Shown here: positions 1-64,000 of the stretch, piece by piece
Layout of the letters: each line of letters starts with the position of its first letter
Position numbering within the stretch: position 1 is the stretch's first letter
IMG/VR virus record: IMGVR_UViG_3300005288_000001
Location: 108,502 to 172,501 of that record
DNA length: 64,000 nt
Reading direction: 5' to 3' (one strand)
Source of the DNA: a virus
Notes under the pieces: generated by a model
Seen by the model: only the letters and a program-made list of their open reading frames with translations
What the model was told of the DNA's origin: nothing
Database searches by the model: none
Translations under genes and position numbers: made by a program

Positions 1-723
1 ATAGAGCCATTGCTCTGTAATTGGTTCGGTCGGAATCGTACCATCAGCCTTATAAGTGCCGAAGCCATCATGAACATTGACCGTAACATGTTTGATGATC
101 TTTCCGTTGGTAACTGGCCCGTAGAAGTTCGTCTTCATCGTGAAATTCAGAGTATGAATGACGACGCGTTGGTTCTTTTCATAGGACCCGTCGTAATTGT
201 CTTCTGCCGGAACGGCACTGTTGAGAACAACTGGAACGGATTGAACGATATTCAGCTCGGGTACAATAGATAGGCTGAGGGAATAGGCAGGACCGAAGTA
301 TGGTAGAATCTGCTCCAAAATCTGAAGCGCGTCCTCTTGGCCCTTGGTAACGATGTAAAGACTGATACCGATGTTCCATGGCACAGGTGCGAAGACTTGC
401 TTGCGGCCAGGATCAGTTGGTGTTGGACTGTTACAGATGATTGTATTGGTTGAATTCATCTTACGACTTTCGTCATAAGTGTATCCTGTAATCTCGAAGG
501 CCATACGCGGCAACGAAACCTTAACGTGTTTGTCCAGACTTGGGTCCGAATCAACACGACGCAGCAACTTATCCTTGTTTGAATATGCGATAGGAACTGC
601 GATGGTTTGTTCGACCGAGCCATCAAGGGCTTGTCGTTGCACAACTACATCACTGAATAGTCGCGCGAAGGCGATAATAGTGTTCTTGGTTGTGCTGTGG
701 TAGAAAGGGTTTCCAGCAAACAT
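1..723 (-). CDS. gp15: Tail sheath terminator/stabiliser (partial; runs off the window)
   Basis: Manual translation from the ATG at 723 (TAATG overlap with gp14): MFAGNPFYHSTTKNTIIAFARLFSDVVVQRQ...VPIAYSNKDK...SLPRMAFEITGYTYDESRK. This matches the T4 gp15 pattern and follows gp13-gp14. Confidence 0.9.
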   Translation of the reverse strand, partial: MFAGNPFYHSTTKNTIIAFARLFSDVVVQRQALDGSVEQTIAVPIAYSNKDKLLRRVDSDPSLDKHVKVSLPRMAFEITGYTYDESRKMNSTNTIICNSPTPTDPGRKQVFAPVPWNIGISLYIVTKGQEDALQILEQILPYFGPAYSLSLSIVPELNIVQSVPVVLNSAVPAEDNYDGSYEKNQRVVIHTLNFTMKTNFYGPVTNGKIIKHVTVNVHDGFGTYKADGTIPTEPITEQWLY

Positions 724-1376
724 TAAGGAAGATCTCCGAATGGATTGTCAGTCGGGAAGCCAACGTTGGGCCACTCGTCACGAGCTTTTTCATTATCGCC
801 GTATGAATCAGGGACGTCGATATTAGGTTGTTTCGTAGTGTCAAAGGTTCGCATAGATTCGAACACGTCGATTTCAGGCTTACCTGTTTCGATACGTTCC
901 GACGAGTACGTGTATGTTTCGACCGTAAGAGTGTACGTGTATAGCTTTGCCAATTGGTAAAACTGTTCTTGGTGCTTGACGAATGTGACAACGAATAGGC
1001 CACCAGTCAGTGGGAAGTAAATCAGATCACCTTCGGCCGGACGGTTGGGAAGTTGATTGCCGGGAAAACGACCAATCAGTTGGTCCCAACGGCGACGGGC
1101 AACGGTCAGGTATGCGCTCTGGTCCATCGTGTGGCCGAACGTCTTGACGAATGCACCCTGGCCATCGAAGCCCATTGGAGTCTCAAGATACATTTCAATT
1201 GAATATGCATCCTTGAACTTTGAGAGACGGTCTTCTCCTAGAAACTCATCCTTGGCAACTAGCACGCGAGGGATGTAATAGAAGTTTTGTCCCTTTGCCT
1301 GGATGGCTTCAATGATAAGGTCTTCCAGAAGACCCTGCTCATTCGTAGAACCAACATTGAAATAAGGATTGATCAT
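723..1376 (-). CDS. gp14: Neck protein
   Basis: INPYFN..EQGLLEDLIIEAI..YYIPR..FLGED..RPAEGDLIYFP motifs; synteny. Confidence 0.93.
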   Translation of the reverse strand: MINPYFNVGSTNEQGLLEDLIIEAIQAKGQNFYYIPRVLVAKDEFLGEDRLSKFKDAYSIEMYLETPMGFDGQGAFVKTFGHTMDQSAYLTVARRRWDQLIGRFPGNQLPNRPAEGDLIYFPLTGGLFVVTFVKHQEQFYQLAKLYTYTLTVETYTYSSERIETGKPEIDVFESMRTFDTTKQPNIDVPDSYGDNEKARDEWPNVGFPTDNPFGDLP

Positions 1377-1377
1377 G

Positions 1378-2328
1378 TTATCCCATGAAGAACGATAGTG
1401 GCGCCGACTTGGTTAGCAGGTCAGTTTCGAGAGCCTTGATATCCAACATAGCTTCTTGGAAGATGGTGTTGCCGTCAACCTTGATACCACCTGGAAGAGT
1501 CATACCACTATACTTCTTCAGGTTAATTCCCCACTGGCGCTTGATTAGGGCAGTTGTATATTGGCGAACCCAAGGTTCAGTCCAAACCTTGCTGAAGGCT
1601 TGAGGATCGATAGCACGGTATCCTTCAACGACAATAACCTGTCCGGTTGAGAGCTTCCCGCGCCAGTTCACATCAAGACGCAGCTGTCCCATCATACGGT
1701 TGAACTCGAAATCTGGAGCTGCATTCAACGTGAAGTTGAGCAAGTCCAGATGGCTCATGGCCATTGTGTAGTATGTAAGGTCCGTAGACGTCAGATTGCG
1801 GATATCATTCAGCATCAATTGGTATTGGACGTCAAAGATATATGCACTAGAACTTGTAGGTTGGGTGAAAGGAATAACACGAGTCACACCGAAAACCGCG
1901 TCTGGAATACGAATCCAGTGGTTTTCTGTATCGCCGGCAGTATAGAAAATTCCAGAGCTGAGAGTTGCTACGTTGCCAGCAGCATCAGTAATGTTTTCGC
2001 CTGCCAGGAATTCACCTACAACGTTACGGATATTGAGAACTGTTGGATCAATAGATGGTTGTGTCTTAGCCTTGGCGCCCGATGTGGTTCCAACAATATC
2101 AATCTCGTTAGGGAAGGCAGTTGCATTATTCGTCGTAATGTTCAGCTGCGAGCAGGTAATCTTGTGCTGCAGATAAATCTTCTCGGCACCTTCATAGTGG
2201 TAGAGGTTGAAATACGACAGGGCTTCGTCGATACGATCCTGCAGTTGTTCTTCGGCAACGTTGATTTCAACCACGGGTGCGCCAAGAGCGCGAAGGCAAT
2301 ACTGCTTTAGATGTTCTCTTGTCGACAT
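1378..2328 (-). CDS. gp13: Neck protein
   Basis: LKQYCLRALGAPVVEINV..Q..DRIDEAL and YTTALIKRQWGINLKKYSGMTLPGG motifs. Confidence 0.95.
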   Translation of the reverse strand: MSTREHLKQYCLRALGAPVVEINVAEEQLQDRIDEALSYFNLYHYEGAEKIYLQHKITCSQLNITTNNATAFPNEIDIVGTTSGAKAKTQPSIDPTVLNIRNVVGEFLAGENITDAAGNVATLSSGIFYTAGDTENHWIRIPDAVFGVTRVIPFTQPTSSSAYIFDVQYQLMLNDIRNLTSTDLTYYTMAMSHLDLLNFTLNAAPDFEFNRMMGQLRLDVNWRGKLSTGQVIVVEGYRAIDPQAFSKVWTEPWVRQYTTALIKRQWGINLKKYSGMTLPGGIKVDGNTIFQEAMLDIKALETDLLTKSAPLSFFMG

Positions 2329-3899
2329 TACTTCACCACAATTCTTTTAATTTTATCCTTCAAGGTCACAAACGATTTCGAGACCTTGTCCATAACAACG
2401 TTCTTAGATTCAGGGATAGCACCCGGAATATTAGCAACAGATTTGTTCATTTGTTCCGATACAGTATTGGTATTCTTACGCAAGACGACACGAACATTGT
2501 AACGCTTAGTGATCCGTTGAACGAACGAGAGGACGTTGGTTATCACGTTCGCATCTAGCGCCACATAGAAGAGGCGGCTGAGTCTACTATTTAGGGTCTT
2601 CGTCGCCTTAAAGACTTTTGATACGAGTCTACTCTTGGTTGCAGTAGCATGGATCGAAGTCATGAATACTTTCGCGCGCAACGAATTACGCACGGCGGTA
2701 ATCAGTGTAGACTTAGAAATCAGCACCCCAACCATACGAATCATCTTCGGTGACAGACCAAGGTTTGCCTTGAGTGACTTGAAGAATCCCTTTGTAACTA
2801 AAGTATTAGCTAGGAGGCTTTTTGAAATGGTTTTGCCAACACGACGAATCAAGATAACGTTGGTGGCCACGGCCTTAGTAATCTTCTTACCAATCAGACG
2901 TGACATCAGATTAGAAACCTGAAGGGTCTTGCTGATTCGTTTGAAGACTAGACGTTGACGAAGCGCAAAGGCGTTCACAGTTGTAGTGTGGAACGATAGC
3001 AGCTTACGCGAAAGAGCGGACGTTTCGTTGACAACGAGGCTTCCGGACAAGACAAGAAGCATACGACGAAGTGGCGTTGCAGTTCCCGTAGCGACCAGGC
3101 TCTTGTTGATGATATGGAATACTCTACGGATACGCGTCGTCACAGCCGTGAGACTAACAGATCGAATCTTGTAGATTCGACGAAGCATACTCGATGACGA
3201 TGAGACATTCGCCATAAGCATCATCGCCTTCAGGCTTGCGTACGAGTATGAGGCAAAGGTTGTAAGACCAGCACTTAGAGACTTGGTCAGTGTACGAAAC
3301 GCGGTGCCCACCAACGAATTAGATGTGGTATGATTGCTTCCGACACGACGGATACGAGTGGCCGAAACCAATTTGACCACGTTGATGATCTGAGTCGTTG
3401 AGCGAATACGGGTTGCGTTGATTAGCTTGGCTACGCTTAGATTCTTAGTGAGATTGCGAATTTGAGTTGCGCTAATAACTTTCGCGACGCTACGAATCTT
3501 ATACACTGCGCGAGCGCGTGTAGCAGTTGCCAGCTTGGATGTGCTGAAATTCTTACCAATCACCGGAGTACGAGTGGCCGATATTACCTTGCTCAGACTG
3601 ATAATCTGTGTCGTAGAACGAATTCGTGAAGGTGTTATCACCTTCGATAGATTGAAAATCTGGGTGACCGAACGATTACGTGTTGCGGTGATTGCCTTCG
3701 TTGCTGTTTCAATCTTCGATACACTATTGAGACGAGACTTGAGTGTTGTAAGAGATGCCAGGAAACTCTTCAAGATGGAACGTGAACGGCTAGCAGCCAC
3801 AGAACTGCTAGCGGTCAGAGTCATCGTGGTTGAGTTTGATCCTGCCGCGCGCAACTCCGCGGATATAGGCTGCGCACCGAGAATCAATCTTCCGTACAT
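2328..3899 (-). CDS. Very basic S/T/V/K/R-rich repeat protein, probably structural
   Basis: 523 aa with about 8 acidic residues and 18-aa repeats; coupled to gp13 by a TAATG overlap. Confidence 0.7.
   Translation of the reverse strand: MYGRLILGAQPISAELRAAGSNSTTMTLTASSSVAASRSRSILKSFLASLTTLKSRLNSVSKIETATKAITATRNRSVTQIFNLSKVITPSRIRSTTQIISLSKVISATRTPVIGKNFSTSKLATATRARAVYKIRSVAKVISATQIRNLTKNLSVAKLINATRIRSTTQIINVVKLVSATRIRRVGSNHTTSNSLVGTAFRTLTKSLSAGLTTFASYSYASLKAMMLMANVSSSSSMLRRIYKIRSVSLTAVTTRIRRVFHIINKSLVATGTATPLRRMLLVLSGSLVVNETSALSRKLLSFHTTTVNAFALRQRLVFKRISKTLQVSNLMSRLIGKKITKAVATNVILIRRVGKTISKSLLANTLVTKGFFKSLKANLGLSPKMIRMVGVLISKSTLITAVRNSLRAKVFMTSIHATATKSRLVSKVFKATKTLNSRLSRLFYVALDANVITNVLSFVQRITKRYNVRVVLRKNTNTVSEQMNKSVANIPGAIPESKNVVMDKVSKSFVTLKDKIKRIVVK
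3325..3700 (-). repeat. About 7 degenerate 18-aa (54-bp) coding repeats
   Basis: SKVITPSRIRSTTQIISL / SKVISATRTPVIGKNFST / AKVISATQIRNLTKNLSV / AKLINATRIRSTTQIINV; boundaries approximate. Confidence 0.8.
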
Positions 3900-3900
3900 A

Positions 3901-6900
3901 TTACGTCAGTCGTTCGACTGTGAAGAATATTTGGTAGCGAGCGGTTCCAATAGTTCCCGTTACAGTTGTTGTGTACTGAGCAGTACCAATTGCCATACGA
4001 GCAATAATAGAACCTTGCGTGTAGTTCGCTGCCGCCATAGAGATAGAAGGAATGACCACGCTTCGTAGTTGACCAGCGGCATCATTGAAGAAGATAGTCG
4101 ACGCCACCGTTGCCGTGCCGCTGGATACTTCCGTTGCCAGATAGTAGGTGATACGATAATCGCCTTCAGCCCATGCCGTGAACAAGTTCGTAGCACCGAT
4201 AGAAGTAGATTGGGTCTTCAGAGCCTTCTTAGCCTTGATTGCTGGAATGCACGAAATCAGGTTATCAATAGTCGTTGGCCATACAGCGTTGTTCGTTTCA
4301 ACCACACCATGGACCAGATTAGGACGCGCGCCTGAACCCGGAGTCGAGATATTTGCCCAGCTGGTGAACAAAGCTCCAGTATCAACACCGTAGAATGCAT
4401 TACTTGCTGGCCATACGTTGTTGATCGTATAGTCAAGAGCCACACATGTCGCGCTGCCGTTACCGCCAAAGAAGTGAACGTTATGGAACTGGTTACTATC
4501 ACAAGATGCTAGATAGATACCATAGACCACGTTTGAGCCAGTCGCAAAGGTAACAACCACGTTCGTGAAGTGGCAGTAGTCCGTGTTGCTGTTGAGCAAT
4601 CCTGTGCAGTGGATACCGATAGCACCAGTAACGTTTGGCACTTCGATGCTGATATTGTCGAAACGATTATGCAGACTGTCTACGTTATCCACACCAGACA
4701 CAGTGTTAGCAACTGTGGTTGACAGGATAGAATACTTGCATCCCTTGAAGGACAGGTCTTGGCAAGAACCGAAAGCAGCTGACACCACATGCAAACCAGC
4801 AGAGGCAACACCACTTCCTTCAAATTCGATACGGTCAACACCCCATCCAACGAGTGGACCGGCAAGCTTGATCATAACCAAGACAGAAGCGCTCGCCCAT
4901 ACCAGCTTCGTAGTGGCAGTTGTAGCCATACCAGCCAGTGCGTATTGCGGACGTGGAACACCTTCACCAACCAAACGAACGCCACGAATGGTAGACGCGG
5001 CCGAGCTGGTTCCATCACCGATCGTAATGCTGGTCGATAGACGATACGTTCCCTTAGGAAGATAAACTTCACCACCAGATGTACCAAGATAGTTGATGGC
5101 AGCCTGGATAGCGCAACCGTCAATTTCTTCAGTCAGGGCAGCAGCGAATGGATATACCACTTGAGCCGCAGCCAGGGTAGCATATTGCGCTGATAGTGGG
5201 TGAGTCGTCCCATCACCGTAGGCACCAAAGTCCTTAACGTTGATACGATTATTCAGGTCGTTAATGTAACGTGAACTGTTAGACTTCTGTACCTTGACCC
5301 CAGTGTGACCTGACGAATCAATCTGATAGAACGTGTTCGATGATGGGCGACCACCTGAATCTTGCTCGTTTACAGCGTGACGCATCTTTCCGTTACCGGC
5401 CCAAGACTGTAGATTCGACACCTTGTTGTTAACGGTTCCCGAACCATAGAACAGAACCGCAGCGCCTTCTGTTTCGTCTAGCGAGTTTGGATTGGTGATC
5501 GAAAGACCATCTACAGTGTTGAACTGGCAGTTGTCGGCAATAGCAAATCCAGACTTAGCGGGCGAATTGATCTGCCCACCAATTATCTTGTTGAAGTTAG
5601 AAAATGTACCAAGGCTCAGACCTGATACATTATTGTCGCCCCAGATAGACATACCAAAGTCTGTAGATGCCCAAGTGGCATTACCTGTCCAGAAGATAGA
5701 TGGATTGACAATATCGCAGTTGTTGCAATTCAGCAGATTGATACCTTCCAGCTTGGTGTCCCAAGTGCGGTGGTTAATAATCTTACCACGACCCACATTG
5801 TACATCTGTGCACCCATCTGTGTACAGTTAAATGTCGTACAATCGATGATAGCATGGTCGCTTCCGCTAACGTTTTGGATACCGTGCGAAGTGTATACAT
5901 TAGACACGACACAGTTACGTGTGTGGATATTGCTGCCACCCGAATGATAGATGCCGATCTGTTGAGCTTCGTTTACTGTGATTCGTTCGAAATCGCATTG
6001 GCTAGAAGCTGATGTGTTGATACCGAAGGCTGCAGATGCTGAGATCAGAATATCCGATGCCTTAATCTGAGCACTTGAATCTACGAAGATACAACTCGCA
6101 GCTGTGAAAGTAGCACGTTCAGCGTACAGCTGGAAGTTGCTCAAATTCACATTGGTCTTGCTGCTAATCAAGAACCACTTGTTGCCTGTAATCGTTGATC
6201 CAAACGGAATGAAAACGGTATTCATTCCCGACCCACGGAAGTTCATATTCGAACCAAATGTAATCTGGTCCGTATAGTAAAGTCCGCCTGGTACAAAGAT
6301 GCCACCACGCCCATAAGTCGCCATCGCATTGATAGCGTCTTGAATGTTGGTCTGTAGATTCGATGTTTCAGTCTGAGCTGAAATTGTAGAATGCTTAGCA
6401 GGTGGAATAAAACGGAACAAGGAAACTTCATCACCGTTCGCCATATCAGACAGCGTCTTAACATACGCTGGTGCGACTGGGTCCGCGTGGGGAACCATTG
6501 TCGACGTGATACCAGCAACCGTTCCGGTGAATGTTGGTGAAGCTAGAGTAGCATAACCTTGCGCCTTGACGTAAGCGGTCGTGGCAATTTGAGTCGTGTT
6601 GGTACCAGTGGATGCTGTTGGAGCTGTTGGAGTACCAGTCAGGGCAGGGGATGCTAGAGTAGCATAAGCCTGTGCCTTGACATATGCAGTGGTCGCAATC
6701 TGAGTCGTGTTGGTACCAGTGGATGCTGTTGGAGCTAGTGGCGTACCAGTTAGAGATGGAGATGCAAGTGGCGCATAAGCCTGTCCAATAACAAACGCAG
6801 TTGTGGCGATTTGTGTGGTGTTGGTGTTGGCAGCTGCGGTTGTTGAAGTTGGTGTGCCAGTAAGAGCGGGCGATGCAAGAGTTGCATACGCTTGAGCCTT

Positions 6901-7323
6901 AACATAGGCAGTTGTAGCGATCTGGGTTGTGTTGGTAGCAGTAGCAGCTGTAGGAGCGGCAGGCGTACCAGTGAAGGTTGGTGAAGCTAGGTTGGCCTTA
7001 CCGACGATCGTAGATGCATCCAACGTGATTGCGATGCGTCGTGTTCCAGCGGCCCACGAAACAGCGGCGTTTGCATTTGAACTACGGATGATTGCGGTAC
7101 GAGCCAGGATACCACCTGTGCCCCAGGTACCAGTTCCAATTTCCCAGCTACCACTAGGGATTCCGGAAACGTTGACATCTTCTGCATAGTAGATGCAGGT
7201 GTCGCCGTTCGCGCACTGAGACGCGAACGTGGTGAATCCAGAAATAGTGCCAGCTAGAGTATATGAACCAGTTCCCGTAGTAGTGCTGGTTTCCAGCACT
7301 CGATCTGCGGTAATAAAGGCCAT
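3901..7323 (-). CDS. Fibre/tailspike with two pectate-lyase-like beta-helix regions
   Basis: N-terminal ADRVLETSTTTGTG, 37-aa shaft repeats, and two beta-helix caps (IQDAINAM..GGIFVPGGLY; INVKDFGAYGDG..AIQAAIN..VYLPKGTY). Confidence 0.8.
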   Translation of the reverse strand: MAFITADRVLETSTTTGTGSYTLAGTISGFTTFASQCANGDTCIYYAEDVNVSGIPSGSWEIGTGTWGTGGILARTAIIRSSNANAAVSWAAGTRRIAITLDASTIVGKANLASPTFTGTPAAPTAATATNTTQIATTAYVKAQAYATLASPALTGTPTSTTAAANTNTTQIATTAFVIGQAYAPLASPSLTGTPLAPTASTGTNTTQIATTAYVKAQAYATLASPALTGTPTAPTASTGTNTTQIATTAYVKAQGYATLASPTFTGTVAGITSTMVPHADPVAPAYVKTLSDMANGDEVSLFRFIPPAKHSTISAQTETSNLQTNIQDAINAMATYGRGGIFVPGGLYYTDQITFGSNMNFRGSGMNTVFIPFGSTITGNKWFLISSKTNVNLSNFQLYAERATFTAASCIFVDSSAQIKASDILISASAAFGINTSASSQCDFERITVNEAQQIGIYHSGGSNIHTRNCVVSNVYTSHGIQNVSGSDHAIIDCTTFNCTQMGAQMYNVGRGKIINHRTWDTKLEGINLLNCNNCDIVNPSIFWTGNATWASTDFGMSIWGDNNVSGLSLGTFSNFNKIIGGQINSPAKSGFAIADNCQFNTVDGLSITNPNSLDETEGAAVLFYGSGTVNNKVSNLQSWAGNGKMRHAVNEQDSGGRPSSNTFYQIDSSGHTGVKVQKSNSSRYINDLNNRINVKDFGAYGDGTTHPLSAQYATLAAAQVVYPFAAALTEEIDGCAIQAAINYLGTSGGEVYLPKGTYRLSTSITIGDGTSSAASTIRGVRLVGEGVPRPQYALAGMATTATTKLVWASASVLVMIKLAGPLVGWGVDRIEFEGSGVASAGLHVVSAAFGSCQDLSFKGCKYSILSTTVANTVSGVDNVDSLHNRFDNISIEVPNVTGAIGIHCTGLLNSNTDYCHFTNVVVTFATGSNVVYGIYLASCDSNQFHNVHFFGGNGSATCVALDYTINNVWPASNAFYGVDTGALFTSWANISTPGSGARPNLVHGVVETNNAVWPTTIDNLISCIPAIKAKKALKTQSTSIGATNLFTAWAEGDYRITYYLATEVSSGTATVASTIFFNDAAGQLRSVVIPSISMAAANYTQGSIIARMAIGTAQYTTTVTGTIGTARYQIFFTVERLT
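6520..6995 (-). repeat. Four full plus one partial 37-aa (111-bp) fibre shaft repeats
   Basis: A(T/P)LASPxxTGTPxAPTAxxxTNTTQIATTAYVKAQxY, with near-identical DNA copies at about 6541 and 6652. Confidence 0.9.
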
Positions 7324-7327
7324 ATTC

Positions 7328-7705
7328 TTATGTCAGTTGGGTCTTCAACGTGAATTGAATTGATTCACCGATGTCAAGAGCGATACCAGTAAAGTCAGCC
7401 CACAGGAACAGATTACCAGAAGTAGAAGCATCAAACAGACCAACTTCGGAGATGGTCTTACCAGCTCCAGCGACGGTCAGAGTTCCTACGACTTGATATG
7501 TGTCGTTAGTGGTCGTGGTTGTTACGAGCGAGCTCGTACCTGCAACACGTGCTTCTGCAGCAGCGGTTGATAGTGCAGTTCCGGTAATAACAGCGCCAGT
7601 ACCAGTTCCCCAAGCAACGTAATTTGGCTCAGTAGCACCAGTTGCACCATTCTTTAGACGATTGTTGTAAACACCCTTGCCGATGTTCGTGATGACGGTT
7701 GCCAT
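7328..7705 (-). CDS. Small virion structural protein, paralog of 20548..21003
   Basis: VITNIGK..YVAWGTG..ISEVGLFDASTSGNL..GESIQFT. Confidence 0.75.
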   Translation of the reverse strand: MATVITNIGKGVYNNRLKNGATGATEPNYVAWGTGTGAVITGTALSTAAAEARVAGTSSLVTTTTTNDTYQVVGTLTVAGAGKTISEVGLFDASTSGNLFLWADFTGIALDIGESIQFTLKTQLT

Positions 7706-7869
7706 TATTTTCTCCAGTTTTTAAGTTTTTGTTTAAGAAAATGTAATCCGCGCATAAGAGGATTCTTATGGTAGTAGGCCACAACACCGAGAGGAACTTT
7801 TGTACCATCGGCGCGAATAATTGTCGCCTCGATGGTCACTTCCTTAAATTTCTGTTCGCCGAGAAACAT
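7705..7869 (-). CDS. 54-aa hypothetical protein (not in ORF track)
   Basis: MFLGEQKFKEVTIEATIIRADGTKVPLG...LKKLEK; TAATG overlap with the next gene. Confidence 0.65.
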   Translation of the reverse strand: MFLGEQKFKEVTIEATIIRADGTKVPLGVVAYYHKNPLMRGLHFLKQKLKNWRK

Positions 7870-7883
7870 ACATTCACTTTCTA

Positions 7884-8558
7884 TTATTTAGTAATGTTAG
7901 GACTTAGAAGAACAGTCCCACTGAGAATTCGCGTAACAGTTGTGTCCGGCGCTGTAATTTCCAGATCATAGACAGCCGAGTCAAAAGATAGCACTGATGT
8001 TTCCAGAGCCGTCAGTTGGATAGTGACAGTCCCGAAAGCACCACCCATGGCCAGACGACCATTGGTATTTGTTAGTTCGAGGATCAAAACTGGAGAACTG
8101 GCCACTGGACGAATCTGCATCTTGGCAGTGTACCCAGTCAGGTCCTTAAGGGAACCGTCCACATCGCGCAGTTCAACCACGTGGTTATATGTGGCTCCCT
8201 GGATAATTTCAAGGAGTTCACTATCAACATCGCTCGTTGAGTTTGTTGGATTAACACCTGTAAGACCAGGGGATACAATTGCTTGTCCTTGTTCAAGTCG
8301 AATTCGGTCATTCGCCGACGTCGCCAAGACGTCATAGACGCAACGGCCAACTGTTAGGAACGCAGTATTCTCAGCCTTCATCGAAATAGCAATCTGACCT
8401 GTAACCAAATTCAGGACAGTAACGTCGAAGAATTCGTACTCAGCAGCGTCATACCATTTACGGATTTGTGCTGCCAAAGTATAGTTGGTCAGATTGACTC
8501 CCGTATCAATGACGTGATAGAAAGTCGCTCCCTGATCAATATAGATGTAGTTATCCAT
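7884..8558 (-). CDS. Virion structural/adaptor protein with two tandem QGAT(F/Y) Ig-like domains
   Basis: IDQGATF..NLTNYTLAAQIRK..VYDV, repeated as IIQGATY..DLTGYTAKMQIR..VYDL. Confidence 0.75.
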   Translation of the reverse strand: MDNYIYIDQGATFYHVIDTGVNLTNYTLAAQIRKWYDAAEYEFFDVTVLNLVTGQIAISMKAENTAFLTVGRCVYDVLATSANDRIRLEQGQAIVSPGLTGVNPTNSTSDVDSELLEIIQGATYNHVVELRDVDGSLKDLTGYTAKMQIRPVASSPVLILELTNTNGRLAMGGAFGTVTIQLTALETSVLSFDSAVYDLEITAPDTTVTRILSGTVLLSPNITK

Positions 8559-8959
8559 TAGGTGCTCTTCTTAGTGCGCTTTGGTCGAGCTTCAAGTGCT
8601 TCAAGTCGCTTCAGGATATCAGCAAGTGGATCAGGTGGGAGTGAATCACCAATCAGAGATTCAAGCTCTTGGGTCTTGTGCTTATTCTGCGCGCGGAAGA
8701 AGCTGAAGCGTTCAGCTTCACGTTCTGCTCCAACGGCGTTATTCAGCCATTCAAGTTCTTCCTTACCAGCGCCAGCGTGTGCTTCGATGATTTCTTTGGG
8801 AATTGAATAGGCGCGAACAATCTTGTCGACGTCTTGTAGATTCTTGGGATACGGTTGCATCATCGTGATAGCAGTCCAACCGCCATCGGCAAATTCGACT
8901 GTTAGAACCTGACGGGAAGCATCCCATTGTGTAATTTTGTATTTGAAAGTATCGCTCAT
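8558..8959 (-). CDS. Hypothetical protein (possible fibre assembly accessory)
   Basis: Tightly coupled within the fibre operon. Confidence 0.6.
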   Translation of the reverse strand: MSDTFKYKITQWDASRQVLTVEFADGGWTAITMMQPYPKNLQDVDKIVRAYSIPKEIIEAHAGAGKEELEWLNNAVGAEREAERFSFFRAQNKHKTQELESLIGDSLPPDPLADILKRLEALEARPKRTKKST

Positions 8960-8960
8960 G

Positions 8961-10160
8961 TTATGCTCTTAATCCTTGGACATTGCCTTCATTAACCAGT
9001 GCTCCATATGGGCCAGAATATAGATAGTAGCCTGGCGCACCACCGTAATATCCACTACCGCCTGGCGAACCGCCTGAGCCACCACCATTGTTTCCGTTAC
9101 CGCCTGTTGCACCTGTGTCGCCTGTTGCACCTTGTTGTCCATAGGCACCCCAACCACCACCTGATCCACCGACACCACCAGTACCACCTGTGCCTCCGGT
9201 CCCAGCATTAATACCACCGCCGGCTCCACCGCCACCGCCGGTTCGACCAGCATTTGTTGCACCAGTTTGTGCATGGTCCCAACCTTGGCCAAAACCACCA
9301 TCGCCGCCAGTACCACCACCACCACCTCCACCACCACTGGTGTAGACGTTGCTATCCCATTGACGATAGATTTCGTATAGGTTATAGAATCCGAATAGTG
9401 GGTCCGACCCAACGTAGCCAGTCAATCCACCACGGTAGTAGCGGAAGATACCATCGTTTACTTGGTTAACACCGTCGCCTGCAGTTGAGAACGCATTTTG
9501 ATATGGCCATCCAGCTTGGTGCCATTTCCACCAGGTCGCACCAGTTCCCGAATAGCGATAAACACCGTGTGTTGATGCTTCCGAAGACGGACCTTCTTGG
9601 TTGGTGACAACGTAGTATCCTGGACCACCTTGTCCACCGCTGCCTCCGAAACCACCCTTACCACCTCCGCCGCCACCAGAGAAAATCTGCCCGCTAGACT
9701 TATTGTAAACTACAGTCCAGCAGCTTGAGTTCCAGCAATGGATACACCAACCACCTTGAACACCGTTTCCACCCGTTGAACCTTGACCGATTGGTCCGTA
9801 TGATCCTAGGATGTTTCCGTAGTTGATAATGATCATGGTGGAACCTTGAGGGAAAGTTCCTACAGTAATAGCTGAGTTTCCCAGAGTTCCACCAATTTGT
9901 CCTTCGTTGATAACCTTGTAGGTCGTGACAGTCGTAGGATTGAATGTTGGTTGGAGATATAGATTCTGCAGGTTGCCGACGTTATACAATACTCCGCGCG
10001 CAGCACTCATTCGAGCAGGCTGCGACAGATAGTTCGTACCGTTATAGTCCACAGCCATAGCACGACGAACGCGTGAATTGCTGAAGCTGACTGGACCAGA
10101 AAGACCCAGTTCAGCGGCAATCTGACTTAAGGAGATAGGGCCAGTGTGAGGTGTAGGCAT
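8961..10160 (-). CDS. Glycine-rich fibre-tip adhesin (T2/T6 gp38-like architecture)
   Basis: N-terminal GPISLSQIAAELG; poly-Gly runs flanking an aromatic-rich variable segment; directly downstream of an S74-bearing fibre. Confidence 0.7.
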   Translation of the reverse strand: MPTPHTGPISLSQIAAELGLSGPVSFSNSRVRRAMAVDYNGTNYLSQPARMSAARGVLYNVGNLQNLYLQPTFNPTTVTTYKVINEGQIGGTLGNSAITVGTFPQGSTMIIINYGNILGSYGPIGQGSTGGNGVQGGWCIHCWNSSCWTVVYNKSSGQIFSGGGGGGKGGFGGSGGQGGPGYYVVTNQEGPSSEASTHGVYRYSGTGATWWKWHQAGWPYQNAFSTAGDGVNQVNDGIFRYYRGGLTGYVGSDPLFGFYNLYEIYRQWDSNVYTSGGGGGGGGTGGDGGFGQGWDHAQTGATNAGRTGGGGGAGGGINAGTGGTGGTGGVGGSGGGWGAYGQQGATGDTGATGGNGNNGGGSGGSPGGSGYYGGAPGYYLYSGPYGALVNEGNVQGLRA

Positions 10161-11215
10161 TAAGCACCCTTTTCTAGCTTCTCAATACGAGCGTTCAGTG
10201 TACGAATTGACTCGATGAGGTCAGCTGTCATTCCGATGTAATTGACCGAGTACAAACCAGTATCGTTCAGTTGGACCAGATCAGGGGCAGTTTTCAGGAC
10301 TTGCTGAGCCAGAACACCGCGCGACTTACGGCCTGTAGAAATCATCGTGTATGAATAACCATTCCATGAAAGAACACGTTCCAAGGAACCAACCAGTGGT
10401 TCAATATCGGTCTTCGCGCGTTCATCTGACAAGCCAGTGATGTCACCGCTCGTTGTAATGTTCATACTGTTGAAGTTCGCGGTAATACCAACGAAGCTCA
10501 GATTTCCTTGACCGACCGAAGAATTACCACCGTAACCAATGATACGAGCGTCGAAGTCTGAAGTGGTTCCGCTTGAATGGAAATCGATGTAATTGGCGCC
10601 AGCGGAAGTGGTAGAACCAAGTTCCACAGCTCCAGAAGGAATAACTACTGAACCATTTACCACGACGCCTGAGAATGTCGATGTACCGCTGAACGATGGC
10701 GAAGCGAGGTTTGCCTTCAGATTCAACGCATTTTGTGTGGCGGTGGAAATCACCTTATCAATGTCAGCTGTATTGTCTACGTTTGGTAGACCAATCATAA
10801 CCTTGTTGATACCAGTTACTGTTCCAGTAAAGGCTGGCGAATTGATAGGAGCATAGCCAGAGATGAACGCACCAGTTGGAATCGTTACAGTACCAGTGAA
10901 AGTTGGTGAGTTGAGCGGTGCACGCGAAGTATCAATTGGGTGAACGTGGTCCGCACGAGCATGTCGAGTAGATACACCAATTGCAACCGCACCATTCATT
11001 ACTGGATTGGTAGTTGAGGCGTTTGCAAGTACGAAAGCAGTAGTGGCAATCTGAACTGTATTGGTACCAACTGCAGCTGTAGGAGCGTTAGGTGTGCCAG
11101 TCAGAGTTGGCGAGTTAATCTCAGCCTTATCTGTATTCAAATTGTTAAAGTTTGCATCCACTTCGGCAGTGGTTAGTGGTGAGCCCTTGCCAAGACGGGT
11201 TACAATCGTCGTCAT
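10160..11215 (-). CDS. Short fibre with a C-terminal intramolecular chaperone (peptidase S74)
   Basis: SPTLTGTP repeats; YIDFHSSG..DFDARI; SDERAKTDI..GVLAQQV..VNY and a terminal coiled coil. Confidence 0.85.
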   Translation of the reverse strand: MTTIVTRLGKGSPLTTAEVDANFNNLNTDKAEINSPTLTGTPNAPTAAVGTNTVQIATTAFVLANASTTNPVMNGAVAIGVSTRHARADHVHPIDTSRAPLNSPTFTGTVTIPTGAFISGYAPINSPAFTGTVTGINKVMIGLPNVDNTADIDKVISTATQNALNLKANLASPSFSGTSTFSGVVVNGSVVIPSGAVELGSTTSAGANYIDFHSSGTTSDFDARIIGYGGNSSVGQGNLSFVGITANFNSMNITTSGDITGLSDERAKTDIEPLVGSLERVLSWNGYSYTMISTGRKSRGVLAQQVLKTAPDLVQLNDTGLYSVNYIGMTADLIESIRTLNARIEKLEKGA

Positions 11216-11457
11216 TATTTATCCTTGTTAATCAGTTGTAGCAGGAGCGATTTGATCTCCGTCATTTCATTCTTCAACGTATTTATTTCATCTGCGTGAG
11301 ATTGAATCTGCTGTTCTTTCTCGCGAGCTAGACGAACAGATTCCATATATGCCTGGAACCCGTTCGGGTCGCGATTAACAATGGCTCCGGTAGAGGCGTC
11401 ACGATAGAGACCATCATGACCCTCAACTTTTAGAAACTTAGGCGCAGGCGATGACAC
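11215..11457 (-). CDS. Small coiled-coil protein typically found after VrlC-like genes
   Basis: KVEGHDGLYRDASTGAIVN..INTLKNEMTEIKSLL. Confidence 0.75.
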   Translation of the reverse strand: MSSPAPKFLKVEGHDGLYRDASTGAIVNRDPNGFQAYMESVRLAREKEQQIQSHADEINTLKNEMTEIKSLLLQLINKDK

Positions 11458-14400
11458 GTAGATCCTTGATACGAGGTACCATAGACGAGTTAGTGCTCTT
11501 CATAACAATCTTCAGAGAAATACCGTCGAATGGAACCAGGTTTGTCAGCGTGAAGTTCACGTCCGTAAACGCGGTGAACGAATAAGGAATAACCGCATCT
11601 GGATTGACCAGAGTGTAAGGAACCTTAGACAGATCAGTCGTAGAACCCGAAGAGCTCAGACGATAGTAAACTTCAACGGCTGCTTCAGTTGGAAGCATAA
11701 CGGCCATACGGATACGCAGATACGTAGACGAGTTCTCAAGATTGATACGTTGGGTAACGTATTTGCTCAGCGAAGAACTTCCGATAGCGGCAATTTCGCT
11801 AACCATCGTGATACGTTGTGTAACAGTGATAACTGAAACACCGGAACCTTGGGCAACCGTAGTTGTAGAGTTCGTTGACGCATTACGAAGATACACACCG
11901 TTGGTTGGCGAAGTACCAATTACCAGGTATGTAGCATTGTTTCCTGCGCTAGATGCACCAGCGATAGTCAGGTAACGACCAATCGGAATGCTGGCAAGCA
12001 GAAGACCGGTTGCAGAATCAGCACTGAACAGACGTCCCGCAGTATCCAATTGGATCAGGTTGTTAGACGCAACCAATTGGTTATCCAGACCAGCAACGTT
12101 CATGTTGGTTTCAGTTGGGTTATTGATTCGGTTAGAAACCATAACGAAACTGATACGTTGAGTGTCGATAATTGGAGACAACGCGTCGTTGCTACTCTTC
12201 ATGCTAACGTCGAACCACAGCGAATAGTCACCGGAGAAGTATGCAATTTCCGTTTCACGGTTCAGAATCAACTTTGGAGAACCCAGAACGTTGTTGTCGT
12301 TTACGGCAACAGGAGTACTATATGGTTCACCAATGATAGGAACCTGTGTAGTCGAATTGATCGACTTACCAGACGTTCCCCAGATGTTGTACGCAGTAGC
12401 GGTCTCTGGGAAGTTCAAAGCCTGGATACATGGTTGGAACACGTCGTATTGGATACAACGTGAAGCGCGATTACCCGCACCACCAAAGTAACCTGTCACA
12501 GTTGGAGTTCCGCTAGTCGTGATAATGAACGAATCTGCTTGCAGACCAGCTGGCACGATAAGATGCTGACGGTAGATATCCGAAGCAACGATACCAGCAA
12601 TTGGCGAATTCACGAACGCGAACGGTTGGTTGATCAGAGTGAGCGCCGCACCAGCGTACAGCGTGATACTTGTTCCTGCAACTGCAGAAACGACGCCAAT
12701 GAATTGGCGAGTAGACGTGTACAGCGTAGAGTTAACCAGAACACCTTGCGTAGCAAACGAAGTTGTAGAAGTAACTGCAGTAGATCCTGAAGTCGTAGTG
12801 ATACCAGTTCCGATTGCGTACGATGCTGGAGTGATAGTCACCAGAGCATTGTCCACCAGACCGTGATCTGGAAGATGGATACGGATACTTTGTGAACCTG
12901 CACGAACTTCAAACGGATTGTTATCCAGAGTTACCAATGGAATTTGATCGTTGACGAAACGGATCAGACCTTGCGTAGGAGCTTCAGCAGTACCAACATC
13001 AAACTTCGCGCGCCATACCTTGAACATCAAGTCTTGCGACTGGTCAGGCGTCCAGGTAGAAGCGTTTTGCGACTTGAACAGCGAACCGAGGTTAGGTTGT
13101 TCAGACACAGTACGTTCAGTTCCAGGAACGGTTTCACCCATTTGGCTAATCCAAACGATGTAGTTCTGGGTTTCGGCCATCAGAACGATAGCATATTGCG
13201 CACCGTCTTGGACGTAAACTGGCGATGGGAACTCAAAGGTCGTTGGAGTATCGGCCGCAGGAGTCAGAACACCATTCAACATAACGTTCGTGCTAGAAAC
13301 ATTAACTTGTTCTGGCTTCAGAGTTACACGCGAGAATGGCAGAACCTTGATACCTGGGTATCCGTTAACAACTTCACGCAGTTCCATAGTCACTGGAATG
13401 TTTGCATCCTTCTTAGCGAAGAAGATATCAATCTTGCTAAGGAACGCACCACCCGTGTTTTGGATGTAGAAGGTTTGAGCCAGCGGGTCTTGCGCACCAG
13501 TAGAGGTTACGCTCGTAGTGATGTTTCCGTCAGCGTCACGAACAGCCAAGGCCAGAGCACCGTTGCCAGCAAGGCCAGCTGCGGTAATTACTCGGTCGGA
13601 TGTTTCGATAATCGTACGGGAATCACCAACAGTAGACGTAGAAACTTCACCGTTACGAACCGACAGGATCGTAGCTTGCTTAGTTTCCATGATACCTTCA
13701 GCGAAGTACGAACCACGGGCGCGTGAAGTTACGTTCACGTCGTTTTGTGGCTGGTCAAGAAGCAGAAGTTCACGAGTACCAGTACGGAAAGCAACCGAAT
13801 CAGTGTTAGGGATGTTGAACAGGAAGTTCAGATCACCGTTGTTGTTCGAGATCATACCGAACGATGTGACCGACAGGATAGTTCCAGTAGCAACGTTCAG
13901 GGAAGCGTCTTGGATCGAACCAGAGAAGGTGTTACCGACAGTCAGAGTTCCGATAACGTTCAGGACGCTCAAAGAACGAACACCGTTATCAATCGAAGAA
14001 CCAACAACAACCGCAGTTGCGCCGTTAGACGTGGTGATCACGTCACCCTTGTTCAGACAAACTTGGCTATCGCCGTTGATCATACGAGCTGCTTGCAGTT
14101 GGTTGGAACCAACGTTAGAGTCAACATCGAAAGTCTTTGACGAAGTCAGAGTGTAAGTGATAGTTGTCGCTGCAGCAACATAGTTGTCAATCTTCACACC
14201 GTCGAAGAACGGATAGAATTGAGTGTATGGCTTCAGACGCTTAACTTGCACCAGAATATTGCGCGAACGAATGTACGGAATAACTTGTGACGAAACAACG
14301 CGGTCACCGATAGTGGTGTTCGTGTAAGTCGGAATAACCGAAGTGGTTGTGCCGCTACGAGTTTGACCAACGGTCGTTGCGTAGGTGTCAGTACGAGTTG

Positions 14401-17400
14401 CAATAGCTGCGGTCCAACGACCAACAACAGCAAGTGCTACCGAAGTTAGTTGGCTGTTCGTCAGAACTGGCTGACCAGTCCATTGAGTTTGCCAGCCGTT
14501 CCAAACGGTTCCTAGTACACCTTGCGTCGCAAGAGTAGAAGTCAGTTGGCTGTAGTTACCTTCAACGCTCTGTACGATGTCTGGAAGACGATTAACTTCA
14601 AACCAGTCGTCGGACGCTGGATTGATGGATACGTCACCGAGGAACGTAAAGACCGCGAATGGGTTAACGTTTTCGGTACGAGTTCCGTAAGGTTGATCAA
14701 CCAATACGACGTGAGGTGTAGCTGGGTCCAGTGGAAGCGTGATAACGTCGCCGTAGAGCTTGTAGTTCGATGCCAGACGTTCTGGTTCAGAAACGGCTTG
14801 TTCCAGCATGTTCACGTTATGCATCACGAAGTATGGACGAAGCTCACCTGCCAGTGGGTCGGTCGAAGCAACGTAATCTGGTGAGTTAGAATCACCGATG
14901 CCGTTACCCTTGAACGAGTCAACAATGAAACCGTTCTTGTAGCGTTCCAGACCAGCAGAGTCGCGGATCGACAGGCTAGCTGTTTCTTGTTCCAACAGGC
15001 TCAGGCTGGTGTAGTATTCCAGGTTGCTGATACGTTGTTCCAGCTTTCCGATATCGCGCATTGTGTAACGCTTGTTATCGGTCTTAGAAATCAGAACGTT
15101 TTCGCTACCTGAACCAAAGGTGTATGGCTGGTAAGTCAAACCATACAGAAGCATGCTGTTAGCATCCAGCGGAGGCTGCTTAGGCGAGATCGAAGATTCA
15201 CCTTCAGTAATGTAGAAACGACCAGCCGAATCCATCGCCAGCAAGTCCTTGCGCGACAGATAGTATTGGACGTCAGCAGTAATGTTAACACCACGCTTAA
15301 CTGGCAGAGTACCAGCGATGGTCACACCGTCATCCGAACGTGGACGGAAGTCCAGAGCGTCGCGCAGTTCGATGTCGTTGAACTTAGGAATCAACTTGTA
15401 GTCGATAGCCGCGTACGAATTCTTTGAGAAGAAGTGGCCGGTGCCATGCGTGAAGTATTGGAACGTTACGCGGATTGGGTTGGTTGGCGGAGCGTAAGAA
15501 CCCTTCAGCTTCAGGTATGCTGGACCATAGTATGATTCAGTTTGGCCTGTGAAGAACTCATAACGATCTGTAATGTCAGTGGTAGATGCCCATGTTGGAG
15601 CGCCACCGAAGGCGACAGACGTATCCATTTCAACGCGCGAGAGCTTGTATCCGTCAGCCTTGTCCAGAGTCAAGATCGAAGCAGCGGCAGCAGCAGTTGA
15701 GAAGATCGTGCTTTGACCAGTCAGGGTCTTAACCTTTTCGGTAACACCCAGAGTTCCCGTGTATTGGACGTCAGCCAAACATTGGATCGTGGTGCTTGCT
15801 GGAGCGCCAGTAATAATGACTTGATTCCCAACGATATTCGTCGAAGTTGGAATGAAGGTAGTGTTGTTCGCGGTGAACGTGTAGTTCGTTAGACCAGCGC
15901 CTGAACCCAGAGTTCCACCACCGGTGTACGTGAACGTAGCACCACCGCCACCTGTTGAGACGACGTTGGTAAGCGGTTCGTAGACCGAGTAGTTAACGTC
16001 AGCAAGTGACGAAACTGCGTAGTATGGCAGAGGATAAATGGCGTCAACGGCCAGAGGTTCGACGATACGAGTTGTGATCAGACCGTATGCTTGACCAGTT
16101 TGAGTTGCTGGAGCAGCTGTCAGAGTAGCAGAAGTCTGCGATGCAATGGACGCAATTTGCAGATTGACAGTTGTGCCAGGCAGATAAACGATGTCGCCAG
16201 GAATCAGATCGGTCAGGAAGCTGGTACCAACACCAGTCATAGCTGTACCAGAAGTGCTGATCGAACCAACCAATGCCTTAACGTTTCCAGAAATATTTGC
16301 GGTGAAGTTGTTGGTTGAAGTTCCGATAGACTTAACTTGACGATCGAAGTTATAACCAGTGTTCATCTTCACGTCGAAGAGGAACAGTTTTTGGAAACCA
16401 GTCGAATTATATTCGATACCACGAACGCGAGCAGTACCAACAATGTTTGCCGTTGGTTGCGTGCCTGGAGTTACGACGAAAGCATCGTACAGATTTACCA
16501 GACCAAAGGTGGTTGGAATGCTCGAAGCATAGGTAATGTAAACGAAGTTACCAACGTTGGTTGTAACTACAGCATTGTTAACTGCTGGATCGTTGATGTC
16601 GCGCGACTTAGGAGTCGATACGTATTCGGTAGCAATCTTCTCGATTTCATAACCTTGGACGTATGCCTTACCAGGTTCCAGACCGATAGCCAGCTTGGCT
16701 TCGTTGGCTTGGTGGGCTGCCAGAGTGGTTTCACTAACCTTTGGTGTGAAGATACCACGGTTGTAAACTGGGTTCGGAGTGTATTCCCAAACCATCAAGC
16801 TGTCAGTTACCAGTGTACCAACCAGGGTTGCGTCAGGAGCAACGTTGGAAACACCTTGTGTAATACAAGTGAACAGCTTTCCATTGGAAGTAACAATGTC
16901 ACCTGCCAGGTATGGAGTAGCAGTGGCCCATGCGCCACGGTCGTTGTTGCGGTATTCGCGAACGTCGATCTCAAAGTCACGTACAGTGTAGCTTCCCGAT
17001 TCGTCGAAAGTGCGACGAGCCAGAGTCTTTTCTAGATCAGAGTATTCAGTTGTACGTGTGTCACGAAGAACAATACCAGTGTCAACAACCGACAGAGTAA
17101 CAAAGTTGCTGTCCTCTACGCTGTCCAGGGCACGCTTTTCCAGAACCAATTCGATGAAGTGGCGGTGCGCACCAGGTGCTGCGTAGTTGTACGAGCCTTG
17201 CGCGTTGTCCAGGAGTTTTTCGTCTTGTTCAGGAGTGACGATAGATTCGTTAACCGAAAGACCAATACGATACGAAGGTGTTACACCGAACTTATCAAGA
17301 ATGATGGTTTGCTTTTCGACCAGAACGAATTGACCATTGATGAAGTAGACACCTTGTTCAACTCCAGCAAACGAACCAGCACCAGTTGCATCAACAGCAG

Positions 17401-17863
17401 CCAGAGTTGCTTGGTAGCCGTTTCCAGCTGTGATAACTTCCGATTCTACAAATGCCTTGGTTGTAGCAGTGTTACCTGAGTTCGTGTACTTAACATACAG
17501 AATATGTGGGTCGGTAGCTGTAGCTGGTGATACGAAGAAGACCGTGGCATCAACACCGGAAGTACCAGTGATAGTTTGACCAAGAAATTCGTTGATGTAT
17601 GAGTCAACGTTACTTCCAGCATAGGTATTCTGCAGCTTGATCAAGCTGACATTGTTATAGATACCTGTTTGGCCAGGGATGACCATGGCACCTTGCTTGA
17701 AGATTGCCGATCCATGGCGAGCGATTTGAGTCTGCAGAATGGTCTGCAGTTGGGTCAATTCACGAGCCTGAACTGGATAGCTTGGACGGAACAGAATCTT
17801 GTAGAATTTATCAGATTCTGCGTAGTCGTCGTTGTACGGATCGGTGTTGAAGTCTAGTGTCAT
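11438..17863 (-). CDS. Large virion structural protein (VrlC/DUF4815-like)
   Basis: FNTDPYNDDY..KILFRPSYPVQARELTQLQTILQ; DPLAQTF; GSLFKSQNASTW; PRIKDLRVIA. Confidence 0.9.
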   Translation of the reverse strand: MTLDFNTDPYNDDYAESDKFYKILFRPSYPVQARELTQLQTILQTQIARHGSAIFKQGAMVIPGQTGIYNNVSLIKLQNTYAGSNVDSYINEFLGQTITGTSGVDATVFFVSPATATDPHILYVKYTNSGNTATTKAFVESEVITAGNGYQATLAAVDATGAGSFAGVEQGVYFINGQFVLVEKQTIILDKFGVTPSYRIGLSVNESIVTPEQDEKLLDNAQGSYNYAAPGAHRHFIELVLEKRALDSVEDSNFVTLSVVDTGIVLRDTRTTEYSDLEKTLARRTFDESGSYTVRDFEIDVREYRNNDRGAWATATPYLAGDIVTSNGKLFTCITQGVSNVAPDATLVGTLVTDSLMVWEYTPNPVYNRGIFTPKVSETTLAAHQANEAKLAIGLEPGKAYVQGYEIEKIATEYVSTPKSRDINDPAVNNAVVTTNVGNFVYITYASSIPTTFGLVNLYDAFVVTPGTQPTANIVGTARVRGIEYNSTGFQKLFLFDVKMNTGYNFDRQVKSIGTSTNNFTANISGNVKALVGSISTSGTAMTGVGTSFLTDLIPGDIVYLPGTTVNLQIASIASQTSATLTAAPATQTGQAYGLITTRIVEPLAVDAIYPLPYYAVSSLADVNYSVYEPLTNVVSTGGGGATFTYTGGGTLGSGAGLTNYTFTANNTTFIPTSTNIVGNQVIITGAPASTTIQCLADVQYTGTLGVTEKVKTLTGQSTIFSTAAAAASILTLDKADGYKLSRVEMDTSVAFGGAPTWASTTDITDRYEFFTGQTESYYGPAYLKLKGSYAPPTNPIRVTFQYFTHGTGHFFSKNSYAAIDYKLIPKFNDIELRDALDFRPRSDDGVTIAGTLPVKRGVNITADVQYYLSRKDLLAMDSAGRFYITEGESSISPKQPPLDANSMLLYGLTYQPYTFGSGSENVLISKTDNKRYTMRDIGKLEQRISNLEYYTSLSLLEQETASLSIRDSAGLERYKNGFIVDSFKGNGIGDSNSPDYVASTDPLAGELRPYFVMHNVNMLEQAVSEPERLASNYKLYGDVITLPLDPATPHVVLVDQPYGTRTENVNPFAVFTFLGDVSINPASDDWFEVNRLPDIVQSVEGNYSQLTSTLATQGVLGTVWNGWQTQWTGQPVLTNSQLTSVALAVVGRWTAAIATRTDTYATTVGQTRSGTTTSVIPTYTNTTIGDRVVSSQVIPYIRSRNILVQVKRLKPYTQFYPFFDGVKIDNYVAAATTITYTLTSSKTFDVDSNVGSNQLQAARMINGDSQVCLNKGDVITTSNGATAVVVGSSIDNGVRSLSVLNVIGTLTVGNTFSGSIQDASLNVATGTILSVTSFGMISNNNGDLNFLFNIPNTDSVAFRTGTRELLLLDQPQNDVNVTSRARGSYFAEGIMETKQATILSVRNGEVSTSTVGDSRTIIETSDRVITAAGLAGNGALALAVRDADGNITTSVTSTGAQDPLAQTFYIQNTGGAFLSKIDIFFAKKDANIPVTMELREVVNGYPGIKVLPFSRVTLKPEQVNVSSTNVMLNGVLTPAADTPTTFEFPSPVYVQDGAQYAIVLMAETQNYIVWISQMGETVPGTERTVSEQPNLGSLFKSQNASTWTPDQSQDLMFKVWRAKFDVGTAEAPTQGLIRFVNDQIPLVTLDNNPFEVRAGSQSIRIHLPDHGLVDNALVTITPASYAIGTGITTTSGSTAVTSTTSFATQGVLVNSTLYTSTRQFIGVVSAVAGTSITLYAGAALTLINQPFAFVNSPIAGIVASDIYRQHLIVPAGLQADSFIITTSGTPTVTGYFGGAGNRASRCIQYDVFQPCIQALNFPETATAYNIWGTSGKSINSTTQVPIIGEPYSTPVAVNDNNVLGSPKLILNRETEIAYFSGDYSLWFDVSMKSSNDALSPIIDTQRISFVMVSNRINNPTETNMNVAGLDNQLVASNNLIQLDTAGRLFSADSATGLLLASIPIGRYLTIAGASSAGNNATYLVIGTSPTNGVYLRNASTNSTTTVAQGSGVSVITVTQRITMVSEIAAIGSSSLSKYVTQRINLENSSTYLRIRMAVMLPTEAAVEVYYRLSSSGSTTDLSKVPYTLVNPDAVIPYSFTAFTDVNFTLTNLVPFDGISLKIVMKSTNSSMVPRIKDLRVIACA

Positions 17864-17885
17864 AGAAAACTATTTAGGTTACAAA

Positions 17886-20546
17886 TTAGAACTTAAAGAC
17901 AGTGCTAATTGTAATTTTCTCGGATGTGTCGTCCATTGGAGTGAACGGAATTTGATTGTCTTGATAGAGCAAATCACCAGAGTATTTATCAAGAGTAGGA
18001 GCAGTAATAGTGGCAGCTGAGAATGAATCTCCGCCATAATTGAAAACATCTCCTACAACTGGAATCGCATTGTCCATAGATTGCAATACGATAGAATTCG
18101 TAGCACTATGAATAACACGATAACGAACCGAGAAGTTAAAGCGCAGAGTAGCACCGTTCACAACACCAGCAATTGGCGATGATACAGTGATCGTCTGAAC
18201 AGTAATATCAGTAATCACAGTTCCCAGGACAGCTCCAGGAGCAGCCACAGGCATACCAACAGACAAACCAGCTACCGAAGACAAAGTAAATTGTGTACCG
18301 GAGATAGCATTGGTAACCGTTGGGTTAATAGAGTTAGTTAGCGGAATGACAGTGACAACTGTATCAGCAACAAAGCTCGCAGGAACCGTAGTGGTCGGTG
18401 AAGCCGTCCAGCAAGCACTTAGCGTTGAAGCTGTGGCGAAGACTGGGGCACCAAATCCATATGGATTCTTGATCAGACCGAATTGACGGTAATCAGCTTC
18501 AAGCGAAATACCATTGACCAAGTCCTTAGATACACCCGAATGGAACATCAATGTGCGCGTGAACAGGCTTCGAACAGCGTTCTTACTGTGGCCACCATAA
18601 GGTCCGATGATCGCACGAGCCGAAGCACCTGTACCACCGCCACCTGTAATTACAATTTCAACCTTCTTGTATCCTGAACCTGGAATGGTCACATTGATTC
18701 CACTAACACGACCAGCGGAGATTGTTGCCACAGCCGAAGCTCCGGTGCCATCACCACGAATCGATACAGTTGGAATAGTCGTGTAACCATAACCACCGGA
18801 AACTACTGGGATGGTATAGATAGCTCCGTCTACCGAAGTCAATTCTGTATTGGATTGAAGAGTAGAAACGTCGCCAAAAAGCAAGTCTACTTCCAGAACC
18901 GCACCAGTACCTGTTCCAGTAACTGTGATATCTGCTTCGTTGTATCCGACGCCTGATTCAACGATAATCGTTCCGGTAATTCCACCGCTTTGGATGATAG
19001 GAAAGATACGAGCTTCAGACTTAGATGCAATGGAGTTCACAACTGCTGGAGTCGTGATAGTTCCTGTGCCAGTTACAGCGATAGTTGGAGCTGATTGGTA
19101 ACCTGCACCTGATTGTCCAAGAACAACACCAACCGCACCAGTACCACCTCCACCAAAGCTGGTGACGGTTGGAAGAGCGGTCAATTGGTTATAAGCGCGA
19201 TTGGTAATATCGACTCGGTAAATCTTACCGTTCTTGGCGTATGAAACACCAGTAACTGCAGGATTGCTGAAGGTCATCGTGTTAGGACCGTTGGAGTAAC
19301 CAGTACCACCAGCAGTAACTTCCACACCACGAACACCTTGGAGCAGCGTTGTGCTATTGATCGCACCGGCGGAAACCGTTGCAGTCGCTTCGGCAGTCAT
19401 ACCAACAAACTTATAGAAGACCGAACCCTGCGCAACCGAACCTGATTGGTGAGTTGGTGGAGTAGCAGTTGAGATACCACCAACGGTGATTTCGTAGAAG
19501 TTCTTCAGGTATGAAACGAACTGTCCAACAACGTAGCTTCGACCAGAAGCCCAAGCACTTGAGTTCTTTACTGGAGGACTGAACGTCAGAGTTGCTGCAG
19601 TGTAGCCTGCGCCAGCAGTGGCCACAGTTAGACCTGTAACGTAAAATGGGTTCTCCGGTAGATAACCGTCGCCAGATACAACCAGCTTTGTAGATTCGTC
19701 GTAGCCCGAACCCATCGAATCGATACGAATATTGCGGATTTCACCTGACGAATAGAACTGACTCTTCAGGGAAGTTGCAACCGGAATGTACTTCGATGTT
19801 AGGAACTTGGTACGCAGAGCGATAGGAATAGTCAGCAAGAATTTCCAGACATAGCCGTCGCTGGTCTTCAGCGGGCTGGCGGAAGTACCGTATGGTTGTT
19901 CCGTAGAGATTGCACCAGCGTTGTTATCGATACAGACGTAGACATTGAAGTCATCGGTCATCACGTAAAACTGTGAGTCTTCAAGACGAACAACGTTATT
20001 CTGAGCAACAGCTAGAACACCTGTTGCAGTTGCACCAATACCACCTCCGCCAGTGAACGAAATCGTCAATGGATTGGTAGTTGAGTTGGTGTAGCCGCTT
20101 CCGCCAGAGGTTACTGTAACGCTCGTAATACGACCGGTAGATGCAGAGATAGTTGCAGTAGCACGGGCGTCAGAACCAGTTCCGGTAATGTTTACGGCTG
20201 GCGCAGTAGTGTATCCCGAACCACCTGACAAGAGGTTGATGCCAACCAGGGCTGTAGAATATTGGTCGTCATAACGATCATAGATGTTATTGACCTTCCA
20301 GTCGATACGACGAATAACCAGGCTTGCGTCGTTACTCTGAATCTGCTTCGCGTAGATGATATCCGCACGAGTATCAAGTTCATTCTTGTAGCTATCCAGG
20401 ACAGCGAATGGCATGAAATCAATATCCCATGGCTGGGTGCGGCCAAGGAAGTAAAAGAAGCGACTTGTCTTGTTGTTGATTTCGTTCAGGATCGCATCCG
20501 CAACAGCACCCTTTAGATTTGTTTTGATCAGGACAGAGTTAGCCAT
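17886..20546 (-). CDS. gp8: Baseplate wedge protein with inserted GSGY repeat domains
   Basis: FFYFLGRTQPW, VIRRIDW, FYVMTDDFNVYVCIDN, DGYVWKFL, DYRQFGLIKNP. Start moved to the ATG at 20546, just after the upstream stop. Confidence 0.85.
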   Translation of the reverse strand: MANSVLIKTNLKGAVADAILNEINNKTSRFFYFLGRTQPWDIDFMPFAVLDSYKNELDTRADIIYAKQIQSNDASLVIRRIDWKVNNIYDRYDDQYSTALVGINLLSGGSGYTTAPAVNITGTGSDARATATISASTGRITSVTVTSGGSGYTNSTTNPLTISFTGGGGIGATATGVLAVAQNNVVRLEDSQFYVMTDDFNVYVCIDNNAGAISTEQPYGTSASPLKTSDGYVWKFLLTIPIALRTKFLTSKYIPVATSLKSQFYSSGEIRNIRIDSMGSGYDESTKLVVSGDGYLPENPFYVTGLTVATAGAGYTAATLTFSPPVKNSSAWASGRSYVVGQFVSYLKNFYEITVGGISTATPPTHQSGSVAQGSVFYKFVGMTAEATATVSAGAINSTTLLQGVRGVEVTAGGTGYSNGPNTMTFSNPAVTGVSYAKNGKIYRVDITNRAYNQLTALPTVTSFGGGGTGAVGVVLGQSGAGYQSAPTIAVTGTGTITTPAVVNSIASKSEARIFPIIQSGGITGTIIVESGVGYNEADITVTGTGTGAVLEVDLLFGDVSTLQSNTELTSVDGAIYTIPVVSGGYGYTTIPTVSIRGDGTGASAVATISAGRVSGINVTIPGSGYKKVEIVITGGGGTGASARAIIGPYGGHSKNAVRSLFTRTLMFHSGVSKDLVNGISLEADYRQFGLIKNPYGFGAPVFATASTLSACWTASPTTTVPASFVADTVVTVIPLTNSINPTVTNAISGTQFTLSSVAGLSVGMPVAAPGAVLGTVITDITVQTITVSSPIAGVVNGATLRFNFSVRYRVIHSATNSIVLQSMDNAIPVVGDVFNYGGDSFSAATITAPTLDKYSGDLLYQDNQIPFTPMDDTSEKITISTVFKF

Positions 20547-20547
20547 A

Positions 20548-21003
20548 TTATACGATAGAGATAGTCCAGATGAAGACAATATTGTCGCCAGCTGCTTTGT
20601 TGATTGCGGAGAAGGTGGTGCGGCTCAGCATAGTTCCACCAGAAGAGGCGCTAAAGATTCCAGCTTCAAGAATGTTGGGGTTCGTACCAGTACCAGCTGG
20701 GAACGTTGCAACGAATTGAACGTTGTTTGCAGATGGTGTACCACCGGCAACTCCAACAGCAACACGTGCAATTTCGGTCGTCAGGGCAATATCAGTTGCC
20801 AGAGGCGCAGAAAGAGCCGAAGGGGCACCGATCGCCATATGGGTCATAGGCGCCACCACGTTTCCGGCCATACGGCTGGCAATGAATGCCTTACCAGTAT
20901 CCACCACCAGATTCTTAATGACACGATCCTCGATCAAATCTCCATCAGCATTGTAATGAAGAATTTGGAGATAGCCAATAGCGGAGACTTTATCTTTAAA
21001 CAT
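20548..21003 (-). CDS. Small baseplate/fibre-associated structural protein
   Basis: NLVVDTGK..THMAIG..EAGIF..GTMLSRTTF..NK..D..WTI. Confidence 0.75.
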   Translation of the reverse strand: MFKDKVSAIGYLQILHYNADGDLIEDRVIKNLVVDTGKAFIASRMAGNVVAPMTHMAIGAPSALSAPLATDIALTTEIARVAVGVAGGTPSANNVQFVATFPAGTGTNPNILEAGIFSASSGGTMLSRTTFSAINKAAGDNIVFIWTISIV

Positions 21004-21010
21004 GAGTTAT

Positions 21011-23512
21011 TTAGGCCATCAGTGAGAAATCGCCGACCGCTGTACTGCGGGCAACATAAACTGTAGTGTTATCCGTACGACGAACAATTTCGCCAGCGTA
21101 CATTGGAGTTGCTGCAGCGAGGGTTGTTGCGTTGGCAAAACGACGACGCATATCCGTAATCAGAGTCGATGGTGACGAACTACCGTAGTCGTGGACAACA
21201 CGATCAAAGAAGAACTTACCAATTTCAGCGAAGTACGTATCGTCAGTCAGAGTTACAGTCGAAGCTGTTGACCAGGTACGAACAGTGGTACGTGCCTTCA
21301 GCAACGCACCGGAAGCCTTGAAGACCTTAATCTTACGAGTAGTCGCTCCGATCAGGGAGAACAATTCAACCAAGATATCATAGGTGCGAAGACCTGTCAT
21401 GTCGAATTCTTCAGTATCGGATCCAGAAGACGCCAAGTCAATCAGCCATGCGCGGTAGCAGGTTTCAACAGTTCCGTCAAGAACCATATTACGGAAGCCT
21501 TGCGTACGAAGCGCCGAGATCATGTTGGTGCACTGGATGAAGTTGATACGAACGTTCTTGGTAGCAGCGTTACAACGAAGACGAACACCGTTGAAGTTTC
21601 CTGCCGTATTAGTTCCATCAAGAACCAGGTTCACGGCGCGGAAGTTATCCATAACATAGTTCGCCATGGTGCTCGAAACGTCAAGCAACGCGTGGTCGTC
21701 AGTACCAGTTAGAGCAGAACGAATGTCATTTGCCGTCAGTTCAATGCTGATGTTGCTCGCTGCACCAGTGATGGAACCACCAGATGGAAGATAACGAGTA
21801 ACCAAAACCGCACGGTCGGCCACGCAATTGTAAACCTTAGCCTTCAAGTTTACGTCGTGTGGTGGTAGCGAGTTGAAGTTTGCATCATTGATAATTGTAA
21901 TTGGGTCGGACGTGCAACCTTCAATTTCCAGATCAGCGTTAACGCAAGACGTTAGCAGAGCGCCCTTACCAAAGTTGTTCTGCTTAGCACCAGCCGAAGT
22001 CAGATTACACATCGCCTTTCCACGAACGGTGGAAGTGAAGTCGCCAGCCATAGCCATTGGGTTGGTCGCAGAAGTGTATCCATTACCACTGAACGAGAAG
22101 CAAACAACAGCCATTGGGGCCATCCATGCAGGGTCAGTTGGCTTGTCTTGGTAGGCTACAAAGTCGAGTTCGTATTGTCCCATTTCAGCCCAAACGTGCG
22201 ATGGAGCAAAGAACGGATCACCGTTTGTATCAACACCAATCAGACGCTTGTAGCCAACGTTGCGCGAAGAGCAACGTTGAATACGACCTGGGAAGCAAGC
22301 GCGAATGAACCATGATTCAACGCCACAATCCTCAGCCTTGCAATCTATGATGTTGATGCTACGATTGATTTGTGCGTAGGTTGTTACAGGAATCGATGGC
22401 ATTAGCAGCAGGGCTGCGGTGAAAGTCGTCAGAATTTCACGGAATTGAATACCGGCGCGGTCACCAAATCCGGTAGGAAGCATGGTGGTTGGGTAGGCGT
22501 CCGAGGCACCGTCGCGGAGGTGCGAACAATTGATAGCAGTGAAATTCGTGCATCCGCCACCAGTCATACCGTTCGTGGCACTGTCTTGTGTACGAACACC
22601 GTTAACCAGAACATTTTCGCACTGCCAGAAGACCAGGCCATTCAGATATGCGTTCTTGACCAGGCCGTTTTCAATGTAGATATTACGAGCTGGAGTTGTG
22701 TTATCAGTTGCTGGCGTGAACTCAAAGATACCGTTCGTACGACGACCAGCAGCACCAATGGATGTTGCGCCACGGCCGAAATCACTGTTCGTTGTAGGAT
22801 ACGTTTGGTTGTCACGGTTGCCGTCAGCGGTCCAAGTTCCTAGGAGCGAGAATCCTTGAACACCCTGAACACGCATGAATGCTGTAAAGTTGCCGCGCGA
22901 ACCGTTCGTGTTAGTGATAGCTCCGTTGGCAATCTTGAACGTTGTATTCCAGCAGCGCCATACATGGCAACTGTTGTTGAGAATAGTTTCGCCGGTCGTG
23001 ATTGTATACGTGCGTTCTGGGAAGTCCAGAGCCTTGGCGCTGTTTACAGCTGCCTGGATAGTTTGAGCGTCGGTGAAACCAGCCTTACGGAACTCTTCAA
23101 CGTTGACGAAGTCAAGTTGACGATCTTTTTGTGTACGTGTGACGTAATCAGTTCCTAGCTTGTAGGCAAGGATAGCGAAACCGTCGGTTTGTGGCGAAGC
23201 ATTCAGACCAGCAATGAACGTGTCCGTATTAGGAACCGTACCTGCCTTGAATGTGGTGATACCTGAATTGGTAGTTCCAAGATTCGTCGTGAGCGTCGAT
23301 AAGGCATCACTAACGTTTCCAGCACCATGTCCAACATAGGTCGAACCAACTGTCGAAGCAATGTTATTGTCGAATGCCTGCAGTTGCGCAGTACGATTAG
23401 CCAATGCCTGCGCTTGGGCATTCATTGGACCCGATGGACCAGCTAAAGCCTGTGTTGTAGTCTCCAAGCGAATAACATCATCCCATGAAGGAACGGGTAC
23501 TAGATTTGTCAT
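21011..23512 (-). CDS. Tailspike / depolymerase (right-handed beta-helix)
   Basis: Attachment N-terminus (W..VIRLETT..GP.GPMNAQAQALANRT), cap FVNVEEF..DAQTIQAAVN, then beta-helix repeats. Confidence 0.8.
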   Translation of the reverse strand: MTNLVPVPSWDDVIRLETTTQALAGPSGPMNAQAQALANRTAQLQAFDNNIASTVGSTYVGHGAGNVSDALSTLTTNLGTTNSGITTFKAGTVPNTDTFIAGLNASPQTDGFAILAYKLGTDYVTRTQKDRQLDFVNVEEFRKAGFTDAQTIQAAVNSAKALDFPERTYTITTGETILNNSCHVWRCWNTTFKIANGAITNTNGSRGNFTAFMRVQGVQGFSLLGTWTADGNRDNQTYPTTNSDFGRGATSIGAAGRRTNGIFEFTPATDNTTPARNIYIENGLVKNAYLNGLVFWQCENVLVNGVRTQDSATNGMTGGGCTNFTAINCSHLRDGASDAYPTTMLPTGFGDRAGIQFREILTTFTAALLLMPSIPVTTYAQINRSINIIDCKAEDCGVESWFIRACFPGRIQRCSSRNVGYKRLIGVDTNGDPFFAPSHVWAEMGQYELDFVAYQDKPTDPAWMAPMAVVCFSFSGNGYTSATNPMAMAGDFTSTVRGKAMCNLTSAGAKQNNFGKGALLTSCVNADLEIEGCTSDPITIINDANFNSLPPHDVNLKAKVYNCVADRAVLVTRYLPSGGSITGAASNISIELTANDIRSALTGTDDHALLDVSSTMANYVMDNFRAVNLVLDGTNTAGNFNGVRLRCNAATKNVRINFIQCTNMISALRTQGFRNMVLDGTVETCYRAWLIDLASSGSDTEEFDMTGLRTYDILVELFSLIGATTRKIKVFKASGALLKARTTVRTWSTASTVTLTDDTYFAEIGKFFFDRVVHDYGSSSPSTLITDMRRRFANATTLAAATPMYAGEIVRRTDNTTVYVARSTAVGDFSLMA

Positions 23513-23529
23513 TTATTTCCTTATTCTAT

Positions 23530-23537
23530 TATTTATA
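23530..23537 (-). promoter_or_regulatory. T4-type late promoter TATAAATA
   Basis: Exact consensus just upstream of the tailspike ATG. Confidence 0.75.
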
Positions 23538-24966
23538 CAGAATCGATTCCGTTTAGCAATTCAGAACCATCTAGAATCCAACTACCATCCAGGTACAGAT
23601 ATCCCTTAGTTCCAGTGATAATTTCCGCCTCAACCTCAAAGCTCATATCCAATTCAACGTCAAGATTGAATTCGCCGAAGAGTGCGGTTCCGGCAGGGTG
23701 CAACAGGGACTTCAGAACGCCACTGTAATCATCAAGAGTTCGGTCAAGCTTCACAACATATGAGAAGACCTGGTAGTATTTGCTATCCTGGATGAACATC
23801 GCATCGGATAGGAAACCTGAATTGGTTGAGAAGTATCCAGGAAACTTAACGACCGGTCCAGTCAAAACCTCAATGCTAGCTGCAGAATCGTCATCGACGA
23901 TAATTGCGGTACCAACGTCAAAGAACGAACCAAGAGGCTGACCAACGTAGCTGTTATCCCACACGTCCAAGTTAGACGTGTAATCATACTTCGTGATAAT
24001 ACCATAGTCCGACAGAGGATCAGTTGTTTCTACCAACTGTAGATTATACGTTCCGGCGCTGTACGACGTGCTAAAACCAGGAGCAGTTGATGATTGCTCA
24101 ATACTCTTGGCGAATAGCGATGTCGTGTACGAGGTAACGTAGTTGATACCAGCGCTGATCAATTCTGATTGTAGAATAGAACCTTCAGAGTCAACCTTCG
24201 TAATCTTAAGAACCGCACCAGTACCAGTGGAAGTATTGATCGAATACAACTCACCGATCTTAAAACCCTTCCCGCCGTAAGTCACAGTAATTTTGACTGT
24301 ACTTGGAACGATTTCACCAACGAAGGTCATGGAATCGCCAACGTATTTGAATGCATCGCCTACGTTGATCTTACCAAAATAATTCTTGTTGATGTTGATC
24401 TGGAACGTGTTAGGGTCGATGATCAGATTCTTATTATCATCATAGATCAGGACAGGATCAATCTTCTCAACGAAGACCTGAATAACAGTTCCGCCGCTGT
24501 TGATATTGATTAGCTTTCCGACCAGGGCTGCAGGATCGCCAATTTGTTCCGAGAAACGAACGAAGATAGAGAACGGTTGTACCCAGCGACCATCTGACGG
24601 GATGAGCATCTGCTGACCCGGATATGTGATGTCGGTTTCGCGACCATACAGCATACGGAACAGCAACTTGAACGATGACGAAGAACCCTTCGCATCATAC
24701 AAGTCTCGAATGTGAGAAGCCTTAAAACGATTGTTGGCGATATCAAATGGAATCTTTGGGGCGATTTCAGATTTGATGTGCTCAACAAATTCAGCGACCG
24801 ATTCATCCAAGTCACGAATGGTATCCATGTCTACTATGACACCTGTCTCATCCAGATAGTCGTAGTATGCCTGAATGAACGCAACGAACGTTTGATATTC
24901 GGTTCGTACAAATTCCGGCAATTGGGCCGGAATCAGATCAGAGATTTTTACTCGGTCTAGTGCCAT
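23533..24966 (-). CDS. gp7: Baseplate wedge initiator (short form)
   Basis: QLPEFVRTEY..FIQAYY; LYDAKGS..FKLLFR; IQDSKYYQVFSYV; LLHPAGTALFG. Confidence 0.85.
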   Translation of the reverse strand: MALDRVKISDLIPAQLPEFVRTEYQTFVAFIQAYYDYLDETGVIVDMDTIRDLDESVAEFVEHIKSEIAPKIPFDIANNRFKASHIRDLYDAKGSSSSFKLLFRMLYGRETDITYPGQQMLIPSDGRWVQPFSIFVRFSEQIGDPAALVGKLININSGGTVIQVFVEKIDPVLIYDDNKNLIIDPNTFQININKNYFGKINVGDAFKYVGDSMTFVGEIVPSTVKITVTYGGKGFKIGELYSINTSTGTGAVLKITKVDSEGSILQSELISAGINYVTSYTTSLFAKSIEQSSTAPGFSTSYSAGTYNLQLVETTDPLSDYGIITKYDYTSNLDVWDNSYVGQPLGSFFDVGTAIIVDDDSAASIEVLTGPVVKFPGYFSTNSGFLSDAMFIQDSKYYQVFSYVVKLDRTLDDYSGVLKSLLHPAGTALFGEFNLDVELDMSFEVEAEIITGTKGYLYLDGSWILDGSELLNGIDSV

Positions 24967-26798
24967 TATTTACTCGAAGTGAAGGTGTAACCATATCCAC
25001 CACGCAGGTCACCCAGAGAAGTCTTGTCGCTGATTACAGTAACATTCAGATGGTCCGGATCAATACGTGCGATCTGCGTAAGAGCTGATACAACGTCGTT
25101 AGAATCTGGATTGATCGAGAACGTCAAAGTGTTGTTCGGTGTAGATTCGATACGCAGGTTCTTGATGTCAAGAATACCCTTCGCGTAATCCACAGTACCA
25201 ATCTTCGAATTAACAATGATACCTTTTGCTTCGTTGTTGTCGTAACAGACTTGGATGTTACCTTGGCCGTCGTCACGCATATAATACACTTGAGCGTCGT
25301 TTGGCAGATAGAACTCCGAACTAACAACCGCACCAGGGATGCTAATTTGCTCGATTGGGTTGATCAGGTTGATCAGGTACTGCGCCGAAACACCATACTT
25401 TGGTTCAACTGAACGACGAATAGTTACTCGTGTAATGTTGTTTGTCACTGATGGATCCGCGCCGTCGATAACCGACGTCAGCTTCGAGTAACGAAGAACG
25501 CCGTTGAACTTCTGCAGATACGACGAATCATAGGCAGTAATGGCATCCTTGACAAGACCAGCAATGTCGTTTGTGTTCTTGGTAGTTGCAGACTCGTTGT
25601 AGTACACGGTAACGTCCAGACCAATGTCAATGTATTCCGGGTCAACCATAATTGGGCTGATCGAAACCATGTTTTTGGAACTTAGGATAGTGTTAACGAC
25701 GTAAGACTTCTGCGCGTCGTTCAGACGGTCAACGTTCTTTGGCTTAACACAAACAAAGACCTTGCCGTAGATTGGTGGCACGTTGTCTTCCCCACCCCAA
25801 ACAGATACGAATTCAGTTTCAGGTAGTTGTGAAAGGATAAGCGATTGGTAATCTTCTGTCGTCACCGCACGGTTACGAGCTGAATAGAACTTAGGAGCGT
25901 TGAACTTGATGTTCGAAACGCTTTCTTGGTCCGAACCACCCGAAGCCGAAGTCAGAACAGTAACAACAGCCGTTCCGCCAGCAAGCGAAGAACCGCCATA
26001 GGTGAAGCTTGTAGCTCCGTTAACTGCACCCTTGCTTGTTACGAAGTATTCAATGTGAACGATGTTTCCGTTGCTCAGCGCCTTACCAATCGAACCATCG
26101 CCAAAGACGATTTCATACATACCATCATCGATTTCCTTGAGGAAGTATGCGGTGGTATCTGGTTCAACGTCTGCAATAGACGAAGTCAGGTTGAAAGTCG
26201 TGTAGATGTTTGAGTTGGAACTTTCCTGGACCTTAACCGTGATAGTCGACGTGTCGCAATTCTGGTTAGGAATTAAGAAGCGAACACCATCGGCCACGGT
26301 ATAATCATAGGATAGTGGTGCACCTTCGATCAGTTCTACACCAGAGAACAGATAATTGGTATTATCGTTGGTCGTACGAACAGCCGTGTATTCACGGTTC
26401 GTGAAGAACGTGTAGCTGGTTCCATCTACCGAAGTTGTGAATGGACTGTACTTTGAAAGCAAAATCGAGTCAGGCGACGAGGTAGGTGCCACGACTTGGA
26501 TGTTAACCGTTGCCTTTGCTGACGAAGCTGAACGTGGTGTGTATCCCAAAGTCTTGGCAAGCGATACAACACTGTTACGCTTGACAGCTGAATCCAGGAA
26601 CGATTCGTTGACGGCCAAGTTCGTGTAAAGAGCGTTGTAGTGCGTGTTGTATGCGAGAACGTCCAGCAGAACGGAAAGGCCAGAGCCTTCAAAGTCATAG
26701 TCCGAGAACAGCGACTGACCCTTCATGAAGGTCTTCAGCGACTCCTTAATCTTATCGAAGTCTAGCTCAGACGTTGTGATTTTATTATTGTTTGCCAT
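24966..26798 (-). CDS. gp6: Baseplate wedge subunit
   Basis: ELDFDKIK..DYDFEGSGLSVLLDVLAYNTHY; RAVTTEDY; WGGEDN.PP.YGKV. Confidence 0.95.
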   Translation of the reverse strand: MANNNKITTSELDFDKIKESLKTFMKGQSLFSDYDFEGSGLSVLLDVLAYNTHYNALYTNLAVNESFLDSAVKRNSVVSLAKTLGYTPRSASSAKATVNIQVVAPTSSPDSILLSKYSPFTTSVDGTSYTFFTNREYTAVRTTNDNTNYLFSGVELIEGAPLSYDYTVADGVRFLIPNQNCDTSTITVKVQESSNSNIYTTFNLTSSIADVEPDTTAYFLKEIDDGMYEIVFGDGSIGKALSNGNIVHIEYFVTSKGAVNGATSFTYGGSSLAGGTAVVTVLTSASGGSDQESVSNIKFNAPKFYSARNRAVTTEDYQSLILSQLPETEFVSVWGGEDNVPPIYGKVFVCVKPKNVDRLNDAQKSYVVNTILSSKNMVSISPIMVDPEYIDIGLDVTVYYNESATTKNTNDIAGLVKDAITAYDSSYLQKFNGVLRYSKLTSVIDGADPSVTNNITRVTIRRSVEPKYGVSAQYLINLINPIEQISIPGAVVSSEFYLPNDAQVYYMRDDGQGNIQVCYDNNEAKGIIVNSKIGTVDYAKGILDIKNLRIESTPNNTLTFSINPDSNDVVSALTQIARIDPDHLNVTVISDKTSLGDLRGGYGYTFTSSK

Positions 26799-27184
26799 TA
26801 GCGTGTTCGTTCAAGAATCAGGTCAACTGAAAGTGGAAGTTCCGTATTCACGATACGGAAGAAGATAGTCACTGTAATTTCGTGGCTGTCATTTTGATAC
26901 AGCACATCTACCGAAATAAGAACTACTCGTGGTTCATAGTTATTTATCACATCCGTAATAGATTTCTTTAGACGAATGGATAAAGATGGACCTGTCAATT
27001 CAAATAGCAGGTCAGGAACGTTCGTGCCAATTTCAGAATGGAATAGACGTTCGTAATAGCGAGTCATGACAAGGTGCTTGACCGCAGCCTTAATTGCCGA
27101 TGCGTCATACTTCAACGCGATATCCCCTGTTACAGGGTGGCGCGTGAAGTTCATATCGATGTCCGTATATGTACGAGTTGCCAT
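26798..27184 (-). CDS. gp25: Baseplate wedge / sheath initiator
   Basis: YTDIDMNF..HPVTGD..ERLF..IG..I.NYEPRV. Confidence 0.92.
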   Translation of the reverse strand: MATRTYTDIDMNFTRHPVTGDIALKYDASAIKAAVKHLVMTRYYERLFHSEIGTNVPDLLFELTGPSLSIRLKKSITDVINNYEPRVVLISVDVLYQNDSHEITVTIFFRIVNTELPLSVDLILERTR

Positions 27185-30100
27185 TATGTGTCAAGCAGGA
27201 TGATACCCTGTCCGTAAGTTTTGTCGTTAAGCATCGTGAATGCTTGTTTCGCGGCACCGACGTAGCGGTGAGAGATGTGAATCCAAACAATACGCTTCGC
27301 ACGTGAGTTACCTGGACGGCCTGGGTCACGATATTCCAGGATCAGTTGATGGAACGGCAGGGCTGCAGCCATAGCCTTCGCCAGATCGTAGTGAGCTTGA
27401 TAGTCAAAATTCTTACCAGACAAAACGATATCACAAGCATTTCCCTTAGGGTGATCCGATACCTTCGATTCGTTGGCGGTTAGACCAGCAAAGCGATATC
27501 CGGACGTAATCACGAAGCCAGAGCGACCACCTGGAACTAACGAGATCAGTGGTTCCATAATGTTCTCTGCCAGACCCTTCAGGTTACACACAATTTCTTG
27601 CTTCGTGTACTTGCGTGGAGTTGCGCTACGGTTATCTTGCAGTAGTTGGTCCGCAAGAACATGCTTAGGATCGCAGATCAAGTTGCCCAGAGTGAACGAA
27701 GTGGATAGCTTCAGGCTCAATGGATAGTCGTTCATTGCCATGATCAGATCACAACTCTTTGGAGCAGCAACAGCAGTATTGACTGGTGCTGGAGATTGTT
27801 CCTCAGCAGGCGTATTTTCTGGAGTAGCCTTCTTACCAATGATTTCGCTGTCGCGCTTCTTGTGGTAAGCCGTTCCCTTGTCGGTTGCGATTTCTTCTGG
27901 CGTTTCAAACGACGAATCAATTTCAAAGTTACGTGGTGGCGTGGTCAGGTTCTGGAAGCGATTATTCGCTGGGTTACCAAAGCTAGGTGGCGATGCCGTT
28001 GGAAGCGAGTCAGCTGACTTGGCCTTCTCAACACTTGCCGCTCCTGCGATAGGTTGAATCGTTGGAATCGTTGGAACTTGCGCCGTAACCGTCGTGGCGA
28101 TACCTGAGTTCAGGTCGATACGAGCAGCATCAATTGCGTAGTTGCCTGTCGTCTTCAGGTAGAAATAGCCAGTAGACGAGATGTTAGTGTTGCCACTTGA
28201 CGAGATAATCGTGTCACCACTGGTAGCTCCCATGCTCATCGAGCCAGAAGACATAACCATGCTGCTCGAAATCATCGAGTCAACTCCGGCAATAACCTTT
28301 ACGCTCGATGCAGCCGTGGTAGTCTTCGCTCCGGTAACAACCAAAGTTTGCGAACCACCAACTGAGATATTGTTTCCGCCACCGATCTTCAGATCATTCT
28401 TGCCGGTAACGTCGAACTTTTGAGCTCCACCAACCTTCACGGTGCTGTCGCTACCAATGTCCGCATCAGACTTACCACCAACCTTCAGCTTTGTATCGCC
28501 GTCAATATTGGTTTGGTTGTCCTTGGCAATCTTGTCAGTACGACCACCGCCAATGTTAATTGTTTGATCGTTCTTGACGATAAGCGTATCGAAGTCACCG
28601 ACGTTGACCGTGCGATCCTTGCCGATAACCTTATGTTCCCAACCACCTACGTCGATCTTCCAGTTGCCACCGATGTTGAGGTTGAAGTCGCGAGCAACGT
28701 TCATATCCAGGTCTTGTTCCAGATCGATCTGAGTATGACCGGCCACACGAATGTGCGCGTCAGCGTTCACGTAGATGGAAGTGAAACCTTCGGAAGTAAT
28801 ACTGTATGCGCCCTTGATGTAGACGTATCCGTTACGGTCGACGATCTCATAGCCGTCTCCAGTGATACGATTCACTTGAGTTCCATTAACATCCATTTCA
28901 ATGAACGTTCCGGAACGATGCATAAGATTGACACGTTCATTATCCGGCGTATCATCCATTTCAAAGATGTGTCCCGACTCTGACGACTTCATACGATTGT
29001 ATGGGTAGCGAGCGTTATATGGGATCGGTGGCTGGCTCCAGGTGCTTCCATCAGCAGTTGGAATTTCAGTCATACGCGTGTTGTCACGAGTCTGAACTGA
29101 CGTACCATCTGTGCGTCCACGAGCGAGACGATTGGTGTCTGGTTCGTTAAGGAATTCGCGAAGTGGATACTTCATGTTTGGGTCGCGGAAACCAAGCAGA
29201 AGACTAGCCTGACGGTCAGCTGGGAAGCCTGTGCTGGCAACAGCGACGTTTGGCGGCTGATCACCAACAACAGCTGTTTGCTCTTGCTTCTGCGGAATTT
29301 GCATCGCATCTGCGTCGGCAATCAGGAAGTACTGGTAATATGCCTTCTTCTTTTGCTTGATGTTAGGAACGTTGTAACCAACGGCCTGGCATGCTGCATC
29401 GAAGTATCCTGGATCGTTCTGTGCGACCTTAACGCGATCCTTGAAATATGCTACAGCGACGTATGCGCCATGTTCAATATCATTCAGGAGTTCTGGACTA
29501 CCAACGATGTCAATGCCGGATAGCTTGGCATAACGATTGTAGTTGTATGCGCCGGTCAGCTGTACATAGCCGCGTCCGAAGTAATTCGCACCATCGTCAG
29601 CTCCCTTGTTACCAAGGTTCTTACCTGAACGAGTAGTTGGTCCATAGATGAAACGGAAGAAGTCTTCACGACTTCCCTTCCAGTTCGCATATTCATCTGC
29701 CTGTGCATCCGTGAGCCAGCTGAATACTTCCTTGATACGCGAGCGGGAATACTTGTATCCTTCGTTCTGCGGAACCCATTCAGATTCGCCACCGATAATA
29801 CCAAGGATCGCTGCGCGCGCGTAGGACGCTGTAATGCCCATCTTGTCCATGGCACGGCCAATTGCTTGGATACCGTTGGCACAAGTTCCCTTGATAACCA
29901 CGTTCGATCCGGTACGCTTTCCGTAAGGCGCTGCACCAGGAATACCGCCGATAGGTGCGCTTGACGGAGTAGGTGGTGGCGATGCAACTGGAGTAACGGC
30001 CAGGGCTTCTTGGCTTGGCGGAATTGGTGTACCAATCATCGTAACGATTGGAATTTGAGCAGGTTTTGATGTGGTTGTGCTTTGTTCGTCGAACATCAAG

Positions 30101-30411
30101 TCCGGCATGTCAGCGTCGACAGTCATTTCCCCTTGAGGAATACCACCGATACTTCCGAACATGAATGGTTGTTGCTTATCATTGTCGCGGAAGAGAATAG
30201 CCAGCACAGTGCCTTCTACAGGACCTACTGGTGCGTCACCGATACCACTCATAGCTGCCGATTCAAGACCCTGAATAGGATAGGCCCATGGCAAATCCGA
30301 GGTTGGCAGAAGCGACTTATCATGTGTGTGAAGACCGTGGATGCGCACTTGGCAACGACCCAACTTAAGTGGGTCCATTCGGCTTTCAACTACACCTGTA
30401 TAAAATTCCAT
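27184..30411 (-). CDS. gp5: Baseplate hub/needle with OB-fold, GH19-like domain, beta-helix and C-terminal M15 peptidase
   Basis: GVVESRMDPLKLGRCQVRIHGLH; GRGYVQLTG; YPYN..SESGH..E.DDTP.NER; SGYR..SDHPKGNACD..WIHIS. Start at the ATG at 30411 (TAATG overlap). Confidence 0.92.
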   Translation of the reverse strand: MEFYTGVVESRMDPLKLGRCQVRIHGLHTHDKSLLPTSDLPWAYPIQGLESAAMSGIGDAPVGPVEGTVLAILFRDNDKQQPFMFGSIGGIPQGEMTVDADMPDLMFDEQSTTTSKPAQIPIVTMIGTPIPPSQEALAVTPVASPPPTPSSAPIGGIPGAAPYGKRTGSNVVIKGTCANGIQAIGRAMDKMGITASYARAAILGIIGGESEWVPQNEGYKYSRSRIKEVFSWLTDAQADEYANWKGSREDFFRFIYGPTTRSGKNLGNKGADDGANYFGRGYVQLTGAYNYNRYAKLSGIDIVGSPELLNDIEHGAYVAVAYFKDRVKVAQNDPGYFDAACQAVGYNVPNIKQKKKAYYQYFLIADADAMQIPQKQEQTAVVGDQPPNVAVASTGFPADRQASLLLGFRDPNMKYPLREFLNEPDTNRLARGRTDGTSVQTRDNTRMTEIPTADGSTWSQPPIPYNARYPYNRMKSSESGHIFEMDDTPDNERVNLMHRSGTFIEMDVNGTQVNRITGDGYEIVDRNGYVYIKGAYSITSEGFTSIYVNADAHIRVAGHTQIDLEQDLDMNVARDFNLNIGGNWKIDVGGWEHKVIGKDRTVNVGDFDTLIVKNDQTINIGGGRTDKIAKDNQTNIDGDTKLKVGGKSDADIGSDSTVKVGGAQKFDVTGKNDLKIGGGNNISVGGSQTLVVTGAKTTTAASSVKVIAGVDSMISSSMVMSSGSMSMGATSGDTIISSSGNTNISSTGYFYLKTTGNYAIDAARIDLNSGIATTVTAQVPTIPTIQPIAGAASVEKAKSADSLPTASPPSFGNPANNRFQNLTTPPRNFEIDSSFETPEEIATDKGTAYHKKRDSEIIGKKATPENTPAEEQSPAPVNTAVAAPKSCDLIMAMNDYPLSLKLSTSFTLGNLICDPKHVLADQLLQDNRSATPRKYTKQEIVCNLKGLAENIMEPLISLVPGGRSGFVITSGYRFAGLTANESKVSDHPKGNACDIVLSGKNFDYQAHYDLAKAMAAALPFHQLILEYRDPGRPGNSRAKRIVWIHISHRYVGAAKQAFTMLNDKTYGQGIILLDT

Positions 30412-31661
30412 TACGTTCCTTTGAGAATCGAGTCTTTGATCAATTCCATATTGCAAATATGTTCCTTGTTGGTGATCTGATGGGATAGAGCCGAGATCAG
30501 ATACATTCCAGACAGGATTGGGTCGACAACATCCTTGTGCGTGTCTTCAGCACGAACTGGTTTGTTGCGATAAATTTCTAGCTTGACGGTTCGACCGACA
30601 GTGTAGTCCAAACGACCTGGCACTGTAATTTGAAGCTTCAGGGATTCAGCTTGCTTCAGGAGTGAGACGCGGCTTTGAATCGAATCAGAATTGGTAACGT
30701 CGGTATATCCGTTGAAGTTACCATAATACTTTGGCACAAACAGACGAAGAGCATCCGCACGATAATTTGAGCCACGCTGTATCAAAGCTGAATCGTTTAG
30801 GGTTTGGGTCGTCTTTGTTTTAGCGTCGAACACTCTGTATGTATATTTCTTAGTCGTGACGTCAAACGAGGTAAGAGTTGAGGCGTAGTAACCACCTTGC
30901 GCTCGGTCAAGATAGTTGAACAGCTCAGGAACATACATGTTCTGAATACGCTTGTAGTCCTGGTTGATATCGCGAACGGTGTTGCCGTCAGCCATAGTTG
31001 TACGAGTGTAATTGTCGTACACGAAACCAGCCACTGGAGGTACACCGTAAAGTGATTCAAGCGATGCAAAGACGTAACCTTCGCGATTTTCAAAGAAGAC
31101 ATAGCTTGGTGTTCCGCGCTTGCTTTCTGCGTCTTCCATGATGTATGTTAGGTTTTGAACTGGCGACCAGAAGTTCGAGATGTACTTCTGTGTATTGCCT
31201 GTCTCTTCAATGTTCTTAGCCTTCTTCGAATTCAGTCCTTCCGAACCAAGAAGCTGTGCCGCGATGTCAGAGTTCTTACCGCTGAACACCTTGCTAATCT
31301 TCTTGTTGGCGTCGATGATTGCTTCTAGCGACATGAAGTGTAGAATATACGCTGAGCTTCCTTCGTTGAACTGGTCCTTGTTTGCCATCTTGTACAGGTA
31401 AAACTGTTCTTTGATCTTGGCGATTTTAGGAGTTTCGATTTCAATATTGACGCGTTCCTCACCAATCAATGGTAGGACGGAAGCAATATCTACGTTATCT
31501 AAGAGAGTGAAGTTACCAGTAATGAACGCCGAAAAGATGTCTTCGTAGATTTCAACGGAGACAACCTTGCTGGTGACATCCAGCACAACTCCCCTGGAGT
31601 TGATAATTTCAATCTTCTTAATGCTGACGTCGCCAGCCTTGGAAATAGTGTCTACGGTCAT
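30411..31661 (-). CDS. Baseplate hub protein (gp27-like)
   Basis: IYEDIFS.FITG..LPLIGEE; FFEN; SGMYLISALSH; lies between gp53 and gp5. Confidence 0.75.
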   Translation of the reverse strand: MTVDTISKAGDVSIKKIEIINSRGVVLDVTSKVVSVEIYEDIFSAFITGNFTLLDNVDIASVLPLIGEERVNIEIETPKIAKIKEQFYLYKMANKDQFNEGSSAYILHFMSLEAIIDANKKISKVFSGKNSDIAAQLLGSEGLNSKKAKNIEETGNTQKYISNFWSPVQNLTYIMEDAESKRGTPSYVFFENREGYVFASLESLYGVPPVAGFVYDNYTRTTMADGNTVRDINQDYKRIQNMYVPELFNYLDRAQGGYYASTLTSFDVTTKKYTYRVFDAKTKTTQTLNDSALIQRGSNYRADALRLFVPKYYGNFNGYTDVTNSDSIQSRVSLLKQAESLKLQITVPGRLDYTVGRTVKLEIYRNKPVRAEDTHKDVVDPILSGMYLISALSHQITNKEHICNMELIKDSILKGT

Positions 31662-32161
31662 ACAGCCATTAGTGCGTCAAAATTGCTCAGGAGTACTGGA
31701 ATTAGTGACGGAGAGATTAGTTTGATTCGACGCTTTGCTTCGTTAATAGATTCTTCGTAGTCAAAATTCGAAACAGAAACAGCCGAAGGGTTGGTGCTAT
31801 TGACCACATATCCATTATCATCCACGTAGTGGTGGGTGTGATATTCGTTCCCTTCACCATATTTACGTGTAATATGTTGCATCAGGATTGGAGTTGATAG
31901 CGGGAAATCTGATACGTAATCGTACTTCTCGTTCAGGAGCATAACGACCCAATGCAGTTGAGCCGACCCATAAACCTTCTCAGCAATTAGTTGTGCGGTC
32001 TCACCATCGCGAATAATGTACTCTTCGTAGAGGGTGATATTGGCCAGAACGTCGCGGCGAACACGAACGTTGCGTGTAATGTCGCGCAGACGAACAAGAA
32101 TTTCCTGCCCGTCTGATCCATTGTATCCATGTAGGATAGTTGGGAAGTTGTCGAAATACAT
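31658..32161 (-). CDS. gp53: Baseplate wedge subunit
   Basis: MYFDNFP..YIIRDGE..IAEKVYG..LHWVVMLLN..NEAKRRIK. Confidence 0.92.
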   Translation of the reverse strand: MYFDNFPTILHGYNGSDGQEILVRLRDITRNVRVRRDVLANITLYEEYIIRDGETAQLIAEKVYGSAQLHWVVMLLNEKYDYVSDFPLSTPILMQHITRKYGEGNEYHTHHYVDDNGYVVNSTNPSAVSVSNFDYEESINEAKRRIKLISPSLIPVLLSNFDALMAV

Positions 32162-33351
32162 TAGTATCCTTTGCGAATAGCTTCTTTGGTGAGCGTAGCC
32201 AGTTCCTTGAATTGGAGAATCAAGTTCACTTGGATTGGTGCGCCATCATTAGTTGATGCCCAAACACCTTGTGGTGTATAGTCCGTCAGCATGCTGACAA
32301 GAACTGAGGACGTCAGCTTAGGCAAGTGTGGGTTTTCGCTGTCCTTGTGATAGAAGCTAATGTCGAATTCCGATGGATTCACGTAGATGAACTTATTGCT
32401 TCCCAGATATTCTGGGTGCATGTGGTACTTGAATTCGTCAATGATGTTCTCGATCAAGATCATTTCTTCTTGATTACGTGGGAAGAACTGATAGGCCATA
32501 ACGAACGAACGGAAGTCAACACCGTTGAACAGCAGTTCCGTACGTGGGTTTGGAGCCACACCTGCCAGAGCCTGAAGGCCAGCAGCGTTTGGTGTTGATA
32601 GAGCCAGGGCCGCACCAGCGGTGCCCAATCCTTCTCCGGCCGTTCCACCAGCACGGAAAGCGTTCTTCAAACGATCAACCGTTGGCGTGCCAGCGGCAGA
32701 GTCTTCAGCAATAGACTGTCCCATCGCCTTAACCGCATCGATGATCTTTCCACCACCTTCAGCACCGATAGCAAAGTTCTTGAGATCAGCTACTCCATAG
32801 ATCATAGAATATTGGGTCTTAACATCGTTCGGCATATGGAGCATGATAGCCTTCTTGAGACGCTTGCGTCCCTTTTGGATACCAATACCAGATGCCGCCA
32901 GAAGGGCAACCGGAACCGTGGCCAGCGCGCCGGAGGCAGCACCACCAATGGCGGAACCAACGAAGTTACCACGAAGGAACGAACCGATAGCACCAAGACC
33001 CGCGCCCGCGAACAAGTTTTGACCAAGCACACCAGCAACAGCTTGTGCTTCGCTTAGGTTCGATTCTTGAATGGAGCTGGTTACGCGCTTGTCATAATCC
33101 TTGACATAGTCGCCCGAACCAAGAGTATTGCCGCCAACATCCATTGGACGCGCAGCATCTGAGACGTTGATATAGAAAACAACGAAGTTTGATCCATATC
33201 GCTCGTCGTTAGATAAAAGGTCTTGCGGATAGACCATTTCACTAACGTCATATTTGTTTGCGTCAAACGTGCCGTCGATGGTCCGATCGTTTGTCGAACT
33301 GTCTACGTCAATTTTGTTATCGATTTTTCTTACGTCTGCTTGGAATGCCAT
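32161..33351 (-). CDS. gp48: Baseplate tail-tube cap
   Basis: YPQDL; LHMP; NPRTELLFNGVDFRSF..F.PRN..E; FKYHMHP; LQFKE. Confidence 0.9.
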   Translation of the reverse strand: MAFQADVRKIDNKIDVDSSTNDRTIDGTFDANKYDVSEMVYPQDLLSNDERYGSNFVVFYINVSDAARPMDVGGNTLGSGDYVKDYDKRVTSSIQESNLSEAQAVAGVLGQNLFAGAGLGAIGSFLRGNFVGSAIGGAASGALATVPVALLAASGIGIQKGRKRLKKAIMLHMPNDVKTQYSMIYGVADLKNFAIGAEGGGKIIDAVKAMGQSIAEDSAAGTPTVDRLKNAFRAGGTAGEGLGTAGAALALSTPNAAGLQALAGVAPNPRTELLFNGVDFRSFVMAYQFFPRNQEEMILIENIIDEFKYHMHPEYLGSNKFIYVNPSEFDISFYHKDSENPHLPKLTSSVLVSMLTDYTPQGVWASTNDGAPIQVNLILQFKELATLTKEAIRKGY

Positions 33352-33389
33352 TTGAAGCCCATAGTGTTTCTACACTATTTAGGGCTTCT

Positions 33390-33566
33390 TTAGGAATTCA
33401 AACCGAAGAGATAGAAGAGAAATGCGCAAACGAAAACGATGGTGATCAGGAAGACGAAGGGCTTGTGATAGGCGAACTTCACCACCAGATACATGGCGCC
33501 GAGGACACCAATGATAGAAAGTCCCAGAAGCAACCAGACGAGGGCTTCCCCTTGAAGTGCAGTCAT
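33390..33566 (-). CDS. Small two-TM membrane protein
   Basis: MTALQGEALVWLLLGLSIIG...; ATGA overlap with the upstream gene. Confidence 0.6.
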   Translation of the reverse strand: MTALQGEALVWLLLGLSIIGVLGAMYLVVKFAYHKPFVFLITIVFVCAFLFYLFGLNS

Positions 33567-33724
33567 GCTCGTTTTCCGAAGTAGAATATCGCCGCAAAGT
33601 AGGCGTAGAAGAGGATGATCAACGATGATCCTGGGTTCTTCACGACCCACATAAACAGCAAATAGATTATGTAGATTCCAGCCAGGCTGCCGAAGACTGT
33701 AAAGAGAAACTCGTTAATATCCAT
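33563..33724 (-). CDS. 53-aa membrane protein (not in ORF track)
   Basis: MDINEFLFTVFGSLAGIYIIYLLFMWVVKNPGSSLIILFYAYFAAIFYFGKRA; GGAGG RBS. Confidence 0.65.
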   Translation of the reverse strand: MDINEFLFTVFGSLAGIYIIYLLFMWVVKNPGSSLIILFYAYFAAIFYFGKRA

Positions 33725-33788
33725 AAGCCCTCCACGGCTGGTTATAAACCTAGTTTGCGCCAGTTTTGAATAAAAGTAAAGCTAGAAC

Positions 33789-33796
33789 TATAAATA
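33789..33796 (+). promoter_or_regulatory. T4-type late promoter TATAAATA
   Basis: Exact consensus immediately before gp4, at the head of the plus-strand late operon. Confidence 0.75.
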
Positions 33797-33800
33797 AAAG

Positions 33801-34280
33801 ATGGCTAAGACTAGAACCAAAACTAAATACCACCAAGGATTATTCACTCCGACCAACCCAAAGAAATACTATGGCGAGTTGAAGGAAATTGTCTACCGTT
33901 CGTCTTGGGAATTACGAGCTATGAAATGGTTCGATGCAACTCCTGGAATTGTGAAATGGAACTCCGAAGGGTGCGTCATTCCCTATATGTGTCCAACCGA
34001 TGGCAAGATGCATCGTTACTTTATCGACTTCGCCGTGCAAAGCCAAAAACGCGATGGAACTATGCAGATTCTCCTGGTAGAAATAAAGCCCGCTTCCCAA
34101 CGAGTCCCGCCTAAATACTCAGGTAGACAGACTAAATCCTACAAGGCAGCATGCCTTACATACATGAAGAATGAAGCGAAATGGACTGCAGCGAAAGCAT
34201 ATTGTGCTGAGCGTGGTTGGCATTTTGTTATCTTAGACGAATACGATCTAGGACTTAAACCGAGACCAATGAATGGCTGA
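33801..34280 (+). CDS. gp4: Head completion nuclease
   Basis: GLFTPTNPKKY.G..IVYRSSWE..WNSE..HRYFIDF..VEIKP..NEAKW. Confidence 0.93.
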   Translation: MAKTRTKTKYHQGLFTPTNPKKYYGELKEIVYRSSWELRAMKWFDATPGIVKWNSEGCVIPYMCPTDGKMHRYFIDFAVQSQKRDGTMQILLVEIKPASQRVPPKYSGRQTKSYKAACLTYMKNEAKWTAAKAYCAERGWHFVILDEYDLGLKPRPMNG

Positions 34281-34863
34281 TAACATCGCCCAACTGTTAA
34301 AGAAGAATCACTATGAGCTGGCATCTATTCAAAGGAATAGTTCTATCTGGTTCGAAACTCAAGCATTCAAATTGCTGGATGTCAACGGAGTAGAAGCTAA
34401 ATCAGCGCTCCAGGGTGACGCCCGAAAGCTAAAGACTACGTTTGATTTGGGTTCAATGTACTTCTTCCTGTATGACGCGAAGCACAAAGACAAGCTCCCA
34501 TACTACGACATGTTTCCATTGGTGTTGCCATTCAGCGTGACGAAGAACGGTTTTGTTGGATTGAACCTCCACTACCTTCCTTACGACATGCGAATTCGCC
34601 TGCTATCAAAGCTACAAGAATTCCGTACCAGTAACTCGCTCACACCTCAAAGCAAACTGCGTTTTCAATGGGAAACGCTCCAGTCGGTCGCGCGCGGGAA
34701 GGGAACTAAAGCCTGCGTCAAGCAATACCTTGGTGACCACGTTGGTTCACCTTTCCGTCTTGTGCCACCGGATGATTGGGCTACCGCGTGTATGCTTCCG
34801 CTTGAACGTTTCTCGGGCAGCGACAAATTCCAAGTCTGGTCTGATTCTCTAAGAAAACTATAA
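34273..34863 (+). CDS. gp2: DNA end protector
   Basis: YDAKHKDKLPYYDMFPL..GLNLHYLP..CVKQYL..VWSDS. Confidence 0.93.
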   Translation: MADNIAQLLKKNHYELASIQRNSSIWFETQAFKLLDVNGVEAKSALQGDARKLKTTFDLGSMYFFLYDAKHKDKLPYYDMFPLVLPFSVTKNGFVGLNLHYLPYDMRIRLLSKLQEFRTSNSLTPQSKLRFQWETLQSVARGKGTKACVKQYLGDHVGSPFRLVPPDDWATACMLPLERFSGSDKFQVWSDSLRKL

Positions 34864-36014
34864 TGTCACTAAAAGACTTCATCGCTGCGTCTCGCCTAAT
34901 GGGAATCGCGAAGCCTAACCGCTTCACGGTTTACTTCCAAGCACCTAACACCCTGGCGAATGCAGGACCGTTCGCACCAAACGCGATGCAAAACATCGCT
35001 CTCTATTGCAATCGTGCTGAACTGCCAGGCATCTCAGTATCCACCACTGCAATTCGAACCACCGGTGAAGTGATGAACATCGCCTACGATCGAAACTTCG
35101 AACCGTTCTCGCTAACGTTCTACGCAGACATTGGCATGAACGCAAAGTATTTCTTCGAAGAATGGATCAATTCGATTCAGGATCGAAACGATCGCACGTT
35201 TGCCTACTATGACGACTATACTATCCCTAAGATGGTCATCGACGTAGAAACCGTAAAGAACGAGCCAACGTATCGCGTGGAAATGTACAAGGTCTTCCCT
35301 AAGTCGGTCAGCGGAGTTCAGCTTGACTACGCGAACAATGGTCTAATGGAGATTACCGTCACCTTTGAATACCGCAACTGGAAGTCCAAACAAGTTGTCG
35401 GTGGAGCTGAAACATCGTGGAGTAGTGATAGCACAGGTTTCAAGGATCGTTTCACCAATATCCAAGGCGGTCTAAGTCTGGGATTGGGCAAGTTCAACTT
35501 CCAAGGAAGTACACTAAGTCAAGTCGCTGTTCTTGGTAAGTCAGTTCTTGGTGGTGTTATTGGTCAAACCCAAGTCGCCTTCAACTCACTATCGAGCAGT
35601 ATCTCAGGTCTGTCTAATCTTATCCCTGGTGGAATGAGCACCCCTGGAATCGTTAGTTCCATTACCGGAATGGCGTCGCAGGCTCGTGGTTACGCGAACC
35701 AAACAGGCAACATGGGAATTCAACTATCTACTCCTGCGGGTATCAATATGAGTTCGTCTACTTTGACGAGCATTGGTGGTATGCTAGGGAACTTGAATAC
35801 GTCCCTTGGACCGGCTGGAGCTATTAGTAGTTCTATCGCTAACTTCAACCCTTCGTCTACGGGAGCTATCGTGTCACAACTAGGAACTATGCAGGGTCAA
35901 TTGAATAGTATTGGCTCCGCACTTGGTTCCACAAACTCGGCGATCAACGCAGGTATCCTGGTTGCTTCGCTAGGATCTAATACTGGAGTAGCCCTTAATG
36001 GCCCAAGAGGATGA
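34863..36014 (+). CDS. gp54: Baseplate tail-tube initiator (gp19/gp54 fold) with a long S/G-rich C-terminal extension
   Basis: AKPNRFTV..CNRAELPG..LTFY.D..FEEW..FPKSV..LDY..VTFEY. Confidence 0.75.
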   Translation: MSLKDFIAASRLMGIAKPNRFTVYFQAPNTLANAGPFAPNAMQNIALYCNRAELPGISVSTTAIRTTGEVMNIAYDRNFEPFSLTFYADIGMNAKYFFEEWINSIQDRNDRTFAYYDDYTIPKMVIDVETVKNEPTYRVEMYKVFPKSVSGVQLDYANNGLMEITVTFEYRNWKSKQVVGGAETSWSSDSTGFKDRFTNIQGGLSLGLGKFNFQGSTLSQVAVLGKSVLGGVIGQTQVAFNSLSSSISGLSNLIPGGMSTPGIVSSITGMASQARGYANQTGNMGIQLSTPAGINMSSSTLTSIGGMLGNLNTSLGPAGAISSSIANFNPSSTGAIVSQLGTMQGQLNSIGSALGSTNSAINAGILVASLGSNTGVALNGPRG

Positions 36015-36405
36015 TAAGCTAGACAACCCAAAGTCTCAGCACTGGATGCGATCATACTGGCGTCCGCTTATGGCGATGCAGTATCTGATCGTTTGTATTT
36101 TTGACTTCGTGGTTGCACCGATTGTATGGACAGCGTTCCAGGCATATCACCACCAAGCACTTCTAACACAATGGAATCCAACAACCTTGGGTTCCGGGGG
36201 AACTTATCACCTAGCAATGGGTGCGGTTCTTGGCGTTGCTGCCTGGACCCGTTCACTGGATAAGCAAGATGATATGATGCGTGGAGCTTATATGCGTGGC
36301 CAAAGTGGTGCCGGCATGTATGGAGGTGGCGCTGGTTATATGCCGCCTCGTCAACAACCAATGGGAGACCCACCTCCACGTAAACCACTGCAAGGTATGG
36401 AATAA
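35998..36405 (+). CDS. Holin-like protein (GTA 3-TM holin family-like)
   Basis: WMRSYWRPLMAMQYLIVCIFDF..QWNP.TL..GG.YHLAMGAVLGVAAWTRS. Confidence 0.65.
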   Translation: MAQEDDKLDNPKSQHWMRSYWRPLMAMQYLIVCIFDFVVAPIVWTAFQAYHHQALLTQWNPTTLGSGGTYHLAMGAVLGVAAWTRSLDKQDDMMRGAYMRGQSGAGMYGGGAGYMPPRQQPMGDPPPRKPLQGME

Positions 36406-36860
36406 TGACAGCACTAGATAAAAACTTGACTCAAATCTTTGACGTCGAACCTACAAAGATCGATGGTGAGTTGGTGGAAACACCTATTACGCCTATGGCA
36501 AATACGACGCCACCTGCGCCAGTCAATACTGACGATGCAGATATGGAAGCCGACTTCGAGAAGATGCGCCACAACCAAGAAGAGCTTATTCTCAAAGGTA
36601 AAATCGCCCTTGACTGCGCGCTGGACATCGTCCAACAATCTGATCAACCGCGCGCCATCGAAGTATTCTCTACTCTTCTTGGACAGCTATCTAAGATAAA
36701 CCAGGACGCGATGGACTTGCACGCAAAACGCCGTGACATTAAGAACGCTCGCCCTGAGTCTGAAGATGCTCCGAAGACCGTCAACAACAATGCTATCTTT
36801 GTTGGGACTACCTCGGAACTGAATAAGATGATTGAAAAGATGACAGGAACTAAACCCTAA
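36405..36860 (+). CDS. gp16: Terminase small subunit
   Basis: DFEKMR.N..LI.KG..A...SDQPRAIEV..L..NNNAIFVGTTSELNK, the pattern seen in non-enteric T4-like gp16. Confidence 0.8.
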   Translation: MTALDKNLTQIFDVEPTKIDGELVETPITPMANTTPPAPVNTDDADMEADFEKMRHNQEELILKGKIALDCALDIVQQSDQPRAIEVFSTLLGQLSKINQDAMDLHAKRRDIKNARPESEDAPKTVNNNAIFVGTTSELNKMIEKMTGTKP

Positions 36861-37564
36861 TGCTACCAAAGAAGTCTCCGACGATGTATGAACTGAAGGT
36901 GCCGTCAACCGGCGCCAAGATCAAATTTCGTCCCTATACGATCCGCGAAGAAAAACTGCTTATGTTGGCAGAGCAATCTGGCGAAATCGCAGTTATGGTT
37001 AACGCTCTCAAGGCAATCATCTCTGCATGTACCAACGAAAAAGTGAAGGTTGACGACCTAGCGGTCTTCGACCTAGAGTACATTATGGCCAAGCTGCGCT
37101 CAAAGTCGGTTGGGGAAACCGTGCGTCTGCAATTTGATTGCGAAGCCGACCCGAAGCATGATAAGGCAGTAGTTGATATGGACATGTCCAAGATCGAAGT
37201 TACTTTCACCGAAGGACACGATAAAGTCATCAAGTTGTATGACGACGTCGGTGTCATTATGCGTTATCCGAACATCGAGATGATGGAAGCCCTTGCAAAG
37301 ATCGAAGAAAACCCTGACGTTATCTTCGGTATCATTTATGATTGCATCGAAACCATCTTCGATAAGGAAGAGATGCACAAGGCCAATGAACAGAAGCCAG
37401 AAGAGATCGCCGAGTTTATCGACAATCTCGAGAAGGTTGAGTTCAAGAAGCTTGAAAACTTCTTCCTAACGATGCCAAAGTTTCATCACACGATTGAATA
37501 CAAGTGTCCAACGTGCGGCAAGGAACATAAGAAGTACGTAGCAGGGTTCGAGAATTTTTTCTAA
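36860..37564 (+). CDS. gp26: Baseplate hub assembly chaperone
   Basis: LPK..YELKVPSTG..KFRPY..EEK.L; FDLEYI..LRSKSVGE; FFLTMPK..CPTCG..GFENFF. Confidence 0.9.
   Translation: MLPKKSPTMYELKVPSTGAKIKFRPYTIREEKLLMLAEQSGEIAVMVNALKAIISACTNEKVKVDDLAVFDLEYIMAKLRSKSVGETVRLQFDCEADPKHDKAVVDMDMSKIEVTFTEGHDKVIKLYDDVGVIMRYPNIEMMEALAKIEENPDVIFGIIYDCIETIFDKEEMHKANEQKPEEIAEFIDNLEKVEFKKLENFFLTMPKFHHTIEYKCPTCGKEHKKYVAGFENFF
37555..37561 (+). other. Candidate -1 ribosomal frameshift site T_TTT_TTC
   Basis: X_XXY_YYZ heptamer on the last two Phe codons of gp26; the -1 frame is the gp51-like ORF. Confidence 0.65.
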
Positions 37565-37746
37565 TAGCGCTCGCGCATGAAAATCTGTTCAACTTCTACA
37601 AGACCAACTTTTCGATGATTCACCATCACGAATGGAGTCTCACTGAACTAGAGGACATGCTGCCTTTCGAGCGCGAACTTTATGTAGACATGCTTTTGAA
37701 CCATCTCGAAGAAGAACGTCAAAAACTGCAGGCTAACAAACAATAA
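37555..37746 (+). CDS. gp51: gp51-like hub assembly segment (probably reached by frameshift; first in-frame ATG at 37615)
   Basis: LAHENLFNFYKTNFSMIHHHEWSLTELEDMLPFERELYVDMLLNHLEEE; not in ORF track. Confidence 0.8.
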   Translation, partial: FFLIALAHENLFNFYKTNFSMIHHHEWSLTELEDMLPFERELYVDMLLNHLEEERQKLQANKQ

Positions 37747-37751
37747 GAACT

Positions 37752-39563
37752 ATGGATAAGATTCTCAGCCGCCGCTCAAAGATCAAGGATTACACCGACC
37801 TCAACGCGGTTAATCCTGGACGCACTATGGGGATGTACGACAATACCTGGGGTGCAGGTATGTATGGTGCATTCTACAGCCCACGTAACACCCGTCGTTT
37901 CGGCCATGGTGAAACCGCATCTAACGACGAACGTGTCGAAAAGATGCAGGCAAAGAAGGTTCAAGAAACCCTGTCTAACTCCCGTGACTACCTGCAGGAA
38001 ATCAAGACTTCGCTTACAGAGAATCTGAAGAGTATCACCCGCAGTATCCTGGGTATTCAGAATAAGGAAGATAAGCATCGCGGCAAGGGTACGATCGGCG
38101 TTGAAGACCGCGATCAAATCCTCAAGACTATTCTGGGTCAAAAGGCATATGCCACGAGTTCGCAATACAAGCGTGCGGAAAGTATCAACGCTCGTGAAGA
38201 ACTGCTACACAAGTTCAGCAAGCGAGGTATCGCTGATACGCTGTTCGGAGCACCACAACCAGGCACCGCGCGTGGAGTTCAACGTGAATACGATGATGCT
38301 CTGAAGCAATACCAACGCGATCGTATGATGCTTCAAGGAAAGCAACTGATCGAAACGTATGGTTCCAAAAGCAAGGCTGAGAAGCAGATCGCAAAGGACT
38401 TCAAGCTTCAGCAAGATATCGGTCGTCAGATCAACGATACAAATAAGGAAGTAGAACGTCGCCGCAAGGCTGGGTGGACAGATGCCGACATCAACACTCC
38501 TGAAGCCGGGAAGATGATCGACAAGCTGAACAAACTGGTCGATCAATTCGCCAAGTACGACCCAACTAACACTGGACGTTTCCTGGAACGTGACGTAGAC
38601 GCAACGAAGAAGCCGAAGGATATGGTCTTGCCGACCGAACGCTTCCGCGCCAACCAAGCAGTCTACAAGGGTGACGTTCGTGAGGATAAGGTAGGTCCAG
38701 CACCGAAGGCTCTCCTACAATCGAAGGAAGAAGCAGACCACGAGGCTGAGGAAACGCACAAGAAGGATCAGGAAGAACAAGTCAAGCAAACTAACCTCCT
38801 AGATGATATCAAGGAAGCGTTGCTGAAGAACAAGCCAGTGGAAGGTTATAGCGACGGCAAGGCCGATCCTACAAGTCTGTTTGGTGGAATCATCAAGAGC
38901 CTATCAGCCTTGGCATCTGGTCTTATGACGATCGGAAGCACGCTACTATCTTCACTAGGTGGCCTTGGCCCAATTCTTGCCAGCTTGGGCGCTGTATTGG
39001 TACCGTTGGCCGCTGCCGCTGCGCTATTGGGCCTTGGTAAAGCAGAGAAAGAAAAGATCGAAGCCAATCCGAATGCTCCGGAATATGTGGATAATGCATA
39101 CGCGATGAAGCTACGTGGTGAGGCAACGTCCGTCACACAAGGCACCAAAATCAACCAACAAAAAGCGCTCCGTAATTTGGCGCCTGGAGTTGCCAAGGAA
39201 TTGCTTGAAAACGGACAGCAAGATGAGAATGGTTTGATCGACGGCTATACGATGGACCAACTAATGGATATGCGCGACGGTAAAAAGCCATCGCATATGT
39301 CTGAGGTGCCGTTGGCTAAGAAGGCGAAATTGGAAGCAGCCCAAATCAAGTCGGTTCCGGCACAGTCCGGCGCAAAGTTGACAGAGGCTTCTACTGCCAA
39401 CGCCGACGCAAAACGAGAATCGTCAAAGGCAGCTATCAATGTAGTTGCCCCAACTACGAATAACACATCGGTATCTACCTCTGCACCGCCAGCGCCAATG
39501 GGACCTGTACGAAGTACCGAGACTTCCATGGGCGACTATGTGAAACGTCGCTACGCGAACTAA
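37752..39563 (+). CDS. Probable tape measure / hub protein (gp29-like)
   Basis: 603 aa, helical, with a hydrophobic GLG-rich segment and VVAPTTNN C-terminus; follows gp26/gp51. Confidence 0.65.
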   Translation: MDKILSRRSKIKDYTDLNAVNPGRTMGMYDNTWGAGMYGAFYSPRNTRRFGHGETASNDERVEKMQAKKVQETLSNSRDYLQEIKTSLTENLKSITRSILGIQNKEDKHRGKGTIGVEDRDQILKTILGQKAYATSSQYKRAESINAREELLHKFSKRGIADTLFGAPQPGTARGVQREYDDALKQYQRDRMMLQGKQLIETYGSKSKAEKQIAKDFKLQQDIGRQINDTNKEVERRRKAGWTDADINTPEAGKMIDKLNKLVDQFAKYDPTNTGRFLERDVDATKKPKDMVLPTERFRANQAVYKGDVREDKVGPAPKALLQSKEEADHEAEETHKKDQEEQVKQTNLLDDIKEALLKNKPVEGYSDGKADPTSLFGGIIKSLSALASGLMTIGSTLLSSLGGLGPILASLGAVLVPLAAAAALLGLGKAEKEKIEANPNAPEYVDNAYAMKLRGEATSVTQGTKINQQKALRNLAPGVAKELLENGQQDENGLIDGYTMDQLMDMRDGKKPSHMSEVPLAKKAKLEAAQIKSVPAQSGAKLTEASTANADAKRESSKAAINVVAPTTNNTSVSTSAPPAPMGPVRSTETSMGDYVKRRYAN

Positions 39564-39564
39564 C

Positions 39565-39596
39565 GAAAAAGGGTCCCGAAGGACCCTTTTGTTTTT
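39565..39596. terminator. Bidirectional intrinsic terminator
   Basis: AAAAAGGGTCC-CGAA-GGACCCTTTT between convergent operons. Confidence 0.85.
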
Positions 39597-39738
39597 ATGG
39601 ATTGAAAGCGTATCGGAATCCATAGTGCCAGAGATCAAGACGGATAAACCACCGTCCTTCATTCTGGCCGAAACCAAAACGAACCATTCGATTGCCTTCC
39701 GACATAGGAAGGATCTCAAAGTTCTTTACTGGTTCCAT
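39595..39738 (-). CDS. 47-aa hypothetical protein
   Basis: MEPVKNFEILP...FRYAFNP; TAATG overlap with gp32. Confidence 0.55.
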   Translation of the reverse strand: MEPVKNFEILPMSEGNRMVRFGFGQNEGRWFIRLDLWHYGFRYAFNP

Positions 39739-40643
39739 TAGTCTTCCTCAGCCAGGCCACGGAAAAAGGCCAGGCTATCGTCATCATCATCCGAGACTTC
39801 TGCAGGCGCTGCCTTGGAAGGCTTTGCTGGAGCAGGTGCCGCACGAGCTGGTGCCGGAGCAGCCGCTGATGGCAGGTCTTCCTTATCAGCCGCACGATCA
39901 GCCGGAGCCGATTCGTTCATGACCGACAGGTACTTTGCCTTCAGTTCGTCATACGACTTGAACTTCGATGGATCAACGAACTCTTCGAGCTTGATGATGT
40001 TCTGAGCGATCTTCAGAATTTCCTCGTCATCACCGAGTGGTGCTGGCTCTGCGAACAGCGAACTGTCGTAGTTAGGGAACCCTTCAACCTTCTTCATACG
40101 CAGCTTGAAGTCCGCGCCATCCCAATAGTCGAACACGTTAACTGGCGTTTCGTCAGCGAACGTTGGTTGTGCCTTGTCCATAATCTTGTCGAAGATCTTC
40201 TTGCCGAACTTGAACAGCTTCACTTGCCCTTCGTTCTCAGGGTGCTTCGGATCGCTGATGATCAAGACATTGGCAATGTACTGGAGCTTTCGCTTCTGCT
40301 TTTGCGCAATCTTCTTGTTTTCTTCGACGCCGGAGTTCCAGAGCTTCGAGTTTTGTTCTCCAACATAGTCAGTCAGACCGATGGTCGACAGCGAGTTTTC
40401 GATATACCACTTTCCACCAGGACCTTGGAAAGCATGGCTGAAAACCTTGACCCATGGAAGGCCATCGCCAGTTACGTTGAGGAAGCGAATCGTTGCAGAA
40501 GCGTTACCTGCCTTGTCAGCCTCAAGCTTCCAAAAGCGGTCGTCCTTGTACGATCCTTGGCCGGGGTTGGCGATCTTGTCGAAAGCCGTTGCGATCTTAG
40601 CAAAAGATTGGCCGCGCATTTTACGGAGTGTATTAATATCCAT
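39738..40643 (-). CDS. gp32: Single-stranded DNA-binding protein
   Basis: DDRFWKL..DKAGN..IRFL; GKWYIENSL.T; HPENEGQV.LFKFGKKIFDK; acidic tail. Confidence 0.96.
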   Translation of the reverse strand: MDINTLRKMRGQSFAKIATAFDKIANPGQGSYKDDRFWKLEADKAGNASATIRFLNVTGDGLPWVKVFSHAFQGPGGKWYIENSLSTIGLTDYVGEQNSKLWNSGVEENKKIAQKQKRKLQYIANVLIISDPKHPENEGQVKLFKFGKKIFDKIMDKAQPTFADETPVNVFDYWDGADFKLRMKKVEGFPNYDSSLFAEPAPLGDDEEILKIAQNIIKLEEFVDPSKFKSYDELKAKYLSVMNESAPADRAADKEDLPSAAAPAPARAAPAPAKPSKAAPAEVSDDDDDSLAFFRGLAEED

Positions 40644-40715
40644 ATTGTCCTAAAGTGTAAAAGTATAAGATTAGTGTAAGTCATAATATAGAGCGCCGTC
40701 AGGAACTCCACCATG

Positions 40716-40723
40716 TATTTATA
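40716..40723 (-). promoter_or_regulatory. Late promoter TATAAATA for gene 32
   Basis: Exact consensus about 70 bp upstream of the ATG. Confidence 0.75.
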
Positions 40724-40789
40724 CGGTAGAGTGGCAAATTTATCTAGCGTTACGGAGAGTTACTTCACAATAACGCGGGGCAAGCGACT

Positions 40790-40818
40790 ATTATACTATA
40801 CAGTCGCTCTTTTGACAA
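40790..40818 (-). promoter_or_regulatory. Sigma70-type promoter TTGTCA-N17-TATAAT for gene 32
   Basis: Near-consensus boxes; the -10 lies inside an AGCGACT/AGTCGCT inverted repeat. Confidence 0.75.
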
Positions 40819-40820
40819 GG

Positions 40821-41021
40821 CTATGTTCCATCAACTCGTTGCCATTGGTTATTCTCGTCAAGGAAGACTTCTGGTCCCTCGTCGACTTCTTTCCAATCGT
40901 CAGCGTTGAAATATTCATCGTACGAGTCAGCGTCGTGCTCGTTCAAAGTACGCATACCGACACCTTTTTGGTTGGGTCGATGCTTGAGCTTCTTCAGCTT
41001 TTTGTCTTCTCTTTCAGTCAT
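40821..41021 (-). CDS. Small basic/acidic hypothetical protein
   Basis: ATGA-coupled to gp59. Confidence 0.6.
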   Translation of the reverse strand: MTEREDKKLKKLKHRPNQKGVGMRTLNEHDADSYDEYFNADDWKEVDEGPEVFLDENNQWQRVDGT

Positions 41022-41626
41022 ACCTCTATTTGCAAGTCATCCTTGAACGACTCAATAACCTTCTGCACTCTTTCCTTGTTGAATTTGATAAATCTTTGCG
41101 ACTTGTCTAGGCGACGAATCTGATCTTCGAAGAGGAAAGACATTGAGCCTTTCCAGTCCTTCAGATAATTTAGCTCCGAATTCAAAATCACCATTGAGTG
41201 GATGCAGATGTGACCACCAAGATACATGTTAAGAAGTAGTGGCGGACTTGCACCTTGGAATTGCATCAAGGCATTGCTTGGAATATTACGCTTTCGTGCA
41301 AACTCAAGCACATTCTCCAACTCCATTTCAAGAAGATGGGTTGCGCTTTGCGAACGCTTGGACCAAGTAGTGAAGTTGCTATCAGCCTGCTCTTGATTGA
41401 AGATGAAGTTGTCGTTCCCGGCCGCAAAATTAGCAATCATGTATGTCATTAGCTCAGGGGTGCTGGTGAAGCGTCCCGCAAACTTTTCCCACAGGTAGTG
41501 CTCGTTTCGCTTTAAAAACTTATCCTCGGGTACAAGTACGCGAGGATTATCAAAGACCGAGAACCGGTCTTCAGTATAGTGTTTCTTGAGAGCGAGGTAA
41601 TGCTGAAAGGCGCGATGCCCGTTCAT
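41018..41626 (-). CDS. gp59: Helicase loader
   Basis: AFQHYLALKKHY..F.KRN..F..YMIANF..PLLL.MYL; position next to genes 32 and 33. Confidence 0.8.
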   Translation of the reverse strand: MNGHRAFQHYLALKKHYTEDRFSVFDNPRVLVPEDKFLKRNEHYLWEKFAGRFTSTPELMTYMIANFAAGNDNFIFNQEQADSNFTTWSKRSQSATHLLEMELENVLEFARKRNIPSNALMQFQGASPPLLLNMYLGGHICIHSMVILNSELNYLKDWKGSMSFLFEDQIRRLDKSQRFIKFNKERVQKVIESFKDDLQIEV

Positions 41627-41844
41627 TACATCCCTTCAAGAGAAGCAACTTGAGGAAGAAGCCCGACGGAGCGCAATTCAACGGCCAACTTATCCTTGAG
41701 GGATTGGCTAACCATCGCCTTGATGTCATCGGGTTCGAGTGAATGCTCGTCACAGTACGCAAGAATTGCATCCATGAGAGTTAGATTATCGTCATACGCA
41801 CGCTGTTCAATGTGCGTAGAGAATTCGTTTGCTGAGTTAAACAT
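41626..41844 (-). CDS. gp33: Late transcription co-activator
   Basis: FNSANEFS..IE....LMDAIL.YC....LE......S.SLKDKL..E...G.L; start corrected to 41844. Confidence 0.85.
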   Translation of the reverse strand: MFNSANEFSTHIEQRAYDDNLTLMDAILAYCDEHSLEPDDIKAMVSQSLKDKLAVELRSVGLLPQVASLEGM

Positions 41845-42040
41845 TTGCCTGAAGGTTATGTTTCGGCACGGTGAAGAAGGGATAGTCGCCGTCTTCCTTG
41901 AGGGTGACGGAAATATGTTCGACGCCGGTGTAGCGGGTATCGTCAGAAGCCAGGCCGTAGTCGTATCTGGTGGACTTGTAAACGACAGTCCCCGCAGGGA
42001 CGTCATTCCGGGCGACACGTAATTTGTAAGATTGGCTCAT
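41837..42040 (-). CDS. Hypothetical protein
   Basis: Overlap-coupled ORF; DYGLASDDT..HISVTL..DYPFFTVP. Confidence 0.65.
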   Translation of the reverse strand: MSQSYKLRVARNDVPAGTVVYKSTRYDYGLASDDTRYTGVEHISVTLKEDGDYPFFTVPKHNLQANV

Positions 42041-42306
42041 ACTTTCGCGATGAAATAGTTGACGCTCTTGAGCAGCCGTTCGACTTCACCATACTCTTCA
42101 TGCTTCTTGCGGAAAAGCACCCAGGTAGGATCATTGGACGACGTTAAGGGGTGCGACATTTTGTTGTCACACTTATCCAGGAACATGTCAATGAACTCGC
42201 TCAGCTTCTGTCTGCTATTTAGTAGCTCTTCTTGAATTGCTTCGAGCTCTTTACAGGTTCCATAGTTGTACGCATCAGCGATGCGACGATCCATTTTCGT
42301 GTACAT
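42037..42306 (-). CDS. Hypothetical protein
   Basis: Coupled to the ligase stop. Confidence 0.6.
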   Translation of the reverse strand: MYTKMDRRIADAYNYGTCKELEAIQEELLNSRQKLSEFIDMFLDKCDNKMSHPLTSSNDPTWVLFRKKHEEYGEVERLLKSVNYFIAKV

Positions 42307-43658
42307 TAGATCACTTCTCCAGGGATAAGGCCACGGAAAGTCTTCTTACGCGGGAAGCGAAGGGAATACTCACCGTCTTGGTTTTGGGTAATTGCGTCGG
42401 CTTCTACTTCCATGATGACCCCGATCATCTGATCCCGGATTTTCCAGAATCGTTCACGTTCTTCATCGCTGTAACCGCCGCCGCAGCTTACCTTGATTAT
42501 ACGCCCATTGTCAACGCATTCACAGAGGAACGCGCCAAGAACGTCCCTATATTTTGAGTCGGGTTTACCTTGTTCATATCCCGTAATGGTCATGGACAAT
42601 TCGATTGTCGGCTTCTTCTTCAGCCAGGCATGCGTACGTTTGCACTCGTAAAAGGCTTCAGGGTCCTTGATCATGACGCCTTCATACTTACCTTCGATGG
42701 CCTTCTCGTTGATCTCACGGAAGCGTTGCTTGCCTTCAGGCGTACTCAGATTCACTTCTTCGTATGCCACAGCTTCTACGCTGGAAAGTTCATCCTTGAA
42801 TGCATCGATAAAAGCCGCAAGCTTGATTGCGCGGACCTCTTGGTCCGTTGTAGATTTACCCGCACGGAATTCAGCCAGAGGTAGATGATCAAAGACGTAA
42901 TAGATCGCGTCCTTGGTATCAACGTCAGTCTTCCGCTTGAATTGGCGCATCAAGTCCTGGAAGGAGGTGGACATCATTTCACCGTCGAACACCCAAGGTT
43001 CGGACAGCTTGTAAGCAATCTTCTGGAACTGCTCAACGATGTGCGGGAAGTTTTCGAGTTCCTTACCGTTACGCGAGGTCTGATAGACCCGACCGTCTGG
43101 ATGAACAAAGGTCAGGCAGCGAGCGCCATCGAACTTGATGTCGATAAACTTCCGACCAACCATCTTCGACTCATGATCCTTCGAGTCGTGGGCCAGCTGG
43201 CATCCGAAGATCGGAATGATGTACTGTGGCTTCATGGACTTCACCGCTTTGTTCACGGTAGTTTCGCTAAAGCCAGCGTCCAGCTTCTTCATCAGGATGG
43301 GACGATACCATCCATTCCATTGGGCGTTGGTCGACTGACGCATCGTCATTTCGATCTGAAGCTGGGCGTCGCCTCCGGTCAGATCGCGGTCAACGAGCTG
43401 CTCACACAGGCTCTTGAACGCATTCATGGATACACCCTTGCCGTCGGGCCACTGCATACGAGTTGGTATCTTCTTCACACCGAACGTGTCGAAGTTATCC
43501 AGGGCCAAACGAAGGCCGTCGAAGAAGTCTTCGTGGTCGAGCATTGCCACATCAGCAATGGCCTTTTCCTTGAAGAGCTTCGAGTTATCGCTGGCGATGT
43601 ACGCCAGGATTTCTTCGGGTGGAGTGTCCTTGGTCGGTTTGAGATGATATGTTGCCAT
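42306..43658 (-). CDS. gp30: ATP-dependent DNA ligase
   Basis: Motif I KFDGAR; FDGE; YEGVMIKD; KR..WLK.K; SLRFP. Confidence 0.95.
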   Translation of the reverse strand: MATYHLKPTKDTPPEEILAYIASDNSKLFKEKAIADVAMLDHEDFFDGLRLALDNFDTFGVKKIPTRMQWPDGKGVSMNAFKSLCEQLVDRDLTGGDAQLQIEMTMRQSTNAQWNGWYRPILMKKLDAGFSETTVNKAVKSMKPQYIIPIFGCQLAHDSKDHESKMVGRKFIDIKFDGARCLTFVHPDGRVYQTSRNGKELENFPHIVEQFQKIAYKLSEPWVFDGEMMSTSFQDLMRQFKRKTDVDTKDAIYYVFDHLPLAEFRAGKSTTDQEVRAIKLAAFIDAFKDELSSVEAVAYEEVNLSTPEGKQRFREINEKAIEGKYEGVMIKDPEAFYECKRTHAWLKKKPTIELSMTITGYEQGKPDSKYRDVLGAFLCECVDNGRIIKVSCGGGYSDEERERFWKIRDQMIGVIMEVEADAITQNQDGEYSLRFPRKKTFRGLIPGEVI

Positions 43659-44839
43659 CAGAAGAATCCTACCTTGGAAGCGGTTTGCTTATTGGCCACG
43701 GGAGCCAGGGTTTGGGTGTGGAACAGCTCGGCGAGCGTATAGCTCTTCTTGGCAACCTCGGGCATATCGATGCCGAGTTTGGTAGCCAGAACCTTTGCCC
43801 GATCAGCTGCCAGTTCTTCGAAGTTCACGACGTCGAAGCAGCGACCCGGACGAATCAGGGCAGGGTCCACGTCGCGCACCGATGGGAGGTTGGTCGAGAA
43901 GATCATCTTCTTACCAGCAGTCGTAACCAGACCGTCACCGACGTTCAGGAACTTGTGCATCATGTCGTTACCGTCGCTACGAGCGCGCAGGAGCGTATCG
44001 GCGTCTTCGATAATGAACACGCTGGAGTCGCCTTCGATGAACTGTGCGAACACGAAGTCCTTGGCGAGAACGGCCGGATCGTAGGTAACGGTCGCGTTGC
44101 TCTTGGTATGCTGCAGGAAGCCACGAATGAACGAGGTCTTACCGGTGCCGGGCTTTCCGATCAGGAGGAGAATCGACGCATTGCTTTGCATGAAGCGGTC
44201 GTAATACTCTTCCAATGTTTCATCTTCCAGAAACGAGTACATTTCGCTGATGGGATTGCGGTCCTTACGGAGCGCAACGCTAACCGACGAACCATCACCG
44301 CTGTAGATCCATTCGAGGTTCGAATCGGATTCTTCGAAGTTCGAGAGGATCAGCTTGGCGATACGGTCAGTGAATTCTTCGCTACCGAAGGCATTGACGA
44401 CGCAACCGGAGTTGCCGGCGCGATAGGTGAAATACTGTTCGACACCTTCTTCCTCAGCTTCATTGTCGTCCTCGACGTAGAGGCCACCGTTGTTGCCGAA
44501 CTGGGTCTGACGGAAGTCGTCGAGCTGACCACTCTCCAGGAACTTGCGCCATTCGAGGCGGGTGCAGAGAACCGATACTTCACGGCTCTCGGTGTTGACG
44601 CCAACTTCAATTCGGCGAGCAACGATGCGGCCAGTGACGAAGTCGGTGAGGTCGCTTGCGGCCAGGAACTGACCTTCGGGATTGGCTTTCATTGGGGTGT
44701 ATTGTCCGTCGTCTGTGTAAAGTTTGAAGAATCGTTGGGCACGAACTAAGCGTCGGTATCTGCGGCGTCTCATAGTTAATCCTAGAGCTTGGTCTATGGC
44801 ATGCTCCACTTCAGGAGACACCCGATAGGGTTGGCTCAT
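43658..44839 (-). CDS. AAA+ ATPase (true start possibly about 44692)
   Basis: Walker A GKPGTGKT, Walker B IIEDAD, STN sensor, DPALIRPGRCFD. Confidence 0.9.
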   Translation of the reverse strand: MSQPYRVSPEVEHAIDQALGLTMRRRRYRRLVRAQRFFKLYTDDGQYTPMKANPEGQFLAASDLTDFVTGRIVARRIEVGVNTESREVSVLCTRLEWRKFLESGQLDDFRQTQFGNNGGLYVEDDNEAEEEGVEQYFTYRAGNSGCVVNAFGSEEFTDRIAKLILSNFEESDSNLEWIYSGDGSSVSVALRKDRNPISEMYSFLEDETLEEYYDRFMQSNASILLLIGKPGTGKTSFIRGFLQHTKSNATVTYDPAVLAKDFVFAQFIEGDSSVFIIEDADTLLRARSDGNDMMHKFLNVGDGLVTTAGKKMIFSTNLPSVRDVDPALIRPGRCFDVVNFEELAADRAKVLATKLGIDMPEVAKKSYTLAELFHTQTLAPVANKQTASKVGFF

Positions 44840-45018
44840 TCGGGGAGGATGACCTGGGTCAATTGATAATCGACTTTGCCTTGGGTGGTGGCAATGAACT
44901 TTGCCGACTCCTCACCCTTGGTGGGTCCGAAGAAGTCTTGTGTGATCACCTCCGTCGTACCGGCAAGGCGGTAGCTGGAACGGAGACCATAAGCAGCGGA
45001 TGTAATTTCGGGGTTCAT
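44836..45018 (-). CDS. Hypothetical protein
   Basis: ORF with ATGA coupling. Confidence 0.5.
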   Translation of the reverse strand: MNPEITSAAYGLRSSYRLAGTTEVITQDFFGPTKGEESAKFIATTQGKVDYQLTQVILPE

Positions 45019-45058
45019 GACAAAGACCGTTTAAGTTAATCAGCCTTTATTTTAACGC

Positions 45059-45082
45059 AAAAAGCGCCCGAAGGCGCTTTTT
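45059..45082. terminator. Intrinsic terminator
   Basis: AAAAAGCGCC-CGAA-GGCGCTTTTT. Confidence 0.85.
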
Positions 45083-45100
45083 CTTTACAACTGCTCTATG

Positions 45101-45661
45101 CTACTTCAAGTCCCTAACCTCATCCGCAATGCCATATTCAACCGCTTCTTCAGCAGTCAAGAATACATCTTCGGACGGAAGAAGCTTTTTACGGATCACC
45201 TTCTCAGATAGTCCCGTGCACTTCTTGTAATGGTTAATGACTCGCTCGGATGTCAGGTTGAACTCCTTAACAATGGCGAATAGCTCATGTTCTTTACCAC
45301 CGGAACCGGCAGCGAATTGATGAGACATTACACTAGTGTTTGGTGTAATAAAGCGGGAACCCTTTGCTCCGGACATGAGCAAGAATGTACCAGCCGAGGC
45401 CACACCACCAATCCCAATCGTTGCAATCGGAATTGAAGAACCTCGCATAACATCAATGAGCGCAAAGCAGGATAGGAGATCACCACCTTGTGAACAAATG
45501 AGCAGAGTTAACTGCTTCGGACGCTCTTCCTGGAAATTACAGGACAGTATCCACTCAATACATGCACGACAGGAATCCTGCGTGACATCATCCATGAACA
45601 GATAGTAGTTACTATCCTCACGGTCTACCCCCAACATTTTCGCCACGTTCTTGAACATCAT
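45101..45661 (-). CDS. clpP: ClpP-like serine protease
   Basis: ICSQGG, GVASAG (Ser), MSHQ (His), EDVFLTAEEAVEYGIAD (Asp). Confidence 0.9.
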   Translation of the reverse strand: MMFKNVAKMLGVDREDSNYYLFMDDVTQDSCRACIEWILSCNFQEERPKQLTLLICSQGGDLLSCFALIDVMRGSSIPIATIGIGGVASAGTFLLMSGAKGSRFITPNTSVMSHQFAAGSGGKEHELFAIVKEFNLTSERVINHYKKCTGLSEKVIRKKLLPSEDVFLTAEEAVEYGIADEVRDLK

Positions 45662-46130
45662 TCTTCCTATAGAAGACATGGCGTCCTAGCTGAATAGTTC
45701 GCTTGAGGTTCCAGCCCGGATTGACGTGAACCGCATGAAAATACAAACTTCGCTTAGTGATATCCACCATAGTCCTGTAGTTTATATAGGTCGATTCGGC
45801 AATGGAGTAGATTTGCTTGTACCGAGTTGATTCTCGATTTACACGGGATTTGGTGTTAACCCATGAAAACTGGCCACGCTCGTAGACTACTCCACAAACA
45901 GTGTCAGGGAATCCCTTGGAAGCAACGCGATTCATAGTCACCAGCGCGACTGCCAGCTTACCGTCGTCCGGTTCACCGTTAGCTTCGTGGTAGATATTAT
46001 CCGCAAGGCATTGAACTTGTTTAACGTCTAAATTCGCGACGAGCTCAGATTCAGTGGAGGCGTAAGCTATTGGAGCAAGGATAGCAAGGCCGAGGATAGA
46101 ATGTATAATCGATAATTTTAGAAATCGCAA
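45618..46130 (-). CDS. SleB-type cell wall hydrolase with a signal peptide
   Basis: CLADNIYHEANGE..AVALVTMNRV..FPDTVCGVVY..QFSW..YFHA..V.P.W..G.H.FY. Confidence 0.9.
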   Translation of the reverse strand: MRFLKLSIIHSILGLAILAPIAYASTESELVANLDVKQVQCLADNIYHEANGEPDDGKLAVALVTMNRVASKGFPDTVCGVVYERGQFSWVNTKSRVNRESTRYKQIYSIAESTYINYRTMVDITKRSLYFHAVHVNPGWNLKRTIQLGRHVFYRKNDVQERGENVGGRP

Positions 46131-46133
46131 AAC

Positions 46134-46790
46134 TTAGAAACCCATACCGAGTCGAAAGATCTTACGCTGCTTAATGAATTCAGGTATCCAATCTTTAGCC
46201 TTTTCGATAAAGATCAGAGGCTCAGGTTCATCATCCACACCCATGACGATAACGATGTTCGGTATTTTAACACCGGTTCTTTCCTCATAGGCAAGAGCGT
46301 AAGCGCCGCATTGCGCAAAGTAATTACCAATTTCGTCTCGTCGTTTAAGGCGGCGTGACGTCTTCCAGTCAATTATACTAGGAATTTGATCGAAGTCAGC
46401 TATTAAATCAACCGTACCCGCAACTCTAAGAATGTCGGAGTATAAACGCTGTTCCACACAACGGATATTGTCAATGCGATCGAGGGACTTTCGCATGGCC
46501 ACAAACATATCTTTATCAAAGACACTTGGTTGGGCAGTTCGATTGAACAGCACATCTTCCAGAAGACCATGCATACGTGTACCTCGCGCGGCAGCACGGG
46601 CACTAATGATCTTTGCTTCCTCAGGGCCGACCTTACGGACCCAATCGTCTAGCCAGGGATTGTCACCGAAGCCTAGAACTGTAGTAACACTTGGATAAAC
46701 ATAACCCTCCGGCGTTATATAGACGCGACCGTTAGGTCTATTATCTTGAACGAGGTCCGGCATTTGGACCGGAGGTAAATGTGTGTACAT
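46134..46790 (-). CDS. PD-(D/E)XK exonuclease
   Basis: YPSVTTVL; RGTRMH; AGTVDLIA..IIDWKTS; Q..AY. Confidence 0.88.
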   Translation of the reverse strand: MYTHLPPVQMPDLVQDNRPNGRVYITPEGYVYPSVTTVLGFGDNPWLDDWVRKVGPEEAKIISARAAARGTRMHGLLEDVLFNRTAQPSVFDKDMFVAMRKSLDRIDNIRCVEQRLYSDILRVAGTVDLIADFDQIPSIIDWKTSRRLKRRDEIGNYFAQCGAYALAYEERTGVKIPNIVIVMGVDDEPEPLIFIEKAKDWIPEFIKQRKIFRLGMGF

Positions 46791-46792
46791 GG

Positions 46793-47407
46793 TTACTCGG
46801 TGAGGTAGCTGATAGCTGTATTATAACGCTCAATACGATCGTCCAGGCCGTTTGTTCCACCGTTGATACGACGCGTTAATGCTTCTACGTCGCCAGTGTC
46901 AGCAACCGCATTGAGATTGTTTACTGTCCAATACCAACAAGCACTGCGCAAGGCATACTCGGGCATTTCAAGTAGCTCAGGATTGTCAAGCAAACGATCA
47001 TCCTCAAAGAGGAATTGAGAGCACTGGTAATAGTTGTTTCGGCCGGTCACTTGAAGGATACCACGACCGCGGAACTTCCAACCCTCGCCGGATGCTTCAT
47101 CACCATTACCCATTCGGTTCGCGTACACACGCGAGGCAATTGCCTGAGGCTTACGAGCATATTGCTGTGCCGTAGATTGGTTGAAATACTTGCGGAAGGT
47201 ATTCAGGAGTCCGGTAGCACCGTAGTTCAGGTTCTCGGACATGGCACGATAATCCATTGACTCGTGTGCCGTTTGGCTTAGGAACGCTGCGATGCGTTCT
47301 GGTGTGGCAATTCCGTATTCAGGAAGAACCGTTGCCAACAACATGGCCCAGTTTTCTGGATCAGTGTTGTTTGGCATTACATGCGAGATAAGATCAGTCG
47401 TAATCAT
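46793..47407 (-). CDS. GH19 endolysin
   Basis: AAFLSQTAHES..ENLNY..YANRMGNG..FRGRG.LQ.TG..TRRINGG.NGL.DR; start at MITTDL. Confidence 0.92.
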   Translation of the reverse strand: MITTDLISHVMPNNTDPENWAMLLATVLPEYGIATPERIAAFLSQTAHESMDYRAMSENLNYGATGLLNTFRKYFNQSTAQQYARKPQAIASRVYANRMGNGDEASGEGWKFRGRGILQVTGRNNYYQCSQFLFEDDRLLDNPELLEMPEYALRSACWYWTVNNLNAVADTGDVEALTRRINGGTNGLDDRIERYNTAISYLTE

Positions 47408-47441
47408 AAAAAAGCCCCGTAGAGTTACGAGGCTATTTATG
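47408..47441 (-). promoter_or_regulatory. Late-promoter variant CATAAATA plus a hairpin over the endolysin RBS
   Basis: CATAAAT-AGCCTCGTA-ACTC-TACGGGGCT-TTTTT-ATG. Confidence 0.7.
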
Positions 47442-47444
47442 TCA

Positions 47445-48218
47445 TTACGGAACGTCAGGGTGTGATTCGCACGCAATAATCCAGGACTTTACCAAGCTTG
47501 ATCGCACGATATCGTCAGGTGTGAAAGTGATACGCGAAAACTCACTCATCTTATTGGCCACGTCAAGGAACAAACGTAGACCGGATACGTCGTTACGACT
47601 CTTCACCAAGTCATTCTGCTTCAAGTCACCAACGAAGATAATCTTCGAGCGGTCACCGGTACGCGAAATAACCGTTGAGAGTTCGTGGAATGTCATAGAC
47701 TGACACTCGTCAACGACCACAATGGCCGAGTCAAAAGTTACACCACGCAATGCTGTCGTCGAAATGAATCGAACGAAGTGCTGTTCCTTAAGACGTTCAT
47801 AAGCGTCTTTTCGTTGGAATAGCGTAGCGAAGATATCGTGGTATGGGGCTTCGTAAATCTCCATCTTCTCGTTAATGTCACCAGGCATAAAGCCTTGGTC
47901 TCGGACTTGAACAGCAGAACGTACAATGACGATTTCCTTGTAAGGCGTGTCGCGGGACATGACGTCTTCGATAGCACGATACAGGCTCAGGAAGGTTTTA
48001 CCAACCCCCGGAGAGCCCAGTAGCGCCATGAAGTAATCGCCTCGCTTATACGCCTCAAAGAACTTGCCTTGATTTGCTGTCAGCGGCTCAAAAGTCTGTA
48101 GATGATCGAGCTTCATTTTCAACGCATTACTGGTAACCTGGGAGTTAACAGGACGGTTGAAATCAGCGGAACGGTTTTCACCGTCTTCGTAGACTTTTTG
48201 GTTGCGCTTTGTGGCCAT
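47445..48218 (-). CDS. phoH: PhoH-family ATPase
   Basis: PLTANQ; GSPGVGKT; GFMPG; LRGVTF..VVVDECQ; GDLKQND; DIVRS. Confidence 0.93.
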   Translation of the reverse strand: MATKRNQKVYEDGENRSADFNRPVNSQVTSNALKMKLDHLQTFEPLTANQGKFFEAYKRGDYFMALLGSPGVGKTFLSLYRAIEDVMSRDTPYKEIVIVRSAVQVRDQGFMPGDINEKMEIYEAPYHDIFATLFQRKDAYERLKEQHFVRFISTTALRGVTFDSAIVVVDECQSMTFHELSTVISRTGDRSKIIFVGDLKQNDLVKSRNDVSGLRLFLDVANKMSEFSRITFTPDDIVRSSLVKSWIIACESHPDVP

Positions 48219-48254
48219 TAGATTCCTTGCAGTTGAGTTAAGAACTACCAACAA

Positions 48255-48497
48255 TTATCGCATATTCTTATTGAGTACAGACCCGTGTGTTCCCTTATGG
48301 ATATGCTGCATGATTTCTCGGAAGTCACCGTTTTGACGACGAACACCCAGTTGAACAGGATCTCCAATTGCAACCGCCGTGATGTGGCATTGTTCCAGCT
48401 GGGGATTATCCGCTTTGTATTTGTCGAGTTCAGAAATCCTGAGCATTACCTCAGTGACTTCTTGGGTTTCTTTATTAAGAAAATTGTAAGTAGGCAT
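48255..48497 (-). CDS. FmdB-like small protein
   Basis: MPTYNF.NKET.E...ISELD.Y..DNP.L; commonly upstream of phoH in T4-like phages. Confidence 0.7.
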   Translation of the reverse strand: MPTYNFLNKETQEVTEVMLRISELDKYKADNPQLEQCHITAVAIGDPVQLGVRRQNGDFREIMQHIHKGTHGSVLNKNMR

Positions 48498-48508
48498 ACG
48501 TTTACTTA

Positions 48509-48988
48509 TTACAGCTCTAGTTCAAGCAACCTAACGAGCTCTTTACAGGATGGCATATCACCCTTCCACTGGAGGGCTTCACCTTCGTTCCAACGAAAGT
48601 TAATACAATTGACAGCGTTATCGTCAATCAGCAAGACGTTCGGCTCGGCGAACTTACCCTTGGATTCACCGCAATGGGTAAAGTTTCTCTTCCACTTGAT
48701 TCCGTAGTGGTCTAGCCACACTGCCTTCTGGCGAGTAGCCTCGTCGTAGATCTCTTGCTTGTAGCTTCCGCCAGAAGAAAGAATCTCCACCTTCACATCA
48801 GGCCACTCAAACTGATATTCCGTCAGAATCTTGATGAGGTTCTGTGCCAGTGATAGCATCGGAAGCTCTTCAAAGACCTTGTGGGTCAAAACCATCTGGC
48901 GAAATGTAGTGTTAGGAAGGTGCTTGATGTGACTGTAGTAGTCAGCCAAGACACCATCCATGTCAACGTAGATGGTGTGATATCTCAT
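48509..48988 (-). CDS. HAD-family (5'-nucleotidase-like) phosphatase
   Basis: IYVDMDGVLAD; K..WL; LLIDD. Confidence 0.85.
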   Translation of the reverse strand: MRYHTIYVDMDGVLADYYSHIKHLPNTTFRQMVLTHKVFEELPMLSLAQNLIKILTEYQFEWPDVKVEILSSGGSYKQEIYDEATRQKAVWLDHYGIKWKRNFTHCGESKGKFAEPNVLLIDDNAVNCINFRWNEGEALQWKGDMPSCKELVRLLELEL

Positions 48989-49578
48989 TAGATCTTGCTA
49001 TCGAAGTCGCCCTTACGGAGCGAACGGGTGTAGGTGGAGTTGGACGCGAAGGCTTCCATCGATCCCGAGGCCGAAGCTACGAAGTTCTTCACACCCTTTG
49101 CGGCGAACGAGTACTGCTGAGCAGTGGCGAAAGCATCCTGGTTAGCAGCCTGAAACACGAATTCCCAACCAAGGTTCTGAGCCATCGAGGTCATTCCCTT
49201 GACACGGTCAGCCGAGTAGTTCTTCGAAGAGTTCTCGCCACCGTCGGTGATGATGGTAACGATGACCAGCTGAGCCCACTTCTCCTTGGCGATACGCTTG
49301 GACTGAGCTTCCAGAGTCTGACCGATACCGTCGTTCAGCGCCGTGTTACCACGAGGGACGAACGTATTGTGTTCCAGAAAAGGAACTTCCTTAACAGCCA
49401 CGGCTTCATAGACCGTTTCGACGATGTCATCGAATTGGACGTAGGTCACGCGAGCTTCTCCTTCTTCTGCTTGGTGGTCACGAAGCGACTTGTTATATCC
49501 TTCGATAACCGAAGAACGAATGGAGCCCATCGAACCCGAGCGGTCGACGATGTAAATGAGTTCGGTACGGAGTGTCAT
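48988..49578 (-). CDS. von Willebrand factor A domain protein
   Basis: MIDAS DRSGSM; PRGNTALND; IITDGGENSS. Confidence 0.9.
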   Translation of the reverse strand: MTLRTELIYIVDRSGSMGSIRSSVIEGYNKSLRDHQAEEGEARVTYVQFDDIVETVYEAVAVKEVPFLEHNTFVPRGNTALNDGIGQTLEAQSKRIAKEKWAQLVIVTIITDGGENSSKNYSADRVKGMTSMAQNLGWEFVFQAANQDAFATAQQYSFAAKGVKNFVASASGSMEAFASNSTYTRSLRKGDFDSKI

Positions 49579-50420
49579 AGTTCTATTACTTTCAGTTTGA
49601 AGTTCTTTGCGGATTCCTCATGACCCTCATATCCGCGAGGGTTGCACACAACTCGTGTGTCGTGGACTTGGTAATCAAACTCGAAGTGAGTATGACCATG
49701 AGTCCATAGCTTAATGTTCCGATGTCGGTCCATGAGCAGTTCAAGGTCGCTGTGGTAAGCTCCGTTGGAATGCTTTTCGTGGGCAAACGAAGAATGCACG
49801 CTACGGAAGCTTGGCGAGTGGTGACCAATAACGATTGTTGGCTCGCCTAGATCAGCAGCCTTCCCAATGCTGATACGGGTCTGGATGTGTTCCTTGAGCG
49901 TATCAGCCGGCGTCAGCAGGTTCTTGGCACCATAGGTTCGATCATACGGATGAATGACTGGCGGGTAACGAGTATCCTCGATCACTCGATAGTCGTTCGT
50001 GTACGTCTTACAGATGGCCATCGTGACCGGGTCCTGGTAGTTGAAATCGGACCACAGCGTAGACCCGAAAACAACATACTCCCTAAAGTGGACATACTCT
50101 TTATCGAGCAGGATCACATTGTGGAAGTTATTCCGGGTGAGGAACTCACGAATCTGCTTCGCCGATTCAGGGAAGTCTCCATGATAATGCTCGTGGTTTC
50201 CCATGACGTACATTACCTGAGTAAACTCCGCCGACACATTAGCGAAGAATTCGGTGAACCTCTTACGAAGTTTACGTGACTCGGCATCGGTCTTGCGTTC
50301 AGGAAGAACCGTTGCCAACATGATGTCACCTGAAAGAATCAGGAGGTCAACGTCACCAGGATTCTTCAGTACAATTTGTGCAAACTCCAGATGGAGGTCC
50401 GATGCGAGTGCGATTTTCAT
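49575..50420 (-). CDS. Calcineurin-like metallophosphoesterase
   Basis: SDLHLE, GD, GNHE, HH.P, HGHTH, NPRGY. Confidence 0.92.
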   Translation of the reverse strand: MKIALASDLHLEFAQIVLKNPGDVDLLILSGDIMLATVLPERKTDAESRKLRKRFTEFFANVSAEFTQVMYVMGNHEHYHGDFPESAKQIREFLTRNNFHNVILLDKEYVHFREYVVFGSTLWSDFNYQDPVTMAICKTYTNDYRVIEDTRYPPVIHPYDRTYGAKNLLTPADTLKEHIQTRISIGKAADLGEPTIVIGHHSPSFRSVHSSFAHEKHSNGAYHSDLELLMDRHRNIKLWTHGHTHFEFDYQVHDTRVVCNPRGYEGHEESAKNFKLKVIEL

Positions 50421-50574
50421 TCAGGTTTCCGGTCGAGCGTTAGGATAATTGCAATGATCCATCCCAGCACATCCAATCGCGTAGGCGAAAAGAGACAGGT
50501 GACAGCATTGAAAATCAACGTTCCCATAACGATGTAATGGAACGTTGCGCCGTTGAAGAAGTCTTTGAGCTTGT

Positions 50575-50727
50575 TCACAGCAAGTACTTCGTGACGAGGA
50601 ATTCAGCCGTCAGGTACCAAGACCAGAGAGGGATGAAGATTGCGAAGAAGGTTGACCAAAATCCCTTAGCCAGGAAAATACCAATAATCCAAGCCGGGAA
50701 AGTAATCAACGCGACAATACCTTTCAT
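50575..50727 (-). CDS. 50-aa membrane protein (not in ORF track)
   Basis: MKGIVALITFPAWIIGIFLAKGFWSTFFAIFIPLWSWYL...; AAGGA RBS. Confidence 0.6.
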   Translation of the reverse strand: MKGIVALITFPAWIIGIFLAKGFWSTFFAIFIPLWSWYLTAEFLVTKYLL

Positions 50728-50973
50728 GTTTATCCTTTGTTAGTTTACTCCAAGCTCAATTATACGGCACGGTACTCCCTCGCGCTTAGAATGATTTGAA
50801 CTGCTCTTGGACTTTGATTGCGGGCGTTTGAAGGCCGGTTGGCCGCCGCTAAGGGGTTGGCCCGCCTAGCGGTTTTCAGGGGCTTGGCGGGGCTTGTAGG
50901 GGCCTTCATGCGGCTTCGCCGGGCCGGTTTTAGCGCCGCCCGGTGAAAACCTGATCAGGATGCTGAATGCGAG

Positions 50974-50993
50974 AAAGCCCCCGAAGGGGCGTT
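50974..50993 (-). terminator. Intrinsic terminator closing the secreted-protein cassette
   Basis: GCCCC-TTCG-GGGGC-TTT. Confidence 0.7.
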
Positions 50994-51009
50994 CCCGGAG
51001 CCGACCGAA

Positions 51010-51678
51010 TTACTTGGGCATGCGGCGGGCGATGTTGGGGTCGTTCAGATCAGCACCGATCCAACGGAGCTTCTCTTCGTCGCGCATACCAGCCAGCTTG
51101 TTTCGCTGATCGGCGGTGCCCGAGATTGCCTGGAGGTTCTGCAGGTCCTTGGCTTCCTGGACGGCCGTACGAACCGAAGGTGGCGCCGAACTGATCTGGG
51201 TCCGCGTTCCATCCGGGCAAGGACGCTTCAGCTTGTCCATTGCTTCCTTGCCCGCAGCCATTCCGCACAGCAGGGCAACGTACAACTCTTCGTCCTTCGA
51301 GAGGGCCGCGAAGTTCATCAGGTTCAGGGAAACGCAGTCCGAGAGGGACTTCGCACCGCCGATGGAAACGGCACCACCCATCGCTCCGACAGCGACGCCA
51401 CCGGTGGCACCGCAATTGAAGCTGCCGCTGGCGACGGCCATGCCCGGCAGGAATGCCTGGCCGACGGTCTTGACGCCACCGCTCTGGTGGACTTCGGTCT
51501 GTGTGACCGTTGGGTTCGCGGCTGTGCCACCCGTTCCGCCTGTGTAGACGTTGATGGGGGCGGTCTGGGCAATTGCCGATGCCTGACCGGTGCCTGTGGA
51601 ATTGGACTCGACTTGGGCGAACGCGCCGAAGGAAGCCGAAAGGGCGATGGCCAGCAGGCCAAGCTTGATTTTGTTCAC
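51010..51678 (-). CDS. Secreted protein with four Cys and a Gly-rich hairpin
   Basis: Sec signal MNKIKLGLLAIALSASFGAFA; FNCGATGGVAVGAMGGAVSIGGAKSLSDC..ALLC..PC. Confidence 0.8.
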   Translation of the reverse strand: MNKIKLGLLAIALSASFGAFAQVESNSTGTGQASAIAQTAPINVYTGGTGGTAANPTVTQTEVHQSGGVKTVGQAFLPGMAVASGSFNCGATGGVAVGAMGGAVSIGGAKSLSDCVSLNLMNFAALSKDEELYVALLCGMAAGKEAMDKLKRPCPDGTRTQISSAPPSVRTAVQEAKDLQNLQAISGTADQRNKLAGMRDEEKLRWIGADLNDPNIARRMPK

Positions 51679-51702
51679 GTATCTCTCCGGGAAGGATTGG
51701 AA

Positions 51703-51724
51703 GGCTCGGGCCGAAGCCCGAGCG
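51703..51724 (-). terminator. Intergenic stem-loop between the two secreted-protein genes
   Basis: GCTCGGGC-TTCG-GCCCGAGC, with only a short U-tail. Confidence 0.7.
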
Positions 51725-51746
51725 GTGTACTGAAGGCCGAGTTGGA

Positions 51747-52421
51747 TTACGGCGTGTTGGAGATGACCGCGCCCGACTTGGAAGTCGCCGAGGCATTCGC
51801 AGCCGCCTCGTTCACGACGTCAACCACACCCGAGCCCCAGGTGAACTGGGTCGTGGGAGTCGTGCCTGCCAGGGCAGCAGCCGAGGTCGTCGCGCTGGCC
51901 GTGTCGTTGAACACTCCGCCCTGGGCAGCGCTCGCCGTGGCCACGTAGCCACCCACAGCACCGACCTTCACGTACGCACCACCGTTGGTTCCGGTGCCAG
52001 CCGCCGTCGAGGAGATCGACTCGGCATTGCCCGTTGCGCTGCCCGAGATTCCGGTCGGACCGGCCATCGAGAAGCTCTTCGAGCCGTCGACCGAAGCGGT
52101 GGAGGTGCCGTTGGCACCCGCAGCGCCGGTTCCGGTGCCCGTGGAGTAGTTCAGGGCGAGCGACGTGGAGGTCGTCTGCACGCCACCGGCCACGTAGGCG
52201 GAGCCGGTGTGCGAACCGTACTGGCCACCTTGTTGGCTCGAATCGCTGATGCCGACGGCGGAAGCGGACTGGTTGTTGTAGGCGATGGAAGCCGAGAGGC
52301 CACCACCGGTGCCCGAATACGCCGTGGCGCCCGATGTGCTGTTGGTAGCGACCTGTGCCGAAGCGAGGCCGACGAATGCCAGAGCGGCGAGCAGCGATGC
52401 GAGCTTGAAAGTCTTCTTCAT
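51747..52421 (-). CDS. Secreted low-complexity A/G/S/T-rich protein
   Basis: Sec signal MKKTFKLASLLAALAFVGLASA; mature region has few charged residues and no Cys. Confidence 0.85.
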   Translation of the reverse strand: MKKTFKLASLLAALAFVGLASAQVATNSTSGATAYSGTGGGLSASIAYNNQSASAVGISDSSQQGGQYGSHTGSAYVAGGVQTTSTSLALNYSTGTGTGAAGANGTSTASVDGSKSFSMAGPTGISGSATGNAESISSTAAGTGTNGGAYVKVGAVGGYVATASAAQGGVFNDTASATTSAAALAGTTPTTQFTWGSGVVDVVNEAAANASATSKSGAVISNTP

Positions 52422-52536
52422 TACGAAACTCCTAGAATTACCACCCTAGAATTACGCTAGGTCGTTTTTCCACCACCCGATGGAATTACTTTAGTTGGTT
52501 AGGCTTTTAGTTACCCAAACCGCCTTTAGTAACGTA

Positions 52537-52565
52537 ATTTTAGCTACCTATCAAATAAATTAAAA
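52537..52565 (-). promoter_or_regulatory. Early-type promoter TTTTAA-N17-TAAAAT
   Basis: Matches the GGC-TTTWWT-N17-TATAAT family seen at 60-64 kb. Confidence 0.65.
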
Positions 52566-52603
52566 GCCCAATTTGAATTTTTTTCAAACGAGCTCTTATG
52601 GTG

Positions 52604-52628
52604 AAAAGGGCGCTTGAGGCGCCCTTAT
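52604..52628 (-). terminator. Intrinsic terminator
   Basis: AAGGGCGC-CTCAA-GCGCCCTTTT. Confidence 0.7.
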
Positions 52629-52646
52629 ATAAGTGAGGTTGAAAGC

Positions 52647-52865
52647 CTATACTTCGTCAGGAAAGTCCTGACGGTATTCACAAACAACGATTCGGCAAAG
52701 TTCGTCCGTACACTCGGTTAGAGTTTTGAACGGGCCTTGAAGTTTGCCTTCGTAGAAAAACGGTACACCAAAGAAAGTGGTGACCCGCGTAGGAGTCCAC
52801 TCGCCGTCAGCGTCTTGAACCAACCACCACTTTTTGAACATATAATCTTTCTTAGTCTTTTCCAA
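52647..52865 (-). CDS. Hypothetical protein
   Basis: ORF between two hairpins; start uncertain. Confidence 0.5.
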   Translation of the reverse strand: MEKTKKDYMFKKWWLVQDADGEWTPTRVTTFFGVPFFYEGKLQGPFKTLTECTDELCRIVVCEYRQDFPDEV

Positions 52866-52901
52866 AGGGCTCTCGGATGAAAGCCCTTCAGGAAATACTA
52901 T

Positions 52902-54131
52902 TTATTTCTTCGCAGTCGCGGCCGCACCTTGGATACCCAGGTCGACACCGAGTTGCTTCGCAGAACGAGCGGTCATCATGTCGATCAGAGCCGAGGCAGA
53001 GTTGCCACCAGCGTCACCCGACTTACCCATGACAACAGCCGGAGACCAGGCGCCAGGTTGAGCCTTCTGGATGGCTTCAGCGTACATCGCATTCACACGA
53101 ATCACAGCGTCCAACTTCTTGTCGAGCTGACCGTCGGCGTCCATCACGAGCTGCTTACGCTTCGCTTCACCTTCACCGCGCAGGATTTCGGCCTTCTTGA
53201 ACGCTTCAGCTTCCTTCACAGAAGCATCAGCAATCGTCACACGAGCCTGAGCATCAGCGATAGTCTTGGCGTTGAGCGTTTCCTGTTCCCACTTCGCCTT
53301 GGCAGCATTCGCCTGTCCCTGTGCCGTAGCGGTAAGAGCGTCCTGTTCTGCCTTCTTCACGTTGGCAGCACCGACGGCAACCTGATTCGTAGCTTGCTGT
53401 TGCTCACGAATCTGGGATTCAACGCGGTCTTCGTAGCGGAAGCCTGAGATCGTCAGCGGCAGCATTTGGACTGCATACTTCTGAACGTACGACTCCTGGG
53501 CGCGAACCGGAATGCCCTTTTCGTCCTTGACGATTTCGGTAAGAGTCAGGTCCTTCTCGACACCGTCGATTCCCTTGGTTTTGACCGTCTTGGCAAGCGT
53601 CTTGTACACGCCATGGAGGGTTTGGTCATTGACGATCTGAAGCAGCTCGTTACGACGGCCGGCAGCAGATTCGAACGAGGTCATCGTCGGACCCGAGAAC
53701 GTTGCGGCCAGTTCCATGGAACGACGGATTGCCTGCATTTCGAACGCTTCAGGGCTACGGAAGTCGCGGTGGATTTCGATGACCGATTTCGGGTCGGTTG
53801 GCATCATCCAGGAAATCGAACCGTTCAGAATAGCGTTGCCGCCGTCGTAGAAGCGGATGCCAAGACCCGGCGACTTTGCAGTTTCGTGGTCGTCCTTACC
53901 ACCAGTGACGAAGCGGAACTCGCTACGACGTGGATACTTCGTAACAGTGCCGAAGCCTTGCCACGACCAGCCAGGTTCGGTGACGACTCGCATCGAACCG
54001 CTGACGCTTTGGATCACCATCAACTCGCTCGAGTCGAGGTTTTCGAAGAGCATCGGCAGCGAGATCAGGGTGGCCACCGTGAGGACACCAGCAATGGCAA
54101 CACCTGCAATTTTACCGGGAGTGAGAATCAT
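52902..54131 (-). CDS. SPFH/band-7 family membrane protein
   Basis: N-terminal TM, VIQSVSG..PG..WQGFG, long A/E/K coiled coil. Confidence 0.8.
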   Translation of the reverse strand: MILTPGKIAGVAIAGVLTVATLISLPMLFENLDSSELMVIQSVSGSMRVVTEPGWSWQGFGTVTKYPRRSEFRFVTGGKDDHETAKSPGLGIRFYDGGNAILNGSISWMMPTDPKSVIEIHRDFRSPEAFEMQAIRRSMELAATFSGPTMTSFESAAGRRNELLQIVNDQTLHGVYKTLAKTVKTKGIDGVEKDLTLTEIVKDEKGIPVRAQESYVQKYAVQMLPLTISGFRYEDRVESQIREQQQATNQVAVGAANVKKAEQDALTATAQGQANAAKAKWEQETLNAKTIADAQARVTIADASVKEAEAFKKAEILRGEGEAKRKQLVMDADGQLDKKLDAVIRVNAMYAEAIQKAQPGAWSPAVVMGKSGDAGGNSASALIDMMTARSAKQLGVDLGIQGAAATAKK

Positions 54132-54376
54132 TTGAATTTTCCGTTCATTTTCGATTGAACCTTCTCCGCTACGGAGTTTAGGCGATTTTGGATATCAGCG
54201 ATTTCGGCCGCTTCTTCCAGCTTGTCTTCCAAGTCACTCAGGGCCTTCTTGGTAGAAGAGTTCCTGAACAATGGAAACCAGGGTGTCCCGTTAATAGTCG
54301 GGAGCAGAATTTGGGTAACGAAAGTCGTCACAACGACGACCGCTACCAGAATGAGGATAATTGAGAGAAGCATCAT
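54128..54376 (-). CDS. Small TM plus coiled-coil protein (SPFH partner)
   Basis: Hydrophobic N-terminus; ATGA-coupled to the SPFH gene. Confidence 0.65.
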   Translation of the reverse strand: MMLLSIILILVAVVVVTTFVTQILLPTINGTPWFPLFRNSSTKKALSDLEDKLEEAAEIADIQNRLNSVAEKVQSKMNGKFK

Positions 54377-54597
54377 TTCTTAGTTACAGCTTTTTGGCTC
54401 ACGTTAGCCGTAATATAACCCGTAAATACCATCGTTACTAATGCTATGTAACTATTTTCACTAAGAATATCAACCTTCAGCGCGCGGCCAATTAGATATG
54501 CCAGAGTGTTGGTTACAAGGATGAAAGCGACGAGTAGAAACTTACGGGACTTGAAGGGATTGTATTTCTCAACAACCTCAGTTTCTACTTCGTCCAT
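54373..54597 (-). CDS. Small two-TM protein (holin-like SRKF motif)
   Basis: MDEVETEVVEKYNPFKSRKFLLVAF..YITANVSQK. Confidence 0.55.
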   Translation of the reverse strand: MDEVETEVVEKYNPFKSRKFLLVAFILVTNTLAYLIGRALKVDILSENSYIALVTMVFTGYITANVSQKAVTKK

Positions 54598-54971
54598 TAG
54601 GCGCGCAGAGAGTCGGCAGCGGCAGCAAACACTTCCAGAACTGGCTGCTTGTTGTTCCGGCTGTCGTTGAACGTAACGATGCAACCGTAAGTCGATTCAC
54701 TCAGCTTGTGATCCGCAGACTTAATGTCCAGAGCGCGATGTGCGGCGTAACGAGCTTGATCTGTATAGCCGAGAGCAGTTTGTGCAGCCTGAACTGCGCC
54801 GACCGAACAGAACGTACATGCCTTTGGGTGTTCTACGTCGACCGATTGTCCGCTCGAGAGACGGGCTTCAGCACCCTTTCCCCATACGGTAGGAATCATG
54901 AGGGCGACCATTGCCGCTTCCAGAATATCAGCAGCTTGGTTACGGATAGTTGCTTGGGAGAGTTTTGCCAT
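54597..54971 (-). CDS. Hypothetical protein (W.KG..FC..GA..FND pattern)
   Basis: Motif order loosely resembles the 57.8-59.0 kb triplet. Confidence 0.6.
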   Translation of the reverse strand: MAKLSQATIRNQAADILEAAMVALMIPTVWGKGAEARLSSGQSVDVEHPKACTFCSVGAVQAAQTALGYTDQARYAAHRALDIKSADHKLSESTYGCIVTFNDSRNNKQPVLEVFAAAADSLRA

Positions 54972-55146
54972 AATTTACTTTCAGAAGTTTATTGAGGGGA
55001 AGTCACAAGTATACGCTACAGCTTAGGAACAACTGGCTAGATGCTCCGCCGGGTAATACTTGGTAAAATAGTGGAACAGCCCTTTACTTCTACTTTACAG
55101 GGGCGCATAATAGCGGTGTGGTGTTTGAAGGATGGACTGAATACCA

Positions 55147-55407
55147 TTACTCAGTAGCTTGGTTAGCTAACTTCAAAGCCTTCTTCTCTTCCTTACTGAG
55201 TCTAGGTTTAGGGAAGAAACCCTCACAAAGCTCGTCAGTAAGACTGTTCATAGCGTGAGTGAGATTCTCCACATCACCCGTAGCAAGTGACCAGCTCTTG
55301 AATCGAGGTGGCGTTGCGTACAACTCCCACAGGTGTACCTCGATAGAACCGTCGGTGAGCTTAAACACACCGAAGTCCCACATGATGGAAAGTTTCGGGA
55401 TCACCAT
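55147..55407 (-). CDS. Hypothetical protein
   Basis: Coupled ORF. Confidence 0.55.
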   Translation of the reverse strand: MVIPKLSIMWDFGVFKLTDGSIEVHLWELYATPPRFKSWSLATGDVENLTHAMNSLTDELCEGFFPKPRLSKEEKKALKLANQATE

Positions 55408-55706
55408 TTCACCTGTAGGTTGAAGGACTTGAGAGTTTGATCACTTCCTCGGGTTTGGTATTGGTGCTCACCGATATAGACAGTAAACCCGTGGGCTCGA
55501 AGTCTATCCGCAGCTCGGCATACGAAAAGCGGAGCTGGATCCTTTGGCTCTACATGAGGAACAATGGCCATATCAAATTCAACTGTTATAGTAGATCTCC
55601 CTTCCGTGGCCGCAGTACGGATTTGAGGATCAATCTTTTGGAGGAACCGGTCCATCACTGCGGCACTGGCGACCACAAGTGCGCGAGCTTCGTTGTTGGT
55701 GATCAT
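55401..55706 (-). CDS. Hypothetical protein
   Basis: Coupled ORF. Confidence 0.6.
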   Translation of the reverse strand: MITNNEARALVVASAAVMDRFLQKIDPQIRTAATEGRSTITVEFDMAIVPHVEPKDPAPLFVCRAADRLRAHGFTVYIGEHQYQTRGSDQTLKSFNLQVKW

Positions 55707-55936
55707 TCGTAGATGTCCTGTTCGTCAGAGTGGTCTTGGAAGTCGCTGAAATTCAGCTCTTGGACACCTTCGGACAGCGAACCACGACCGTACTCTTCTT
55801 CCTGGCGTTGCTCGTCACGTTCGGCATCACCACGGTTCTTATAGAACCGAACGTAGGCAGAGCCATCGCCACCGTCCTCAATGAAATAGTATCCGAGGAC
55901 GTCGAGGTTAGAGGATTTCAACAGATTGGAGCTCAT
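55703..55936 (-). CDS. Small acidic hypothetical protein
   Basis: D/E-rich, 77 aa. Confidence 0.6.
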   Translation of the reverse strand: MSSNLLKSSNLDVLGYYFIEDGGDGSAYVRFYKNRGDAERDEQRQEEEYGRGSLSEGVQELNFSDFQDHSDEQDIYE

Positions 55937-56381
55937 GAAGTTCTTTCAGGTGGTTGGAGATTTCGGTGTGCATTTGCATGTATTTCGTTACACGCTTGAA
56001 GTCTTTCTCGGTCAGACCCTTGAGGCGACGAATGTCCGAGTTATGGCGCAGGTCAGCGAGCTTAACGTGACAGGCGTCAACGTTGGACTTCAGCTGGTGC
56101 ATATAACCTTCCGGCGATTGGCCAGGAAGTTTCGTCATGGCAGTAACGCCATTGATTATTCGATCGCTGAGACCTGCTGTGTACAAGTCATGATACAGGC
56201 AATCCGTATCTTCAATGATGTCATGGAGGACTGCGATTGCCATAAGTTCGTAATCGTCAGTCTTCAGATAATGCATAACCTTCATCGTATGGAGGATGTA
56301 AGGCTTACCTGACTTGTCCGTCTGAAACTCGTGGTACCTGGCGGCAAGAGCGATCGCCGTGGCGAGTTGTTGCGCGCTCAT
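55908..56381 (-). CDS. Stand-alone RelA/SpoT-type HD hydrolase (small alarmone hydrolase-like)
   Basis: A..YH..Q.DKSGKPYILH; AVLHDIIEDT; VKLADLRHN. Confidence 0.88.
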   Translation of the reverse strand: MSAQQLATAIALAARYHEFQTDKSGKPYILHTMKVMHYLKTDDYELMAIAVLHDIIEDTDCLYHDLYTAGLSDRIINGVTAMTKLPGQSPEGYMHQLKSNVDACHVKLADLRHNSDIRRLKGLTEKDFKRVTKYMQMHTEISNHLKELHELQSVEIL

Positions 56382-56614
56382 TGCTTTCCCTTGATGACAG
56401 TGAGTTTCATCCAACGGGTCGACCATTTGAAAAAGCCGATATGGGATAATGCGTAGAATGCGCCCAGAGTGTTGAAGAATGGAATGAGAGTAAGGATAAT
56501 CGTAAATACGATATCCGAAATCTCCAGATCAATGCCGTCGTTGACATCTTTGTAATGTGCTGCGCAGAAAGCCGCGAAACAAACGATTGCAGAGATAGAG
56601 TAAAATAAAAACAT
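56378..56614 (-). CDS. Small membrane protein
   Basis: Two hydrophobic segments. Confidence 0.55.
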   Translation of the reverse strand: MFLFYSISAIVCFAAFCAAHYKDVNDGIDLEISDIVFTIILTLIPFFNTLGAFYALSHIGFFKWSTRWMKLTVIKGKQ

Positions 56615-56637
56615 ACTGTTCCTTCTAAAAGTAGCGA

Positions 56638-56838
56638 GTGGCCGTAAAGTGGTATAGACTATATTGGTATACTGATTTTACCCCTGAAACGGAACATATG
56701 ACCAACCGATCCCAACGTGTTCCAGAAGACGAACTTCTGGAGACAACCGAATTCAATGAACTTTCCGCGTGCGAACGGATGCTGATCCAGGACGCATATA
56801 ACGAAGCCTTAGACCAAGAAAAGGATTACAATGATTGA
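56638..56838 (+). CDS. Small acidic hypothetical protein (start possibly 56698)
   Basis: Overlaps the start of the macro-domain gene. Confidence 0.5.
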   Translation: MAVKWYRLYWYTDFTPETEHMTNRSQRVPEDELLETTEFNELSACERMLIQDAYNEALDQEKDYND

Positions 56839-57325
56839 GTACCGAAAAGGAAACGTGCTTGACGCTCCAGCCGGTTCCATCATCGTCCATGGCTGTAACG
56901 CCGCTGGAGTTATGGGGTCGGGAGTTGCACTCGCAGTGAAGAAGCGATACCCCGAGGCATTCGAGGTGTATCTACGCGAGTTCTATGTGAATAAGCTGAC
57001 GCTTGGCGGAATCACGTTCTATAAGACGCCTGACGAGACAACTATCATCAACGGGATTACGCAGAAAACCTATGGAACGTATCCTCAACGTTATGTTGAC
57101 TATGAGGCGGTTTCAAAGGTCTTTGAGAAAATCGTGGATGACGTTAAGTACCTCCATCCACAGAGCGTGATTAACGAGTCGTTCGACTTCGACGCTCCTC
57201 AGCCATACGTTCTTGCCTTCCCCAAAATTGGTGCTGGCCTCGGCGGTGGCAGCTGGGACGTAATCTCAGCCATCATCGACGAAGCCGTTCCAGATACCTG
57301 GAAGAAGGTCTGCTACACTTTTTGA
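56831..57325 (+). CDS. Macro domain ADP-ribose hydrolase (T4 Tk.4-like)
   Basis: IEYRKGNVL..IVHGCNAAGVMGSGVA..FPKIGAGLGGGSW. Confidence 0.92.
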   Translation: MIEYRKGNVLDAPAGSIIVHGCNAAGVMGSGVALAVKKRYPEAFEVYLREFYVNKLTLGGITFYKTPDETTIINGITQKTYGTYPQRYVDYEAVSKVFEKIVDDVKYLHPQSVINESFDFDAPQPYVLAFPKIGAGLGGGSWDVISAIIDEAVPDTWKKVCYTF

Positions 57326-57810
57326 TGCAGATAGCGGAAGAGGTTCTGCAATTCCGCGATACCTGCATCAAGGGTTTCGTGGATTGTGATCCCTTCCGCC
57401 TCGGCCATCACTTCCAGGTTACCACGGCGCCAGAAGCCCTTGGGACAAACCAACGTCAGGTTGTCCACTGCGTATCCTGTTCCGAAGATTTGGCCAATTT
57501 CAAGCAATGTGATTGGCGACATCGTGGCGGGATCGATGTAGAAGAAGGTATGGGCAGCACCCAAGAGGGCTTCTTGTTCCCACAGGACCTGCTCCTTGAA
57601 TTGTGGATTGGTCACGCTCTGCACCCACGATGCATCCCATTCGGTTCGCCGGGGATTGAGCAGGAACACTTCGTAATTGTCCAGGGCGATGATCACTTCT
57701 TCCTGCCAGGGTTCGGCCTTGCCCATTTCGATGGACCCACCCAGGAAGATGGAAGGATACATACTATCCCAGACGGAATCAAGGTTTTGGGGTGCGGTGA
57801 AGAGTTTCAC
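57313..57810 (-). CDS. Nucleoside 2-deoxyribosyltransferase-like protein
   Basis: IFLGGSIEMG.A..WQ; LNPRR..WD; QV.WE; SPITLLE.G; GFWR.GN. Confidence 0.85.
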   Translation of the reverse strand: MKLFTAPQNLDSVWDSMYPSIFLGGSIEMGKAEPWQEEVIIALDNYEVFLLNPRRTEWDASWVQSVTNPQFKEQVLWEQEALLGAAHTFFYIDPATMSPITLLEIGQIFGTGYAVDNLTLVCPKGFWRRGNLEVMAEAEGITIHETLDAGIAELQNLFRYLHQKV

Positions 57811-58211
57811 AGTTGTTCCTTGATTGCCGCGGAGATTTCCTTGAAGGCCTTGCGGCGAATGGCGTCTTCGTAGTCCATTCCTTGTTCGCCGTCGTTGTGA
57901 ATGATTGCCGAACGCTTAACGCCGTCGATCGTGAGAACTGGGATTTCATCCAGTTCTGCCCAGGCCATCACTTGGGGAGATGGTGCTACCCGGCCCTTGT
58001 GGCCTCCATTCGGAGCGTCCACGTTGAAGATTTGCGAACCAGCGTCTGCGGCCAGCCAACGCGAGGTATCAGGGTGCTCGCGACGGTAGAGCTCACAGAG
58101 AACACCGAGGCAACAGAAATCGCCCTTGAGGGTCTGCAGGCGGCCAGTGCCTTGGGTAAATTCGCCACTGTCGAGTGCGGCGGTCCACTTTTCTTTGACT
58201 TCGGGGTTCAC
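57807..58211 (-). CDS. Hypothetical protein, paralog 3 of the triplet
   Basis: W..AL.SGEF.QG..RL..FCCLGVLCELYRR..HND..F.EISAAIKEQL. Confidence 0.8.
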   Translation of the reverse strand: MNPEVKEKWTAALDSGEFTQGTGRLQTLKGDFCCLGVLCELYRREHPDTSRWLAADAGSQIFNVDAPNGGHKGRVAPSPQVMAWAELDEIPVLTIDGVKRSAIIHNDGEQGMDYEDAIRRKAFKEISAAIKEQL

Positions 58212-58612
58212 AGTTGTTCCTTGATAGCTGCAGCGATTTGTTTGAAGGTCTTCTTTTGGATGTCGGTTCCGGCACCGTCGTTGTGGAGAACAAAGCCGCC
58301 AGTTTGACCGGCGATGGTCAGCTTTTGTTTGAAGTCGAGTTCGGCCCAGTCTTTGACTGCGTCAGGCGGCAGACCCGAATCGCCTTGATGTGCGTATCCA
58401 TCCACTCCCGGAAAGTTCAGAACCTCGAAGCGCATGTCGTTGCCCACGGTCGGAACCCAACGGGAGGTTTCAGGATGGTGTCGGCGATAGATTTCGCAGA
58501 GGACACCAAGACAGCAGAATTCCTTGCTCTGGGATTGGAGGCGATAGGAGCCTTGAGCAAATTCTTCGCTTTCGAGCGCGGTGACCCAGGCTTCTTTAAC
58601 TTGCGGTTTCAT
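58208..58612 (-). CDS. Hypothetical protein, paralog 2 of the triplet
   Basis: Same motifs. Confidence 0.8.
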   Translation of the reverse strand: MKPQVKEAWVTALESEEFAQGSYRLQSQSKEFCCLGVLCEIYRRHHPETSRWVPTVGNDMRFEVLNFPGVDGYAHQGDSGLPPDAVKDWAELDFKQKLTIAGQTGGFVLHNDGAGTDIQKKTFKQIAAAIKEQL

Positions 58613-59040
58613 TACAGTTGTTCCTTGATGGCGGCGGACAGTTCGGCGAAGCTCTTCTTGTTGTTCGCGTCGTTGTGGTTGTGGAGGCGTGCCACGATAC
58701 CATCAATTTCGACAACAGCATTGTGGACCACCATCGATATGTTGGGGGCATCGAACGCCCAACCAATCACGACTTCCGGCGGCAATCCGATCATCCCGTA
58801 TTCGGCTTCCGGATTGGACCTGAACGTTACGACTTTGCTATGGTCCACCTTCCACTCACCATCCCCGGTCGCGCGACGGTAGAGTTCGCAGAGAACGCCG
58901 TAGCAGCAGAAGCTCCGGACGCCTTCAACTTCATTGCAGAGGCGACCCTGCCCTTGTTCGAATTCGCCCGAAACAAGGGCGTCGGTCCAGAGTTTCTTGA
59001 CTTCCGGCTTCAACTTGGGAGTAACTTTCGGTTCTGTCAT
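58612..59040 (-). CDS. Hypothetical protein, paralog 1 of the triplet
   Basis: Same motifs. Confidence 0.8.
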   Translation of the reverse strand: MTEPKVTPKLKPEVKKLWTDALVSGEFEQGQGRLCNEVEGVRSFCCYGVLCELYRRATGDGEWKVDHSKVVTFRSNPEAEYGMIGLPPEVVIGWAFDAPNISMVVHNAVVEIDGIVARLHNHNDANNKKSFAELSAAIKEQL

Positions 59041-59102
59041 ATCGGTATCTTTCCTGGCGGTTGGTTGATAAAAGGGCCTGTATCAATTATAGGCCCTGGC
59101 TT

Positions 59103-59489
59103 TTATTCCGGTGAACTATTTTTAGCCCGAAAATATGCTTCCAGAAGGGCCTTGATGTTTGGTCCTCCAACCGGATTCATCGAGTGAACGTCAAACTTAA
59201 AGTTCGCCGGAATGAAGGTGCCGTCTTCATCCAGGTCTTGTTCGATCATCCACTTGACCACGTCCAAACCTGTTAGTGGCATTCCATGCAGAGTGTACTT
59301 ATGCCCCAGATCATGGTCGAACGAAATGAACTCGGGACATCCGAACACCCGCATGAATTCGAGTGCCATCCAGTAGTTCCGAGCCACCTTGTAGTTCTCC
59401 CCTGACAAGCTGAAAAAGTCCCCGGGCTCCCGTTCGTCATCGAGAAACATCCACCATTTCACTTGAAGTCCCTCTTGCTGCTGATCCAC
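59103..59489 (-). CDS. Cyclic-phosphate-processing receiver-like domain protein (start possibly about 59462)
   Basis: MFLDDER.P..ISFDHDLG..TG.D..KW..VHSMNPVG. Confidence 0.78.
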   Translation of the reverse strand: MDQQQEGLQVKWWMFLDDEREPGDFFSLSGENYKVARNYWMALEFMRVFGCPEFISFDHDLGHKYTLHGMPLTGLDVVKWMIEQDLDEDGTFIPANFKFDVHSMNPVGGPNIKALLEAYFRAKNSSPE

Positions 59490-59728
59490 TTGACCAGTGG
59501 CGAATCATCGTTAATGAGATATTCCCCACAACCCAGAAGCACCGCGAGGTTGGTCACTGGCAGGACCGACATGATCCTAAGGAACAGCCACTGCCCGTTG
59601 GTGATATGGTGCCAGGTATCCCGCTTGTTTTCTGCCTCCATCATCTTCGTTGCTGACATCCATGCAAGTGGCGAAGCAACGCCCCAGACAAAAAGTCCAA
59701 GTAAGAGAAAATTGTTCATGCCTTCCAC
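59459..59728 (-). CDS. Small membrane protein
   Basis: Two hydrophobic segments. Confidence 0.5.
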   Translation of the reverse strand: MEGMNNFLLLGLFVWGVASPLAWMSATKMMEAENKRDTWHHITNGQWLFLRIMSVLPVTNLAVLLGCGEYLINDDSPLVKWISSKRDFK

Positions 59729-60159
59729 TCCTCAGCATGGTCGTTCTTGTACTCGTCCAGAAGGCAGAGTGCCTTCGTATTGAACTCGGTGAACTTCGAG
59801 TAGTCTGGATTCATGAGGACGCTTGCCCCGACCAACCCCACGTTCAACCCCACTTCCGCCGTAAGCTCTTCCAGCGAAGGAGAGAACCCAGTGTACATGT
59901 AGGCGGTAACGATATAAGGCTGTTCGCCTGGTACGAGTGATTCGTAGATACTGACAACGTGGTTAGGGTCGATCGTCAGCCCGATCTCTTCCTTAACCTC
60001 TCTCACGATTGCTTCCAGAGTTGTTTCCCCGGGGTCTACCTTTCCACCCGGAAGTGCCCAGAGAGCAGAGTTCGGCCGAGTAACTCCCACGAATAGACCC
60101 TCGCTCTCGATGATAATACAAACTGCCTTGGGGATATGCATAAAACCTTGAAATGTCAT
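59716..60159 (-). CDS. NUDIX hydrolase
   Basis: Nudix box GGKVDPGETTLEAIVREVKEEIGL. Confidence 0.92.
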   Translation of the reverse strand: MTFQGFMHIPKAVCIIIESEGLFVGVTRPNSALWALPGGKVDPGETTLEAIVREVKEEIGLTIDPNHVVSIYESLVPGEQPYIVTAYMYTGFSPSLEELTAEVGLNVGLVGASVLMNPDYSKFTEFNTKALCLLDEYKNDHAEEWKA

Positions 60160-60532
60160 ATTTGTAAAAGCCCACGAGGGGCGAATTCTCCAGAAAAATT
60201 TTTAGAGGCTTCCCTCTATTAGAAGACCAACGAAATGACCCTTGGCGGGATACCAGGGGTCGCGAGAAATTTTTGAAACGAAAGACCTGAATACGTCCCG
60301 CCTAAAGGCCGGGCTCAAATCCGGAGCCTCGCCATACGAGTGTCATTTTGCGGAAAGTAAAGAACTTTCTCCCTATCGCCAAAAGTTGACGAAATCAGGC
60401 AAAGAGCGGAGGCACCAAGAGGAGCAGCCCACCAGCCACCACCAACAGTCCTCCCAGACGCAGCGACGTGAGTCCTGAGCAGGCCGCCAAGGCTCCGCCG
60501 AGGAAGACGAGCCATAGCCCTAGACCCATGAC

Positions 60533-60775
60533 TCAGCGCCCTTGGCGAGCCATTGCGGCAAGCTCTAGGTTAGTGTCTGCCTCCCAATGGTCGCCCCGTG
60601 CAGCATGCAGGCGAGCCATCTCTTCCCAGTGTGCGGCACGAGCCTCAGCACTCAGAGCGATTGCTTTGGTGAGGTGTTGGTTGACTCGCTTCGCGCGAGC
60701 CCTGTTTTGTTGATAGGTGATACCTATCGCGAGGGCCAAGCCCAGCAGTACAGCGATCATGTCAATTGCGTCCAT
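60533..60775 (-). CDS. Early small membrane-anchored protein
   Basis: Has its own promoter and RBS; N-terminal TM. Confidence 0.65.
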   Translation of the reverse strand: MDAIDMIAVLLGLALAIGITYQQNRARAKRVNQHLTKAIALSAEARAAHWEEMARLHAARGDHWEADTNLELAAMARQGR

Positions 60776-60787
60776 AGTTGCCTTTCA

Positions 60788-60840
60788 ATTATACGCGGAA
60801 CAGGGTGAAAAGTAAAGCCCCCTCACACCGAAGGGGCTTT
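60788..60840 (-). promoter_or_regulatory. Stem-loop plus early promoter TTTACT-N17-TATAAT
   Basis: An AAAGCCCC..GGGGCTTT hairpin whose 3' arm runs into the -35 box. Confidence 0.8.
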
Positions 60841-60846
60841 TGGCTT

Positions 60847-61158
60847 TTACTCCTGGTCGGGAGCGGCAGCAGCCGGGGCAACGATCAGCTCAGCGCCGCC
60901 GTCAGCCATCGGCTTCAGGATGAACACCGAGGGCTCGTCGCCCGGCAGGACCTTCAGCATGCCCGTCAGATCGGACTTGATGCAGGCGATCCCGAACTCG
61001 AAGCCAGGCGTCTGCACGCGGATGTTGCCACGGGTCGACCAGACGGCCTTGAGCAGCGTTGCGTTGGAATGGCCGGCCACTTGGGCGCGGGCGATGGCGA
61101 CGTCACCAGCGGTGAGCTTGACGGCGGCGACGGGGGTGGAAGCGATAGCGGTGGTCAT
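60847..61158 (-). CDS. Early hypothetical protein (GC-rich codons, strong RBS)
   Basis: AAGGAG RBS; several promoters upstream. Confidence 0.75.
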   Translation of the reverse strand: MTTAIASTPVAAVKLTAGDVAIARAQVAGHSNATLLKAVWSTRGNIRVQTPGFEFGIACIKSDLTGMLKVLPGDEPSVFILKPMADGGAELIVAPAAAAPDQE

Positions 61159-61227
61159 AGAAACTCCTTCATTTAACCAAACCCTTAGCCAGGGGAGCGG
61201 GCCGGTAAACGCTACCGGCTTAGGTCA

Positions 61228-61256
61228 ATTATAAAGCTAAGTCAAATTAAATAAAA
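61228..61256 (-). promoter_or_regulatory. Early promoter TTTTAT-N17-TATAAT
   Basis: Family match. Confidence 0.75.
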
Positions 61257-61300
61257 GCCATTTATTCAAAAGCCCCTACGAGTTCAACGGGTATCGCCTC

Positions 61301-61329
61301 TATATACTACGTCCATGAATAAAAGTAAA
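61301..61329 (-). promoter_or_regulatory. Early promoter TTTACT-N17-TATATA
   Basis: Family match with a weaker -10. Confidence 0.55.
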
Positions 61330-61425
61330 GACCTATGTTGGGAGGGGTCTTTAGGACGCTGGGCACCCCACTCAATTATACGCCAGTTCTGTCGCTTGTG
61401 TCCAAGACCCTACGCAAAATAGGTC

Positions 61426-61454
61426 TTTTATTTAAATCACGATGGCGCTATAAT
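61426..61454 (+). promoter_or_regulatory. Early promoter TTTTAT-N17-TATAAT
   Basis: Family match; drives 61487..61699. Confidence 0.78.
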
Positions 61455-61486
61455 TGGTGTACCGACTAACCCGCTAGGAGAAACTT

Positions 61487-61699
61487 ATGAACCGCGCTAT
61501 CTGGACCGTGACCTATGTTCCCCGTAACGACACCAAGACCCTCACTGCTGAGGTCCAGGTGGATATGTCGGGCGCTCAGTTCTACGCCACCAACCTGAGC
61601 CTCTGGGGTTGCGGTAAGATGGCCTACTCGCCTGCTGGTGCCATTCGTATGCTGGTGCAGGATATGGCTACCATCGTATCTATGACCCCAAAGGTCTAA
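61487..61699 (+). CDS. Early hypothetical protein
   Basis: AGGAG RBS, own promoter and terminator. Confidence 0.75.
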   Translation: MNRAIWTVTYVPRNDTKTLTAEVQVDMSGAQFYATNLSLWGCGKMAYSPAGAIRMLVQDMATIVSMTPKV

Positions 61700-61706
61700 T
61701 GTCCAC

Positions 61707-61728
61707 AGAGCCCCGTCAGGGGCTTTTT
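61707..61728 (+). terminator. Intrinsic terminator
   Basis: AGCCCC-GTCA-GGGGCTTTTT. Confidence 0.8.
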
Positions 61729-61874
61729 CGCAGGCGGAATCTACAGCTCCGCAGTGAGCTGTTTCGTTGGAACGATCGTTCGTTGGTGCGTGAAAAAGAG
61801 GGGACCAGTTTGACCCAGTCCCCTCAAAGGCCCGAAGGCCAGTCTACCGCTAGACTATTCTGTTGGAGGCAGCA

Positions 61875-62249
61875 TTAGGCGCCTCCGTAATATGGGTCAC
61901 GACCACCGAACGGGTCGTCACGATCACGCATACGCTGTTCATGTTCCCATTGGTCGTATGCGTCGGGAATGCTGATGCCAATGTGCCGACGAAACAGGAT
62001 GGCTGCCAGTGCCCCTTTGTTCCTGTGCTCATTGCTGCTGCGCCCGTTGTTCCATTCAATGCGGCGAACGAGCACTTCTTCGAGCTTCTCTTCGTCCCAT
62101 TGGTACAGCTCGACATACTCGAGCCCCAGGCCGTCTTCATACCATACAGCAGCCTTCTCGAGCTGGCTCACGGTCATCTGGCAGGTCGCGTATGGGTCAT
62201 GGTCGGGGCCGATAGACCCCGTCTTGACCTTGATCTTGACGGAGTTCAT
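61875..62249 (-). CDS. Early hypothetical protein
   Basis: Likely start MNSVKIK after the upstream stop. Confidence 0.6.
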   Translation of the reverse strand: MNSVKIKVKTGSIGPDHDPYATCQMTVSQLEKAAVWYEDGLGLEYVELYQWDEEKLEEVLVRRIEWNNGRSSNEHRNKGALAAILFRRHIGISIPDAYDQWEHEQRMRDRDDPFGGRDPYYGGA

Positions 62250-62251
62250 AA

Positions 62252-62506
62252 TCAGCCCTTCTTCTTCAGGTTCAACATCCAACGCAGCACGGCGCGAGCG
62301 GGCCAGTAGCCACGCACACCAGCGATGTCCAGGGCCAGCCGCAACTGGCGATACATCATCTTGAGCGAGGCATGCTCAGCAAGAGCCCACTCACGCAGGG
62401 CGTTAACCTGCTTCTGGCTCAACCATTCGAACGTCGCCTTCAGGGCTTCGGCTTCGCGCTCGACCTTTGTCAGTTCACGCTTCGAGAATTGCTTTGTATA
62501 CGACAC
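62252..62506 (-). CDS. Early hypothetical protein
   Basis: GTG start after AAAGG, downstream of a promoter. Confidence 0.6.
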   Translation of the reverse strand: MSYTKQFSKRELTKVEREAEALKATFEWLSQKQVNALREWALAEHASLKMMYRQLRLALDIAGVRGYWPARAVLRWMLNLKKKG

Positions 62507-62548
62507 GGTAGACCTTTCAGAACCCGACCTCAACCGGGCCGGTAAGCA

Positions 62549-62577
62549 ATTATAACCCGGAACTGAATTAAAATAAA
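62549..62577 (-). promoter_or_regulatory. Early promoter TTTATT-N17-TATAAT
   Basis: Family match. Confidence 0.78.
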
Positions 62578-62581
62578 GCCC

Positions 62582-62875
62582 TTACCAAAAGATATGTATC
62601 GCTATCGTGGCGAGGCCACCGACACCAGCAGCATACACTGCGCGCACGAACCACTTCACCACTGGGCTCGGCTCAGCAAAGGCAGCTGAGGGGTTCAATT
62701 CCATGAACCGAGCCACGTTAGCATGGTGCTCGGATTCACGTTCGTCAGCAGCACGACGCTTGTCTTCTTTGGACTGTCTCATAGAGTCTGCAGCACCCTG
62801 CGCCGCAGCAGCGCCCACCAGGGCACCAATCAGATGGTCCTTGTTGAGAGTGATGTTGGTGCAGGGGATATGCAT
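62582..62875 (-). CDS. Early membrane-anchored hypothetical protein
   Basis: AAGGAG RBS before MHIPCTN; C-terminal TM. Confidence 0.6.
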   Translation of the reverse strand: MHIPCTNITLNKDHLIGALVGAAAAQGAADSMRQSKEDKRRAADERESEHHANVARFMELNPSAAFAEPSPVVKWFVRAVYAAGVGGLATIAIHIFW

Positions 62876-62885
62876 GGTGAGCTCC

Positions 62886-63293
62886 TTATGCGAAACGCGA
62901 AACAATGTGGTGGGGATGACCGTCTTCGAATGCCTCGAGGGCCAGGTCACGTGAGGAATACTCGGTATCGTCGGACCAACGGGCCACAGTCAGGCGAAAC
63001 GGGCCATCGGCCGAATCGGACAGATCATCGCGCAGCGCATGGAACGCAGAAGGCGTCGCATCAATCACGTGACGAACGCCCGAGTATTCCACGCAGTCAC
63101 AGTCACGGCCGGACTCAAGCACCAGGACCTTGCCTTCGTGGGCATGCTTGGTCAGTATCTCGACCAGGCGACCACGAGCCGAGATACGCTCGTCAAGGTC
63201 TTCGAACAACCGAGCGGCAAGCTTGCCGCGTTGGCCATGATCACCATTCCTGAGGATCAGCTCACGGGCAACTTTGGAGGGGAAGAGGTTCAT
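62886..63293 (-). CDS. Early hypothetical protein (ESGRDCDC motif)
   Basis: AAGGAA RBS before MNLFPSK. Confidence 0.7.
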   Translation of the reverse strand: MNLFPSKVARELILRNGDHGQRGKLAARLFEDLDERISARGRLVEILTKHAHEGKVLVLESGRDCDCVEYSGVRHVIDATPSAFHALRDDLSDSADGPFRLTVARWSDDTEYSSRDLALEAFEDGHPHHIVSRFA

Positions 63294-63323
63294 AGCGGTA
63301 GTTCCTTTTAAGTCAGTAAGGCA

Positions 63324-63375
63324 ATTATAGCGCCAACTCAAATAAAAGTAAAGCCCCTATAGAAACAAGGGGCTT
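63324..63375 (-). promoter_or_regulatory. Stem-loop plus early promoter TTTACT-N17-TATAAT
   Basis: An AAGCCCCT..AGGGGCTT hairpin fused to the -35 box. Confidence 0.8.
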
Positions 63376-63379
63376 CGGC

Positions 63380-63625
63380 TCAGATGGGGAACGGCTTGCC
63401 GTTGAAGACTTGGGCCCAGGTCAACCGGGTACGACGACGCACAGGCTGAGTCATGTAGGACACGCAGCGCTTGGTCTCTTCAGACACGATGGCGAAGTCG
63501 TAGCCAACAGGCGGCAGGTAGTAGGACACAAACCGCACGCATTGCTCGAGCTCACCCTTGGCGAGCGGCTGGTTAACAGCGCCCCGAGGGGCGCCATCGA
63601 ATTCAACAATGACGAGATAGCCCAT
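63380..63625 (-). CDS. Early hypothetical protein
   Basis: Start corrected to MGYLVIVEF (TGATG overlap). Confidence 0.6.
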   Translation of the reverse strand: MGYLVIVEFDGAPRGAVNQPLAKGELEQCVRFVSYYLPPVGYDFAIVSEETKRCVSYMTQPVRRRTRLTWAQVFNGKPFPI

Positions 63626-63714
63626 CAGAAACCTCCGGCGAGCAAGAAGCCAATAGCGAGGAACGTCAGGATCGAGGCAACGGCCCAGATCAGACCACGT
63701 TGGAAGTTTGTCAT
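63625..63714 (-). CDS. 29-aa single-TM peptide (not in ORF track)
   Basis: MTNFQRGLIWAVASILTFLAIGFLLAGGF; TAAGGA RBS right after a promoter. Confidence 0.6.
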   Translation of the reverse strand: MTNFQRGLIWAVASILTFLAIGFLLAGGF

Positions 63715-63745
63715 AGCGGTAATCCTTATTAGTTTCGGTACCCCA

Positions 63746-63774
63746 ATTATAACGCGGTTTCAATTAAAATTAAA
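63746..63774 (-). promoter_or_regulatory. Early promoter TTTAAT-N17-TATAAT
   Basis: Family match. Confidence 0.75.
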
Positions 63775-63876
63775 GACCTTTATTTTGTAGGGTATAGAGT
63801 GGCGGCACGGAATCCGTAGTATAATAAAGTAGCGCACTCAAAACAGCAAGCATCGCGACGACGGGTCCGCTACCCA

Positions 63877-63920
63877 ATTATACCCTAGATTTGAATAAAA
63901 TAAAAGCCCCCGGAGGGGCC
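63877..63920 (-). promoter_or_regulatory. Stem-loop plus early promoter TTTTAT-N17-TATAAT
   Basis: A GCCCC-TCCG-GGGGC hairpin adjoining the -35 box. Confidence 0.75.
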
Positions 63921-64000
63921 AGGGGTATTAGCGCCAGGCGTAGACGTCAATACCCGATTGGACGCTACAGCCGCCCAGTTCAATTTGGAAAAAGCCAGGG

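What the first reader, a model, noticed from the sequence alone, without database searches (positions are those of the whole stretch)
37531..37752. Lambda G/GT-style -1 frameshift joining gp26 to gp51, immediately before the tape measure gene
Seen: gp26 ends GAG AAT TTT TTC TAA. The heptamer T_TTT_TTC (37555-37561) fits X_XXY_YYZ. The -1 frame continues LIALAHENLFNFYKTNFSMIHHHEWSLTELEDMLPFERELY to 37746. That frame has a stop at 37528 and no ATG until 37615, which would cut off the gp51-like ENLFNFYKTNF segment, and no clear RBS precedes it. Known: long-tailed phages make two tail-assembly chaperones by programmed frameshift just upstream of the tape measure gene, while T4 genes 26 and 51 are treated as separate genes. 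Inference: in this lineage gp26 and gp26-51 are the G and GT equivalents.
Basis: partly seen in the sequence, partly recalled or inferred. Interest (0 to 1): 0.8.

Follow-up and report, generated by a model that had tools for sequence, protein, structure and literature searches.

The report
Frameshift in T4-like tail chaperone gene
One tail-assembly gene of this complete 172.5-kb uncultured T4-like phage very probably makes a 234-residue and a 295-residue protein, because some ribosomes slip back one base on a strictly conserved TTTTTTC; phage T4, named in reviews as the exception to this tail-chaperone frameshift, makes the same pair from two separate genes (26 and 51).

Summary
The gp26-like gene (36860-37564, PF12322) ends AAT TTT TTC TAA TAG. 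The -1 frame is open only from 37531. It has no ATG/GTG/TTG before 37615 and encodes a 61-residue gp51-like tail.

Evidence for a programmed -1 ribosomal frameshift:
- 87 of 88 homologous junctions keep NNT TTT TTY in the same phase. Only 8% of Phe-Phe pairs elsewhere in those loci are written that way.
- TTTTTTY occurs at only three places in the whole genome.
- The tail is conserved right up to the slip site.
- The predicted 295-aa fusion is collinear with T4 gp51, which is a gp26-like domain plus this tail in one frame.
- T4 and AB-Navy4 have two PF12322 genes and no heptamer. The window and seven others have one gene plus the heptamer; Klebsiella phage Croc has one gene and a variant site.
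- The modelled gp26 N-domain best matches three solved tail assembly chaperones.

Open points: no protein data exist, the window has no stimulatory RNA structure, and the downstream 603-aa ORF is a tape measure only by position and size. I found no paper or database record reporting the slip. This scan has already flagged the same arrangement on more than 130 other genomes.

The parts
36860..37564 (+). gp26-like baseplate-hub/tail assembly chaperone gene in the 0 frame: 234 aa plus a UAA stop. This is the short, presumably major, product.
   Evidence: PF12322 T4_baseplate E 1.5e-56; phrog_150 E 3.5e-61. It is the only PF12322 match in the complete genome. The AF2 model has pLDDT 91.9.
36860..37138 (+). 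N-terminal domain (residues ~1-93) with a tail-assembly-chaperone-like fold.
37543..37546 (+). Weak Shine-Dalgarno-like AGGG, 8 nt before the heptamer; a possible 5' stimulator.
   Evidence: An SD-like 4-mer lies at -15 to -11 in 76 of 87 loci, against 18% of background windows. It is confounded with conserved Glu-Gly codons, so this is inference only.
37528..37530 (+). TAA that closes the -1 frame 8 codons upstream of the heptamer.
   Evidence: No start codon lies between it and the heptamer.
37555..37561 (+). Slippery heptamer U_UUU_UUC. Both tRNA-Phe can re-pair one base back.
   Evidence: NNT TTT TTY is present in the same phase in 87 of 88 junctions. Both synonymous positions are 100% T, against 29-65% at other wobble sites. 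Only 8.3% of other Phe-Phe pairs are written this way.
37562..37567 (+). Tandem 0-frame stops UAA UAG directly 3' of the heptamer. They end the short product and are a possible pausing element.
   Evidence: The stop lies 0, 1, 3, 8 or 9 codons after the heptamer in relatives, so its position is not the conserved feature.
37561..37746 (+). -1 frame gp51-like tail: 61 codons (37561-37743) plus a UAA stop. Joined to gp26 it gives the 295-aa long product, join(36860..37561,37561..37746).
   Evidence: phrog_634 'baseplate hub assembly catalyst' E 2e-25, matching from the heptamer onward. It is the only such match in the genome. The tail is 56-69 aa in 85 of 85 complete relatives. A BLASTP alignment of the fusion with T4 gp51 spans the junction.
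37615..37617 (+). First ATG of the -1 frame (tail residue 19). This is the start an annotator would pick.
   Evidence: Starting here would omit the invariant F17 and the near-invariant L4, H6, L9 and N16 of the tail alignment A5. No SD sequence precedes it.
37752..39563 (+). 603-aa ORF, the probable tape measure (gp29-equivalent). Inferred, not shown.
   Evidence: No Pfam or PHROG hit; hhalign against T4 gp29 E 0.23. Supporting leads: size (T4 gp29 is 590 aa), position, a Gly/Ala/Leu-rich hydrophobic stretch, Atlas feature score 0.90 to PF25671 T4_Tape_measure, and the phiN3 positional equivalent hitting tape-measure PHROGs at 4e-5.

Best explanation
Programmed -1 ribosomal frameshifting in a tail-assembly-chaperone gene. 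Ribosomes translating the gp26-like gene reach AAU UUU UUC (37553-37561). With tRNA-Phe on UUU in the P site and on UUC in the A site, both can re-pair one base back (UUU UUU). Most ribosomes do not slip and terminate at UAA 37562, giving the 234-aa protein. A minority slip and read 61 further codons in the -1 frame to UAA 37744, giving a 295-aa protein: the same body plus a conserved helical tail. Shown here: the signal, its extreme conservation, the lack of any other route to the conserved tail N-terminus, and the equivalence of the fusion to T4 gp51. Inferred: by analogy with lambda G/GT and P2 E/E+E', and from T4 genetics (gp26 and gp51 are non-virion hub assembly chaperones), the shared TAC-fold body binds the tape-measure/hub protein. 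The tail on the minor form supplies a second contact needed to start hub and tube assembly. The frameshift fixes the ratio of the two forms. T4 and its closest kin replaced the slip with two paralogous genes.
For: (1) Sequence: heptamer, phase, stops and absence of starts. (2) 87 of 88 junctions from phages 24-45% identical in gp26 keep NNT TTT TTY. The preceding codon is AGT, GAT, AAT, TCT or GCT, always T-ending although the amino acid varies. Other Phe-Phe pairs in the same loci are written that way in 48 of 581 cases. (3) T runs of 6 or more are about 10-fold depleted in this genome, yet one is kept here. (4) The -1 tail is 56-69 aa in 85 of 85 loci and more conserved than gp26 itself (57% against 46% mean column identity). 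Its conserved residues begin 4 codons after the slip. The first ATG is 14-19 codons in for 64 of 87 loci. (5) The 0-frame stop lies 0 to 9 codons after a fixed heptamer. Where it lies 8-9 codons later, the -1 frame is the conserved one. (6) T4 gp51 is PF12322 (residues 2-200) plus this tail (phrog_634, E 1e-23). One BLASTP alignment (fusion 187-288 against gp51 156-249, E 1e-6) crosses the junction with no indel there. (7) Either/or pattern in 11 complete genomes. T4 and AB-Navy4 have 2 PF12322 genes and no heptamer in gp26 or gp51. The window, Syn9, PX29, K566, Cr30, Moby, OLIVR5 and phiN3 have 1 gene plus the heptamer and -1 tail. Croc has 1 gene and a -1 tail behind a variant ATT TTC site. 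(8) The gp26 N-domain has a TAC fold. (9) Precedent: P2 E/E+E' slips on TTTTTTG without a hairpin (PMC3091744).
Confidence: 0.85

Rival explanations
1. Two separate genes. A small gp51 (43 aa from ATG 37615, or ~60 aa from a non-AUG codon such as AUA 37564 or CUG) is translated on its own, by coupling or reinitiation after gp26 terminates. The T run is only a by-product of the conserved Phe-Phe.
For: Every GenBank record I inspected annotates the pair as separate genes or omits the tail. K566, Cr30 and Moby have an ATG overlapping the gp26 stop. 13 of 87 loci have an ATG within 3 codons of the slip site.
Against: The window has no ATG/GTG/TTG for 18 codons and no SD sequence. ATG 37615 would delete the invariant F17 and four near-invariant residues. 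The two synonymous T positions are invariant even in lineages that do have an ATG. The stop position varies while the heptamer does not. T4 shows that the tail works as the C-terminus of a gp26-like domain.
Confidence: 0.08
2. The same fusion protein is made by RNA-polymerase slippage: one extra U is inserted on the T run, rather than the ribosome slipping.
For: An insertion of one U would put the tail in frame. 36 of 87 relatives have runs of 7-8 T. Many metagenome gene calls show the fusion in a single frame, which could reflect run-length heterogeneity.
Against: The window and 50 other loci have only T6 followed by C, which from my own knowledge is shorter than the runs usually needed for bacterial RNAP slippage. 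The run always starts at codon position 3, the phase that tandem tRNA slippage needs and polymerase slippage does not. Several of the in-frame calls shift upstream of the run, which points to assembly indels.
Confidence: 0.05
3. Artefact or decay: a homopolymer sequencing error, or a recent frameshift mutation, in what is really a single 295-aa gene.
For: Homopolymer runs are error-prone, and single-frame versions exist in the protein database.
Against: The same two-frame layout appears in 87 independent assemblies, including finished isolate genomes. This genome is complete with terminal repeats.
Confidence: 0.01

Closest known systems
Phage T4 gp26 (208 aa) and gp51 (249 aa), hub assembly chaperones (Leiman et al. 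2010, PMC3004832, Table 2)
   Same: They belong to the same family (PF12322). T4 gp26 ends 3 residues after its FF, like the short product. T4 gp51 is the domain plus the same tail, collinear with the predicted long product. Neither is a virion component and both are needed for hub assembly.
   Different: T4 encodes them as two divergently transcribed paralogous genes with no slippery site. Here a single gene and a frameshift would make both.
Lambda gpG/gpGT and the conserved -1 frameshift of tail assembly chaperone genes (Xu, Hendrix and Duda 2004; Atkins et al. 2016, PMC5009743)
   Same: Short and long forms share an N-terminal body. A -1 slip on a heptamer occurs near the end of the upstream ORF. 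The downstream ORF has no start. The N-domain has a TAC fold (top hits include HK97 TAC 2OB9). The gene lies directly upstream of a tape-measure-sized gene.
   Different: The chaperone is about twice as large, with extra domains after the TAC-like ~90 residues. The slip site abuts the stop codon. The gene is not flanked by the tube gene in this window. The review states the frameshift is conserved 'except T4'.
Phage P2 E / E+E' (Christie et al. 2002; described in PMC3091744)
   Same: P2 is a contractile-tailed phage. Its slip site TTTTTTG is nearly identical to the one here, it has no downstream hairpin, and it makes 91-aa and 142-aa products from one start.
   Different: There is no detectable sequence similarity, and the P2 chaperone is far smaller.

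Membership tests
Conserved -1 frameshift of tail assembly chaperone genes (lambda G/GT type) | Two overlapping ORFs, with the downstream one in the -1 frame and lacking its own start | tested here: met
   The -1 frame is open only from 37531, and the first ATG/GTG/TTG is at 37615, tail residue 19.
Conserved -1 frameshift of tail assembly chaperone genes (lambda G/GT type) | An X_XXY_YYZ heptamer in 0-frame phase, conserved among relatives | tested here: met
   T_TTT_TTC at 37555-61. Present in 87 of 88 junctions, with synonymous positions 100% T, against 8.3% for other Phe-Phe pairs.
Conserved -1 frameshift of tail assembly chaperone genes (lambda G/GT type) | The upstream ORF has the tail-assembly-chaperone fold | tested here: met
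Conserved -1 frameshift of tail assembly chaperone genes (lambda G/GT type) | Located between the tail tube gene and the tape measure gene | tested here: inconclusive
   The downstream 603-aa ORF is tape-measure-like only by size, position and weak leads. A tube-like gene (34863-36014) lies upstream but is separated by a membrane protein gene and the small terminase gene.
Conserved -1 frameshift of tail assembly chaperone genes (lambda G/GT type) | Both products are made in a fixed ratio, both are required, and neither is in the virion | not testable with these tools
   This needs protein work. T4 gp51 is required but absent from the particle.
PF12322 T4_baseplate (gp26/gp51 family) | A profile match over the curated cut-off | tested here: met
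   192 bits against a cut-off of 24.5, E 1.5e-56, covering profile positions 4-218 of 219.
T4 gp51-type long form | A PF12322 domain followed in the same polypeptide by the phrog_634 tail | tested here: met
   Met only by the frameshift fusion. The BLASTP alignment crosses the junction without an indel, and the genome holds no other copy of either part.
Programmed transcriptional slippage | A long homopolymer run (from my own knowledge, usually 8-9 or more) whose reading phase is irrelevant | tested here: not met
   The run is T6 here and in 50 other loci, and the phase is invariant.
T4 gp29 tape measure (phrog_1283 / PF25671), for ORF 37752-39563 | Significant sequence or profile similarity | tested here: inconclusive
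   No PHROG or Pfam hit; hhalign E 0.23; Atlas feature score 0.90 is a lead only.

The most novel reading that the evidence does not exclude
The gp26/gp26-51 pair is a true homologue, not merely an analogue, of the lambda G/GT and P2 E/E+E' tail assembly chaperones, and it acts on the gp29-like tape measure. The slip would then be ancestral to the whole T4 superfamily, found here in Kyanoviridae, Schizotequatrovirus, Angelvirus, Pootjesviridae, phiM12-like, Cr30 and Moby-like phages. T4's long-mysterious 'catalytic' gp51 would simply be the GT form, fixed as a separate gene after a duplication. The tail-chaperone frameshift of long-tailed phages would then have no real exception.
Probability: 0.5. 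Interest if true: 0.8.

Novelty: new member of a known kind. Interest (0 to 1): 0.7.

Why it matters
The -1 frameshift in tail assembly chaperone genes is textbook for long-tailed phages, with T4 named as the exception (PMC5009743). These data indicate that most T4-like lineages do have it, in the gp26 gene. They also indicate that T4's gp26 and gp51 are the same short/long pair split into two genes. [quoted passage not shown] It identifies the likely chaperones of the T4-type tape measure. It also means gp51 is mis-annotated, with a wrong start or missing altogether, in hundreds of cyanophage, vibriophage and other T4-like genomes. For this window it is one clean instance: a complete genome, a single gene copy, and no alternative start.

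Tried and rejected
- **DNA searches that found nothing.** blastn of the region against phage records gave no match. Single-protein locus searches found no close relative in viral contigs or metagenome contigs. Alignment A1 was too diverse to search with.
- I therefore could not fetch the junction in the window's own clade (relatives P0002-P0007) or the DNA behind the single-frame proteins.
- **Downstream RNA structure.** None is significant in the window. Across the loci the mean z is -1.0, with 18 of 86 below -2, so I do not claim a 3' stimulator here.
- **Tape measure.** A profile of the 603-aa ORF against T4 gp29 gave E 0.23. I do not claim homology.
- **Foldseek against PDB for gp26.** Nothing reached E 1e-3. 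The TAC link rests on the VIA-align wide search.
- **Tail profile against PDB sequences.** The only hits were chance-level matches to HIV gp41 heptad repeats, which share a WEREI-type helix (E 0.007 or worse). I reject these as homology.
- **gp26 profile against PDB sequences.** Chance-level hits only.
- **Tree of PF12322 domains.** The T4-type gp26 and gp51 clades are long branches in an unresolved node, so the order of duplication is not shown.
- **PF28602.** This family is attached to the tail in precomputed annotations but is not in the local Pfam copy.
- **P0096.** IMG/VR relatives of this single-frame protein are only ~35% identical, and all are two-frame.
- **Fold of the in-frame analogue P0024.** The tail forms three helices at pLDDT 61-84. 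This is too uncertain to say where it docks.
- **Other slippery candidates in the window.** They are ordinary gene overlaps or have short -1 frames.
- **Literature.** Nine searches found no paper reporting the slip.
Full report
**The observation**

An ORF at 36860-37564 encodes a 234-residue protein of Pfam family PF12322 'T4_baseplate' (E 1.5e-56). It ends GAG AAT TTT TTC TAA TAG.

The T run is 37555-37560. T_TTT_TTC (37555-37561) is an X_XXY_YYZ heptamer in the phase of the gene.

The -1 frame is closed by TAA at 37528-30. It then runs through the heptamer for 61 more codons (37561-37743; stop at 37744-46). It has no ATG, GTG or TTG before the ATG at 37615.

That -1 peptide matches PHROG 634 'baseplate hub assembly catalyst' (E 2e-25), and the match starts at the heptamer.

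The window is the last 64 kb of a complete 172,501-bp virus record with direct terminal repeats.

**Is it more than chance?**

- TTTTTTY is strongly avoided in this phage. There are 3 matches at 2 places in the window on both strands, against 27.3 +/- 6.5 in shuffles.
- There are only 3 places in the whole genome. One is intergenic beside a terminator-like hairpin. One lies in a region of small ORFs and is not in slippery phase. The third is this junction.

**Comparative test**

I collected 88 homologous junctions. They comprise the window, 8 isolate phages taken from tblastn hits, and 79 uncultured viral contigs that are 32-45% identical in gp26.

- 87 of the 88 have NNT TTT TTY at the conserved Phe-Phe in the same phase: TTTTTTC in 51 and TTTTTTT in 36.
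- The codon before Phe-Phe is AGT, GAT, AAT, TCT or GCT. The amino acid changes but the third base is always T.
- Position by position, the two synonymous sites of the heptamer are 100% T. Other 0-frame wobble sites upstream are 29-65% conserved.
- In long ORFs of the same loci, only 48 of 581 other Phe-Phe pairs (8.3%) are written NNT TTT TTY.
- The junctions are related, so they are not independent trials. Even so, there are 86 distinct sequence contexts.

**The -1 frame is coding from the slip site onward**

- The tail is 56-69 residues in all 85 loci that are not cut by a contig end.
- It is more conserved than gp26 itself: mean column identity 57% against 46%.
- F17 is invariant and L4, H6, L9 and N16 are near-invariant. 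All five lie before the window's first ATG, which is residue 19.
- In 64 of 87 loci the first ATG is 14-19 codons in. Only 13 have one within three codons.
- Only 5 loci have any start codon in the short open stretch before the heptamer.
- The 0-frame stop lies 0, 1, 3, 8 or 9 codons after the heptamer.
- Where the stop lies 8-9 codons later, the conserved reading is the -1 one. The fixed point is therefore the heptamer, not the stop. This argues against simple termination-reinitiation.

**What T4 does**

- In T4, genes 26 and 51 are divergently transcribed.
- T4 gp26 (208 aa) is PF12322 alone and ends three residues after its Phe-Phe.
- T4 gp51 (249 aa) is PF12322 over residues 2-200, followed by a C-terminal tail that matches PHROG 634 (E 1e-23).
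- I built the predicted 295-residue fusion in a script. One BLASTP alignment (fusion 187-288 against gp51 156-249, E 1e-6) crosses the junction with no indel there..NFF|LIALAHENLFNFY.. against ..DVF|KLLVNPDEIFTFY...
- T4 gp26 writes its Phe-Phe as TTC TTT. Neither T4 gp51 nor the gp26 and gp51 of Acinetobacter phage AB-Navy4 has a heptamer.

**An either/or rule in 11 complete genomes**

| Genomes | PF12322 genes | Heptamer |
|---|---|---|
| T4, AB-Navy4 | 2 | none |
| This phage, Syn9, Aeromonas PX29, Vibrio K566, Caulobacter Cr30, Stenotrophomonas Moby, Agrobacterium OLIVR5, Sinorhizobium phiN3 | 1, plus the -1 tail | present |
| Klebsiella Croc (Ackermannviridae) | 1, plus a -1 tail | variant site, ATT TTC only |

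In this phage, a gp51-like protein can only arise by joining the two frames.

A tree of the domains does not resolve whether T4's two genes are sister paralogs. The duplication scenario is therefore an inference.

**Is gp26 a tail assembly chaperone?**

- An AlphaFold2 model of the window's gp26, built with a 47-sequence alignment, is confident (pLDDT 91.9, pTM 0.87).
- Foldseek against the PDB found nothing significant.
- An exhaustive structural alignment against 48,161 PDB representatives gave these top three hits for residues ~1-93:
- The p2 ORF12 chaperone (3d8l) appears lower in the list.
- T4 gp26 and gp51 are listed as 'hub assembly chaperones', and gp51 is absent from the particle (PMC3004832).

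**Mechanism in this window**

- U_UUU_UUC lets both tRNA-Phe re-pair one base back.
- I found no significant RNA structure downstream (z +0.5 to +0.7).
- The possible stimulators are weak:
  - an AGGG 8 nt upstream. An SD-like 4-mer sits at -15 to -11 in 76 of 87 loci against 18% of background windows, but it overlaps conserved Glu-Gly codons.
  - the UAA UAG stops directly 3' of the site.
- This resembles P2 E/E+E', which slips on TTTTTTG without a hairpin (PMC3091744).
- The efficiency is unknown.
- RNA-polymerase slippage is a minor rival. The run is only six T here and in 50 other loci, and its phase is invariant.

**The downstream gene**

- ORF 37752-39563 (603 aa) has no Pfam or PHROG match, and a profile comparison with T4 gp29 gives E 0.23.
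- Several leads make 'tape measure' a reasonable inference that is not demonstrated:
  - its size (T4 gp29 is 590 aa)
  - its position
  - its hydrophobic Gly/Ala/Leu stretch
  - a language-model feature score of 0.90 to PF25671 T4_Tape_measure
  - tape-measure PHROG hits (4e-5) for the positionally equivalent phiN3 protein

**Single-frame versions**

- A search with the tail profile for longer proteins found 238 hits.
- Many are 290-306 residues and carry PF12322 plus a tail family (PF28602) in one frame.
- Some junctions equal the predicted slip product.
- Others enter the -1 frame several codons upstream. For example, WTKRFF is the -1 reading of GLNDFF, which indicates assembly indels.
- Most are singletons.
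- Two groups may be genuine in-frame lineages: P0082/P0087/P0096 and P0109/P0111. I could not reach their DNA.
- A model of one such protein, P0024, shows the tail as three helices of moderate confidence.

**Novelty**

- Nine full-text searches found no paper reporting a gp26/gp51 slip.
- None of about 20 GenBank records I inspected joins the two ORFs.
- The subscription literature is not covered by these searches.
- This scan has already noted the same arrangement on more than 130 other genomes. I reached my reading before seeing those notes and tested it independently.

**Verdict**

This is a real and strongly conserved recoding signal. It is very probably a programmed -1 ribosomal frameshift that makes a short and a long form of a tail/hub assembly chaperone. 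It is a new member of the known G/GT kind, in the one phage group said to lack it. It still awaits any direct protein evidence.

Noticed in passing
window 34863-36014 (+): A tail-tube-like protein (phrog_45 E 1e-41; PF23849) of 383 aa. Its C-terminal ~170 residues are a Ser/Gly/Leu/Asn-rich low-complexity extension, which is unusual for a gp19-type tube protein.
   Followed up: no
window 35998-36405 (+) and 36405-36860 (+): A 135-aa membrane protein with weak holin-like matches (phrog_3427, 3.5e-5) and the small terminase subunit gene sit between the tube-like gene and gp26. The terminase stop overlaps the gp26 start (TAATG at 36858-36862). The gp32-like ssDNA-binding protein gene (39738-40643, minus strand) follows the 603-aa ORF. 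This gene order is quite unlike T4's.
   Followed up: no
window, whole; genome G000: Runs of six or more T are about 10-fold depleted: 2 places in 64 kb against ~27 matches expected, and 3 places in 172.5 kb. This suggests genome-wide selection against slippery homopolymers.
   Followed up: partly
window 52578-52585 and 52604-52626: The only other T run (T7C) in the window is intergenic. It lies just upstream of a GC-rich inverted repeat (GGGCGC..GCGCCC) that looks like a terminator.
   Followed up: partly
L091:3280-3300 (Klebsiella phage Croc) and L092:3226-3246 (E. coli phage ZQ1), Ackermannviridae: gp26 ends GAG/GAA ATT TTC ATT TAA, so there are only four Ts and no canonical heptamer. A gp51-like tail still follows in the -1 frame, and in Croc it has no start codon near its conserved N-terminus. 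This may be a different, single-tRNA slip site.
   Followed up: partly
L053, L069, L080 (IMG/VR contigs): The gp26 0 frame runs 8-9 codons past the heptamer, so the two frames overlap there. The conserved reading in the overlap is the -1 frame.
   Followed up: partly
proteins P0082, P0087, P0096; P0109, P0111: Proteins of 299-303 aa carry the gp26 domain and the tail in a single frame and are seen in more than one source or contig. They may be lineages that, like T4 gp51, fixed the fusion. Many other single-frame calls look like assembly indels.
   Followed up: partly
window 37505-37516 (gp26 residues 216-219) and alignment A1: A C-P-x-C-G motif near the gp26 C-terminus, together with a conserved Cys near residue 93, is kept in the window, K566, Moby and T4 gp26 but replaced by N-P-x-T-G in cyanophages. 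This could be a zinc-binding site that some lineages lost.
   Followed up: no
G000:C1:35638-35644 (L101:1039-1045): This is the third TTTTTTC of the genome. It lies in a region of small ORFs, and in the one long ORF there it reads CGC TTT TTT CAT, which is not the slippery phase.
   Followed up: partly

Follow-up and report, generated by a model that had tools for sequence, protein, structure and literature searches.

The window analysed here is a stretch of 64,000 nucleotides from a T4-like phage of 172.5 kb, presumably lytic, with a genomic GC content of 0.492. Within it lay a self-contained cassette of 1.6 kb, consisting of two genes, A and B, both on the minus strand. Gene A (51747-52421) encoded a protein of 224 aa, about 202 aa in its mature form, and began with ATG, with an AGGAG motif 8 nt upstream. 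Gene B (51010-51678) encoded a protein of 222 aa and began with GTG behind a GGAGAG Shine-Dalgarno sequence. The 5' boundary of the cassette was formed by the intrinsic terminator hairpin of the upstream gene (52604-52626, minus strand; AAGGGCGC / GCGCCCUU followed by UUUU), which folded at -14.5 kcal/mol (z = -5.1). None of 200 shuffled sequences folded as well, and the pairing of its stem was kept in relatives through compensatory changes. A terminator-like hairpin was located 3' of gene B (50970-50998, minus strand), with GCCCC-UUCG-GGGGC followed by UUUCUC at 50971-50990, a folding energy of -18.4 kcal/mol and a sequence that was invariant across five phages. The preliminary description of this DNA had proposed a self-contained cassette bounded by terminators, and this was supported by the hairpins found on both sides and by the foreign base composition of the two genes.

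The promoter suggested in that description (52537-52565, minus strand) was borne out only in part. It is predicted to be a weak sigma-70-like promoter, TTTTAA-N17-TAAAAT, within AT-rich phage-type DNA; its -10 box was kept in four relatives as TAAAAT or TATAGT, but its sequence matched the consensus at 8 of 12 positions and the promoter scan made no call there. The GC content of the promoter region was 0.39, so that it resembled phage DNA and not the island downstream. Between promoter and gene A was a conserved 5' leader of about 115 nt (52422-52536, minus strand) with three predicted hairpins and the AGGAG Shine-Dalgarno sequence of gene A. Column identity in the leader was 85-89% over five phages, the RNAalifold consensus yielded hairpins, and the single sequence folded at -32.5 kcal/mol (z = -2.4). 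The 8-bp hairpin with a UUCG tetraloop that had been noted between the two genes was located at 51704-51723 (minus strand) and lacked a U-tract. Stem-loops were present 3' of A in seven of eight non-homologous A-B spacers, the analogous ones being those of L008, L009, L010, L012, L014, and L015. This element is probably an attenuator or an RNA-stabilising structure setting the level of A above that of B; together with the GTG start of B, it would make A the abundant and B the minor product. Its recurrence in non-homologous spacers fits a ratio of major to minor subunit.

Beyond the hairpin 3' of B, the GC-rich DNA continued as a conserved non-coding tail (50767-50969, minus strand; GC 0.59-0.66), single-copy in the genome and carrying a hairpin at 50917-50945. 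The tail was 73-93% identical to its relatives, compared with 65-76% for the coding DNA of A and B, and GC-to-CG swaps preserved base pairs at alignment columns 74/94, 76/92, and 78/90. An open reading frame of 49 aa at 50760-50909 was considered as a gene and rejected, its frame being disrupted in L006. The conserved 19-nt block of the tail had no match in IMG/VR, and nothing in the cassette came close to any threshold when it was scanned for Rfam families and tRNAs. The GC content was 0.665 in gene A and 0.625 in gene B, and that of third codon positions (GC3) was 0.80 and 0.74 respectively, versus 0.46-0.64 for GC3 in the flanking genes. The pair, together with the tail, formed the largest and strongest GC island in the 172.5 kb (peak 0.678, z = 5.2), and the earlier impression that both genes are much richer in GC than the structural arm was put into numbers, at 0.63-0.67 versus 0.49 genome-wide. 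The same contrast between the pair and its surroundings was seen in relatives L003-L007 and in L014. The cassette is captured from a GC-rich source and set behind the phage's own AT-rich promoter and leader.

Both products carried Sec signal peptides, as had been described, in which a Lys-rich n-region preceded a hydrophobic core of 12 residues (mean Kyte-Doolittle hydropathy 2.35 in A and 2.16 in B), with cleavage between ASA and QV in A and between AFA and QV in B. A cleavage site of the A-x-A type was retained in all A homologues and in all 19 aligned B homologues. Mature A consisted to 83% of A, G, S, T, N, Q, and V and contained no Cys and only nine charged residues, in keeping with the preliminary description, in which the protein was made mostly of these residues, Cys-free, and sparsely charged. 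The recurring turns reported there proved to be compositional. The best internal match of A to itself over 18 residues scored 31, against 35.8 +/- 3.6 in 200 shuffled sequences, and this score was equalled or beaten by 95% of the shuffles; by this test A held no tandem repeats. The predicted structure of protein A is all-beta, its modelled strands being 12-24 residues long. One of five AF2 models was confident (pLDDT 70), the other four being at about 30, and the ESM Atlas model had a pLDDT of 0.44. In several strands one face was strongly conserved and made up of G, A, and S, the conserved fraction reaching, for example, 0.89 in the strand at residues 71-94; hydropathy differed little between alternate faces (maximum face mean 0.88), and A had no aromatic beta-signal at its C-terminus. 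Comparison of the A model with the PDB (Foldseek, VIA-wide), BFVD, and ESM Atlas returned only weak resemblances to hairpin sheets or outer-membrane barrels. Two names offered for A by the ESM Atlas feature search, HfaD (score 0.80) and DUF6322 (score 0.88), were not confirmed by Pfam scans.

Along its sequence, protein B comprised an N-terminal part of low complexity and disordered, a hairpin rich in Gly that is flanked by C89 and C115, a helical core carrying C138 and C154, and a C-terminal tail with the motif DP[YF]I..R. All four Cys residues were invariant in 19 homologues, and AF2 modelled the core (residues 110-155) with a pLDDT of 77-89. No structural match of the B model rose above Z = 4.6. 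B had no lipobox, since cleavage was at A-x-A before Q and Cys was not at +1, and neither B nor its homologues matched the Gly-zipper families of Pfam; in both respects it differed from glycine-zipper lipoproteins of the SlyB/YfgH type. When the profiles of A and B were compared by hhalign, they aligned over 32 columns with a probability of 39%, in the region of the signal peptide only. From these profiles, B is related to A solely in its signal peptide and is not its paralogue.

Neither family was matched in Pfam, NCBIfam, PHROGs, PADLOC, PDB sequences, GenBank phages, or PLSDB plasmids. At cut-offs from E<=1 to E<=10, hmmscan assigned no Pfam family to A or to six of its homologues, and no homology of A or B to known exclusion, defence, or envelope proteins was detected in Pfam, NCBIfam, PHROGs, PADLOC, or the PDB; the homologues likewise had no match to known exclusion or defence families in the first four. 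An exhaustive profile search of 1.84 billion representatives returned only 23 B-type clusters. A, B, and distant B homologues gave no tblastn match in 50,697 GenBank phages and 72,556 plasmids, nor was any phage matched by blastn when the queries were the island and 24 kb of the window. Pattern scans built on the B and A profiles yielded no relatives in IMG/VR and GTDB genomes, and no counterpart on a bacterial chromosome came up when such scans covered 185,579 prokaryote species, each represented by a single genome. The sole match in a metagenome scan was a 1-kb contig that was already known.

The pair was carried by all five T4-like relatives and was syntenic in four related T4-like contigs (L003, L004/5, L006, and L007). 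Five unrelated contigs from phages, with a GC content of 55-67% (L009, L010, L012, L014, and L016), carried diverged A-B pairs, and a more distant pair was found in L017, an AT-rich phage contig of 188 kb. The adjacency of A-like and B-like genes in other phages, which the preliminary description had put forward as a check, was therefore observed in T4-like and in unrelated genomes. L009 (NinB/NinG/RecT) and L010 (ERF/Cro) were contigs of the lambdoid type; the lysis cassette of L010 had its own spanin-like gene, and faint DNA similarity linked this contig to phages of Xanthomonas, Pseudomonas, and Burkholderia. In temperate carriers, the pair was located in early accessory operons adjoining anti-defence genes (Acb2/Tad1-like and Lar-like in L009). 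The genes downstream of the pair differed among the five unrelated contigs, and when ten loci were compared A and B alone were held in common, with different neighbours. The carriers, both T4-like lytic phages and several kinds of temperate-type phages, came from soil and peat samples, and for the flanking genes even the nearest cultured relatives were less than 41% identical.

The A and B subfamilies co-varied (Mantel r = 0.90, p = 2e-4), and the two genes have been passed on jointly in phages that are unrelated to one another, lytic and temperate alike. The dN/dS values were 0.07-0.43 for A and 0.08-0.31 for B, which at the level of codons indicate that both genes are under purifying selection. 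By the same measure, the Band-7 gene next to the pair evolved more slowly than A and B, and such fast evolution is common among proteins at the host interface. These results also disposed of the reading of A and B as chance open frames in GC-rich DNA or as decaying cargo without function. The local GC-rich DNA does yield many long open reading frames on both strands, and neither protein has a database family. However, the dN/dS values, the full-length alignment of homologues at 37-98% identity in ten loci, the invariant signal peptides and four Cys residues, and the lack of conservation of overlapping alternative frames refuted this reading, to which we assign a negligible probability.

Together, these results showed that the two genes form a single cassette with horizontal mobility, which in phages is called a moron. 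A moron is a transcription unit in its own right and often codes for envelope proteins (PMC3594210). Like the lambda morons of the bor/lom type, the pair was a unit bounded by terminator hairpins and a putative promoter with a weak match to the consensus, its composition was unlike that of its flanks, it had spread horizontally between unrelated phages, and its products are predicted to be exported to the envelope. Unlike those morons, it comprised two co-inherited genes, its families had no database match, and it was located in a T4-like, presumably lytic genome. Its recurrence in unrelated phages indicated a real mobile module of the cell envelope, and export is predicted for both products from their signal peptides, which would route A and B through Sec to the periplasm of a Gram-negative host. 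There B would be oxidised to form two disulfides, one of them clasping the glycine-rich hairpin, and its variable linker and short conserved C-terminal peptide may tether it to a partner. A would act together with B as a small-residue, uncharged beta-sheet protein.

From genomic context and analogy only, we propose that the pair may act on the infected or lysogenic cell by altering or shielding its envelope. The likeliest role that we can name is superinfection exclusion or an envelope barrier, although it stops somewhat short of being probable. A would provide a bulk layer in the periplasm or associated with the outer membrane, B would anchor or organise A, and the resulting barrier would block the adsorption or DNA delivery of other phages. 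A periplasmic effector, HXS, is able to block phage DNA entry (PMC13128918). Like this effector and the T4 proteins Imm and Sp, A and B are encoded by a phage or defence system, lie in accessory or early regions, and are (by prediction) non-structural and located in the envelope or periplasm. Unlike Imm, Sp, other exclusion proteins, and the HXS effector, they offer no similarity of sequence or fold to a characterised exclusion system.

In a reading that goes back to the preliminary description, A may serve as the major subunit of a fibre, either extracellular or periplasmic, that self-assembles in an amyloid-like or silk-like cross-beta manner, with B as nucleator or anchor; we consider this rather unlikely. 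The composition of A (83% small or polar, Cys-free, nearly uncharged) and its predicted all-beta model with long strands would agree with such a fibre, the conserved G/A/S faces would suit tight packing of sheet on sheet, and the low monomer confidence in four of five AF2 models and in ESM Atlas is compatible with folding on assembly only. The preliminary description had drawn an analogy to curli and Fap, and the likeness to CsgA/CsgB and FapC/FapB extends to the Sec signal peptides on both proteins, to a low-complexity, Cys-free A rich in small and polar residues like their major subunit, and to a gene layout suggestive of a major and a minor subunit. The analogy nevertheless failed where the sequences allowed a test. 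Neither Curlin_rpt nor any other amyloid-family HMM of Pfam or NCBIfam was matched, and A, unlike curli, had neither Curlin nor other tandem repeats. B was not homologous to A as CsgB is to CsgA and FapB to FapC. Channel or accessory genes of the CsgG/E/F or FapF/A/D/E type were absent among the called neighbours (Pfam), so that the pair travels without the channel or chaperone that accompanies curli and Fap. A wider form of this reading would make the pair the first secreted self-assembly system to be encoded by a virus, without relation to curli, Fap, or any pilus and spreading among the lytic and temperate phages of soil proteobacteria. A would then polymerise, periplasmically or at the surface of the infected cell, as a sheet or fibre of cross-beta or silk-like type, and B would serve as its nucleator or anchor by means of the C-terminal peptide and the glycine hairpin clasped by a disulfide. 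We regard this form as unlikely.

In another reading, A would oligomerise edge-to-edge into a large outer-membrane beta-barrel pore or channel in the manner of the hairpin sheets of MACPF proteins and gasdermins, with B as plug, pilot, or regulator. The best structural matches of the A model were hairpin sheets of pore forms, led by C8/C9 (Z = 7.0, rmsd 2.4 A, 112 residues aligned) and followed by pleurotolysin (Z = 6.1), gasdermins (Z = 5.3-5.8), and perforin (Z = 5.4), but all of these lie below Z = 8, within the stated background range of the tool. The Foldseek ranking agreed, with TM-scores of only about 0.3. The fold of A was moreover taken from one of five AF2 models, its strands were not amphipathic (face hydropathy never above 0.9), and the aromatic beta-signal was lacking, leaving a pore very improbable. 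A secreted effector-type pair, not shielding the producer's own envelope against phages, is somewhat less remote, although still quite unlikely. It could be an inhibitor of a periplasmic enzyme of the host or a competitor, for example against lysozyme, a bacteriocin, or a T6SS effector, or a bacteriocin-like toxin plus its partner. Small periplasmic inhibitors and some Gly-rich bacteriocins share the general build of a clasped Gly-rich hairpin and a helical core that is modelled for B, and the fast evolution of the pair would agree with such a role; against it, no inhibitor, bacteriocin, or immunity family was matched in sequence or fold, and such systems hold no counterpart of A.

The cassette joins two families, absent from every curated library tested, into a tightly co-inherited pair that is predicted to be exported. 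Recurrent accessory modules of this kind usually mark the envelope as a battleground, in the exclusion of rival phages, the protection against envelope attack, or the remodelling of the surface. Being self-contained and only 1.6 kb in size, the cassette lends itself directly to a test by expression. Defining its function would introduce a new kind of envelope effector in phages, and if A truly self-assembles, the pair would be the first phage-encoded secreted polymer system.

Genes A (51747-52421, minus strand, 224 aa) and B (51010-51678, minus strand, 222 aa, GTG start) lay in the window, which spans the final 64 kb of an IMG/VR phage genome (172.5 kb, direct terminal repeats), in a region whose relatives carried T4-type genes (gp59-like, late-transcription co-activator, DNA ligase, PhoH, ClpP, and endolysins). 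The hairpin-bounded layout put forward in the preliminary description was located, with a strong terminator hairpin upstream (52604-52626, z = -5.1), the hairpin GCCCC-UUCG-GGGGC and a short U-tract downstream (50971-50990), and an 8-bp UUCG stem-loop without U-tract between the genes (51704-51723). The high GC content it had noted was also borne out: GC was 0.665 in A and 0.625 in B versus 0.492 genome-wide, and GC3 was 0.80 and 0.74 versus 0.46-0.64 in neighbouring genes. The resulting island, from about 50760 to 52425, took in ~200 nt of non-coding DNA beyond B and was the largest and strongest GC deviation of the genome (peak 0.678, z = 5.2). Since the promoter and the 115-nt leader were AT-rich (0.39 GC), foreign DNA was apparently set behind the phage's own type of control region. 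The same contrast was found in all related T4-like contigs (L003, L004/L005, L006, and L007). Smaller patches with GC above 0.58 occurred in the window (60400-61200 and 62600-63300) and elsewhere in the genome (2001-3400 and 19001-19900), and may be further acquired cargo.

Both non-coding flanks of the coding pair were conserved. The -10 box of the proposed promoter (52537-52565) was kept in relatives, and the leader of gene A (52422-52536, minus), whose fold contained three hairpins, was 85-89% conserved. Its CCUAG can pair with a nearby CUAGG or with a CUAGGAG containing the Shine-Dalgarno, an alternative that suggests translational control. The GC-rich tail after B (50767-50969, minus; ~200 nt) retained 73-93% nucleotide identity among five T4-like phages, compared to 65-76% for A and B coding DNA, and its hairpin at 50917-50945 showed GC-to-CG compensatory swaps. 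An overlapping 49-aa ORF was not conserved. Either a small RNA derived from the 3'UTR or a donor relic could account for the tail.

The four T4-like contigs shared one gene order: Band-7/SPFH, a small gene, A, B, the non-coding tail, a 50-aa membrane protein, and a metallophosphoesterase. Across them identity was 61-97% for A and 61-96% for B. The dN/dS values against these relatives were 0.07-0.43 (A), 0.08-0.31 (B), and 0.03-0.18 (the neighbouring Band-7 gene); A and B are thus under purifying selection, yet evolving faster than the Band-7 gene. Genes for membrane proteins flanked the cassette (52902-54131, 50575-50727, and 50417-50578, all minus). The SPFH/Band-7 protein had an N-terminal transmembrane segment, with its closest cultured relatives in crAss-like Bacteroides phages and Vibrio phages (31-40% identity), and the other two were very small transmembrane proteins served by a TATAAT promoter of their own. 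Envelope remodelling may be a general function of this neighbourhood.

An exhaustive B profile search of 1.84 billion cluster representatives returned only 23 B-type clusters, and contigs were inspected for 7 of them. Adjacency of A-like and B-like genes in other phages had been set beforehand as a test, and a full-length A homologue (37-49% identity) was found directly upstream of the B homologue in L009, L010, L012, L014, and L016. The upstream gene was cut by the contig end in the 1-kb contig L008 and in L015, where the fragment resembled the C-terminus of the A' subfamily. Carriers L009, L010, L012, L014, L015, and L016 were not T4-like and had a GC content of 55-67%; genes downstream of the pair were mutually unrelated. 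L009 carried NinB/NinG/RecT and anti-defence-type genes, L010 carried ERF, Cro, and its own lysis cassette including a spanin-like gene, and L015 an integrase. The A-B pair of L009 headed a rightward operon that included Acb2/Tad1-hairpin-like (14487-14741) and Lar-like restriction-alleviation (16907-17290) genes. In L012 an HNH/AP2 homing-endonuclease-type gene (9663-9989) was inserted between the homologues, directly after the A stem-loop. In L017, a 188-kb AT-rich phage contig, a distant form of the pair placed a secreted, S/T/G-rich protein of 131 aa ahead of a B-like protein bearing the Cys-clasped hairpin. One relative came from a Sphagnum peat metagenome (PMC9584203), and L010 had faint DNA similarity to phages of Xanthomonas, Pseudomonas, and Burkholderia. 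Subfamilies were matched, A' proteins (P0048/P0053 type) occurring with B' proteins (P0013/P0018 type), and pairwise A and B distances correlated (Mantel r = 0.90, p = 2e-4), indicating that the pair travelled as a unit. A stem-loop stood 3' of gene A in 7 of 8 spacers without shared sequence, L016 being the weak exception; the feature, not its sequence, is conserved.

Both proteins carried canonical Sec signal peptides, as proposed, with a Lys-rich n-region, a 12-residue hydrophobic core, and an A-x-A|QV site (ASA|QV in A, AFA|QV in B). Profile-profile comparison indicated no A-B homology outside this signal peptide. The low-complexity character ascribed to mature A also held; the protein was 83% A/G/S/T/N/Q/V, lacked Cys, and carried just 9 charged residues. 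Some A-family members (P0048 at L016:1670-2539, P0051, P0052, and P0054) had a C-terminal Gly/Asn-rich extension that contained a conserved C-x5-6-C motif, e.g. GCTGNTGNCGNGNGNGGGNGTGNEG. Mature B had 4 Cys. Its first 65 residues were predicted to be disordered, followed by a glycine-rich beta-hairpin between C89 and C115, a confidently predicted helical core (pLDDT 77-89) holding C138 and C154, a variable linker, and a short conserved C-terminal peptide of [TN]DP[YF]I..R or PxPW[QE]AGG type. No fold match for the B model was found. A was predicted to be all-beta, with long hairpins and strands of 12-24 residues (AF2, ten sequences; one of five models reached pLDDT 70, the rest ~30).

The preliminary description had read the pair as a polymerising fibre or coat, by analogy with the major subunit and minor nucleator of curli and Fap. 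This analogy failed at every sequence-level point that could be checked: there was no family HMM match, no internal repeat in A, no paralogous nucleator, and no linked export channel, making a curli/Fap-type system less likely. The composition of A, the strongly conserved G/A/S face in several of its strands, and its poor foldability as a monomer are what favour fibre-like self-assembly, which we regard as unlikely. A pore-forming pair is far less likely still: the best structural matches of A were MACPF/gasdermin hairpin sheets, but their Z values of 5-7 lay within the background range with TM-scores of ~0.3, and the strands were not amphipathic. An inhibitor or bacteriocin-like function is improbable, ranking between these two.

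Envelope-level exclusion or shielding is, tentatively, the most probable role, because lytic and temperate phages both keep the pair, because temperate carriers place it among early accessory/anti-defence genes rather than lysis or structural genes, and because its evolution is fast. Phage entry is also known to be blocked by certain periplasmic proteins, T4 Sp being one. The HXS effector is another (PMC13128918). A would be made in excess of B, since a stem-loop follows A and B starts with GTG; B would be disulfide-bonded in the periplasm, and the two would act jointly on the envelope.

Together, our results firmly showed that A-B is a horizontally mobile module of two genes, self-contained and foreign in composition, and that its co-inherited products, which bear signal peptides, evolve under purifying selection. 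It fits the definition of a phage moron (PMC3594210) on composition and mobility; the proposed promoter agreed with the consensus at only 8/12 positions and went undetected in the promoter scan. Neither family had a match in Pfam, NCBIfam, PHROGs, or PADLOC, among PDB sequences even at E = 10, in GenBank phages, PLSDB plasmids, or IMG/VR, or among representative genomes of 185,579 prokaryote species (one per species). Phage morons for envelope proteins are already a known type of element; judged by the libraries searched, both protein families, and the obligate pairing of the two, appear new. If A were a phage-encoded secreted polymer, interest in the pair would be considerably greater.
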